From Octopus vulgaris (taxonomy: Eukaryota): DNA of 64,000 bases. Each line of letters starts with the position of its first letter. The stretch's first letter is position 1. Below the pieces are notes generated by a model, which saw only the letters and a program-made list of their open reading frames with translations, made no database searches and was not told the origin of the DNA. The stretch covers positions 73,222,001 to 73,286,000 of the forward strand of contig OX597823.1 in NCBI GenBank assembly GCA_951406725.2. The letters are read 5' to 3'. The translations under genes and the position numbers were made by a program. Shown piece by piece: positions 1 to 64,000 of this stretch.

Positions 1-1999
1 TCACCACTTCCTTTAATAAAACTTATATTGAATAATAGAGCGTTTAAGGCTATATTTTGTAGGATAAATCCTATTAATAAATGATAAATGGTCATGATTG
101 CAACATTTTTTTTTTCAATACAGCTAATATACTATTTCTGAATAATACCACAGTTTACTTTAATGCAACGGGAGAAGGCTTCTGCATGGGCCCATGCACT
201 ATCTGACATAGCAAGCTAATTGCCCTCAAATTTGACATCACCTACTTTTAAGGTAACGAAGGATACAATAGTAAATGTAATCCCGTATACAAAACAGACA
301 CGATAATCTTTATAAAAATATGGTTAGTTGGTCGGTTGGTCGGTTTATTGATTTCTAAGTTACGTTGTAGAGAGAAAGGGAATACAGGGGAAGAGGGACA
401 ATTAGTATAAGAGGAACAGTGCAAGTGCACATAGTAGGCTTGGTGGCAAACAATGAGTAAAGAACGCTATAAACGCAAACAGTGAGGCAGAAAGACTCAT
501 AGAAGTATAGTGGGAGGAGGACATGCTGGAAGTGAGGTAGGAGATGGCACAGTTAAATATAAAGGGAGAGGGCAGTCTAAAAAAGGTGCTTTATTATAGC
601 ATAAAAAATATTAGTAGAAATAAAAATAGAAAAGATAGATAGAAATAAAAGATAGATAAAAAAAGTACAGTGAATAAAAGATAGATAAAAAAAAGTACAG
701 TGAATAAAAGATAGAAGGGAACCGAAAGAATGAGTTGGAGGAAAAGCTGATAAATAGAATAGAAAGAGAACAGGCGCAGGAGAGAGAGAAAGTGTGTAGG
801 TGTGAGGGTGAAAGGTCGAAAGTCGATAGGGAAAGGGTAGTCAATAATAAACATATTATGGAAGAAATTAAAGCATTTATTTAAAACTTTATTTGAAAAA
901 TAATAAAAATAGAGGTACAAAGAATAGAGTTATCAATGGAAAAGGTATTTAAACAGTTCGACGTGTAAAGGTTTTATGTTTCTCTCTATAAATCAACGTT
1001 TTATAGAGAGAAATAAACATAAATGGAAATATTTCTGTATCAAATATAAATAGAGAAACAAGTTCGTAATACGTAAAATGAGAATATGAACTGACACATT
1101 CAGAAATACGAGTGTGTGTATGTATTAGATATATACTAACACAAAATATATAAATATATATATGCATACACAAATTCACACACATACATTCACACAGATA
1201 TACACATATCCATGCATACACATACACTCACATCCACATACACACATATATATTAATTTCAATCTAACAAATATTTTTCTATTGAAAATTTACATTCATT
1301 TCATTATATTTTCTAAGCAACAAGAACTTTGATGGAAACTGAATTATGATTTGTATATGTGCGCCATATTTCCTCTTATTAACCTTAGTGGCAAAAGTAT
1401 ACTTCCAAAGTTACCCTTCATATGACAGGTGACTCGTTTGTATATTTAACCACGCTCAAGTCGCCAAGAAACACCTCGATCATTTTTGTGATCATGTTCT
1501 ACTAGCGTGAGGCTGATAAAAATGTTTCGTTTTATATCTACAATCTGATTTCTGGCATTGTTCGTAGTACTAATATTCCACCAATGATCTGGTTGTTGAT
1601 GTTCAGCGAAATGTTTGAACCCTTTATAGTACCTAGTATTATGGAGAGGGAGATAAAAGACAACGTCATAATATATATCCGTGTTTTAAATGGCTACCGT
1701 ATTTCTTCCATGTAAATGTTTAGTTTTAACACGTGATCTTAGATCAAGCCATTGTGAAGCAACAACGAAATGTATGATTGAGTATGCAAGTATCATGGTA
1801 TGTATATGTTGTGTATATGTGTGTGTCTATGACGCGTGCCGTTAACATACAACATTTGAAATGGTGAGGTGAACAACCAATATATCTTTGCAACGTCTTC
1901 ATAGTTTTGATAGGCATAAAGAAAAAATTTCTTACTTTCACTGTTGAAGGCACATTACGAGTAGTAACTGAGTTAATGCTTATAATTTTGGCATTTCCA

Positions 2000-2560
2000 T
2001 GCTTGACCCAGTCTTGATGTGCTAAATCAAGACTCTTCTTCAACTCAAAAGTTTCTCAGATATCAGACAAATGTTGGATCGCATTCAGATCATATAACAT
2101 ACCTATTAGGATGATAACCATAACTGCGACTACAGTTCTCACATAAATAGTCGTTTCACCAGCTTTAGGACATGGATTAATAGTATCATGACTCTGGTGT
2201 TTGATCGCAGCTTTGAATGAAGTTGATCACATCAATAAACGTCACATCTCCCTCCGTTGTAACATATGGACTTTGGATGGGTACCTGTTTAATTATCACT
2301 ACTGGAAATCGAAAAGTAACCAAAAGCTTCTCATTTATTAGATGACGCGGCACGCCAATCATCTACAGGCACTCAGGGTACCGATAACATATTTCTGTGC
2401 ATCCCCTAACACTTTCTCCAAATAAACCAATTTAAACTATCTGGATATTGCATATGTCCCAAACAACATCAAACATAATCTTTTGTGTCAATAGAATCAT
2501 CCCATGGTAATAGTTGTTCTTGGTGCGTGGATCATTATATCAGAATCATGACGTTATTCT
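2000..2560 (-). pseudogene. Decayed DNA-transposon protein fragment, XPG/PIN-like domain of the kind found in Academ transposons
   Basis: Minus-strand translation across frameshifts gives DVVWDI..YPDSL and KAGETTIYVRTV..V.IILIG, resembling the DVVWD.Y..DSLK and IRTVDTDVVVI motifs of that domain. Many stops. Confidence 0.4.
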
Positions 2561-3813
2561 TCTTTGATCGTGACCTCCAGAGAGTATGCCAATGAAATCT
2601 TACATGCATTAATTTAATGAAACACTCTAAACGTTTATTCAGTAGATGAGTAAAATAAGATTCCAATATTATTGTCTTTTACTTAGTATGTATGTGAAGT
2701 TAACCAATTGCACTGATGTAAACGGAGAAGATACTAACAGCAAAAAAAAAAAAGAAAATTGCGATAGACGCAAATCTACGCTGATATACCTGCACATACA
2801 CACTCATAGACTAAACTTACATAGCATTAGTCGACCACAGATTTTGGTGGAACCGAACCGGTAACCATGTTGCAATAAACGAACATCTTACTCAGTTATA
2901 CATTGCTTAATTTTAAATCAATTTTTCTGAATCCTCTACAACAATTCTTTAAAGCAAGACTATATTTCATCAAAATATCACGAACATACACGAAACGTCT
3001 TGTGATATTTTCTGTAATTTCAAAATAATTTTCAGCAATATTTTATGCTCTAAATGTTGTGTCAATGTTTTAAACATTAACGAAAATGTAATCCAATATT
3101 AAGTGTAATAACATTCCATACAGCAAATCCAGTACGACTGTAATATGTTTACCCCAGAAGTGAGTGAAAGAGGTATTAAGTGTTTTGAAATTTGCAATTC
3201 CAGAAACAGTGAACCGAAAGAAAGAAGGTGCAGTGGTATACCAGGTGTGTCTGGCTATAGTTAAAGAAGGAGAGACTGCAATTTATGAGAATAAAGTCAT
3301 TTGGTGAGTCAGTTTTTGACAGTCAGTCAAATAGCCCTTTGTTTTATTTTTGTATGGACGGTTTAAGATGTTTATGTGTAACAATAGCACTGCATCACAA
3401 TTATGAGCAGCACCTTAATATTGATCTTATTTGAGTGTAGTAGCGCTGATCAGAGCTAAAGTAATTGCAATGCGTACGAGAAAAAGCAGTCTCTGTAGTG
3501 TTGTGTTGACAATGTTTAATACATGAGGACGCCATGTACTATCAACTAAGGTTTTGAGATGCAGCATTTGTAGTGAATTTAAGTGTTTCGGTTTAGTCTC
3601 GTTCCAATAAAGAGAGACTGAAGAAGGAAATATTTCATGATATGGGTAACTACTATATCGTTGTCCCGTCCAAATATATTAGGATGCTATGAAGCTTTTC
3701 ATCCATAGTTGTAGTTTAGGTCTAGTTTAAAGTGTTTACATTGCATATATAAGACTGCAAGTACGTGTATGTGTGTGTGTGAGTCTGTGTGTGTATTTGC
3801 GTGTATGTATCAC

Positions 3814-3814
<1 letters not shown>

Positions 3815-3889
<75 letters not shown>

Positions 3890-3908
3890 TGATTGATTTA
3901 TTGATTGA
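3815..3908. repeat. (GATA)n/(GATT)n microsatellite
   Basis: Direct reading. Confidence 0.95.
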
Positions 3909-4239
3909 TTTGTTTCTTTATTAGCCACAGAGGGCTGGACACAGACGGGACAAATTACAAAATAGAGCTTTTCTTTTTGTGGAGAAAAAAAAATGGGGCA
4001 GGTTTTCGATCAAAAGGGATCGTAGAAAGGAAAAAAAAGAAAAGAAAAAAGACGATCAATAGAAATCGTGTATCACAGAAATTTTATGATGTAAAGGGGG
4101 AAGGGGAAAGCAGATAAGGTTTATCCATGGAAAGAAAAGCCTACAGAAAAGACCACGGTAACCTCGGTCATTAATGTCACATGTTGACACATTTATTTGC
4201 AAGTAAGTAACTCTGTTTTAATTTTTTCCGGGTTCATAG
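3909..4239 (-). mobile_element. 5'-truncated 3' end of a non-LTR retroelement inserted in a (GATA)n tract
   Basis: Reverse complement ends GTCCCGTCTGTGTCCAGCCCTCTGTGGCTAATAAAGAAAC, the same tail architecture as the ORF1-only elements at 44.7-49.4 kb. (GATA)n lies on both sides. Confidence 0.6.
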
Positions 4240-4424
<185 letters not shown>

Positions 4425-5002
4425 AATCACACAATAGTAAAGAAGAGCACGGTACTGTTTCATGCTTTTCCGAAAGTGTTTACAAGAATCTTAAATATAT
4501 CTATGACTAGACGTTGTACTTCTATGGTTTACATATGAATGTTACCTGCTGAAAGTTTGTAAACAAAAATCCTATGTGTTAGACGGATGGTTTGGTAATG
4601 GATGCTTAATCTGCTCTGTTTGTTGTGACAGCCTACATTGTTATAGCATTATAACATCAAGACATCGCTAGATCAGGACGTTTAACAGCTTTGATGTAGG
4701 TTTTATAAATTTTGGACAACTGTTCGGTGATCGATTGGATATTTACTGAAGCAGAATGTCTGGTAGTTGTTGCCAAGGTGTATTACACAATGAACAATGC
4801 AATAGACTTTAACTTCATTCACCAAAAGACATTCGCGTGTATTGAAGAAAATAAAGAAGCGTTGGTTGTTGAAATTTTTGTGATCAGATCTATTTTGGAA
4901 TGATAGATCCCTGCATTGTAAGAAGCTTGGTTTCGGGGTCAGTCTCCGGCCGATTAAAAGCCCTGTGAGTAGATTTGGTAGTCGAAAACTGAGAGAACGT
5001 CG

Positions 5003-5041
<39 letters not shown>

Positions 5042-5204
5042 GTATGTATGTATGTATGCATGCATGTATTTAATTAGAGGATATGTGAACCTCATGAAGG
5101 GATGATTTCATCCAAGGAAATACTGGTTCAATACCTAGTACTTTGGGGGTAATGAATTTCCTTAAAATAATAGGTATATATAAAAATTTAGTTTGTATTC
5201 ACTT

Positions 5205-5606
5205 AAAAGAACAAAAGAAAATGGAGATTAGAAGATTAATAATTGTTTCTTATTAACAGCGAATTTATCATCTTCACCTACATTTGTTTCAATTAATGCT
5301 CAATAAACATTATATTCATATTAATGCGAGATGAGTACAATATCATCAGAAGCAAAAAAAGATGTATATTTGTATGTTATATGCGTGCTAATGAATTCAT
5401 CTCTGTTCTCTAAAATGAATTCTTAAGCACACATATAACGTTCAAATGTACATCTTTTCTCCCCGCTGATGATATGGTACTCATCTCACTTTAATGTAAA
5501 TTTAATGTTTATTGATCATTAATTGAAGCGGATTTAAGTGAAGTTGGCCAATTTGCTGTTAATAATAAATAATTAACCTCTTAATCTGTTTTCTTTTCTT
5601 CTTTTA
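5205..5606. repeat. Long degenerate inverted repeat (about 190-bp arms, centre near 5405)
   Basis: GAGATGAGTACAATATCATCAG pairs with CTGATGATATGGTACTCATCTC; TCAATAAACATTA pairs with TAATGTTTATTGA; TTATTAACAGC pairs with GCTGTTAATAA. Confidence 0.8.
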
Positions 5607-5628
5607 ATTATATCTATATCTATATCTG

Positions 5629-6046
5629 CTTCTTTACTACCCACAAGGGGCTAAACACAGAGGGGACAAACAAGGACAGACAAGCGGATTAAGTCGATTA
5701 CATCGACCCCAGTGTGTAACTGGTACTCAATTTATCGACCCCGAAATGATGAAAGGCAAAGTTGACGTCGGTGGAATTTGAACTCAGAACGTAACGGCAG
5801 ACGAAATACCTATTTCTTTACTACCCACAAGGGGCTAAACACAGAGAGGACAAACAAAGACAGACAAACAAACAGATTAAGTCGATTACATCAACCCCAG
5901 TACGAAACTGGTACTTTATTTATCGACCCCTAAAGGATGAAAGGCAAAGTCGACCTCGGCGGAATTTGAACTCAGAACGTAGCGGCAGACGAAATACCGC
6001 TAAGCATTTCGCCCGGCGTGTTAACGTTTCTGCTAACTCGCCGCCC
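5629..6046 (-). mobile_element. Head-to-tail pair of SINE family A (tail ...GCCCCTTGTGGGTAGTAAAGAAAT)
   Basis: Body TCGACCCCGAAAGGATGAAAGGCAAAGTCGACCTCGGCGGAATTTGAACTCAGAACG recurs many times in the window. B-box-like GAGTTCAAATTCC on the minus strand. Confidence 0.85.
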
Positions 6047-6330
<284 letters not shown>

Positions 6331-8519
6331 GTATATATGTATGTGAGTGTATGCGTGTGTGCAACTGTGACTATGTTTGAGCCTCCTACACACTTTTTGA
6401 ACCGGTACTTGTGTGTTTACTTCCCCGTAACTTAGTGGTTCAACAGAAATTCTTCAAGGCGATACCCCAACATAACCGCAGTTTAATGAGTGAAACAAGT
6501 AAAAGATAAAAGATAAAAGAAACACTAGTTTATGTGTTGATATATCTGTCTATACCTGTGTTAAGTGTTGACTATCGTGATTACAGTGATGAAGAAAGGT
6601 AACTTCTAATCAGTTGAGATTGCAGCCGTAATTAGAAAAAATGTCAGTAACTTTAATGGACATTAATCTCCAAACTTTTCTAGCTTTAATAACTTTAATT
6701 AACACTAATCTGCAAAGAAGTGAGAACCTCCTCAAAATGCCATTAGACCAAACATTGAATGGAGTTTTGCAGGGTGAGAATTTGATCTTTGGTAGTTATG
6801 CTCAAAACTCTGACCACGTTTTGTTCTTGTTCGATCTAAAATTAATATAATACTCAGAACTATCAAGACCTGAGAACGATGATTAGACATGTATCTTAAA
6901 TAACATAAAATTCAATGATGTAACAAATGAAAATAATAACACTGGTAAATCTCCCTAGGGTGTTTTCTGCGACGGCGCAATTAGCAAATTACTCCTACCC
7001 CAAAATACTATATATTTTAGATCTTTTGGAAACTTTTCTTTCCATTGTGTTCCGTTGTGGAGGCCTAATAAGACTAAAACTTGTCGAAAGTTATCATCGT
7101 AATTACTAGTGATGGGAATCAACTTCTACACATTCCACATGGTGTGTGCTTTGAAAGTAATATTCATCAACTTAAGCAACTTTAACAACTTTACTCCACG
7201 TTACGTTTTAATTTCAATGGTTTGAAAATTATTTTGTCTCACCATATTGAGTATGGAAGCATGCAATTGTCTCTATGTTCTTCATTAGAAGACACTCTTG
7301 GAAAATGCTACAATGTAATTGTATCAATTTTTCAAGCTATGTGGCCGTGTTTAGGAATGGCCATAGACATACGTAACCTGTGAATGCAAACTGATTGACA
7401 AGGCTTTTTATGCAGATATTTGTAATTTCTGGGAGAATGTCAGCGAAATTAAAGAGTTACAAACAGGAATTGAAATCTAGTTGTGGTTTTATTTCACCAA
7501 ATTGCTGTTGTAATTATTCCGTCCGTAAATTTCTGCTTTTTCAGCCGTCCTGTTATCACAGCTAATATGTCCGCTACCAACCTGTCTCTAGGCTTATGTA
7601 ATACTGCATAACTCAACGTTTCTTTCCTTAGTGAAATATGGGAATGATGTAGATGAAAATTCGAGACCTTTCTATGGGGATAACTAAAAAGTAATCCATA
7701 ATTTTGAGATTAAACGATAACTTTACGCTGTTAAGATTACTTATAATGTTATAAAACTTACAGACTGTTGTATTTATACTGTTAGAAGGAAATAACAATA
7801 AGAAATGTTAACAGTTTATAAAACGAGGAAACGCTGCACACAATATCTCTGTTGATGGGAAGCATAATCATCGTTGCCGTTTCTATATTTTTCATTTATT
7901 AAAGCAGCAGGTAAACTATAGAATGGAATGTATAAAATCTAATGAACCATGAAGACAGAGCTGTCGACATACTTGTCCTTGCATTGACGAATGCGACTTA
8001 ATCTGAAAGATCATATTTTCTTGACGTCATTTACTTCGACCGGAAATCCTACGTACAGCAATAAATTGGATGATGTATATCTTATCAGCCATATTGGAAT
8101 AAAGTGTAAAGTTGGCCTTGAAAGGATTACAGCGTTGAGCGAAAACAAGTATAACTAAATACTATAACACATATTCTCCCTCCTGCGGCTCAGTGGAAAG
8201 TGTAAAAGTAAATAAAACAAAGGCAGCTGCGGGAGTCAAGCATAAAGTATGTTACTGTTGTCATCGGAGCATTGTGTTCAATACCACACAACGTGAAGAA
8301 ATATTTGGGTACTTTATAAATATCCTACAATCTTGGAGTATTGCAAAAATCGGTTTTACTTGGAACTGAATGCATTTTACGTAAAGTACTGACTGTCTGA
8401 GGTCCTTGTTGTGATTTGATAGTACAAATCCCCGGTACACACAATATCTTAAGTTGAGAATATCACAATACTAGTTACTATGCGATGTCTTATAATATGA
8501 TCATAGTGCTATACGCACA

Positions 8520-8650
8520 AGGTAGGTGGATAATTGATTACATCGACCCCTGTATTCGGCTGGTACTTGTTTCATTGACCCCGAAAGGACGAAAGGCAAA
8601 GTCGACTTCAGAGGAATTTAAACGCACAGCCTAAAGACGGAGGAAATGTT
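8520..8650 (-). mobile_element. SINE family A fragment
   Basis: Same body as 5629-6046. Confidence 0.75.
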
Positions 8651-8858
8651 ACGGTACCAGGACCTAGCTATTGAGTTACAACGACTATGGGAACGTACGG
8701 AGAAACGTATTCCTGTAGTTATAGGTATATTAGTAACTACCCCTAAAGATTTGAACAGATGGATAGAGGAAATACGCATAAAACCTAGTTCGATGCACCG
8801 CTAGGAAACAGTGTTATTACAGACAGAAAGGATGCTTAGAAAAGTTCTTAGCATCTAA
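8651..8858 (+). pseudogene. C-terminal end of an R4/Dong-like non-LTR retrotransposon ORF (restriction-like endonuclease clade)
   Basis: Translates as RYQDLAIELQRLWE..RIPVVIGIL..TPKDL....ETVLLQTERMLRKVLSI*, matching the KY.DL..EL.RLW...IP.VIGALG..P....QK..LL.TARILRKVL terminus of these elements. Confidence 0.75.
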
Positions 8859-9360
8859 AGTTTTTTTTGTAGCCCGATGTTAGAATTTGTTTTCTTTTCC
8901 AACAGTTTTATCTGCTGCGCGTATATGAAATAATAAAAATGTTTTTATTATTAACTTCAGGGTTTAGGAAAACACAAAGTACGATGAGCGTTTAAGAAAG
9001 GACATATAACAACTTGTTTAATGAGAAAAATAGTTATACAAAGACAACGGGAGGGACGAAAAGCGTTATGCAAATATAATACAGAAAAGTTAGCAATTTA
9101 TAAAATAAAATAATTATACAGGAACAAAAGACATATTTAATAAATCCCACAATAATTTTAAAATGATGAAATTAATAAGAAATATAGGATGAAAAATATT
9201 TAGGATTCATCTCACATATAGAAGAAAAACTGCACACAAAATTGAGTCAGAGTACACGAGTTCCAATTGCCCATCATTGCTGCTGCTGTCTCGTACATCC
9301 AAAAAATATTCTTTTGCAGTTTTTGAATTTGGTCGGAGTAGATAACATATTGTAATATCT

Positions 9361-9540
9361 TATTTCTTTTTTGCCCACAAGGGGTTAAAAATAAAGGGGA
9401 CAAACAAGGACAAAAGGGATTAAGTCGATTACATCGACCCCAGTGCGCAACAGGCACTTAATTTATCGACCCCGAAAGGATGAAAGGCAAAGTCGACCTC
9501 GGCGGAATTTTGAACTCAGAACGTAGCGGCAGACGAAATC
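9361..9540 (-). mobile_element. SINE family A, 5'-truncated
   Basis: Same body and tail as 5629-6046. Confidence 0.85.
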
Positions 9541-10139
9541 ACCACTGGAACTCTAACGATAGGAAGTATATGAGTGAGAATTTTAAAAAATGTAAAACAG
9601 CATCAAAAGCCCTGGTCTAAATGCAGAAGCCATAGTTGGAATTTAGCTGTACACAGTTAATGCGTAACTACAAATACCGTTAAACAAAATAGTGAAAAAT
9701 AACAAGTTAGAGACCAGACAGACATTCAGTACAATGAAACAATCAACATCGCTAGTTCTGGCTGGCAAGTGCTTTCAACGTCTGTGTATATTCAGTGTTA
9801 TGCCAATAGGCAACATATTGAATATTCAATATGAAAAAGATAATAAACTGTATATGCTTGTAGCAAACATGGTACATGACAGCAATGTGATCACAACCAT
9901 CTGTCCACACTGACGAGATCAAGGAAATCCATTCAGCTATAATTATTAAGCAATAAATTAAAATCTTAATGCCCTGGAAAATATTTCAATATCTTCTGAT
10001 CGAGATATCACCTTGGAGGAAGCCGGCAAACAGCCAAGGATGTTGAGACTGAAAATTAGGATGCAGAGTATAAAAGTGAAAGTATCTATAAAAATCGAAG
10101 CACTTGCCATGACTAAGAATAAAACAAACAACAAATCTT

Positions 10140-10545
10140 ATTTCTTTATTGTCCACAAGGGGTTAAATATACAGGTGACAAACAAGAACAAAGGGATTAA
10201 GTCGATTACATCGATCCCATTGCGTAACTGATACTCATTTAATCGATCCCGAAAGGATCAAATGCAAAGTCGACCCCGGCGGAATTTGAACTCAGAACGT
10301 AGTTGCAGACGAAATACTTTATTTCTATTTCTTTACAACCCACAAGTGGCTAAATATAGAGGAGACAAACAAGGACAGACAAACGGATTAAGTCGATTCC
10401 ATCGACCCCAGTGCTTAACTGGTACTTAGTTTATCGACCCCGAAAGGATGAAAGGCAAAGTCGACCTCGGCGAAATTTGAACTCACATCGTAACGGTAGA
10501 CGAAATACTGCTAAGCATTTCGCCCGGTGTGCTAACGTTTCTGCC
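10140..10545 (-). mobile_element. Head-to-tail pair of SINE family A
   Basis: Two bodies joined at GACGAAATAC, the same junction point as near 5810. Confidence 0.85.
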
Positions 10546-10613
10546 AAATCTTACTAAGTCACGTTACTCAACTCACCGTTACAATAATAGCTGTGCTAAG
10601 CACTACTACACAC

Positions 10614-11588
10614 TACGTGGCTGGGCTGAAAAGTTCATAGGCTGACTATGAAGTGGCGATGCTTGAGTTGTGGAATCTTGCATTATTAATTTCAACTTTT
10701 CTTATTGATAATTCCATCGTTTATTTCCCGATGAACAGAAGTCTAACTGTTCAAAGAAGACTTCAAAACCACATAGTAGCGACTTATCTTGAAAATAAAC
10801 AAAATTTGGCAACATGATGTTATCAATTACTTTCAGAAAACCCGTTTAGTTCCCGAGTTCATTCATACTGACATGCTTGCTACATTAAGGTATGAACTCT
10901 AGCTTTATCAACAGTACAAAAGTGGGCAGTTGAATATCAGAGGGGAAAGGAAAGACTTGAAGATGACCCAAGGTCTGGAAATCCTACAACTGATATTGAT
11001 TGTGTTCACCACAGGTGATTGGCTATAATTCAAATATTACTATGTCTCGTGTGAGAATTGAAGATATTCTGCACAATGAACTTTGCATGTCGGAGGTTTC
11101 TGATCGGTGGGTGCTAAATCTTCTGATAAATAGTCAAAAGCACACCAGGCTGATTACATCACGGGAAAATCTGTCATTGCTTCAGGCATATCCAGCTGGT
11201 TTCCCTGGACGTTTCCTGACCCTGTGTGAGTGTTGATTTCATCACTTTCAGGCAGAAAGCGGTTTTCAATCGCTGCTACGCGTGACTGTGACTTTGAAAT
11301 GGTTTATCCCCACTCCCTATTTTCCTGATTTGGCCCCATCTGACTATTATTTGTTCCACAGCATAAGAAAACACATAGCTAGGAATCAGTATTGCAGTGA
11401 TGATGACGACATATCTGCTGAAGACCACGTTTTTGACAGGATGAAAGTTCGTTCACCGATGTGATTCAAGCACTGCAACACTGATGAAGAAGTATGTGCG
11501 CAGCAAGGGCGACTATGTTGAAAAATAAACATCATTTGGTTACATTCCATGTGAATATCTTGGTCAGCCTATTCAGTCGACCCTTACA
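10614..11588 (+). mobile_element. Decayed mariner (Tc1/mariner) transposon
   Basis: Imperfect terminal inverted repeats (AAAAGTTCATAGGCTGAC / GTCAGCCTATTCAG). Transposase motifs DRWVLNLL..SQK (WVP motif) and PYFPDLAPSDYYLF (YSPDLAPSD motif). Confidence 0.85.
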
Positions 11589-11747
11589 AGCAGGGAAATT
11601 CAATCAAGTTAGAACAGTTGTACACAACTGAGACATCTAATAACGATCTAATACACATCTAATAAAAATAAACCTATAACACATAAAATGTATTACACAA
11701 ACCAAATGCACCCTAGATACAAACATTATCATTAATCCACTAGATTA

Positions 11748-12150
11748 AGGCGCAGGAGTGGCTGTGTGGTAAGTAGCTTGCTAACCAACCATATGGTTCC
11801 GGGTTCAGTCCCACAGCGTGGCATCTTGGGCAAGAGTCTTCTGCTATAGCCCCGGGCCGACCAAAACCTTGTGAGTGGATTTGGTAGACGGAAACTGAAA
11901 GAAGCCTGTCGTATATATGCATATATATATATATGCGTGTGTGTGTTTGTTTGTTTGTCCCCCTAGCATTGCTTGGCAACCGATGTTGGTGTGTTTACGT
12001 CCCCGTCACTTAGCGGTTCGGCAAAAGAGACCGATATAATAAGTACTGGGCTTACAAAGAATAAGTCCCGGGGTCGATTTGCTCGACTAAAGGCGGTGCT
12101 GCAGCATGGCCGCAATCAAATGACTAAAACAAAAAACAAGTAAAAAAGTA
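11748..12150 (+). mobile_element. Near full-length SINE family B (tRNA-like head, CORE-like CTTGGGCAAG, tail GGCGGTGCTCCAGCATGGCC)
   Basis: A/B-box-like head TGGCTGTGTGG...GGTTCAGTCCC. Homologous copies at 15361, 29576 and 55927. Confidence 0.85.
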
Positions 12151-12249
12151 GATGTAGTAGTCGTAAAGGTTGCGTTATACAGATGGTATAAACGATTACC
12201 GGTATAAACGATTACTGTTTTATTAATAATGCCATTCGTTCTATGTATT

Positions 12250-13950
12250 CGCCAACGGTCAAAGGTAGGAATTTTTTCACAAATTATCTACTCCGTCTTT
12301 CATGCCGACTATACCTTGGTAGTAGCACATGCCTCCCTCATATACATCATGTATCCGTTGAAACAATGAATATCAAGAAATGTTGTATAGTTCTAACAGC
12401 AGCCACAAGTGAACTGCCATGAAAATTACCACACAGATCCTTTAGCCCTGATTTATACAAGGAGACTAAAAGGGTATGAATCCAGTCTTGAGACTCTTTC
12501 TGAGTTTTCCAACAGTGACAAATTAATATTTAAAAGTTCAAACATTTTGTCACCTCCATATTTGAAGACTTCTGCTCAGATTCCATCAGCGCCAAATAAA
12601 TGCCATTTAGAGTTGGTTCAAATGCCGTCTATTCTATAACTGGAAAGTGTTCGACTTTTTTCTATCATCCCTATGTTAGCGTATGACGGTCTATTCTAAA
12701 GTACAGAAAATGTCCTACCCAGCGCTTATAAATAGAAGCCATCTCAGTCAGAAGCAAACGCTCATTTGCTCTTCGCATTGGAGCTATTGAAGATGATTTC
12801 AGGTCATATACCTCCTTAACATAAGGTTACAAACCCTTGGCATCATTTCAGCTGCTTCTTGTGACCCTTCTGCTCTATCATTCCACCATTCCTGCTTATT
12901 TTTTCTTAGAGCAGTCTGCCTTTCCCTTTGAACTTTCAGTAAGCTTCATTTGAGTTGGGGTTCAAAGGCTGAGAAAGAAGTGTATTGCTTAAGTTTTGTT
13001 TTTCTAAAATTAGATCAGGAATTTCCGCTGATCTAAGAACCAGTTACCGGGCTTACATGATTTAAATTCCAGTTACGAAATTGCAGCCTGAAGTACTTTT
13101 GTTTTGGAATCTCACGGATTGTTTGGATCAAGATTGATACTTTCTACAGCATCGTGGAATCTTTGCAAGTTGCTTGATAATTTAAAGTTTGCAACGTTTA
13201 ACTTTTTGGGTACTTTAGGACCAGACAGTCGATTTTTAGGCATTATCGAAAAACTTATTTTTCCACGCACTAGACGGTGGTCAGTCAGGCTCTCTGCTTT
13301 TCTCATGGCCCGAACGCTAGAAAAGTCTTTCATATCACGTTTTCTGATCAAAATATATACTACGGGATGCCTGTGCAACAAGGTGGTTTTATATTATTTT
13401 TCTGCTTAAACAGAGTGTTGGTAACAACTAGATTATTTTCAGTACAAAACGTCAAAAGAGCTGTTCTATTTTTATTACATGTTTTAATCCCATGTCGACT
13501 TAAAACAGGTCATGAAACATAGTCCTTTCCAACTCTTGCGTTGAAATCTCCCAATATAATCAGCTTCTCATAAATTGGTACTTTCCTCAACATTTGTGCT
13601 AGATCATCATAAAGCTGTCCTACAGTTTCATTAGAATGGGACATTGTTGATGCATAAAAACTGACAACGGCAAGGAACCTAACTTTTGTCAGTTTAATAC
13701 GGCATGACAAGGTTCGTTCAGATACACCACTTGGGAATTCTGCAATTGAGAATACTAATGAATTCTTGCGAGCAAACCCAACACCAGATTCTCTATGCTG
13801 ACCCTTAGGTAGGCCTCTTTAAAAAATAGTATATCCATAAGTAGATTCATTTGCTTGACCCTCACCAGAGAGACGAGTTTCAGAGAGCGCAACTATATCA
13901 ACGGAATATTACATAAGCTGACATACAATAAATGCAGTACGCCTTTCTGG
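12250..13950 (-). mobile_element. Decayed RTE-like LINE, apurinic endonuclease region
   Basis: Minus-strand fragments SFYASTM, LIILGDFNARVGKD and LTDHRLVR are APE endonuclease motifs. Frameshifted. Confidence 0.8.
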
Positions 13951-14078
13951 CCTCTTGTTGAAATTATCATCAAGGGGAGTGCGCAAATTCTAACAGCCAA
14001 AATTCAAAGGATGTCCTTTCAAAGCCAAGATTTAAAGGATGTTTATTCAAAACATGTTTGTATATATATATATATACA

Positions 14079-14330
14079 TGGTCTCTTTATTGTCTTTCTA
14101 TTTTTTGTTTTTCCTGTCCGTCTTCGCATCGCCTATCTGTCCGGATGTTGCGTTCTTGTTACATGTTTTAGAGTTATATATATATATATATATATGTGTA
14201 TGTATATATATGAATCCAAAACATGTAAACAGAAGACAATGATAACAGACGACAATAATACATCCGGACAGATAGGCGATGCGAAGACGGACAGGATAAA
14301 CAATAAAAAATAAAAAGACAATAAGAAGAT
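14079..14330. repeat. Inverted repeat around a (TA)n spacer
   Basis: TCCTGTCCGTCTTCGCATCGCCTATCTGTCCGGATGT and its exact reverse complement ACATCCGGACAGATAGGCGATGCGAAGACGGACAGGA. Confidence 0.9.
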
Positions 14331-14520
14331 AATGTGTATATATATATATATAGGCATATTTGTATGTAGGTATGTATATATGTATGTATGGATCTATCTA
14401 TCTATCTATCTATCTACACAAACACACAGATGCGTGTATATAAAATATATATAAACTGTATAATAAAGATAGATAGATAGAGAGATAGAGAGATATATAG
14501 ATAAATAGATAGATATATAA

Positions 14521-14595
<75 letters not shown>

Positions 14596-15134
14596 TATAG
14601 ATAGAAAGAAAGAAAGAGTGAGAGGTATATAAATGATATTTGTCTCTGAATCAATCTATATGCGAAAGTGTGCGTGTCTGTTTAAATGTACGGAAGGGAA
14701 TATTTATGTACATGCATATACTGCTGTGTGTCTCTCTTCCTGTACATCTACGTATTCACGATCATGTGTAAATACATCTGCAGTTTTTCTCTTCTATCGA
14801 CATAAGAATCTCATATGGTATCTATGGAAACTTCTTGTCTGTTCATTTAAAGTTGTTGCTCATTAGCATTAGAAAATCTTGTACTAAAGTCCTAGATTAT
14901 ACTAAACCTCCTGAATAATGCAAGAAATAACATTACAACTGAGATTTACCATGTGTTCTGATTATGGAATCTGCTTACCTTATTTGACGACGTCATGACA
15001 AGTAGCTCTGGCGTATGCACTGGCAGGTTCGTACATATACGTAAGCATTTTCTTTCTCTCTATATATGTGTACGCGTTTGTTTGTGCGTATTTGTATTTG
15101 TGTGTGTGTATATATCAATATATATATATGCATA

Positions 15135-15189
<55 letters not shown>

Positions 15190-15206
15190 TTATGTATGTA
15201 TGTATA

Positions 15207-15242
<36 letters not shown>

Positions 15243-15261
15243 CATACACATACATATATAT

Positions 15262-15311
<50 letters not shown>

Positions 15312-15360
15312 TATACATCTTTCTGTTTTTATGTACAAATATAAAAATAAATAAATATAT

Positions 15361-15554
15361 AGGCGCAGAAGTGGCTGCGTGGTAAGAAGCTTGCCTTCTA
15401 GCCACATGGTTCCGGGTTCAATACCACTGCGAAGCAACTTGTGTCTTCTATTATACTCTCGAGCCGACCAAAGCATTGCGAGTGGATTTGGTAGACGGAA
15501 ACTGAAAGACATGCGTCGTATGTGTGTGATTGTGTGTGCGCGAGTGTGTGTGTT

Positions 15555-15587
<33 letters not shown>

Positions 15588-15680
15588 TTGTGTGTGTGTG
15601 CGTGTGTGTGTGTAGCCTAGCGGTTCGGCAAAACAGACCGATAGAATAAGTACTAGCCTTACAAAGAATAAATCCTGGGG
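15361..15680 (+). mobile_element. SINE family B
   Basis: Homologous to 11748-12150, with an internal (TG)n. Confidence 0.8.
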
Positions 15681-17107
15681 AAGATATATATATCATTCAA
15701 TGCACACTGTATCAAAATACGTACAGCAAGTAGAATATTGCCATGGAGACAATGTGATTAAACAGATTTATGTAACCAATCTCAGGTTCAGAACACATAG
15801 TGTGTGTCTTAATTAAACTAACCATATGCTCTGACCCTGGAGTTTGCTTGTAGACTCAAGACTCATTACATAAATCTGCCTATTTACAGTGTCTCTATTC
15901 CAGGAATCGATTAGTAGGTCTTATTTTAATATGGCGTACAATAAATGATATTTAGTTTTCACTGGAAGGTGTACCTGCATTGTCGATCCTACCTTAATGA
16001 AAGAGGAATATATGTATATGTGTATATATATATACAAGTAGTTTAAATGTCTGACAACCCAGCACAGTCCATTAGACGGGGGGGGGGGGCATTTTGCTCG
16101 TATACATACATATATGAAGAAGGAGATTAAAATCAAAATAAGCAGCAAGGATATCCAGAGGTAATGCACTACGATCGTTTCATGCATGAAACGATCGTAC
16201 TGCATTACCCCTGGATACCCTTCTATATATATATATATATATATATGTAAAAGTTAAAAAAATATATACAAACTGGGACAAGAATGTGAAACACCTAGAA
16301 GACGACACAAGAAACACAGGACGGGACATTTGAAGCCCTCAATCATCAGTCAAGAACCGGATCATCTTCGCAATTTCGGCTGATTAATCTTGAGATTGCT
16401 CCGATCTGGGCAGCCCCAAGGGAAATCTAAGGCAAGCGCATTAGATCCCTTGGAAGAAAGCCTCGAATATATACAACACAAGGACGGAAAACGGACGATG
16501 TACACGAATAAAAATACAAAAATACGTAAAAACAATAAAGAAAGCACGGATAAGAATACAAATACGTAAAAACAATAATGGTAAGGATAAAAACAAAACC
16601 AGGACGTCAGGACAAGGGTCTTTCGACAGGACGAGTTGAGTTTGGGGCTGGCTAGTGAAAGAGTGCCTTTAGGCCACAGGAGACAAACAAATACGTGTTG
16701 CTACAACGACTGCTGGATGCGAAAGGGCAAAGCAGCAGTCGCTGGCTGGTCACGTAGGGACAAAAGAGAGGAGAAAGGGACAGATGAGGAGAGAGAGAAG
16801 GGGAACAAGGGAGGAGAAGAAAGAGAGGGAAAGAGACAAATCGAGGGGAATATAAATATATACAAGAAGACACAACAATGATATATTAATATATTAAGAT
16901 TCGCCATCAATTAAAAACCAAAACAGAATTAATAAAAAAAAAGGTGCAAAATAGCACCAGCGATTGCTAAAAATAAGAGTAAAAGAATTAGTGAATTTTT
17001 TAAAAGCCACAAAAACACTAACCTCATGACATTTACGGGAGGTGAGCACAGCAAACTAAAAGGACCTTTTCCTATTGAGATTGACTCACAAGAAGAAATA
17101 GCTGGAT

Positions 17108-18506
<1,399 letters not shown>

Positions 18507-18604
18507 AGCTGGACAAGTCTTTATCATGTGATATCGAAATTTAACCAATGACGTCTTGTTTTTCTTGAAAAGCATCTACCTATTACTCAGGACTAAAGAG
18601 ATAG

Positions 18605-19132
18605 TACGAGGGGCGTTCAATAAGTAATGCCCCTGACCCACTTCCCATAGCAGTAGAGCAACGAAACTTGGCACAGTTATTAGTCTTTTTCTACATAGGA
18701 ACCACCCAGAGTTACCCATTTCTCCCATCGTTTGATGCAGCTCTGAAGACCGTTTCCACAGACCCGGTACTAATCTTGACCTCATGGGCTATTTCGCGAA
18801 TAGTTATGCGTCGATCTTCCAAAATGGCAGCCTCAACTTGACGGACAGATGCCTCATCAATGGCAGAAGGGAGCGACCAGATCTGGGAGCTGCTTCCACA
18901 GAGTTCCAACCATGTTTGAATTCACGATGCCAGCGTTTTACAAGGTCATATGATGGGGCATTATCACAATAAGTTACTTTCATTTCATCAAAAGTCTCCC
19001 GTGGTGTGCGTCCTTTCAAATACAAAAACCGGATAACTGCTCGACATTCAACAGACTCCATTTCACACTTGACTCAGTTCAAACACCTGTAAATCAGAAA
19101 CCATTCTTATTACTTATTGAACGCCCCTCGTA
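18605..19132 (-). mobile_element. Internally deleted mariner element
   Basis: Perfect TIRs TACGAGGGGCGTTCAATAAGTAA / TTACTTATTGAACGCCCCTCGTA with TA ends. N-terminal HTH MESVECRAVIRFLYLKG...VKRWHREFKHG and DRRITIREIA present; no catalytic domain. Confidence 0.92.
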
Positions 19133-19190
19133 GTTTGCTTCCTACTAGTAAATGAGAAAGGGAAACCGTTGACACACACACACACACATT

Positions 19191-19250
<60 letters not shown>

Positions 19251-19251
<1 letters not shown>

Positions 19252-20030
19252 TATTTCTAAGTCTCTCTAAAGGAGACTACGGCAGCGGTATTAGATATTA
19301 ATAGTTATCGCCAATCTAATATGGCATTCCATAAATATAGGACGAAAGCTGCCGTTGATTAGCTCCAAGAGCTCATCGCCACTAGCCAGCTATATGACAC
19401 ACGAACCTGCGTCCATTATAACCTTCGAACAGGGGAGGTCAGCCTCTTCCCCTTGTTGGTCAGGCACCTGCAGACGTGTTTCAGAGTATTTGCCCTTTAT
19501 CAATGCAGAGTAGCCGAACCCAGCAGGCTTCGCTACTGACCGTCTGTTCGAAGAATTATTTACCTAAATTCAGTGGAATACATCCACTGGTTTTCAAATA
19601 TAGAAATATTATTATTTCTAAGTCTCTCTAAAGGAAATTACGGCAGCGGTACTGGATTATTAATAGTTATCAAGTTATCGTCATTGATGCGGCAATTCGA
19701 CTATGTGCACTCCTCAGAGTATTGAGAGGCGATGTTCTGTCGTCAAAGTGTGGTAGCTTTTGGAAGCATGTACCAGACTTGGGAGTATGCTGGTTCTTCC
19801 GAGGTTTATTGACCTTGATGTTCTTTAGGCGCTGTTGTTTAGCTAAAGATGGTAGATAGCCTTTCAGGGTTAGATCTCTGAGGAACTGTTTGGTGTAGAC
19901 AGCTTTATCGGTCACGTTGACGCAATTGTTGTTTATACGTGCAATCTCGTTTCTCACGTGAGCGACTTTGGCTCTGGTAGGCAAGGCTGATTCGTAGTGG
20001 ACGAAAAGTTTTCTATTGGCGGCTTAACAG
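19251..20030 (-). mobile_element. Penelope-like element 3' portion, inverted relative to the adjacent copy, with a direct repeat (19251-19310 and 19611-19670)
   Basis: ORF 19670-19984 (RNEIARINNNCVNVTDKAVYTKQF) is homologous to 21846-22196 on the opposite strand. TTATTTCTAAGTCTCTCTAAAGGA..TACGGCAGCGGTA occurs twice. Confidence 0.8.
19468..19508 (-). ncRNA. Degenerate minimal hammerhead ribozyme motif in the Penelope-like terminal repeat
   Basis: Minus strand CTGCA-TTGATAA-AGGGCAAATACTCT-GAAA-CACGTC-TGCAG: 5-bp stem I, core with two changes from CTGANGA, GAAA, and a GTC triplet. Confidence 0.5.
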
Positions 20031-20039
20031 TAACTTAAC

Positions 20040-22168
20040 AGATTAAATTCTACAACTGACTCGACTAACAACCATTACTACCACTACCATCCTGACACCT
20101 ACACTAACACCAACAACATTATACACCACACTGACCAATAAAAATATAACAGCTTTAACACTTCAACCACCACCAACACGACAGCCATAACTATGACTGA
20201 CCAGCCATCGAACTCTATGCGCCCTACTAAAACCACTCACAGGCCCCCCACCACCACCACCCACCTAATACATCCATACCTACGACGTTCACTGCTGCTG
20301 CTGCTAACAACACACTGGTTACAGACATCACTGATGCCCTCACACAGACAGGCAAACAACTGCCAAGCCACGGACCTGGAGACTGAAACTGGAGATACAG
20401 TCCAACTTCTGTTGGACAGCTTACCAACTAAAATGGATTACGACCCTTAAACCCACTTTCCCTCACACACACGTCATCGCTGCCAATATCTTCCCCTCAC
20501 TATCGACATCATCGCCGATATTACCCTCACAATCATCTGCATCTTCTAGATCTTCTTCCCCATCACCAACTTTACCGTCTTCATCGGCGTCATCGTCATC
20601 ATCTACCCCTTTATCTCCCAACTCCTCCTCCTCCACCTCCCTTACATCTCCCTCATCATCATCTACCCCGTCTTCATCATCATCTCTTTCTTCTTCTTCT
20701 ACCTCTTCCCCCTACGCTACACTTAGATTCCCCGTCTACCACCTCGACAATCCACTCCACCCTCCCCCTCACAACCCCGTACTCAACACCAAACTAACTA
20801 GACTCAAGCAACCCATATTTAAGATATTAGATAAACGCCCTTCCCCATCATACAACCTTACTAAATCCTAATGGCTGTCCTTGCAAAACCTAAGAAACAA
20901 AAACCTCATCTACCTACCTCCAGAGAAAGAGAAAGAATCATGCATTATAAACAAACACACCTAAAACAATCTGGCTATCGAACACCTCAGGGACACCACA
21001 CTATACGAAACGGTTTACAACATCACACCTCACCAACTAGAGTCCACCATCAACACCAGCTAGACCAATATCTGTTACCAAACGAATCTCTCTAAGAAGA
21101 CTAGACTGAACTACACATCTAAAAACACCAAACTTCCCTCCTCCTACTATTTAATAAAACCCCACAAACCCAGACCTAAGCTTAAAATCAGATCCATAAT
21201 ATCAGGAATTAACGGTCCTTTCTATAGGATTTCCTGGCTCCTCTCAAAACTCCTCACGCCCTTACTACACGCATACCCCGGACACGTCAGCAGCTCCCAC
21301 GAAATCTTCACAAGACTAAAAGATATCGAGCCCCTCCATATTTAAAATTAACAAATACCCTTTTAGTTTAGACATAGTTTCCCTCTACACCTCTGTACTC
21401 GCTCTCCCGGCCGTTGATATCCTCGTCGACCACATCACACCCTTATCTCCCCCCCCCACATCTCCTTGCCCACCACCTCTCTCCTCATCTATCCCTCTCT
21501 CCTCTGCAACCTCCTCTTCCCCATCTTCCCCTTCATCTCCTCATACCTCCCCATTCATCAACCTCCAGCTCTTCGGACATACGAGAGTTACTAACTATTA
21601 TATTTGGTAACACCTATTTTCAATATAACGGTGTGATTTACAAACAGACTTCCGGCCTACCTATGGGATCTAGCTTTTCAGGCCGGCTAGCCATCACGCA
21701 CATGGATATAAGTTAGAACACACAGCACTCAACACCTGCCGCTCATGTATCTTCTTCTCCACGTACGTTGATGACATCCTTATCATCACGTCCTCTTAGG
21801 TAGTGTTATTAGCAAATAACACCGACGTAAACATCAAATTCAAAATTGAACATCCAGACGAATCCGGAACCCTCTCTACTCGAATTCCAACTCAAGATCA
21901 CAGAGGAAGGCTCTATATTTATCAAATTCTATAGAAAAGTCGCTAGCAAAAAGCTGTTCGTTCATTGCCTATCAGCCTTGCTCACCAGCCTTGCTTACCT
22001 GAGAAACGAGATTACACGTATAAATAATAATTGCATCAACGTGACCGACAAAGCTGTCTACACCAAACAGTTCCATAGAGATCTAACCCTGAATAGCTAC
22101 CTACCGCCTTTAGCTAAAGAACGGCGCATGAAGAACATCAAGGTAAATAAATCCCGGAAGAACCAGCA
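20040..22168 (+). mobile_element. Decayed Penelope-like retroelement reverse transcriptase
   Basis: Motifs YYLIKPHK, IRSIISGINGP, FSLDIVSLYTSV, YFQYNGVIYKQTSGLPMGS, YVDDIL and IKFYRK are characteristic of Penelope-like RT. Stops and frameshifts. Confidence 0.85.
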
Positions 22169-23715
22169 TTTTCAGTTGTATTTATTTATTAATTGATTAT
22201 AATGATATGTGTAAGTTATTGTATTTTAGCACATAATTTATCTCTGCATTTTAATATAATAATATACTAACCGGCTACCTTCCTCCGATAGAGTCCGGTA
22301 ACGTTTGTTTATCGTTTGTTTATTCTTCCACTAATAGCTTCGTCCATTCTTTTCTCGTTCGAACAATTACTTGTAAATTTGATATGTATATATCAGATAT
22401 ATTCATATAAAACACTATATCCGTATTCGTAAGTGCTTTTCTTCACCCATTCATTAGTAAGACTCTTTAGACTATTCATTCCTTAAATATTTTTATTTTT
22501 GTTTTTATTGATAGTTTTAACGTACCTGAGCAACGCCATAGCTTTCAAATATAAGCTGACCAATTAAGTTGTAAGATTAACTTTGATCTCACCTTACTAC
22601 CCGTAGGGGTATTGGGATTAGGTTTCTGTTAATAAGTAACGAGTAATAACATCGCACTACGGTTTTACCTCATTTTTCTTTCATTGATATACTTATGTAT
22701 TGAATTTCCCCAAACAGGTTCAACGTAAGTTAATTCTGCCAATTCATTTTATAATGCTCTATTATATAGCAGTCAGCCTCTAACTTTTGATTCCTGTGAC
22801 ATGGATCATACCATTAAACTCACCACACAACGTCTTACCCTCACTATCAGTATAATTGAAACACGATCTAAACCTCACAGCCTGCGGGAACTTCTCCTGG
22901 AGGTGACTTATGATAGCACCTTGAAATGAAGTTCTTACCATTCCTTACTATTTCTATTATATTATTTTTATTTTACTTTATTATTTTGACTTACTTCCCC
23001 ACATGTTAGTTTCCTAACATTTTGTTTCTCTGATGAAGCCCTGAGGCTCAACCATTGCCGAACCCTTGTCCAATGTTTGTTCATCCCTGTATATCACTGG
23101 CGTGATGTGGAAAACGTCGAAGATTTGGCAACCCCATGGTAGGAACAGCTGCTAGAGTTTAGTATTTGTACACTCATCTATTATTATTATTTGTTTGTTT
23201 TTGTTTATATATTTATATACTTATTTATTTGCTTATTCCATTCGTTTATTTGGATCACTTACAAATATGATTGTAATCAATTAATAAATATATATAATTG
23301 AACGTTTACAGGCTGATGTTTGTCGATTGTTTATCTTCTCTATTTTCTTATTTGCCTTATAAACCCGGGGTAAATTTCTGATTTACCCTCACCCATACCT
23401 TGTATTCAATTGCGATATTGCCCTGAAATAGTAAGCACTTGGATATATATATACGTCGGTATACATCTAGTAGTATATTGGATATTTAATATCCTTTAGA
23501 TGGTTATTTAACCTCTAATTCATACAGACATATATGGTCCTTCAACCCTATTATCAACCCTATTATCAACCCTATTATCTCCCCTTATTTCGCTCTCGCG
23601 TCTCATGTTTGATCTTTGACCTCTGGCCGAAATCAGATCGCCATGTTGATTCGTTAGCTACTGCACGCATTTTTTTTTCTCTCCTTCTTTCTGTGTTTTT
23701 TTTTCTCTCTGTGTA

Positions 23716-23753
23716 TCTTTCTGTTGAAGAGCGTAGGCTCGAAACGTTAAAGA
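23716..23753 (+). ncRNA. Degenerate minimal hammerhead ribozyme motif (Penelope-type)
   Basis: TCTTT-CTGTTGA-A-GAGC-GTAG-GCTC-GAAA-CGTT-AAAGA: stems I and II intact, palindromic ACGT stem III, one core mismatch. Confidence 0.55.
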
Positions 23754-23849
23754 CTTGTTTTATTTATATTTCCTGAGCGCCATACTAATACAATTGTTCG
23801 TTTGTTTTCCACCTGCCTTCGTCTTTTGTCTATTTTCATAAAGCTTCCC

Positions 23850-23887
<38 letters not shown>

Positions 23888-23891
23888 TATA

Positions 23892-24117
23892 CAGGGCGTT
23901 CAAAACGTCCGTCCGCAGTAAGTATTTAACGGTTTTCGGGCGATTCTTGTATACTGATCCTTTACTTGCTCCCCAGGCAAAAAAGTCTGGCAGTGTTAAA
24001 TCAGGTGATCGTGGTAGCCAAAGTCCCTTAAAAATAATCTGTTCATAGAAAAACTCTTGAAACAGTGGCATGGTAATGCGCAGCATGAAAAAATTCACTG
24101 CGTAGAGACTTTTTGAA

Positions 24118-24124
<7 letters not shown>
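23892..24124 (-). mobile_element. Short Tc1/mariner deletion derivative inside (TA)n
   Basis: TIR-like CAGGGCGTTCAAAA / TTTTGAATACCCT; WLPRSPDLTLPDFFAWG motif. Confidence 0.8.
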
Positions 24125-24185
<61 letters not shown>

Positions 24186-25044
24186 CCAGAACTGCTAGAA
24201 CATGAAACAAAATATTCTAATTTAGTTAATGTGATTTACGTTGTGAGCACAAATTCTGACGAGATCAATATTGTCTTTCATCATTCAGCGTTCGATAAAT
24301 TATAATACCAGTCACACAGTTCATCATGATCGACTATAACCCAACTTAATTTTGAGGCCTTGTGCCTTTGGAAGAAATCAATATTTGCTTTTCATACATT
24401 AAACCGATAATCAAGCAAGTTAGATCAATTAGAAATCTTGTTCGTGATCTTCCTATCTTTTTACATAACGATGCCAAATCTCTTGAAATTATTCAACAAA
24501 AATATCTTTTTATAAGGCAGAACAAGTTATTTCCCATTGATGCCCAATACCGAAAAAAAAGGGTTAATATTTAATAATTGGATTCCTAAAATTTTGTTTC
24601 TCGTTACTCAGGGCTAAAAACAACATTAGAATTATAATTACTTCAAATGTAAGCCCTACTCATGATGCGATTTGATACATTACTGCGAATCAAACGGCAA
24701 TTTCAAAAATTTCCTTAATTGTCTTTCATCTTCGTTTTCTTGTTCAGTGGTACGTGATTATTCTCTGAGCTTCAACTAAATACGAGCTGATTTTATCGAA
24801 TTATTGACTAAATATCCCAAGAGACTCCATATTGCTTCGGCTAAATAGGCACCAGAGTATTCTGGTTTTTCAGAATTTGTCAATATCTATTGGTAACTTT
24901 TCTCATCTAGATTGTTATCGCAACTATAAACCTCAATCATTCGTTCATTCCTGTTTTCGTTGTTATTCATCCTTAGTACCATCTCTGAGAGAGCAGTCTC
25001 ATGATGAGAGGAATGCTGTTTACATACATCAGCATTTTTTTTAA

Positions 25045-25397
25045 TATCAGGCACACTAAAGGGTAAAGAGCCCCTTCGGTCATGAATGACCACGGGAATT
25101 GCACCTAGAGATTTCCTTTTCCAAGCACAAGCCTGAGCAAAGTTATTTATGGACGAGCAGCAGTCACCTATGCATATCAGACTCCCCTCTCCACGCCACC
25201 GATGTTACTCATGACAAAAGCAAAGGCCAATACTGCCTGGCACCAGTGACGTCGCAATTCATTTCTACAGCTAAGTGAACTGGAGCAACGTGAACTAAAG
25301 TGTCTTGCTGAATAAAACAACACAGCAGTCTGGAAATCGAACTCACTACTCCATGATTGTAAGCCCGACACTCGAGCAACTGAGTCATGCACCTTCA
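25045..25397 (-). mobile_element. tRNA-derived SINE (another family)
   Basis: Minus strand begins with a tRNA-like head (TGACTCAGTTG...GAGTTCGATTTCC). Confidence 0.6.
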
Positions 25398-25429
25398 GGC
25401 ATTGTGCTGACCGAAATATTATCTAAACA

Positions 25430-26640
25430 TACACTTTGATGAATCCAAATCGGAATCTAATATTGACTAATATGAACCGGATGAAATCTTCAGGTATGCC
25501 TAGAAGTGGTAGTCAGGGACATTGATTGAACAGGTGGCGTTAATGTCAATATCAAGCTACTAACACACCTCCGATTCGCATATGACCTGTTCTCATATTG
25601 GAAAGTACGGCACAGCTGCAGAATGACCGTGCTGATGGAGTAGGACACCCATAGCGCAGCATTTGGCCTTAAGATGAACCACATGGAAAGAAAATACACG
25701 TAGTTCGAATAGATGTGGGAAGCAATGAAATCGAGGAAGTAAAGGAGTACGTCTATTTGGGACACCCAGTGAATATGCACCGAGATACGGATACTGAAAT
25801 CTTGAAAAGAACAAGCACAATATGGAAGGCATTTGAATCAATATAAATTGTGCTCAAAGCAATGTTGGACAGAAATATACATGCTAGACTCTTCAACAGA
25901 CCGTACTATTTGCGCTCTTATAGGCAAATGAGACATGGGTTATACAAAGAGAGAAAATTGATTGGCTGTAGCCAAAATGCTATTGAAAATTAATTCTGGG
26001 AATATCATTACACGAGCATTTTCGAAAAGAGATAATTTGAGAAGGTTGCAGTGTGTAGGATGTGTGTACAGAATACCGAAAACACAAGTTTTGGCTGGAC
26101 CAGACATGTCACAAGGTTTACAGAAACACGTGGGCCCGCACAGTTGCCCTGTGCTATGCGAGAGAAAGGAAAATATCGTTTGGAAATCCGTCTGGAACTC
26201 CAAATTCCGCACGCAAATCAAAATCTAGCTGTCCATTGCAAGTGTCGAATCATTGCCTTTTATATGACAGTGAAACGTGGACACTGACAAAGAAATTATC
26301 AAACGGACTAAATGGATGCTACGAATGGCTCTAAATGGGAAATGGCAGCAACGTATGACAAATGAATGTCTTTATGGAGACTTGTGGAAAGTTAGCGAGA
26401 AGATCAGGTAAAGACAGATGTGACTGTCTGGTTACAGCTTGCGCCACTCTGAGTTGGAAGTATCCAAATTAGTCTTGTGGAACCCACTTTATAGTGATGT
26501 GAGAAGAGGAAAAAGTTGCCACCCCTACATCGACCAGTTAATTGCAGATACTGGCCTAGAATGTATCCAGGACCTCGAGGCAGTGATGATGAACAGAGAA
26601 GTGTGGCAGGTAGACTTTGCTGCTGCGGCCCGGGTTGGAA
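25430..26640 (+). mobile_element. Decayed LINE RT and 3' fragments (RTE-like; probably two elements)
   Basis: GLKMN, EVKEYVYLG and LLYDSETWTLTK motifs. Confidence 0.65.
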
Positions 26641-27485
26641 CCCTGCCATAATAATAAATAATTTACTCACTCCCTGACTGCTTCCTAGTAATTAGCCCAC
26701 ATGATTCCTAGTCCTTAATCCTAGTAATTAATTAGGCAGTAATCCAAAAAGAATACCGAGACATCTACTGTCGTTTTCCATTTTGAATCTCGTCAGGTTT
26801 TTATTACACCTGTCGTTGATTAAAAGTGAAATTAGTATTTTCTTCCTTCTTTCCATGTATTGAAAGACTAAGGTCTTAGTACGGAAAATAATTTCGCAAT
26901 GCGACTACATCTTTACTATTTGTATTATATATCACTGCATATACTCATACCAAATTTCAAGTCTGATATAACTATTGCTAAAATATTGCAAGGAAGATAC
27001 AATAATAGTATATTGGCTCGTTGATTGGAATATAAATTTGATCAATTACTTTACACCAGTAATCTTCAGGATAAAATGTAACTGTTTTTGATTAATTTTC
27101 TGCACAGGTTACACATGAGAATAGAATATTTGTATCATTAATTCACTGTCTACGATAAGCGAAAAAGACCGAAAGAATTTGTATCTCTTGGTAAAAGGAA
27201 CGTGTATTGAATTTACGTTAGACTTCATGTCTTAGAAATAGCATATTTCGATGCCTTTAACCAAAAAGAGAAAATTCTTTCTTTTTTTAATTTACTCATC
27301 ACATTACACTGATGAAACCAGTAAAAATGGCAGATGGACGAAAAAAGAAATAAACAAAACACACGGGAAAACATTACTGTTTGGAAAACAGAATACAACT
27401 GATAAAATTTCTAAAAAATATAATAAACATAAAAAAAAATAACTTGAATAATGAAAGCTTCCTCTCCCATCTTTAATGGGAAATG

Positions 27486-27491
27486 TATATG

Positions 27492-27539
<48 letters not shown>

Positions 27540-27593
27540 CGCGCGTGTGTGTATGTATAATATATATATATATATACACACATATATATATAC

Positions 27594-27636
<43 letters not shown>

Positions 27637-27665
27637 TATATACATATATACATATACATATACAT

Positions 27666-27710
<45 letters not shown>

Positions 27711-27746
27711 CATATACATATACATATATATATACATACATATACG

Positions 27747-27812
<66 letters not shown>
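27486..27812. repeat. Compound (TG)n/(TA)n/(TACA)n microsatellite
   Basis: Direct reading. Similar tracts at 15120-15310, 30010-30530, 37800-37960 and 63360-63510. Confidence 0.95.
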
Positions 27813-27816
<4 letters not shown>

Positions 27817-28091
27817 CACATATGGCATTTAAAGTTTATGACAGTTGTTGCGGTGGAAATTGTCCAGATTGATGTATGACATCTCACCTGTTAGTAATCA
27901 TACCGGTTTAAAATTTTACCTGCAGATGTTGATTATACATTATGATGTAATCGATGCATACATAAATAAAGCATTATCGAGACATCAGAGAAATTGTACC
28001 TTAAATTTGAAACGACATTTGTGTTCTCTTTTTACAAGTACAGCACAACTGGAAACAACTCCAGACTTGGATCTACGGTTTAAATTAGATT

Positions 28092-28516
28092 CGGTATTTT
28101 TTTGTTATCTCAACCCCATTAAAAAAATTGGGTTATCTTCTCTAACAAAAAAAATTGTTTAACCCTCAATAAATCAAAACAAAAAATCAAAAATTTATAA
28201 ACATGAAAAGTGAAAAGATTAAACATCTTATTGAATTTGATAATCGTTTTATAACAAATCATACAAATCTGAAAAAATTAATAAACATGAAAACTGAAAA
28301 AAATAAGCATTTTATTGAATCTCACATTTTTATAACACATCATACCATATCTATTGAGGAGGCCAAATGTCAACAATGTGTTGGAGTATTGAATCAAAAG
28401 GATCTGACCCTTTTACTCCAATCTCTTGTCGTCACATAAACACAACATTTTAGGGGGAGATAACACAATTTTTAATGGCAATTTTTTAATGGGGGTGAGA
28501 TAACCGAAATGTACCT
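28092..28516. mobile_element. MITE-like element with about 38-bp imperfect TIRs and an internal duplicated segment (period about 85 bp)
   Basis: GGTATTTTTTTGTTATCTCAACCCCATTAAAAAAATTG versus CAATTTTTTAATGGGGGTGAGATAACCGAAATGTACC. Confidence 0.6.
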
Positions 28517-29575
28517 TGGATTTGGAACAACAGTATCCAGCCAACACTTGATATCTTCATAGTTGTTTAGGTCACTCAGAACTCTCTGTCATCGTCCCTA
28601 CTCTGAACTAATGTGCTATGCATTCATGGACCTAGATTTATGCGTTCTTCGGCCTAGACTTTATACATTGATGGGCCTAGTGTACGTTGATGTTATTACT
28701 GTGACTATTATTATCATCCCTATCACTACTACTACCATTACTATTCTTATTATTAGTAGTTTTATTGTTAATAAAGGGCTATTCTATTATATAATTTGAT
28801 AATTCAATTTAATTTATGAATATCGATAATTTTGTTCCCTTATTTTCCTTTAATATTAATTTTATTTATTTAGGAGTTTATATTTATTCAGCTACTCTAC
28901 TTACTATTGTTTACTTGATTTTTGTATTACGCATCATTCAATCACTTAAACCGATTAAATGTATGTTTAGACTAATGAACACATCGTGACGCACACTCGC
29001 GTCTATGGTTTATTAATTTGTCTTTTGATGTAAGAATTCGACAAATTTCTTCAACACACAGTTCCTACCATTTGCTTTCTCTACTATATGGTTTAGCTCT
29101 ACTAATTATTTTCCAGGTAATTTCACATTCCTTATCATTATCTTTTATTGGCCATAATAGTAACAACAATAACATCACCATGCGCTAAGAAACCTAATAG
29201 AAAATATACTATCATTCACTACTCAAAGGATAAAACACATTTGCTTACTACTGACTCATTCTTGGACAGTTAGTCACTTGTTATTATAAGCAGCAGAGTT
29301 GAAAAGTTCAGAATTTAGGTTATTTTTAGAATACTAAAAATACGTGTATGAAGCATTTTGGTTGTACATGTATTTAGTGCAAATGGGATCTGAAACGCTG
29401 TTCATAGCAACCCGAAGAAGCAACAATTATCACCAAAACGCACACCAAGATGCAAAATTTTGCAGTGTGCACAACATTGCAACAGAATCATATGTAGGCG
29501 CAAAAATGGAATGGCGTGATTGACTGCAAAATAAAACAAGATGATAAATCTCTTTTCTTCTTCTTCTTAAAATAT

Positions 29576-29739
29576 AGGCACAGGAGTGGCTGTGTGGTAA
29601 GCAGCTTGCTTACCAACCACATGGTTCCGGGCTCAGTTTCACTGCGTGCCATCTTGGGCAAGTGTCTTCTACTATAGCCTCGGGCCGACCAAAACCTTGT
29701 GTGTGGATTTGGTGGACGGAAACTGAAAGAAGCCCGTCG

Positions 29740-29800
<61 letters not shown>

Positions 29801-30008
29801 GCGTGTGTTTGTGTGTATGTCGCCACCAACATCGCTTGACAACCGATGCTGGTGTGTTTCTGACCCCGTAACTTAGCGGTTCGGCAAAAGATACCGACAG
29901 AATAAGTATTGGGCTTACAAAAAAGTCCTCAGATCGATTTGCTCGACTAAATGCGATGCTCCAGCATGGGCGCAGTCAAATAACTGAAACAAGTAAAAGA
30001 GTAAAAGA

Positions 30009-30010
<2 letters not shown>
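29576..30010 (+). mobile_element. SINE family B, near full length
   Basis: Homologous to 11748-12150. Confidence 0.85.
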
Positions 30011-30048
<38 letters not shown>

Positions 30049-30060
30049 TTACACACACAC

Positions 30061-30097
<37 letters not shown>

Positions 30098-30372
30098 GAC
30101 ATATATATATAGACATATTTACATATATAGACATATATATATATATACATATATATACATAAATATATACATATATATATTATATTAAATTAGAGATAAA
30201 ACCACTATTAGGCATATCAAACAATGAAAAACATAAGCCAATACATAAAATTAATTTAATTTATATTATCTTAAATATATACCAAAAGTATTAAAAGTTT
30301 ACTAAAAGATATATATATATACATATATATATATATACATACATATATATACATATATACATATATATATAC

Positions 30373-30407
<35 letters not shown>

Positions 30408-30422
30408 CATACATATATATAC

Positions 30423-30534
<112 letters not shown>

Positions 30535-30857
30535 ATGCATACACACACAAACACACACATATTAAGATGACGCCGTTAGCAGGAAAGCTCCAGAATCTAA
30601 AGGAAGGAAGGGAAAATAAAAATGTATTAAAATAATCTAAAATAAGTTGAAATGAGGTCTGAAAAGGTTTCATTTTACTGATATATTTAGGGATATTCAC
30701 CAGTACATTATATGCAGGTATATATGTGTATATATATACCTGTATACACATTCATATAAACATGCATTCAGACATGTATACGCATTCATATATACATGCA
30801 TACAGACATGTATACATACATAAAATGCATACATAACATATGAGGAGTTACATATCT

Positions 30858-30924
<67 letters not shown>

Positions 30925-31298
30925 TACACATATATACGTACGTACATACATACATACATATATACATACACACAACGAGACACACACATGCAATCATATG
31001 TTAAATGTTCATAAATTAGCAGGTTACCTACTAATGAGATGCACCTCCCAAATTTTTATTTTCTCGATTAAGAACTTCCTTATCAACAGTAGTTGTCACG
31101 TAGTTCAACCCAGAACAGATATCTACACATGTATTGCTGCTTATTAAAAATATCCTATCGTAATTCTATGTCTAGACAGGATCCATTTTGAAATAATATA
31201 ATGATACTAGTAAATTACATGTTAAGAGAAAAATTATACTATTTTCAATCTATCAATAGTTCTATCTATTTATTTACAACTGTCACGGCACTCCCACA

Positions 31299-32010
31299 TT
31301 CTTCTTAATCTTCTTCTTCTTAATCTTCTTCTTCTTCTTCTTCTTCTCCTCCTCCCCTTCTTCTTCTCCCCACCCTTCCTCTTCTTTTCTTCTTCTTCTT
31401 CTTCTTCTCCTCTTCTTCTTCTCCCCTTCTTCTTCTCCTCTTCTTCTTCTCCCCTTCTTCTCTTCCTCTTCTTCTTCTTTCACTTCTTTTCCCCATTCTT
31501 CTTCTTCTTCTTCTTCTTCTCCTCCTCCCCTTCTTCTTCTTCTCCCCACCCTTCCTCTTCTTTTCTTCTTCTTCTTCTTCTTCTCCTCTTCTTCTTCTCC
31601 CCTTCTTCTCTTCCTCTTCTTCTTCTTTCACTTCTTTTCCCCATTCTTCTTCTTCTTCTTCTTCTTCTCCTCCTCCCCTTCTTCTTCTTCTCCACACCCT
31701 TCCTCTTCTTTTTTCTTCTTCTTCTTCTTCTTCTTCTCCTCCTCCACTTCTTCTTCTCTTCCTCTTCTTCTTCTTCTTTCACTTCTTTTCCCCTTCTTCT
31801 TCTTCTTGTTCTTCTTCTTCTCCTCCCCTTCTTCTTCTCCACACCCTTCCTCTTCTTCTTTTTTCTTCTTCTTCTTCTTCTTCTTCTCCTCCTCCTCCCC
31901 TTCTTCTTCTCCACACCCTTCCTCTTCTTTTCTTCTTCTTCTTCTTCTTCTCCTCCTCCTCTCCTTCCTCTCATCCGCCTCCTTCTTCTTCTTCTTCCTC
32001 TTCTACTTCT
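31299..32010. repeat. Polypyrimidine (TTC/TCC)n tract with higher-order repeat units
   Basis: Variant landmarks TTTCACTTCTTTTCCCC and CTCC(C/A)CACCCTTCCTC recur several times; period roughly 150 bp in part of the tract. Confidence 0.9.
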
Positions 32011-33343
32011 TCCCTACCAAGAATTCACAACGACCTCGAACCGACAAGAGTAAACAAGAGAGACAGAGTCTGGAAGAAACAAGGAAAATGCCACTTGTAT
32101 TTGAACACTATGCAAATATTCTTTAAAAAAAAATAACTTCTTTTAATTTTTCCAAAATTTAATTGTTTTCTATACTTACAGTTCAAAAAGTCTCATTGAC
32201 TGAAACTGGTACTGAAATGTTTTTTGTGAAATTATTTTAGCATTTTCTATCTTGACATTTTTCCACATATATATATATATGGTGCTCCAGAATGACCGCG
32301 GCCGCATTGCAGAAACGAGTAAAAGGGTTTATATATACAGATAGATAAGAGTAAATGTAAGGGAAAGCAAGTTACGCAAGTCGATGTTCAAAAAATATCA
32401 AATACATTAAATATAAAAAATGTAAATATGTACATTATTTAGTATTAAATGTATTTAATATTCTTTAGTGTATCGATTTGCCTAACTTGCTTTTCAAATC
32501 TCTTGAGCATTACGAAATATATCCTATACAGAGAAGACCTGTCTCTAATCTATACACCATATGCCACATCTGCTAGCCCTGAGGTGAATATTTGTACATA
32601 CATTATAGCAGTCATACGGTTTCGCAGACTGTCATCGCTTAATTGTTCTCTTAATGCTGCATGAATGTGAGTTTTCAGTTTTGCTATGGACCAACATTCA
32701 TTTGCATAAAATTGACAACGCTGGACGCCTGTTACTGTCGGTGTTGCCACCTACATTGACATATGTCTTAATTCCATTATGTAATCTTTTATTGTGTTTT
32801 GCCTTTTTCGTCTACGGTGAGCCATAATACATAATGAAGACATTAAATACCAAGTGAACATACTTGGATTAGCGGTTAGGGTATTCGGCTCGCGATCGTG
32901 AGTTCGATTCCTGGTTGTGCAATGTGTCCTTGGGCAAGATATTTTATTTCACAATTCTCCAGTTCACTCAGCCGCAAATATGAATGCTACATATATTTCA
33001 AAAAGGGCCAGACATGTCACATTCTTTGTCACACTGAATCTTTTGAGATGTATGTTAAGGATACGCGTATCTCCGAAATGTTCCCCCATTTGCACTTTAA
33101 TTTCACGAGTAGGTTCTCCCATTGAGCAGATCAATTGTAACCCTCATCGTCGTACTCGGAGGAGTACCAGTTAGTTAACTACCAAGTGATGTCGGAGGCT
33201 AAAGCTATTTAAAGTGAAGAAATGTTTTTTCAATGAGCCAGTCGCATTTCTAAGCGACGAATGCATATGTCTAAAAAGAATTACTCCACACCTATTGAAT
33301 TCCATCGAAGTCCTGTTACGCTAGAAATTTCTTTCGCCTAGAA

Positions 33344-33715
33344 CAGGGATTCTCAACCGTATTTTCTTTATGGACCGTTTTGATTACTATTTTATTCTGG
33401 TGAACTCCCATAACCATTTGATGTTTAAAAACTAATTTTATACAAACCGCTTTCAAAATTCCAATTTTGTTTTTCTCACATTGACTTGTGTCGGTTGAAC
33501 TATGTAATGTAAAATGTTAGAGAAAGAAACCTAATTTTTGCAATACGCACCAATACATACAGCTTAAGCAAGACTTTTTTCAGGGGCCCTTGAAATACTA
33601 TTGTAGATCCCCAATTAAGCATTTTGTAACAGGGACCCCATCACCCACCCTATCCGAAAACAGATATCTTATATGGACTCTCAGGGGTCATATAGACCCC
33701 GGTTGAGAAGCACTG
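33344..33715. mobile_element. hAT-like MITE
   Basis: Termini CAGGGATTCTCAACCG / CGGTTGAGAAGCACTG. No clear target-site duplication. Confidence 0.65.
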
Positions 33716-34025
33716 AACAACAAAAATATCTAAACAAAGACCAGAGGAATCTCATTCCTAGCTGCTGGATGGCAATTGACTGTACTGTATTCATCCACCC
33801 ATTGAAGGTTTGTGTCTCCTTCAGCAGGGCGTCCATCCAAAACTACCATCATATTTGATGGTATGTACGACAACAACAGGTTTGGAGCTACAGTACTTCG
33901 ACCAGAGGAGACCCAACGGTTTTGATTTGTTTTCAAATGGCTTATAAGCACCTTCCACGCTGCAATTGCTTTTGCTTCAGCACACGATCTCAGATCAAGT
34001 CACTTGCTATGCAAGTACATCTCCG

Positions 34026-34074
<49 letters not shown>

Positions 34075-34213
34075 AATAATAGGTCAACTAATTATTGATA
34101 CTTTGAGGCCTTGCTTTGTAAGTTAGTTGCAATAATTGTATAAACTCAAAAATTCCTTTCATCATCAAAAGTGAATGGAAATATCAAAACGTTTTCCTGG
34201 CGCCCACACATAT

Positions 34214-34465
34214 ACGGATATCACGTGTAAAGCAGAAGAAGAAGAAGAAGAAGAAGAAGAAGAAAAAAGAAGAGGAAGAAGAAGAAAAGAAGAAGAAGAA
34301 GAAGAAAAGGAGGAGGATGGGGAGGAGCAGCAGCAGGAAGGGAGAAGCAGGAGGAGAAGATGGAAGAGGTAGAAGAAGGAGGAAAATATGAAGAAAATGA
34401 TGAGGAGGAGGAGGAGAAGAAGCGGAGGAGGAATTAGAAGAAGAAGAACAACAACAACAACAACA
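34214..34465. repeat. (GAA/GAG/CAA)n trinucleotide tract
   Basis: Direct reading. Confidence 0.9.
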
Positions 34466-35104
34466 AGGGCAAAGATAAAATACAACGCTATATTCAACTA
34501 TTCCACGCAAATTTGATAATAGTAAAAAATAAATAATATAAAGCATGAGACATGTGAAAAACACCAGTAATGGAATAGATGTGGAAATCTAATACAATAA
34601 ATAAATATATAATTTCCACACGTAAATATGATAGTATACCTCCATTTTGGAGGTATCAGATTACGAATGCATAAAAAACACATTAGCGATAAATTCCGGA
34701 TTTTGTATATTATAACGCTTTTGAAGTAACCAGAGCAGATAAGAAGACAAGACAGCATACCAGAGGTCACTGCCAAGCCGTGATAGTGACGCAGTTTCCG
34801 ATTCGTTTCCGAAGATTAATGGCTCAGCTCCATATGTAACATTGTTTGGGAGAAAAAGAATTCAGCAAGAGTCATACAAAAGTCATTCCAAAGACGAAGC
34901 AAACAGCAACATCAAAAGCTGTGGGAGCAGTTGTCAATGTGAAATATGTGGAAGAATCTGGACATGTAAATATGAAGCACATACTGTTGGATGTGTAACA
35001 TGTGGGGCAAAATGATGAGGTCGAAAGCTAGCACGAAGTGTCATACATCATATTCGGCGACGAGTTGTCAAGTAATGCGTTTGTGTGTCTGAGTCTGTGT
35101 GTGC

Positions 35105-35197
<93 letters not shown>

Positions 35198-37526
35198 GAA
35201 AAATACAGATGAGAAAATAATTTTATGTCTGTGCATGTGTGTAATTGTTTCTGGCTACGTTTATAGGTAACTCAGAATATACGCAGGCTTTACAACCATT
35301 CAATGGGTTCTGAGAATTGTAGAAAGCGAAGATATTTTCTGCAGAGCGATAAATTGTTCCGAATGCTTACAACAGGTTAGACTATGTAAAACGTTCGTCA
35401 CAAAAGAGCAGGAATGTATCTTCGGATAAATTTCGATAATAACAACTCTGATGACTCAGTCAGAAACGTAACGAACAACGCTCTGAAAGCTCTGCAATAC
35501 GTAATCTGTAACGGTAACTACTTTGTATACATGTCCTGAATACGTATCTCTCAGAAGAACAGTTCACATAGCAGTCAATACCTGTATGAAGCATAGACCA
35601 ATACTGACGAATAAAATTTTGTAAGCCTCTTTTACTTTTGTGAGGCCTTATTGGCATAATATTGGTGTTGCAGTACTCGGCAATTTGATTTGAATACTGA
35701 CGACATATGATAACTTATTTGCAATGATCCACTGTTTAAATCCTCATCCATAATGATGGTAATGAGATTGTAATGAGGAGGAAGGTTAGGTGGAAGCGGA
35801 GAATATCAAATCTACAGACTAGTCTTAATCATATATACTTGAATATACTTGAATATACTTGAGTGAATTTCTCTCAATTCTCAGCAAGTACTTCCACGCT
35901 ATACAGAAGTGTATACTTGCTGGAAGAACAGAATAAGCCTGCTTCATCGAAAACATATAATGACTGAGCAATTTATCGTCAAATATGTTTAGCAAGTCTC
36001 GACTTAAGATGATTGACATGCCTCGACTCAAAACGTTATCTAAGTCGTGGCTCCTGGAGATGAATAATTTCGAGTGATTTAATTTGATTTTTTTAAATTA
36101 TGCATTGCTGAAAACAATGGCAAAATAAAATAAATATTATGTTCGTTATTAAGTGTCAAGTTTTTCTCTCTTATATATAGCTAAGGTATCCATTCGTAAT
36201 TCTATTTCTGCACAAGACTTTTTTTTCAAATAATATGAATAAATTTTGTAGATAATTATCGATGACACATTCTCATGCTTACCGTCAGATTCATCTATAA
36301 CTCTTAGCACGACTAGCTTTAGTGCAATACTAAAGCCACATTAATACATTTATCACTTACACTACTCAATATGATGGTCTGTAGAAACCATATGATTCAC
36401 GTTCTAAATATTATCAAGAGACCCCCAGCCGCTCCTTCTTTGAGCAGTCATTTAGCTACTTGTTTTGCACTTTCCTCGAAGAGTTGGTTAACTAGCTTTC
36501 CAGTTCTTATGCGACTGTCCCGAAAGTATTTTTATTCTTCTTTCTGTATATACCATTTTGTCTTGATCTTTCTTTCTTCTTTTTTTATTATCTTTTAGTA
36601 TATTTCTTTCTTTTTAACGCATTGAAATCGTGACAATGTTCGATATAATTTCTTTCATCATTACGTTGAAATTTTCTTCATTCACCCACCTTCCTATGGT
36701 CTCTTATTCTCCTACGTTTTAAGAAATATTACACTATTGTGTTAGATATGATGTCATACGTTGCTGCTGCAGTTGTCGTCTAGCATCAGGACGATTCTAA
36801 TCAAACAGACCTATACCAAAGGCATGCAGCCATTCCGCCGATTAGATTTAATAAATTGTGGTTTTGGTTGTAGTCATCACTCTTGATGTTAATGGCTGAT
36901 GTTGGTTTCGTCATCGTTGTCGTCGATGTTATTGTTGCTGTTGTTTAGCCTCCGGTTAAATCTAATGGATTATATCTATTGTGAAATGCGCTCCAGCTAT
37001 GATGATTCATGTTTATGAACTCATCTGACCTCAACCAGAACTGGTATTATAGTAGTAGCACCATGTTACTTTGCTATTGTGCATTTACTCCGGTCCTAAC
37101 CTTTTATTTTCTTTACGTGTTTTGTTACTGGTATCAGTCCTTAGAGAAGACTCAATTTAATTGCTTGACCTTCTAAAATAACTTCAAAATATCCCTCATA
37201 ACCCACCCTACAGTGCAAAGGAATGACGTTCGATTGAAAACTACGAGATACACTAGACTGGAAAATAAAAATCGACTGTCAGCAATGGAACGTCTTTAAC
37301 AATAGGTTTCATTCACTGGACTTGATTCTGCGACTATACATCAACAAAAATAATAAAATTGTATTGTTTGCTATTATAGATAGTAGGTGCATATAAAGAG
37401 AAAATGAAAGGTAAATCTATAATTAACAACGAAGTGAGGATGACCTTAAACTAAACACTACTTCCATTCAATACATGCAGAAAAGTGAAGGATGAAACAA
37501 TACGACAATAAATAAGATACTAAATC

Positions 37527-37568
<42 letters not shown>

Positions 37569-37794
37569 TATAGAAAAAGCGAAACAAACAGTAAAAAAGT
37601 ACTTCAATACGAATCTGTACCTGTTATTGTTCGTATAATGAATATGTATAACTACGTAAGTTTTAAATGATTTTTTATTTCCTTATCTCTGATCCCATTA
37701 TAACGAATCCTTCGTCTTTATCCAATGAGCGAATGCTTCTTTAGCCTTTCAATATTCATACACACACATACACACACGGATGCATATGTGTGTG

Positions 37795-37834
<40 letters not shown>

Positions 37835-37890
37835 ATTATATTATATATATATACACTTGTATGTACACACACACACGAACTCCCCACACC

Positions 37891-37955
<65 letters not shown>

Positions 37956-37965
37956 CATACATATA

Positions 37966-38400
37966 CAAGGGTTGGACAAAATAATGGAAACACCTTAAAA
38001 TTTCAAACAAATTTGTTTTAATACGGGGTAGGACCGCCTTTGGCAGTAATTACACCTTGCATTCAGGGAGGTATGGACTCATACAAACTTTGAATTGTTT
38101 CCCAAGGAATTTTTGTCTATTCTTCAGCTAAAACAGACTTCAGTTCTAATAGTGATGATGGTGGAGGATATCGACTGCTTACTTGTATTTCGAAAATGCA
38201 CCATAAATGTTCAATAATATTGAGATCTGAGCACTGTGGTGGCCAGATAAGATGTTCAGCTTCACTAGAATGTTCCTCGTACCATTCAGTAACAACTTTA
38301 GCTATTTGCAGAGGGGCATTATCATCCTGAAAGTTTGCGTTTCCCTCTTCCGGAAACTGTTCCGCAACCATAGGATGAAGTTGATCCGATAGTATTCAGC
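37966..38400 (-). mobile_element. Tc1-like transposon 3' end
   Basis: FQDDNAP and WPPQCSDLNIIEHLW motifs; TIR-like CAAGGGTTGGACAAAATAATGGAAACACC after TA. Confidence 0.85.
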
Positions 38401-38413
38401 TAACTAGATATAA

Positions 38414-38467
<54 letters not shown>

Positions 38468-40140
38468 CTGATAACGAAAATGAGAGTGTATATATATTCA
38501 CATCAAAAAATTTTTTATTAAAACCTTTTCCACAGCGTATATAACACTGGTAACACTGACCTACATATGTTTCGACTTTATCGACTGCACATTGTTCTGC
38601 AGGCAAGTATGCATCCTAGTCGCTGAAGTTTCATCAAGTGTTCATCAGTCACGTCGTTTTCAAAGTGAAGTCATACAAACAAGCGTCCTCTGGTGGTATT
38701 CAGTTGAAGATGTTAGCGTTACTTTTTAAATCCAATAGAATTTTGGTCTTACAATCACCTATACTGGTATTAGAGTTGAAGCGTGGTTTTAAATTGTTTA
38801 TTCAGCTTTCAATTAATTGTAGTAGCTTTGTTTACATTCTTCTGTATGGAGTACATTCTTTTTTCAGAGGTATCTTACTTGTGGTTTATACCTTCCAAAA
38901 ATATTATTGTTATTATTATTAGTAGTAGTATTTGTATAAATATCATTATTACAATCATTATTGTAACTTGCATAATTACTATAGATGGTGAGTTGTACAT
39001 ATTTAAATTGTTTAAACGTATATTTTCTCAAGTGCTGACACCTTAAAGCCTGTTCTCGCCTTGTGTTTATAACAGTAAATTTAGATGTGGAAAATTAGTA
39101 CATTTCTTCCACATAAAAGTCACATCTATTATAACCTATTCTACAAGGTTTTGGATAGCCGGCATCTGTACCAATCTGTGAGATAAAATGTTATCCACCA
39201 TATGATATATTTTCTTCGCATTCCTCAATTACTGCAGATCAGTTGTACCTCAAATTTTGTTGATGAGCGGTTTTAATATTACAGTGAATATCCGAGTTAT
39301 TTTGGCACACGTTGTAGCTCTCTTTTTGCCTTGCGTTATTCGTAGAATCAGAACACCAAATCAAGTTCAATTGCGACAGCTGTTTTCTCTTATAACACGC
39401 ATCTGTTTTCTTTTATAACACGCTAAGGATTTGTTGCAGGCGCTACCTTCGTTCGTTTTTATTCATGTTGAATTTTCAGCTTCCATCTTCTATTCGCTAT
39501 CTTGCCTCAGTCCAGTTCCATCAAGGTTTTGTGGATTTAATTAAATGTCCATGAAATTTTAACTTGTTTGAAAGTAATGTGCACTGTCTTCCACGATTAT
39601 CTGAGGTCTTCTTATTTTAGGATTCTCGTTTCATACACACGTTTATATTGCTTTCGCAAAGTAACGTAACTCCAATAGATTAGGGAGCTACTTTGTAATT
39701 TTAGTACGGTGCGGTGCTCTGGACGTGTGCATCTTAGGGTCTTCTCCGTTGTTGCTACAGTTTTTGAAATTTTCAAATTAAGTGACAATTTTTAAATATG
39801 GTTGAGTACAGGAATCGACATAATCAACTTATCCTTTCACCGATATTGCTGGCCTTGAGTCAATATTTGAAGCCAATGTTTGTGCGTCTGATCTGGTTAC
39901 AACCTACAGTTTGAACGAACGATTGAAGTGGGCAAATTATATTACGTTATTGGAGTAAATGGTTTGTTACAAGTCGGCAGAATAGTGAAAAAATAGCAGA
40001 AAAGGAGCTCTAGTGAATTTCATAGTGTTATTGTTGACATTTATCTTCTGGGCGAAATCGAACCAACAGATCTCCCATAGAAAGGAAGTATTCCAACCGT
40101 AATGATTATCTTTACCGATATGTTTTACTCAAACAACTAT

Positions 40141-40416
40141 ATTATGTACATTATTTACAATTGACGGATATTTATCCTCATCTTGTTTGTTGATAACACA
40201 ACGTTTCGGCTTCATCAGGTATCTTGGAGAAATTTCGAACCTAGTTTCTCATTTCTAAGGTATTTTCAATGTTGTTGTTATTATTATTATTATTAGTTAT
40301 TCAAGGCACTGCCTGGAATTGAACTCGGATTCTTGGGGTTAGTAGCACCTCCTCTTAGCCATTACGCTATACACCCGTGGACAATTATAGCGTGCCTTGA
40401 ACAGATAATAGCAACA

Positions 40417-40513
<97 letters not shown>

Positions 40514-40680
40514 CCTCAGCAAAAATTACTTTAGGAATGAGAACCCAGGGTTGGGTTCAAAATTCAACCTGGACACCCTATGAAAGCTGGTGTGTATATC
40601 AGCCGAAACGTTGTGGTAACAACAAACAAGATGAGGACACATATCCGTCCAATGTAAATAATGTAAATAATGTACAAAAT
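40141..40680. repeat. Inverted repeat with hammerhead-like motifs in both arms around a (TAA)n spacer (Penelope-like terminal repeats)
   Basis: GACGGATATTTATCCTCATCTTGTTTGTTG..ACAACGTTTCGGC pairs with GCCGAAACGTTGT..CAACAAACAAGATGAGGACACATATCCGTC. The minus strand of the left arm reads CCTGATGAAGCCGAAACGTT. Confidence 0.8.
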
Positions 40681-40839
40681 TCCTCATCTCGAAAATATAG
40701 AATAGAACTATATTAGCAGTCCATTTTTAAAAGGCGGTGTGACTTGAGACCCATTTGGCTACTATTTCTATCGGGAGAATAGCTTTTGGGATCGCCTTCC
40801 CTGGTACAAATGATGGATACATATTTCCAGTCCTGCCAC

Positions 40840-41230
40840 AGGTCTGACACATTTTTTCTACTTGCTCTTGATAATATATCAGTTTATACAGAAATTCTTA
40901 GCAATTCCTCCAGCCATTCATCCATTTTCTACATTCACTATTCCTCGGACGGTGCAAGAGGTAGAATGCTCTGACCTCCTCCATAGGGTCCAGTCTGACG
41001 CAACCGTTATAAAATTTTCCGGCTGGATTCCAACACGTGACCAACTGGCACAACGGATATTATCAAAACATGTCGTTCATGGTCTAGGCCTAAGTCTGCA
41101 GCAATTTTGCCAGGTTTGAAGAATGTGAATTGTGGTTCTTTCCTGCGGCATTCAAACCACATGCTCGTATTACCAGAGCTGAGACTTCTTAACGCAGAGA
41201 AGTAGTGGCTCGACCTGATACGGGACCTAA
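40840..41230 (-). mobile_element. Decayed LINE 3' coding end (RTE-like)
   Basis: Minus-strand fragments such as RPRP....DNI and VASDWTLWR resemble RTE ORF C-termini. Confidence 0.5.
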
Positions 41231-42413
41231 TCTCTTAGCAATTCATTTTCAAAAATATATATTATCCATTTTTGTTTACTCACCTATTGATTTAATTTCT
41301 AAAGTATTATTAGCGAGTTTTAAGTGTGGTTTTACGGAAAATACATTTCATGACGTTCCTGTAATTTTAGAAAATACAAACGTCACGTAATCATACTTTT
41401 TCTCTGTTACAAATCTTGATTACTTTTATCTACATAAAAATACAAATCATTAAAATAATGAGTTTTAGCTTAAGCACAAAGCTAGGAAGTGGGACAGTAG
41501 ATTAATATCGAGCACATTACTTGAGTGGTACTTGGTTTTATCGATTACGAAAGGATGACTGGGAAAGTCGACCTCGACAGAATAAAGATTTAGAACAGAA
41601 GAGGACGTAACTAAATACCACAAAGTAGTTTTTGGGTAATCTACTGATTCTGCCAATCTATTACCCTTACAAATTAGTAGAATGATAGAAAAGATCGATC
41701 GATCGACCTGAGATTTGTGTTTCACAATGCAGCAGTATTCAGAGAATATAAACTAAAATCGATTTTTTTTTCAATAAGTTGTCTCGATAAAGAATGTGCA
41801 CAAAAGTCATGTTTGTTGGAGCGAAATAATAAAATTTACCATTTCTAAGAAATCTGACCTTCAATAGATTTTAGAACAGACTTCCTTGCATAATTAAAAT
41901 ACTTAATACGATAATAAAATAAAATACAGTCAAGATTACATCAAACATAGACATGCATGTGCACATTCAACATATATATGTATATATACATATGTGTGTG
42001 TGTTCGTGTACGCTTCTGCGATTGCATGAGTTTGTGTGTGTGTGTGTGTGTATACGAACCTACGTATACATATATATATACAGGTAAGTATATATGTCTG
42101 AAGAGAAGTATATCTGTGCGTGTATGTAAGGCATTCTTCCACAAAGTTTTCGGCAGTCAAATTCTGAACTGATATCATAAAGGAATATACGTGGCGAAGT
42201 GGTCGTGGATGGGCAGCGAACTGCGTTGTGTCAAAGCTGACTTCTTAACTTCTAAGCTTTGTCTTAGCATTTGCACTTTTACACAGATAGGTACACGCAC
42301 ACATACTCGCACACACACACATATACACATAAGTATATCCATGGTGTGTACGTGTATATATAACTATCTATCTATCTATCTATCTATCTATCCATTCTAT
42401 CTATCTATATAAA

Positions 42414-42791
42414 ACATACAAATTAAGAGAAATGACCCGCAAATTGGATTCCTAATATGCTAAAGATAGACGTCAGATCTCCTTACCACGAAGAGTGTGT
42501 TCTCAAGAAAATTTCAGCAAACGCCAGAATGTCAAAATGAGCAAGACAAATGAAAATATACGAAATAAATACCGATTAACTACGTACGATGGTTTCGTTT
42601 GTTATTATTTACAAATGGTATGTAGTTAATCGTTTTTTATTTCGTATATTTTCATTTGTCTTCCTCATTTTCATATTCTGGCGTTTGCTGAAATTTTCTT
42701 GAGAACACACTTTTCGTTGTAAGGCGATTTGACGTCTATCTTTAGCATATTAGGAATCCACTTTGGAGGTCATTCCTCTTAATTTTTATGT
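42414..42791. repeat. Long inverted repeat (about 170-bp arms, about 30-bp loop)
   Basis: TGGATTCCTAATATGCTAAAGATAGACGTCA and GTGTGTTCTCAAGAAAATTTCAGCAAACGCCAGAAT have exact reverse complements in the right arm. Confidence 0.92.
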
Positions 42792-43039
42792 AATATAATT
42801 TTTCATCTTCGGATCTTCTAAATATGCTAAGCCACTGGCTTTAATTGATTAATATCAATTTCTACCCGCATTATTTAAGTTATATATATGTATATATATA
42901 TATATATATACATGTACGATGGGTAAATTGTCGCCAGCCAGAAATTTGGAAACAACATGCTGTACTGTTTGGCCTTCACGCCGGAAGATTCAGTACGAAT
43001 ATTTCAGCGTGTTTGAGTAGAGTGTTTAGGTGTCGATAT

Positions 43040-43654
43040 GAGGACAGTGCTATCTGAAGACATGTACCGAGAGAGATAAATATTAAACATCTAGTCAACA
43101 TCATGGTGCTTGGAGTGATCACTTGTGATGGCAATGTTATGCTTCCATTTATCTTCCCACACGTCCACAAACTCAACACGGAGGCCTACATCAAGTGCCT
43201 GCTGGAGGTAGTGCTGCCCTGGCCAAGAGGATGGCCACTGCATGACCTTATATCTGGCAACAGAACTCTGTACCATGCCACACCAGAAGGAGACCCAGTC
43301 ATGGCTGTCAGACAATTTCTGAAACCACATTACTCCTAACTCCTCAGACTGCAACCCCCTTGATAATTATGTCAAAGGTGCATCTGAGCGACAGACCATC
43401 AAAACTCCTTCTAACACCAAAGATGAACTGAAGGCAAAGATTATGGCAGCATCTACCAACCATCCAGCAGAGTTGCAGGAGATTCCGAAGTTGCTTCGAG
43501 GCCGTGGTGGAAGCCAAATGGCGCTTTTATTGAATAAATTTACTCTTTATTATTTCAAAATATTTATGTATTTTTGGTTAATATATCTGTAAAACTGAGA
43601 TGTCAGTGTTATTTTCCTTTTGCGTCATTTAGACGACAGCATATTCACCGCACC

Positions 43655-43660
<6 letters not shown>
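43040..43660 (+). mobile_element. Decayed Tc1/mariner superfamily transposon (maT/DD37D-like) 3' part
   Basis: MVLGVITCDGNVMLPFIF...LNTEAYIKCLLEVVLPW and PNSSDCNPLD motifs; ends CACCCTG next to a TA-rich flank. Confidence 0.7.
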
Positions 43661-43703
<43 letters not shown>

Positions 43704-43710
<7 letters not shown>

Positions 43711-43988
43711 ATCACGTGACCGACCAGACCATCAGATGTTGTTACACATCGCTGGTCACAATGCGTTCGCATTATTTTAGCCTTCGAATGACGCCATCCC
43801 GCTGGCTAAGCGAGCAGGCCAACAGAAGAAAGAGTGAGAGAAAGTGTGGTGAAAGAGTACAGCAGGGATCACCACCTCCTGCCGGAGCCTCGTGGAACTT
43901 TTTAGGTGTTTTCGCTCAATAAACACTCACAACGCCCGGTCTAGGAATGGAAACCGCGATCCTACGACCGCGAGTCCGCTGCCCTAAC
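43704..43988 (-). mobile_element. tRNA-derived SINE family C
   Basis: Homologous to 51938-52226, 54718-55020 and 60887-61268. Confidence 0.8.
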
Positions 43989-44662
43989 GCACACACACGA
44001 GAGGGTGTTGAAAAGGTCTTGGCTTTTGGGGGCGTTGCGAAAGGCCTGGCTGGAAGCCCAGCATTCCGAGTTGTTTTACAGAACTTAGTAAAAATGTAGA
44101 ACCGCTGCAATAAACATGTGAATCTGAGATGGGAGTATGCTGAATAAAATCATAATTAACTGATCCTCCAGTGTATTCTTTTACCGTAAGCGAGGAAATT
44201 TTCAGCAACCGCTAGTATATATACACACATATATAGACACACGTGTTGTGCGTGTATGTTTGGTGATGCAAACAGGAAAATAGAACTAGAAACATGTGTG
44301 TGTCTTTGTGTGCGTGTCTCTGAATGTGTGGACTTATGTGTGTGTGTGCGTGAGAGAGAGAATTTATGAACATGCATGCATGTGTGTGAATATAGGAATG
44401 TGTGTGAATATATGTGTGTGTATTCATGTACAAACAGTATTTATAATCAGCGCCACTCACAGTTACGTGTGCGTGAGTAAGCATATATATTTTAAAATTT
44501 CCCTTATTTACTTACTTATTTATTTATTGAGAGACGTAAACTGTTATAAATATGCAATATCTACGTGACATTGTAATTATTTTAAATATATTTGCTTCAG
44601 AACAATCCAGGGAAATACCATTATTACCGGTATATAAATACGTGACACTCTTATCTGAAATA

Positions 44663-44676
44663 AGTTTATTAAATAT
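44663..44676 (+). repeat. 14-bp direct repeat AGTTTATTAAATAT, copy 1 of 4 (also 46331-46344, 48019-48032, 49436-49449); target-site-duplication-like
   Basis: Exact 14-mer at both outer ends and both internal junctions of the three-element array. The first three copies extend with GC. Confidence 0.92.
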
Positions 44677-46330
44677 GCAATGAAACAGGATTGTTGGGTT
44701 TTTGCTCTCTGTGAAGTTCGGTAGAGGGAAAAAGGAACAAAAAGTGAATGGTTGTTGTTGTGAAATTTTGAACATGGTTGATGCGGTTTCGCGTCTCGCT
44801 GGTTCTGCGCGTTGCACTTTTTCGGTTCGGGAGGCCGTTTTTCGGTCTGAGGCGACTGTGGAGGAGATGGAGGGGGGAATTTGCTCTGAGGTTTCGACGG
44901 AAGTGTCGACATCTGAGGGGGGGTTGGCGGTGAGGGGGATGGAGGGCACCTGCGCAGGTGTGGCGAGGAAGTCGACGGAGGGAGAGATGGACCTGGCTAG
45001 GTTGGCGGGCCTCCAGGAGTTTGTGAGGGAGGACGAGAGCGGTGAGGTTGAGCTGCTGCATCCGGTGGGGCGCGGAGACTGGTTCCATCGTGGAACCATT
45101 GAGTGTGAAGTATTTATGAATGGAGGTGGAAGGATGGAAGTGGTTGACATGGGGGCAGTTGAGGAGGCTCTCGGGCGGACGGGAGAGGAGGTTGTGTGCA
45201 TGACGGGGGGATTGCAATGCGGAGCCATAGCGGTGCAATTTGGAAGTGGGGGGGCAGCCAGGAATGTGGCAGCCAGGGTGGTGAGTGCAGAAAGGATTTA
45301 CTTGTTGCCCTCGTGTCTGAATGGGCGGACGGCCGGAGTTGGGGTGGAGGGAGTGCCTCCGCGCCTGGAGGGCGAATTGGTGGCGGCTGCGGTTGTGAGG
45401 GGAGGTGAGGATGAGGTGGACATCCTCCACGCCGTTGTGAGGTATGAAGGCGTGAGAGGTGCCACACTGGTTGTGAACATTCAAACGGAGGCGGATGTTG
45501 TAGAGAGGATTGCGGACGGCGTGAAAGCTGGAAATGTTATTGTGAGAGTGTGGGTGGAGGGTGGGGCGCCCAGGTGCTACAAGTGTGGCCAAAGGGGTCA
45601 CATAAGAGCCTACTGCCCTCCCCCACCAAAGGAAAAAGAAAAGGAAAGCGTTGAGGAAGCCTCAGGAGAGGAAGAAAATAAACAGAAACAAACAGAGAAG
45701 GAAACGACAGAAGAAGAGGAGATGCAACAAGAGTGGAAAGAAGGGGGAACAAAGAGAAAAAGAAGGAAAAAGAAAAACTGTGCGAAGCCCCAACCCACCC
45801 CGACACCACCCATACCCTTGGAGTCCCATCCTTCCCCTGCAAACAGTGATTCCACCCACTCCCCGCCTACAAGAAAAACAAAAACAGACACACAGAGCAA
45901 AGAAAGTCCCAAGACCCATTTTTTATGTGTTATACATGGGAAAGACATACAAAACGTTAAAAAACGGGTGTTAACCAAGTGGTACGAACACGAAGATTGT
46001 AGCTACACGGCTGTGGATAGTGATGATACGGGTATATTGGCGAGAAGGTTTGAGGAAGAGGGTGTGTGTTGGAAGTCAGTGGAAATGAAAGATGAATGGA
46101 TAGAGAGGGCTAAAAGAAAAACGAATGTTGTGATAGGTAAAAAAGGAATACTAATTGGAAATGGGTGAAGAAGGACAGATAAGTGATGCTGGCGGATGGG
46201 GCCGTCGGTATCACTCTCATATATCATTTTCATATTCCATTTTGCTCATATATATGTAATTGTGATGTTCTATGTCCCCAATGTTTGTAACGTCCCCTCT
46301 ATGTAGCCCCTAGTGGGTAATAAAGAAATC
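44677..46330 (+). mobile_element. ORF1-only non-LTR retroelement, unit 1 (A-to-G hypermutated copy)
   Basis: Leader, single gag-like ORF and about 160-bp 3' UTR ending in hairpin plus AATAAAGAAAT. No RT or endonuclease. Flanked by the 14-bp repeat. Confidence 0.85.
44774..46168 (+). CDS. L1/Tx1-type ORF1 (gag-like) protein with CCHC zinc knuckle, hyper-recoded variant
   Basis: Open frame from 44702; first in-frame ATG at 44774. CYKCGQRGHIRAYC is a CX2CX4HX4C knuckle, followed by a charged linker and basic KRKRRKKK. Confidence 0.7.
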   Translation: MVDAVSRLAGSARCTFSVREAVFRSEATVEEMEGGICSEVSTEVSTSEGGLAVRGMEGTCAGVARKSTEGEMDLARLAGLQEFVREDESGEVELLHPVGRGDWFHRGTIECEVFMNGGGRMEVVDMGAVEEALGRTGEEVVCMTGGLQCGAIAVQFGSGGAARNVAARVVSAERIYLLPSCLNGRTAGVGVEGVPPRLEGELVAAAVVRGGEDEVDILHAVVRYEGVRGATLVVNIQTEADVVERIADGVKAGNVIVRVWVEGGAPRCYKCGQRGHIRAYCPPPPKEKEKESVEEASGEEENKQKQTEKETTEEEEMQQEWKEGGTKRKRRKKKNCAKPQPTPTPPIPLESHPSPANSDSTHSPPTRKTKTDTQSKESPKTHFLCVIHGKDIQNVKKRVLTKWYEHEDCSYTAVDSDDTGILARRFEEEGVCWKSVEMKDEWIERAKRKTNVVIGKKGILIGNG

Positions 46331-46344
46331 AGTTTATTAAATAT

Positions 46345-48018
46345 GCAATGAAACAGGATTGTTGGGTTTTTGCTCTCTGTGAAATTCGGTAAAAAGAAAA
46401 AAGAACAAAAAGTGAATGGTTGTTGTTGTAAAATTTTGAACATAGTTGATGCGGTTTCGCGTCTCACTGGTTCTCTGCGCGTTACACTTTTTCGGTTCGG
46501 GAGGCCGTTTTTCGGCCGGAGGCGACTATGAGCCGCCTCCATCAAGCGGAGGAGATGGAAGGGAGAATTTACTCTGAAATTTCGACGGAAGTATCGACAT
46601 CTGAGGAGGAGTTGGTGGTGAAAAAGATGGAAGGCACCTACGCAGGTGTAACGAAGAAGTCAACGGAAAGAGAGATAGACCTGGCTAAGTTGGCGGGCCT
46701 CCAGGAGTTTGTGAAAGAGGACGAGAACGGTGAAGTTGAGCTGCTGCATCCAGTAGGGCGCGGAGACTGGTTCCATCGTAGAACCATTAAATATAAAGTA
46801 TTTATGAATGGAGGTAGAAAGATGGAAGTAATTAACATGGAAGCAATTGAAGAGGCTCTCAAGCAGACAGGAGAGGAAATTGTGTACATGACAAAAGGAT
46901 TACAATACGGAACCATAACGGTGCAATTTAAAAGTGAAAAAGCAGCCAGGAATGTAGCAGCCAAGGTGGTGAGTACAGAAAAGATTTACTTGTTACCCTC
47001 GTATCTGAATAGGCGGACAACCAGAATTAGGGTGGAGGGAATAGCTCCACACCTAGAGGGCGAATTAATAACGGCTGCGGTTATAAAAGGAAATGAAGAT
47101 AAAGTGGACATCCTCCACGCCATTATGAAGTATGAAGGCGTGAGAGGTGCCACACTAGTTATGAACATTCAAACGGAGGCGGATGTTATAGAGAGGATTA
47201 CGGACAGCATAAAAACTGGAAATATTATTATGAGAGTGTGGGTGGAGGGTAGGGCGCCCAGGTGCTACAAGTGTGGCCAAAGGGGTCACATAAGAGCCTA
47301 CTGCCCTCCCCCACCAAAGGAAAAAGAAAAGGAAAGCGTTGAGGAAGCCTCAGGAGAGGAAGAAAATAAACAGAAACAAACAGAGAAGGAAACGACAGAA
47401 GAAGAGGAGATGCAACAAGAGTGGAAAGAAGGGGGAACAAAGAGAAAAAGAAGGAAAAAGAAAAACTGTGCGAAGCCCCAACCCACCCCGACACCACCCA
47501 TACCCTTGGAGTCCCATCCTTCCCCTGCAAACAGTGATTCCACCCACTCCCCGCCTACAAGAAAAACAAAAACAGACACACAGAGCAAAGAAAGTCCCAA
47601 GACCCATTTTTTATGTGTTATACATGGGAAAGACATACAAAACGTTAAAAAACGGGTGTTAACCAAGTGGTACGAACACGAAGATTGTAGCTACACGGCT
47701 GTGGATAGTGATGATACGGGTATATTGGCGAGAAGGTTTGAGGAAGAGGGTGTGTGTTGGAAGTCAGTGGAAATGAAAGATGAATGGATAGAGTGGGCTA
47801 AAAGAAAAACGAATATTGTGATAGGAAAAAAAGGAATACTTATTGGAAATGGGTGAAGAAGGACAGATAAGTGATGCTGGCGGATGGGGCCGTCGGTATC
47901 ACTCTCATATATCATTTTCATATTCCATTTTGCTCATATATATGTAATTGTGATGTTCTATGTCCCCAATGTTTGTAACGTCCCCTCTATGTAGCCCCTA
48001 GTGGGTAATAAAGAAATC
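46345..48018 (+). mobile_element. ORF1-only non-LTR retroelement, unit 2 (unedited-state copy)
   Basis: Same 5' start and identical 3' UTR as unit 1; 20 bp longer (an 18-bp and a 2-bp indel). Confidence 0.88.
46528..47856 (+). CDS. L1/Tx1-type ORF1 (gag-like) protein, 442 aa, CCHC zinc knuckle
   Basis: Intact ATG-to-TGA frame. N-terminal TYA motif, RTTRIRVEGI segment and VEGRAPRCYKCGQRGHIRAYC are typical of Tx1/L1-group ORF1. Confidence 0.85.
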   Translation: MSRLHQAEEMEGRIYSEISTEVSTSEEELVVKKMEGTYAGVTKKSTEREIDLAKLAGLQEFVKEDENGEVELLHPVGRGDWFHRRTIKYKVFMNGGRKMEVINMEAIEEALKQTGEEIVYMTKGLQYGTITVQFKSEKAARNVAAKVVSTEKIYLLPSYLNRRTTRIRVEGIAPHLEGELITAAVIKGNEDKVDILHAIMKYEGVRGATLVMNIQTEADVIERITDSIKTGNIIMRVWVEGRAPRCYKCGQRGHIRAYCPPPPKEKEKESVEEASGEEENKQKQTEKETTEEEEMQQEWKEGGTKRKRRKKKNCAKPQPTPTPPIPLESHPSPANSDSTHSPPTRKTKTDTQSKESPKTHFLCVIHGKDIQNVKKRVLTKWYEHEDCSYTAVDSDDTGILARRFEEEGVCWKSVEMKDEWIEWAKRKTNIVIGKKGILIGNG

Positions 48019-48032
48019 AGTTTATTAAATAT

Positions 48033-49435
48033 GCTCAATGGATGTAAGGTTTGGCAACGAAGAAGATGCCATGAACCACTCAACAGAGCTGTTACGGACA
48101 ACGAAATGGATACTACTTCCGACGTAGTGTGGCAAACGCGTTCCCAGAGTGAGAGTTGGAAGAGTGCCCCCCGAAATCGAGAAAGACTGGCTGGTAGCAG
48201 CCATAATACACAATATGAAGGGTGGGGTAGAGATCCTCAAGATGGCGATGACCCAAAAGGTCAATTAGTGGGGATATGGCCTCGAAGTGACCATGCAGGT
48301 ATCGTTGGAAGACTTGCATAGTATAACGGAGTTAATAATACTCCCGGAAGACACCAGACTTCGAATAACAGTAGAAGGAAAACCACCAACATGCCTCCTA
48401 TTTTTATTTATTTTATTTTATCTAGTTTCAGCTCACGAGCTGTGGCCATGCTGGGGCACCGCCGGCAAAAAAGGGTACATGACAGCAAGATGTCCCGAGA
48501 AGGAAAGCGAAGAGGAGAAGAAAAGTGAAGAAAAAAATACCGAAGAGTTATTACCAATAAAAGAGACAGATAGATTGGAGGAATCATTCACAGTAGTAAA
48601 CACGAGGAAGAGTACGGAACGGGTGAATTCTCCCCCAGACAGTAAAAAAAAGGCTAATGGAGAATGTGGCGGAAGAATAGAGAAATAGGTGTGACGCCCC
48701 ACCAGAAGCAGTAGTGAAAGAAGGTACGCAGGAAAAAAACAGCATCACAACAGGGAGAAAAAGAAAGCGTCCTTAAAATTGGTTATGTTTCTGCACGCCC
48801 GAACAGATAATGACAGGAGCCGAAGCAAGCAGAAGTGAAAAGGAAGAGATATAAATGGCATTTGGTCACGCATTCCAAAAGTAAAGAAATAGAGAAAACA
48901 ATTGTAAAATATAAATCGAAGTAAAGCTGCCGCCAGAAAAATACCCGGAATACACTAAAAGAATAGTCATAGATAAAGAGAGCTTTTTGAAATTGAGAGA
49001 GATGTATTGACATTTCATAGACTCGCTGGGGGTTGAAGTCGAGTTTGGCGAGCTCCCACCGGTCGTGGAATTAGAAGATTTGAAACCCTTTATGAACTTT
49101 TAAAAATAAGTAAAGTTTGTACTTCATATAAAGAAAAAAATACGAGGAAAATAGACTGTAAAAAAGTTTAAAGTAAAAAGAAACGATACAAAAAAAAACC
49201 AAAAGACTAAGAAAAAGAACAAGCGAAAAAGGAAAAAAAAGAAAAATGACTGTTAGAACGATTAATTGTAAAAAAGATATCACGGTTTCGTCTCGAAGCG
49301 GGACCGAGAAAACCGTCTCATATACTTTATAATTTAATTCATTGTAATTCATTCTTTCATATGTTTTTTTATTCCCGCATGTTTGTGTATGTCCCCTCTG
49401 TATTCAGGCATTGTGCCTATAATAAAGAAATAACC
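48033..49435 (+). mobile_element. ORF1-only non-LTR retroelement, unit 3: older, diverged, 5'-truncated and pseudogenised
   Basis: Reads KWILLPT*CGKRVPRVRVGRVPPEIEKDWLVAAII...VEIL...LRITVEGKPPTC[insert]GKKGYMTARCP, collinear with unit 2. Ends AGGCATTGTGCCTATAATAAAGAAAT. Confidence 0.8.
48401..48463 (-). mobile_element. Short SINE 3' tail inserted antisense into the zinc knuckle of unit 3
   Basis: Reverse complement GGCGGTGCCCCAGCATGGCCACAGCTCGTGAGCTGAAACTAGATAAAATAAAA resembles the family B tail at 12092-12150. Confidence 0.8.
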
Positions 49436-49599
49436 AGTTTATTAAATATCGATGCACGAAACTCTCGGCCCCTGAGTTACTCTGTAACTTCTATGAATTA
49501 TTAATTTTAAAAAAGCATATATAAGAATTAAGTAGTATGAATGCATGTGAGGCAAGTTCAGTTTAAAATGTACAAATAATATATGAGTGTTAATGTTGC

Positions 49600-49800
49600 T
49601 TTCAAATATTAGTACAAGGCCAGTAATTACGGAGTAAGGGATAATTCGGTTGTAGTGTGTAAATGATATTTATCTTATCGATTCCGTAAGAATGAAAGGC
49701 AAAGTCGGCGTCGGCGGAATTTGAACTTAGAACGTAAAGACGGACGAAATACCGCAAAGCATTTTGCCCGGCAGGCTAACGATTCCACCAGTTTGCCGTC
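49600..49800 (-). mobile_element. SINE family A-related copy (different tail)
   Basis: Shared GAAAGGCAAAGTCG..GGCGGAATTTGAAC body. Confidence 0.75.
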
Positions 49801-49949
49801 TTATACGTGTGTTTATATTGAAAATGCTATTTCTCTGTCACTGTATATTTCTAATTAAGTTTTCCCAAAATTAGTAATAAAAAGAATTTTAAGTCACCAA
49901 ATCACATTTGCTTCTTTAATTTTTTTTAACTAGTAATTTAACAGACAAA

Positions 49950-50990
49950 ATTTACTGAAGCATATTAACAGAAAATATGTTCAAAAGAATTTCACTGCAT
50001 CGTAATTTAATTTACTCTGGTGAGATTACAGTCAGCGCATTAAACATTTTGATTCCCAGTGTCTGGACAGAAATGGAAATGAAGCATGTTCAGCTCTTTC
50101 TGTCACTTTTGGGTAGAAGTTGCATTTCAAGAGCCATAATACGTCATCGATTTTTCAGCGAAGATATCCGTTACCTTCAAATAATTCTTCAACTTCATTT
50201 TGACAATGAGCAGGAACTTTTCAACTCAAATTTAACACGATTTCACTCTGAATCCAACTCTTCATCAATCCCGCCAGGAAAATATCGGCAGAGTTCATTT
50301 TCTATTACTGTCAAACGCTGCAGCTTTTCAATTGCGCAACTTCTGGAAATGTTTCCTTCACTACCAGCAACAAGAATTGATGACAGTTTCTGAAACAGTG
50401 CAATATTTTTGTACTTAACTTTCACTTCCAATTTACCAATTTACTCATGAACGCTTTCAAGGAATCAATAAATTTTATTATGTTTGCACGGCTTCCTTGC
50501 AGATGAAGCTTCAGGTTATTTGAACAGTCCTTAATCATTCGATTAGGCAAATGATTTCATCTTACTGTGAACTAATTTCAGCTCACCTCTAAGCATAAAA
50601 TACTAATTTCATTCAGTTACATTTATTTCTGAAAGAAATCGATCTCTTGTGTGGAGGAAAAAATCCAATAATATGTTGCATTTATGTTAATACGTAACTC
50701 TTTATTAAGTCTTGAGCTGAAGTTTTCTCCTATGACAAAACACATAATTCGTATTATTTGATCCAAAATTTCTAGTCCTGAGATTAAAAATAATGTTTTA
50801 ACCATTGCTTAACGATGTTTAAAGCAATGACTGGCTTTCATTTTTGGAGTACATTTTTAAAGAAATTTTTGAAATTTGCATATTGCCCCCATTGCTAAAG
50901 ATTGTTTGACTTCATGAAAGATGAAAGAGTTTCTAAAATAATCGGGTTACTGATTATCGTTCCGAGTGAAAAGCAAACATTATGCTTCTC
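49950..50990 (-). pseudogene. Decayed hAT (Charlie/Buster-like) transposase
   Basis: Fragments such as LKLHLQG, KVKYKNIALF and ENELCRYFP resemble hAT transposase C-terminal regions. Heavily disrupted. Confidence 0.5.
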
Positions 50991-51044
50991 TTTAAAGGAA
51001 CTTGTGAGAAATTATCTTCTGAATATTCCTGTCAACAATAGGTA

Positions 51045-52226
51045 AAAGGCCTGTAATTTGTGGGCAGGGGATTAGTCGATTACATTGGCCCCTAATGATC
51101 AAGTGGTCCTTATTTTATCGACCCCGAAATGATGAAAGTCGACTTTGGCGGACTTTGAACTCAGAACGTATGAATAGACGAAATTCCGCTAAATATTTTG
51201 CCCGGCATGCTACCGATACTGTCAACTCACCGCCTTACCATATTTTGAAAGTATTAGCATTTGTGAATACGAAGTCAAATCAGTGGGAGAATAAAGTCCA
51301 ATAGAAAATATACATAAAGCTGAAGACATGATCTTCTGCACAACTTTTTATTTGACGCCGTCGGCCATGTTACTGCACATTTATCTTACGTACAAATTTA
51401 CAGAGAAATATAGTAATATCCTTTATTGTTTATGCGGAATTGTTTTTCAAAGGTGCATGCAACATAAATTATGTGAAATTGTTTTAAATGATTATCGAAA
51501 CTACTTCGGAGATTTCACTTTTTTTCTCTTAATTGCTAAGTAGTATTAATATGCCTTTTCCAATAAAGCGGCGTGCAGGTAGAATTATTAGAAGGTCGGG
51601 TAAAATGCTTAGCTGAATTTCGTCCGTCTTTACGTTCTGAGTTCGAATTCTGCCAAGATCGAGTTTGCATCTTATCCATTCGGGGTCGATAAAATAAGTT
51701 ACAGTTGAACACTGGGGGTGGGGGTGGCAATCGACTTATCTCTCCACCAAATTTGCTGGCCTTGTACCATAATTTTGAAACCAATATGCATTTCTCCAAC
51801 ATTACTAGCACAGAGGCAAGTGAACATAAGTGCTACATTTCATTGTTTTTCTCCCTTCCGAATTCCAATCATGCTGAAATTAACCTTGATTTCTATTAAA
51901 GTGGCAATGATTAAAACGGATAACTGTACCAGTAACATCACCGTGGCCGACCAGGCTATCAGATGTTGTTACACATCGCTGGTCAAAATGCGCTTCGCAT
52001 TGTTTTAGCCTTCAAATGACGCCACCCCGCTGGCTAAGCGAGCTGGCCAACAGAAGAAAGGGTGAGAGAAAGTTGTGGCGAAAGAGTACAGCAAGGATCG
52101 CCACCACACCCTGCCGGAGACTCGTGGAGCTTTAGATGTTTTCGCTCAATAAACACTCACAACGCCCGGTCTGGGAATCGAAACCACGAGTTCGCTGCCC
52201 TAACCACTCTGTCATTGCACCTCCAC
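51045..52226. mobile_element. Cluster of three SINEs (A-related on both strands, family C at 51938-52226)
   Basis: Homology to copies elsewhere in the window. Confidence 0.75.
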
Positions 52227-53087
52227 ACCAGTAACATGCAGAGCTCTAAACCTTAAATTCAGATAATTTTATTCATATAGTAAAAAAATCAATGAAATTA
52301 TCATCAGGGGGTACAGTATTGAAATCTATGAATTACAATATTTAATTTTGCTCGCCTAATGTTTTAGTTCAAATCCCGCTGGGAGCAACTTTGTCATTCA
52401 TCTCTTCAAAATTGGTAAAATAATTATTAGCAATATAATTAGTAAGTATTATTACAATGAGGAACATAGAACTCATGCATCTAGTGTAAAAATCAATAAT
52501 AACATCGTTAAAGCAATAGAGATTATGAAGTTAAGACAAGGCTACAAATTACTTCCACACTTGGTTGACGTACTTCATTTGCATTATATTGCTATTATCC
52601 ACCGAAAGGGGATGAGAATCAGAGAAAGAAGCTACGCTGATAAAAGTTTGTACTAGTTTGTATTATTGTTGCGTAGCGGGGCATTAGATATCTGAACAAA
52701 GTGATTTACAATATTTCGCCTCATTTCTGGGGTCTATGAGTTCAATCTTGCAGGGGTTGATTAAAATGCTTGTTCTTTTTAGTAGAATAGTTTCATAAAA
52801 AATAGAATTTGCCCTCTTTAATATTTCTGAGTCCGTTTAGGCAACTACAGTACTTTTCGAATACAAATGCTTGAAAATTTAGTTGGTGGCATATAGAAAA
52901 GCAATATTTTTCTTATACATTGCAGCAGAATCGATTTCAATATATGAAGTCTCAGGAACTTCAGAACATAAGACCGTTTACCTAAACGAAGGTAACACAT
53001 TTTTCCATTTCACTATTTAAATCTGTTATTTCTTCAACCTGTTTCTTTTTTAACATAGCGAATCTCTTCAATTAAAATAAATATTAA

Positions 53088-54157
53088 TTTCAAATTTTGG
53101 CACAACTCAGTAATTCTGAGGCAGTGGGTAAGTTAATGACATCGATACAGTGTTCAACTGGTACTTGTATTGTCGACCCCAAAATTGTGAAAAACAGTCT
53201 ACCGCAGCGAAAATTGAACTCAGATTATAAAGACGGACAAAATGCAACTAAGCATTTTTCCCGCGTGCTAACGATTCTGCCAGCTCACCGCCTTGATTAA
53301 AATTGATATTGATTTTAAATTTTGGCAAAAGGTTATCAATTTGGAGGGAGTAGGTCGATTACATCAAACCCAGTGTTCAACTGGTGCTTATTTTAGCGAC
53401 CCCGAAGGATGAAATGCAAAGTCGACCCCGCTGGTATTTGAACTCAGATCGTAAAATCGGAAGAAATGCCACTAAGCATGTTTTCCAACGCGGTAACGAG
53501 TCTGCTATCTCGCCTCCTTAATTAGAAAATAATATTAAAAAAAGATAGGGCGAAATGGTTAGCGGTATTTCGTTCATTCTGAGTTCAAATTCCGCTGAGG
53601 TCAACTTTACCGTTTATCCATTCTGGGTCGATAAAATAAGTACAAGTTGCATACTGGGATCGATGTAATCGACTTATCCTCTCTCCCGAAATTACAGATA
53701 TTGTGCCTAAATTTGAAACCAATGTTCTTTTCTACTTTAGGCACAAAGCCCGACGTTTTGGGGGATGGCGCAGTCGATTAGATCGACCCTAGTACGCAAC
53801 TTGTACTTAATTTATCGACGCTGAAAGGATGAGAGGAAAAGTTGACTTCGGTGGAATTTGAACTCAGAATGTAAAGACAGACAAAATACTGCTAAGCATT
53901 TCGCCCGGCGTATTAATGTTTCTTATTTCTGTATTGCCCACAAAGGGCTAATCATAGGTGAGACAAAGGTATTAAGTCGATTACATCGACCCCAGTGCAT
54001 AACTGGTACTTAGTTTATCGACTTCTAAAGGCCGAAAAGCAAAGTCGACCTCGGTAGAATTTGAACTCAGAACGTAACATCAGACAAAATACCGCTAAGC
54101 ATTTCGCCCGGCGTGCTAAGATATCTGCCAGCTCGCCGCTTTAAATTTGAAACCAAT
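53088..54157. mobile_element. Dense cluster of about five family A-related SINEs in mixed orientation
   Basis: Repeated body TCGACCCC...AAAGTCGAC..GAATTTGAACTCAG. The copy at 53545-53720 is on the plus strand, the others on minus. Confidence 0.85.
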
Positions 54158-54717
54158 ATTAAGAAAAGATTCTACGCTCATTTTTTCACTACTTAATTTA
54201 TTAATGAGAAATGTATGGTTTAATACTTTATTCCAGTATGCTATCGCGGCATTGTATTTACGTGCACACAATCATATTTACTCCTACAAAACCACTTTGA
54301 AATATCTTTCAATACATGCACGATGAAACATAGTATATGCTTTCGCACGAAATAAACTTGTCAAATATGGGTACGTCTTATGTGGGAGTGTGTCATATGC
54401 ACCGGCATATACATACTTTCAATGAGTTCTCTCAGTAAGGGATATGGGTAACGCTGCTATGAAACTGAGGTTTGGATATTTTGTGTTTATATGTGTGCAA
54501 TTTTTAATTGTGTATGGCTGCATGTGTGTACGTGAGAATAAATCCGGATTTAGCTGACATTAGAACATTGAATTAGGAAGACCTGCAACTTTACATTATT
54601 TAGTGTTCTCACAATTTACTTCTGCCTTTCGATGTTCAGATATTAAAAGCTAATTCAATGTACCAGTAATATATTGAATCATTGACTAATGTTTGTGCTA
54701 TAGTATCATTAGTATTT

Positions 54718-55020
54718 GTGGAGGCACATGTCCTAGTGGTTAGAGCAGCGGACTTGCGGTCGAGGAATCGTGGGTTCGAATCTCAGACCGGGCGATGTGT
54801 GTGTTTATGAGCGAAACACCTAAGCTCCACGCGGCTCCAGCAGAAGCTAATGGCGAACTTCTGCTGACTCTTTCGCCACAAATTTCTCTCACTCTTTCCT
54901 CCTGCATCTTACAGCTCACCTGCGACGGAAAGGCGTCCTGTCCAGGTGAGGAACCTATACGCCAAGGAAACCGGGAAACCGGCTCTAATGAGCCAGGCAT
55001 GGCTCGAGAAGGAACAAACG
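54718..55020 (+). mobile_element. tRNA-derived SINE family C (different tail)
   Basis: tRNA-like head GTGGAGGCACATGTCCTAGTGGTTAGAGCAGCGGAC...GGTTCGAATCTC. Confidence 0.8.
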
Positions 55021-58000
55021 ACATTAGTATTCAGTATCAAAGAACTGTCACCAAAAGCGTTATAACCGTGAACATTACTTCTTTTTTGTATGCCTAGGAT
55101 TTCATCGGCCAATTTTTGCCTTCTATTTTAAGGCAAAAGAGTGAGATTTGAACGAATATCGTTGCTATTTCTTGCAGATTCCATACGATTTCCTCGCGAC
55201 ATTTTTAGAGATGAATATCTCCGCATGGAATTTGTTTCCCAGCCATCATCTTTGTTGAGTTTTTGATTGATCGGAAATAATCCGAAGAAAAACATGAACT
55301 ATGTTTTATAAATATAACACACATGTTATTAAAAATTGAACAAGATTTACGACAAATATAAAAAGTTTAAATAAAATTTGAGATTATAAATACATTTCAC
55401 GAATATACATTATGTGTGCATCTGTCCGGATGTGCTTTCTTAACTGTAATATAGTAGTTACAACTATAGAGGTTTACAATAATTAAAACGCTATTAGTAT
55501 ACTGAACACATATTAAATGAAGTATATTGAATACAAATTTGATAGTAATCAAAGCACTTACTATATTTCTAATTACGTGAGTCGGCGGGGAGTATGAATG
55601 TTTTTATCAACCACAAATGTCTTGAATAAAACCGAGAATCTATGGAAATATTATGAATGAATGTGAACGAAAGCTAATATTTCTAAACACCACTAGCCAC
55701 ATATATATCTTTAAAATTGTGGTAGAATTCTTGGATCTAAAAAAAATGTGCGATCTTTCAGCAACGCATGGCTAGCATCTGTTTAATCCAACTATATGGC
55801 GGTTATCCGCTTAATTGTATGAGGTTTGAAGCTGGACTTCCAATCACTTATGCGGCTAAACGAATGAGCAACATTATTACATCCCTACTTGTTTCCAATT
55901 CCGAAATGTATTGCAAATGTGACCATAGGCGCAGGAGTGGCTGTGTGGCAAGTTGTTTGCTCACCAACCACATGGTTCCAGGTTCATTCCCACTGCGTGG
56001 CACCTTGGAAAAGTGTCGAGCCGACCAAAGCCTTGTGATTTGGTAGACGTATTAACGGAGGGGTAGTATTTTACCCCACTTAAACCTAGATGTTCTGTTA
56101 GAACAAACTTTACTCAGCTGATACTATGAAAGGAACTCTCATATAATGTTTTGGTGCAAAATTCACGGATTTTCTATATGTCGCTGGCGGGATGATGAGA
56201 CCAAGGAAGGTCGAAATAACATGTCGTGGTGGTTTCAGCGCCGAGGTTAGTGGGATTTATCTCCCCTGTTGTGATATAAACAGGCTTTTCTCTCATGGTA
56301 TCTACTGCAATAAAGTTTGTTCTAACAGAGCATCCACGTTCAAGAGGGATTTAAATATCAGTCAGCTTCTCTTATTTCATATTTATTCGGCAGAGGCAGC
56401 GAGTACTAAATCATTAGGTTCAACTGAGCACTAAGCTAAAGAAATTTTACCCTAAGGGGGAATGTCAACAGTAGTCTCTCGGCATTATGTTACGAGTCAT
56501 CGATTTCGTATGATTGATCTGTCAATTCTTCCTATGTTTTGTAAAATTTTACGTCAACATTTGCTTCTTGTACGATTGAAGTCACTTTGGGTGATTTGTA
56601 AATAATGTTTATTAAAGACATAAAAGCTTTAAATGTCACCGAGGGATACTACGTATCTGAGCAACTCAATGATATTATATTACAATGCAGTTCTGTAGAA
56701 GTCGGAATATGTTTTCCTAAAGAGTCTTTTATATACTTTCCGGTGATCCAATTTTGTTTTCCAGAAGCGAACGCTGTATTTTGATTTACGTGAATCTATT
56801 AAATACGTGCTCGGGTGCTCGGTCTGTTAGTATAAGAATAAATTATGAAACCATTTGAAAGTTCAAAGTGGTCACTTTCTATAGTCACGCCTTTAAAATA
56901 CTGATTGTGTAACTCCACGAAGATCTTCTGACATATATACAGAGTCGTATAATATTTCAGGCAGAATCTTTCCCGAAGATCAATCTACATAATAGATATT
57001 TCTCCAAGTTTCATTAGCCAGAAATCTATTTCATTGATGACTATCAATACATCATTTGAATGGGTTCGGTATAATTTCTTGCCTTTTAGTCTATACCTTA
57101 CGCTTGCAATATTCCGATCTATCAATGACTTCATTATTGCTAAATTAACTGCTATTGTTCTTACGAAGACAATATAAATGTTTATACAACCGATATGTCA
57201 ACGTCTGATAAATGTTTGCTGCAATTGATACAACACTGGTCAAATACAATATTGAAATTAATGCTTCTAAGTCTCAATTCTGCGTCTGGCTGGCAAGTTC
57301 GTTGCATGAGGTATATTGTCAGATTTAAAGGCATCAAGCCTGATCGCGATCGACTTGAAAATGTAACACATTCTTTATTTCCTTTTGATTTTGGCCGCTT
57401 GCGTCTCATGTTGGGGGCTCTGTAATACGATTGTAATTTATTCAAAATTTTGTGGGCTGCTAAAAATGTTCACATGTGCCTATTTCTCTATTTCACTGGA
57501 TCATAAATTTCTTTTGTTCATTTTAGTTCTGATAAAGATTAGTAGTGCGATACAGTATTCGTACTAACAGTTACCTTACGATATTATAAAAGCAATAACA
57601 TACCTCATGGTAACTCCTTTCTTTGCTATTCTATTATAAAGTGACCCGACTCGGCGAGAGAATGCCTGCACTCAACCTCTACGCGTTCGCAGAAGTACGT
57701 GATTTAATACGTAATGCTCGAATTGTTATACAGAGACCATTCGATTTCTCTTGTGTGATTCGCAGAAATCCACGAAACGAAATTTGTCTGCATATTTCTG
57801 GAACAACGTAGATATGTCTGTTGCGTTAGATGGTATACTCGTGACAGCATCATTTTACCCCAGCACAATAAAATGCTTTCTATAAACTTCTACATTTGTC
57901 TCATGTCAGTAGCAAAAAGATGACGCCGTCATCTTGTTTTATCTATTTGATGCTGTATACATATCTAACACAATGGTCCAAAATTTCTTTCCAGTATGTT

Positions 58001-59279
58001 CACAAAATTCGCAATCTTGTTTCAAAAGGAACTCATTGTCCATTATGATTTAATGTTTGGAAACATGTGCATTTTGTCAAATAGTGTTCTTTCCTTTGAA
58101 AATATTATGCAATAATAATTACTGATTCATTCCTTAAGTGGCCAGAGGTATATCTTTTAATTATACTAAGAGCTGCTTCTACTGGTATCGCCTTACGATG
58201 AACGTTCAGGGAAGATTTTATTTCAACGGTCCTAACAATAGATAATAGAACAGATTTTACTGCGTAGTTGGTCAAATGATATTCAGTGCATGAAATTCTC
58301 ATTGAATTACATCCACATTCCTACAGTCAAACAATAGTTTTATAAAATCGTTTAAGCCTGTGATAACTTCCATGCAGCCAATGACTTCGCAGGAAGTCGA
58401 GAGCTTGGGTGGCGTGTTTCTCTTATACAATCGGAATTTCTAGCATTCAATAGGGACAGAAAAATCTATCACTTTTACTAAGCAAGAGGCCTCGACAATC
58501 AAACATGCAATATTTTTAATTTTCCCGAAGTACTGTTCTTCCATACAATTAGTGACACTTCTGTATGCTACTTTGTTCGAAAAGTATAAATGTCACACAT
58601 TACATATTCCAGATATCAGTCACATCTCTTCAAATTTTAAGTCGAAGCTTAAATTTCAATAACACAATATTGGACGATTCTTCAGAAAAGCATACTTCAA
58701 AAAATCTTTAAAAACACATTAACCTTACACGTATCTCACCCAAATAACTTAAATATACCTTACTCACTCCAAGTGATACGACTACGAGTTATATACCCGT
58801 ACGGCTACGGGTAATTTGAATAAAGAAGAAAAAACAAACGCTAAGGAATATATGCAAGAATCACTAGATATAAGAAAGCACTTTAGTTCAAATTCTGCCG
58901 AGGGTGACTTCACCTTTCATCTGCTCGTGGTTGATAAATTAAGTACCAGTTGCGCACTGGGGTCGATCTAATCGACTGGTCCCCCTACCCAGAAATTTCG
59001 GGCGTTGTGCCTAGTGTACAAACGAATAAGAAGACACTTGCCCAAAATGCCACGCACTGGGACTGAACCTGTAACCATATGGTTGGCAAGCAAGCTTCTT
59101 ACCTCACAGCCACGCATACATGTGTGTGTGTGCATACACACATATAAACATATATGTATGCATGTATGTATGCATGCAGACATGATTGTTGCATCAATAA
59201 TTCTAAGTAAAATAGTTATGTGAAGGTACTTTAGCAAGGACACGAATGCTTTTTGTTTTCTACATGGCAGCACAACCAA

Positions 59280-60800
59280 ACAAAACCACTACTCTTTGCT
59301 TTGAAGAGGAGGGTGTTAAGAGAATTCCTATCGCATTTATGAAGTCATTGAATGTGTGAACGCTTAACAACAAATAGTAGATAAAATTTCTTGGAAAATA
59401 TTGGAGCACAGAACTATCGCAAGCTCTTGAAGTGAAAAAAAAGATATCCATTCCTGTAGGACAGATAACATTACAAAACAAAGCATATGATAGTATAGAA
59501 GGAATTCGTAAAACCCATTAATTAGTACAATCTTACTACGTGGGATTAATAATTGTCCCTATAGATTCTACACATGTACTGGTAATCAATTTCCAAATGT
59601 ATGCATCAGATCCAAGTTACAACGTTGATATGTCTTAGGAATTTTTTGACGAAAAACAAAAGCAAACCAGATAACAAGAAATAGCTCTAACATGGTAATT
59701 GAAGATTTCATCGCTAAACTAAAAGACAAATACTAGAACTAGCCAAATGTTATAGGAAAATACGGTGTTTAAAAAGAAACCGAAAAAGCAATGAAGTAAA
59801 TAGTCTTGCAGCAACAATAACTTTTTGCAGCTGTCAACGAAAAGATGGGTTACAAGATTTTCGCTTGATATCCGGATATTCTGTAAGATATGCCATTATT
59901 CTCTGAAAAAGTGGAAAGTAAAGCTAAAAAATACGGAGCAGGTTCTGGTCATTTTCTGCTCGTGGCACATTTCAAAATCACAAGAGAAAGTAAAAATATA
60001 CATATACAAAAGCATATGATGTTAAGAAAATAGCTGAATAAGGCTTCGCGCAAATGCTTGAAATCCTCAGTTTGCAACGAATGTTATAAATGAAGTGCAT
60101 TCCCATTGCAAAGAAACTGCAACTTAAGAGAACAGCTTGAAAACTAGGAATCAAATAACGTACCTGCCATCAGAGAAAGATATATAACTCGAACATGTAT
60201 GAAGAGTTACTACAGAAATTTTAAAGAATTGAGACGGCGTTGTTAAATTTAAATGATACAAAAGAAAAAAACAACCATCTAAATACAAAAAAATAAAATT
60301 TTACAGGAAACTGTCTTCTAAAATAATTAGTGTTACATCCTTTTCAAGTCAGTTCATGAAATGGAAAGAACGACAAAGTGAATATAGAATAAAATAAAGA
60401 TAATGCTGTTAGCAAACACACAAGCACAGCTGAAATATTTCAATACTGGAAACAATATTTTGAACATCTAAACATTGAATAAATTCGCAATTTGGAAGAA
60501 ATATCAAATATTCTTGATGATTCATTTGATGTGGATATTCATACATAAATAACAGAAGAAAAAAAAGAACCAGGACAGAAGAATTAGTAGAAAGTGCAGG
60601 TAACTGTAAAGACCCCAGTATACTTGCAATGTGTTGTGAAATACTACAGTCAGGGAACACATGGTAAATATGTTACATGCAATAGAACATACGAGACACA
60701 AAATGTGGGCTTGCATGCTGATAACAACGACAAGCAAAAACCTGAGAGCTAAAAAGCGATTTCTTACAAGAGAATACCGGTTAAAATGTTCAGTAGAATT
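59280..60800 (+). mobile_element. Highly decayed LINE endonuclease-region relic
   Basis: VIEDFIAKL (GDFNAK-like) followed by VIGKYG. Boundaries approximate. Confidence 0.4.
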
Positions 60801-60886
60801 ATTCTAAACAGAATAGGAAATAAAGCCAAATTAAAACCGAAGTAGTAATAGGATAGAGTCAGTTTTTATTGTCAGACATATTGGAA

Positions 60887-61268
60887 ACACTCCGTCGGTT
60901 ACGACGATGAGGGTTCCGGTTGATCCGAATCAACGGAACAACCTGCTCGTGAAATTAACGTGTAAGTGGCTGAGCACTCCACAGACACGTGCACCCTTAA
61001 CGTAGTTCTCTGGGATATTCAGCGTGACACAGAGAGTGACAAGGCCGGCCCCTTGAAATACAGGTACAACAGAAACAGGAAGTAAGAGTGAGAGAAAGTT
61101 GTGGTGAAAGAGTACAACAGGGTTCACCACCATCCCCTGCCGGAGCCTCGTGGAGCTTTTTAGGTGTTTTCGCTCAATAAACACTCACAACGCCCGGTCT
61201 GGGAATCGAAACCGCGATCCTATGACCGCGAGTCCGCTGCCCTAACCACTGGGCCATTGCGCCTCCAC
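60887..61268 (-). mobile_element. tRNA-derived SINE family C, near full length
   Basis: Minus-strand head GTGGAGGCGCAATGGCCCAGTGGTTAGGGCAGCGGAC...GGTTTCGATTCCC. Confidence 0.85.
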
Positions 61269-63364
61269 GTCAGACATATTATTGTAAAAGCAAAAGAACA
61301 AATGGCCTTACACTTCAGTTTCATCGCCTTTAATGGCGAAATCTAATGAAAGATAATATGGAAAGATGATATCAGTAGTATAGCAATGTATATCACAAGT
61401 CTATACGCACCAGGCGATAACTGAAATTTAATTCTCGTGATACATCTAGCAAGTAAAATGGATCATTCACAGTCTACAATATCAGAAAAATTTCTTACGT
61501 GTCATCTCAGGTACATACCTATATGAGACCATGACTGCTCTGCAACCAGAGTATTAGTTTCCAAAAGCGGAGATATAAACTTCGAGAACACTTCAAGAAA
61601 TTGCTACGATCTACATCCATAACGTTAGATTTACGGTCAATAACAATGTCAGGACAGTATTCAATACAGCTTTTACCTTTAAAGATATTTCTTCCGAGCA
61701 AAGTCTCCACTACAAAAGAACATGACTATGAACTGGGTGGGTTTTATTCTACGCGGTTGTTTCATGAAATACAACATTGTGAACAACCAGCATCTAAAAT
61801 TAAGGCTGGAGGAAATTCATATTCTATGTAACTACAAAGAAATCAGGAAAAGTTTATCAATCCTGCGGGCACAGGAGGAGCTTCCAAGTTAACAGACAGG
61901 CAACAACACTGTAAGTTAAAACAACTGGAAGAATCTTCGCATATAATGGTCTCTGATAACTTCAACAGCAGGTCTAGTACGAAGGTGGATACTATGTAGA
62001 GAGTCTAAAAGCGCGATAGTACTTACTTGCCCCCTACGACTATGGCGTTGTGAATATAAATATTGATTGATTAAATGTTACACGCTGCAATTTACCTGGC
62101 GGGTATAAGTGTTTCGATCTTTGAATCTAAATACATACTCGTTTAATCAAAACGGGTAAGCAGTATCTAAAACAACGAGAATAAATATCACAATAACAAC
62201 ACATAGTATACAACGGAATACTAGCATTCTAAATCTTTATATTGAAAAGTGTTGCATTTAGAAATTCCTAGAAATTCTTCTACTTGTGAATGGAGGATCG
62301 CGTGACTGTTGAAAGGTTGTGAAGATGAAAATCAAGATGAAACCACTAGTCTCAATATATCAGATGCATATTAATAATTGCTCATCTGATATGAGATGTT
62401 TAGAGTTTCTCTATCCACCTGCATCGTTTCTGGATAATTTATGCATTTGTCTTCTGCCAGATATATGCGTTAGTTAATACGTGTAATTGAATATAAGTTT
62501 CTTCACATGTGCTTTCGTGTCTACGTTTCTGTATGTATTGTCATGTTATTAGTATGTTATATGTGTTTTATTTTTTCTGATTTTGCTCTCTATAATCTTG
62601 TCAATAAAATTCCTGGACGCATTTCCAGGCAGTGAACACCACTCCCAAGATCAAAAGCAAATAAGATTTTCAATTCTCTATATCTGGATGATTCTCTAAT
62701 GTAAAGAGTCAAACTTCAGATACAGCATCGAATCAATCAGCAAAATATAAGAAACACATCACATTACTTTCAGTTGATTACAACTGGAGAAGACATCGGT
62801 CATAAAACATTCCTTGAGAGATTTCTTTTATCTCTCTGACAATCTACCTAAGGTCATCAAATACTTTAAGGTTTATAAATGTTACCGGAATAATTGTTTT
62901 CCCACACCCACAAATCATCATTTTCAGTAGGCTATAATCATTCGCAGAATAATATTTTTCAATTCACACATACATCATTTCCCAAATACGCTCAGCAAAC
63001 TGATAAAAAGACCATCTGTAATCCATTTAAGAAGGGAAAAAATCATCTCATCATGATTCACAACGCACGCATGCGTGCATCAAGGTGCAGATCACAACAG
63101 GTATATCCATATTACGTCATAATGCACATATTTGTACATATGTATGTGTGTGTGTATGAGAATGTCTGTTTCTCCTGCAGGAAGCAGTAATCACACATAA
63201 ATATATACGTATATACATAGTATACAATGTGTGATTGAATATATATACAGGCACACACATACATACACACACGCACACGTACACACACGTGTTTATGTGT
63301 GTGTGTGAGGTAGGTTAACGTGTGAGTTTGTGTGTGTGCCTGTGCATGTGTGTGTGTGCATGAG

Positions 63365-63395
<31 letters not shown>

Positions 63396-63447
63396 AAGAG
63401 ATACATCCATGCACACGCTCACAGGCACAAGCACACACACACTCACA

Positions 63448-63516
<69 letters not shown>

Positions 63517-64000
63517 GAGAAGAACCTGCAGTCGATCGGTTGATGCGTTTCTGCATCTGGAATATACATTGTTTATATACATCTGCATATGTGTATATTA
63601 TTATATTCGCATGCACGCTTGACTGCGAATTCTAATTAATACTAGAAAGATGGCTAACTTTGCCTAGCAAACAAAATATTGTATTGGCAGCCAATTTGTT
63701 GCAGTGTATGTTTATGCATGTTTTATATTGAATTATAAGGAGACCATGCCCGTATGATTTGTTTACGTATATGTCTTGTATATCTGAACATGTTATTTTC
63801 TCAGTTTCTTGAAGTATGCATGCATGATTGTATAAGTCAGGATGCATTTTGTTATTTATACATACGCACATGCACACACAGACACACATGCATACATATG
63901 TACATACACGCATTCATACACACATGTATGCATACATGCATATATATATACGTACATACATACTTACATAAATACATACATACATAAATACATACGTAAA

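Follow-up and report, generated by a model that had tools for sequence, protein, structure and literature searches.

A-to-G clusters in octopus LINE units point to RNA edits copied repeatedly into inherited DNA

RNA edits have most likely been copied into the heritable DNA of Octopus vulgaris repeatedly, at least 15 independent times within one group of retroelements. A-to-I editing is normally taken to end with the RNA, and to our knowledge the octopus group has the highest editing known among animals; what we describe here would be such edits recorded again and again in inherited DNA. The case from which the analysis started lies in a 64,000-nt stretch (contig OX597823.1 of assembly GCA_951406725.2, positions 73,222,001 to 73,286,000; hereafter the window). 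That an ADAR-edited RNA was copied into germline DNA at this locus, by insertion or by cDNA conversion taken jointly, is very probable, and in the form that we prefer, a fresh insertion of an ADAR hyper-edited LINE RNA whose inosines were read as G by the reverse transcriptase, it is still probable.

The window contains two head-to-tail units of ~1.67 kb each (Table 1). In a global alignment of both units, unit 1 had G where unit 2 had A at 117 sites between 44716 and 45563 (counterpart 46384-47251), none were reversed, and the same zone had five other substitutions and two indels (2 nt and 18 nt). The initial annotation had counted about 118 one-directional sites, four other substitutions and two small indels, and exactly these numbers are obtained, by eye, when the 18-nt gap is shifted by 3 nt, which places GTG of unit 1 against ATG of unit 2. 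No site with A in unit 1 and G in unit 2 was present inside the globally aligned units, and one was located in the unalignable flank (44653). The cluster is dense and has sharp edges, with 117 of the 283 A's in the ~850 nt zone changed (41%) and none past 45563. Downstream of the zone, 0 of 211 A's lacking a 5' G were changed to G, except for the single extra G/A site at 46127 (47815 in unit 2), where unit 2 is the changed one (102 of 104 other copies have G). The remaining 770 nt hold four differences, all of them rare alleles of unit 2; these are located within 48 nt (47794-47841) and are perhaps a small conversion patch. The changed sites are distributed about evenly over the codon positions (45, 31, and 41), and over 235 codons the two units differ by 67 non-synonymous and 24 synonymous changes, with no stops. 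Both in-frame TGG codons are intact, and the protein motifs reported at the outset (TYA, RIRV, and VEGR in unit 2; TCA, GVGV, and VEGG in unit 1; RVRV and VEGK in unit 3) were all found as described.

Table 1. Features of the unit array, with positions counted from the first letter of the window
Feature	Position	Strand	Remarks
Target-site duplication, copy 1	44663..44678	+	16 nt; stretch shared with the unit 1/2 junction reaches ~44715, just before the first edit
Unit 1	44679..46330	+	ORF1-only non-autonomous LINE unit, family F0; probably the newest insertion of the array
Unit 1 open frame	44684..46168	+	494 aa between stops; GTG in place of the likely start ATG
Hyper-edited zone	44716..45563	+	116-117 A>G, ADAR neighbour preference
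CCHC zinc knuckle of ORF1	45572..45619	+	Pfam zf-CCHC, just below cut-off; 9 nt past the end of the edited zone
Target-site duplication, copy 2	46331..46346	+	
Unit 2	46347..48018	+	Unedited F0 unit; open frame 46450-47856, ATG 46528; 3' tail hairpin and AATAAA
Target-site duplication, copy 3	48019..48034	+	
Unit 3	48035..49435	+	5'-truncated, decayed, more distant ORF1-type; probably the oldest insertion
Target-site duplication, copy 4	49436..49449	+	14 nt; followed by unique flank at single-copy depth

The direction of the changes was determined from other copies of the element. A 22-mer of the unit had 126 exact matches in the 2.80-Gb genome, and 183 unit records were taken from 48 genomic regions. 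The set used for polarising consisted of 104 unflagged copies of family F0 (110 minus five flagged and one distant copy) and includes a subfamily that is ~88% identical. Among these copies A was the majority base at 116 of the 117 sites, and the 12057 aligned cells comprised 11499 A's and 438 G's; A is the ancestral state at the edited sites. The one exception, site 45028, was G in 103 of the 104 copies and is therefore a G>A change of unit 2 and not an edit, so the initial reading of all ~118 sites as A-to-G changes of unit 1 stands with this site removed. The family consensus, on which the proposed direction had been said to hinge, carries A.

ADARs favour the 5' neighbours of the edited base in the order U>A>C>G. 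In unit 1, 42 of 51 A's following a T were changed, 56 of 103 following an A, 14 of 41 following a C, and 5 of 88 following a G (Fisher p = 2e-18). The triplet TAG was changed in 12 of 13 cases and GAA in 2 of 37, while runs of A after a G were changed at the first A in 5 of 89 cases, at the second in 19 of 37 and at later ones in 14 of 19; A's located before a G were changed in 42 of 83 cases (p = 0.047). When all clusters found in the genome (see below) were pooled, 606 of 2100 A's were changed, and the changed fraction by 5' base was 0.51 for T, 0.43 for A, 0.21 for C, and 0.05 for G (p = 3e-70), while by 3' base it was 0.39 before G vs. 0.21 before A. What had been noticed by eye, i.e., only about five changed A's with a 5' G and heavily changed TA sites, is thus borne out by the counts, and the depletion of 5' G is confirmed by formal context analysis both in unit 1 and in the pooled data. 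Such a depletion is documented for metazoan hyper-editing, octopus included, in PMC5625713, which for invertebrate hyper-editing (again with octopus) gives A rather than G as the preferred downstream base; in our data the 3' G is favoured, as in canonical ADAR2, and normalisation may differ between the two analyses.

The G-rich copy was also searched for in sequencing reads from genomic DNA, and three DNA runs (two samples, two studies) contained 54-65% of the words sampled from the edited zone. No RNA run was among the listed runs containing them, which carries no information on expression. A contig from run X1 covering 45109-45283 (33 edits) had 0 mismatches and a depth of 16.9, compared with 15.4-17.7 in the flank, and two contigs from run X2 covering 45113-45283 and 45454-45591 (11 edits) had 0 mismatches at depths of 52.6 and 50.9, compared with 55.7-65.8 in the flank. 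These contigs show presence only, and the sample of X1 or X2 may be the assembly's own source. In run X7, a third sample with the same species label, 44920-45531 was without cover, and cover was low in run X4 (other species label), so that these two runs do not count as evidence. As exact short-read contigs at single-copy depth come from two samples of two studies, the G alleles are heritable DNA and not an assembly error, and the G-rich copy is real single-copy DNA common to at least two samples, in agreement with what the initial annotation had supposed.

In order to scan the element group for similar copies, a cluster was defined as at least 10 changes of one type with gaps of at most 100 nt and with other changes amounting to at most a quarter. 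The 203 scanned records comprised 165 units and 38 pieces, about eight of which overlap others; the scan excluded one reversed artefact as well as 17 records with a single member each, most of which are non-family or unique and one of which is an ORF2 piece. Sixteen records (15 distinct units) contained a cluster, in all cases of sense-strand A>G, while the other 11 substitution types, including T>C and G>A, gave 0 clusters in the same 203 records. The initially suggested search for sense-strand A-to-G clusters in other copies was thus productive. No cluster was present in four further units or in any of 19 ORF2 fragments of 2 kb each. The clusters hold 11-116 changes; five of them start within 40 nt of the 5' end of a full unit, and the others are located further in or in truncated units. 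The subfamily with the tail of unit 2 was sampled nearly completely (66 of 67 genomic matches covered) and has five edited copies. The nearest genomic match of unit 1 is 90% identical, and no second copy of its edit pattern is present in the genome. Compared with the edited copy on C2, unit 1 has 60 sites in common where context predicts 49, while 46 and 20 sites are private, and the edited F0 patterns that were compared are mutually distinct. A single edited master as the common source of the edited F0 copies was rejected, given overlaps near or modestly above the context expectation and many private sites, and GC-biased conversion was rejected as well, as there was no excess of T>C or of other weak-to-strong changes. 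In the C2 array (L105:6770-6790), the copy of the target duplication upstream of the edited first unit also carries A>G at TA, which may reflect leader RNA or chance.

The units are dispersed young copies without LTRs, with target duplications and an AATAAA/A-rich 3' end. A complete autonomous element was found at C1:108.56 Mb; its ORF1 is 33% identical to the unit protein (E = 1e-36), and its ORF2 (1132 aa) encodes an APE-type endonuclease, RVT_1, and zf-RVT, with human L1 ORF2p as the closest among solved structures. Copies of this LINE are 95-99% identical, and it has 24 of the last 25 nt in common with unit 2. ORF1-only units together with an intact ORF1 + ORF2 partner sharing the 3' end identify the units as non-autonomous LINEs, which would be mobilised in trans by this partner. 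The term retrocopy, used initially for unit 1, therefore holds in so far as a reverse-transcribed copy is supported, but the copy is a non-autonomous LINE unit and not a processed host gene. The units are tentatively labelled Tx1-like from a resemblance together with the repeated use of one target, and no named Tx1 element was among the 120 matches listed for homologues. The L1/Tx1 group of LINEs shares with our elements a zinc-knuckle ORF1, an ORF2 with APE, RT, and zf-RVT, a 3' end in common with non-autonomous partners, target duplications of 14-20 nt, and the reuse of one target, while the octopus passengers differ in having a full ORF1 without ORF2 and in forming mixed head-to-tail arrays of several subfamilies. 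A word-based protein search with ORF1 gave no match, an atlas comparison of ORF1 pointed to zf-CCHC and ZCCHC3-like clusters (0.89-0.93, a lead only), and the single-sequence structure model of ORF1 (pLDDT 42) was left out of the analysis. A search against Rfam returned only repeat-driven noise below the gathering scores and no ribozyme.

Within the array the target sequence occurs four times (44663, 46331, 48019, and 49436), with the duplicated length growing, and from these nested copies the units would have been inserted in the order 3, 2, 1, each at the left. Unit 1 has other family alleles at 44846, 44848, and 44928 and does not have the four rare 3' alleles of unit 2; as each of the two units carries family alleles that the other lacks, unit 1 is not a simple duplicate. 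Several further observations were made on the arrays. The conserved 3' tail contains a 14-bp G-U-rich hairpin (47871-47902 and 46183-46214; z = -4.2), a possible recognition element for the reverse transcriptase, and a short high-copy repeat (very high depth, loose ends) breaks unit 3 at the zinc knuckle (~48388-48463). Elsewhere in the genome, one site of a host repeat is the target both of the autonomous LINE and of ORF1-only units from at least five families (e.g., L068, L073, L080, L113, and L117), and mixed head-to-tail arrays reach up to ~19 units of several subfamilies with nested target duplications, resembling cassette arrays. A related autonomous LINE subfamily, 80% identical to the partner, occurs in tandem with ~5.3-kb spacing at C27:32.96-32.99 Mb and C30:10.44 Mb.

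Changes found only as A>G on the sense strand would be expected if the sense RNA was modified, whereas a process acting on DNA would be strand-symmetric or would hit the minus cDNA. The sequence of events that we propose would start with a sense transcript of the ORF1-only LINE that pairs, along the first ~850 nt, with a complementary RNA; within this part ADAR, probably ADAR2 as judged from the signature, would deaminate ~41% of the adenosines. The edited RNA, with its 3' half and tail unedited, would then be taken up in trans by the ORF2p of the partner LINE and reverse transcribed at a nick in the target site of the array, with inosine read as G, resulting in a germline insertion upstream of unit 2. 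That a hyper-edited RNA was reverse transcribed and inserted heritably, as the initial annotation had proposed, is supported by the direction, strand, and context of the changes as well as by the DNA contigs. Four loci with A_deamin exons are present in the genome (C1:137.35, C5:47.62, C6:132.22, and C30:5.58 Mb), and the one on C6 is ADAR2, with its deaminase exon matching human ADAR2 at E = 3e-79 and with intact HAE, PCGD, and SCSDK motifs (motif-level evidence); the homologue search for this ADAR2 named Octopus vulgaris. By eye, this ADAR2 has a serine in KIESGEG, a residue that is tied to the 3' G preference in PMC5625713.

The complementary strand of the presumed duplex is best guessed to be an antisense transcript, except for those F1 clusters that a fold-back may have supplied. 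No long inverted repeat of the unit was found in the window between 40 and 54 kb, and the edited zone itself folds with a longest helix of 9 bp (z = -2.6). All neighbours at the 90 genomic matches of the 5' 20-mer are on the same strand, none on the opposite one, and none of 70 loci has the 5' half on both strands. At C1:74.680-74.683 Mb (L062, L122), an antisense 3' half of F1 lies inside an F1 unit beside the sense half, forming a ~950-bp inverted repeat whose arms are themselves not hyper-edited; this fold-back could be the dsRNA source for some F1 clusters. Sense transcripts paired with antisense ones are described as an ADAR substrate in some metazoans (PMC9989829). A 183-nt inverted repeat in the window (42408-42797; 90% complementary, 24-nt loop) is unrelated to the units.

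Several observations count against the preferred reading: the searches above gave no duplex partner, the downstream preference differs from that in PMC5625713, human L1 RNA carried no edits in PMC5224506, none of the 19 ORF2 fragments had a cluster, and X1 or X2 may come from the assembly's own source. A further one is a patch at 45361-45444 that a single one-step insertion does not explain. The X1 contig covering 45301-45572 matches unit 1 at 10 and 11 flanking edits and at 11 of 19 inside this 84-nt patch, where eight edits are absent and three new A>G changes (AAA, CAT, and TAT) and one transversion are present. It looks as if it had been patched by another edited molecule, which would suit a scenario in which edited cDNA overwrote by gene conversion the 5' half of an unedited unit 1, itself a copy or a tandem duplicate. 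The junctions would look alike after a duplication between target copies, several clusters in family F1 are confined to short stretches (90-240 nt) inside the unit, and chimeric units are common. On the other hand, the unedited 3' half of unit 1 lacks the four rare alleles of unit 2, several edited units head their arrays or are flanked by target duplications of their own, and the X1 patch could come from contig chimerism, with no donor for it in the assembly. We therefore regard conversion as unlikely, although it is the best of the alternatives.

Deamination of adenines in DNA, either through a TadA/ADAT-like enzyme or through ADAR working on the plus DNA strand of a hybrid with RNA, would be a more distant explanation and a very improbable one. 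TadA disfavours AA, and A's following an A are heavily changed here (0.43-0.54). ADARs can edit the DNA of hybrids in vitro (work cited in PMC12925331) and a DNA-deaminating ADAT is reported from amphioxus (PMC10354150). However, the DNA in the hybrid of target-primed reverse transcription is the minus strand, which would leave sense T>C changes, and there were 0 such clusters; a saturation of 41% over 850 nt would also be hard to reach. That unit 1 is ancestral and unit 2 was hypermutated from G to A in an APOBEC-like manner has next to no probability left: a two-way alignment gives no direction and site 45028 is truly G>A in unit 2, but the polarisation with 104 copies (116 of 117 sites with A majority) refutes it, and the 203 records have 0 G>A clusters. 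An equally negligible chance is left for a sequencing or assembly artefact or for contamination of the assembly by an edited cDNA: trace data are known to contain systematic errors in the form of mismatch clusters (PMC2873906), but this explanation is largely refuted by the exact contigs at single-copy depth from two samples of two studies and by a bias that follows the element strand on both genomic strands in 15 units.

The A>G hypermutants of avian retroviruses reportedly came from infected cells. In Rous-associated virus as well as in avian leukosis virus (1994-95), A>G clusters comprising nearly half of the A's of a region were attributed to ADAR (PMC12925331), and as in the octopus units an ADAR-edited RNA was then reverse transcribed (same source). 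The avian cases concern exogenous LTR retroviruses, whereas those of octopus concern an endogenous non-LTR element in an invertebrate germline and are inherited and recurrent; the octopus clusters also extend up to 850 nt without an inverted repeat at the locus. The "DNA editing" of vertebrate LTR retrotransposons by APOBEC is similar in leaving a deaminase signature in germline copies, in clusters that arose in one step and were polarised with the family as reference, and differs in its opposite chemistry (G>A via the cDNA) and in acting on LTR elements. A screen for such editing describes invertebrates, its negative control, as devoid of it, and its filter required dominance of G>A and not of A>G (PMC4866542). 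Our clusters would thus represent the A>G counterpart of APOBEC retroelement editing, in a non-LTR element of an invertebrate, a setting in which previous screens had expected none. For young repeats, A-to-I hyper-editing is reported across metazoan transcriptomes, extreme in octopus (PMC5625713 and PMC9989829), and has in common with our data the young repeats, the clusters, and the depletion of 5' G, although it concerns RNA only, while here the changes are in genomic DNA. In human cells, ADAR1 restricts L1 without editing, with no edits reported in more than 2.5 kb of L1 RNA in PMC5224506; ADAR meets a LINE RNP there as it would here, but independently of editing. Full-text searches of mostly open-access papers gave no account of LINE copies in a germline genome that were edited by ADAR. 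ADAR-edited proviruses in culture and APOBEC-edited germline elements were thus known before, and what is new here is recurrent germline LINE copies of the ADAR type.

Such copies would keep single edited germline RNA molecules, and with them the specificity of the enzyme and the extent of the duplex in a rarely sampled tissue. They also make it testable whether ADAR editing shapes or disables retrotransposon lineages, as a 2016 review (PMC4982230) describes a role of ADAR editing in Alu subfamily evolution or mutational suppression as not yet determined. As for a possible role in defence against retroelements or in sudden sequence diversification, both suggested initially, the edited unit 1 was inserted, has an open frame, and has no second genomic copy of its pattern. 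In editome studies, G-rich copies in the genome can be mistaken for hyper-edited reads or can hide them.

Traces of lighter editing were looked for in the unflagged copies, where derived A>G alleles are depleted of a 5' G (4/117 vs. 33/277, p = 0.008), while neither the mirror control for T>C (p = 0.7) nor the control for G>A (p = 1.0) showed such a depletion. The A/G differences between subfamilies also avoid a 5' G (6 of 45, p = 0.009), and six to eight such A>G alleles are common to arrays on three chromosomes. As the per-site rate of A>G is not above that of T>C or C>T, this signal is suggestive only. Tentatively, and at somewhat short of even confidence, octopus ADAR could routinely introduce heritable mutations into an active LINE system, in which hyper-editing affects ~7% of the recent non-autonomous insertions sampled and retrotransposition passes on lighter edits, founding subfamilies; if true, RNA editing would feed genome evolution through a germline route from RNA to DNA. 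At C5:100.95-100.98 Mb (L109-L112), a four-unit higher-order repeat includes one unit with eight derived A>G changes, none of them after G, and this repeated unit was possibly lightly edited and then amplified in tandem.
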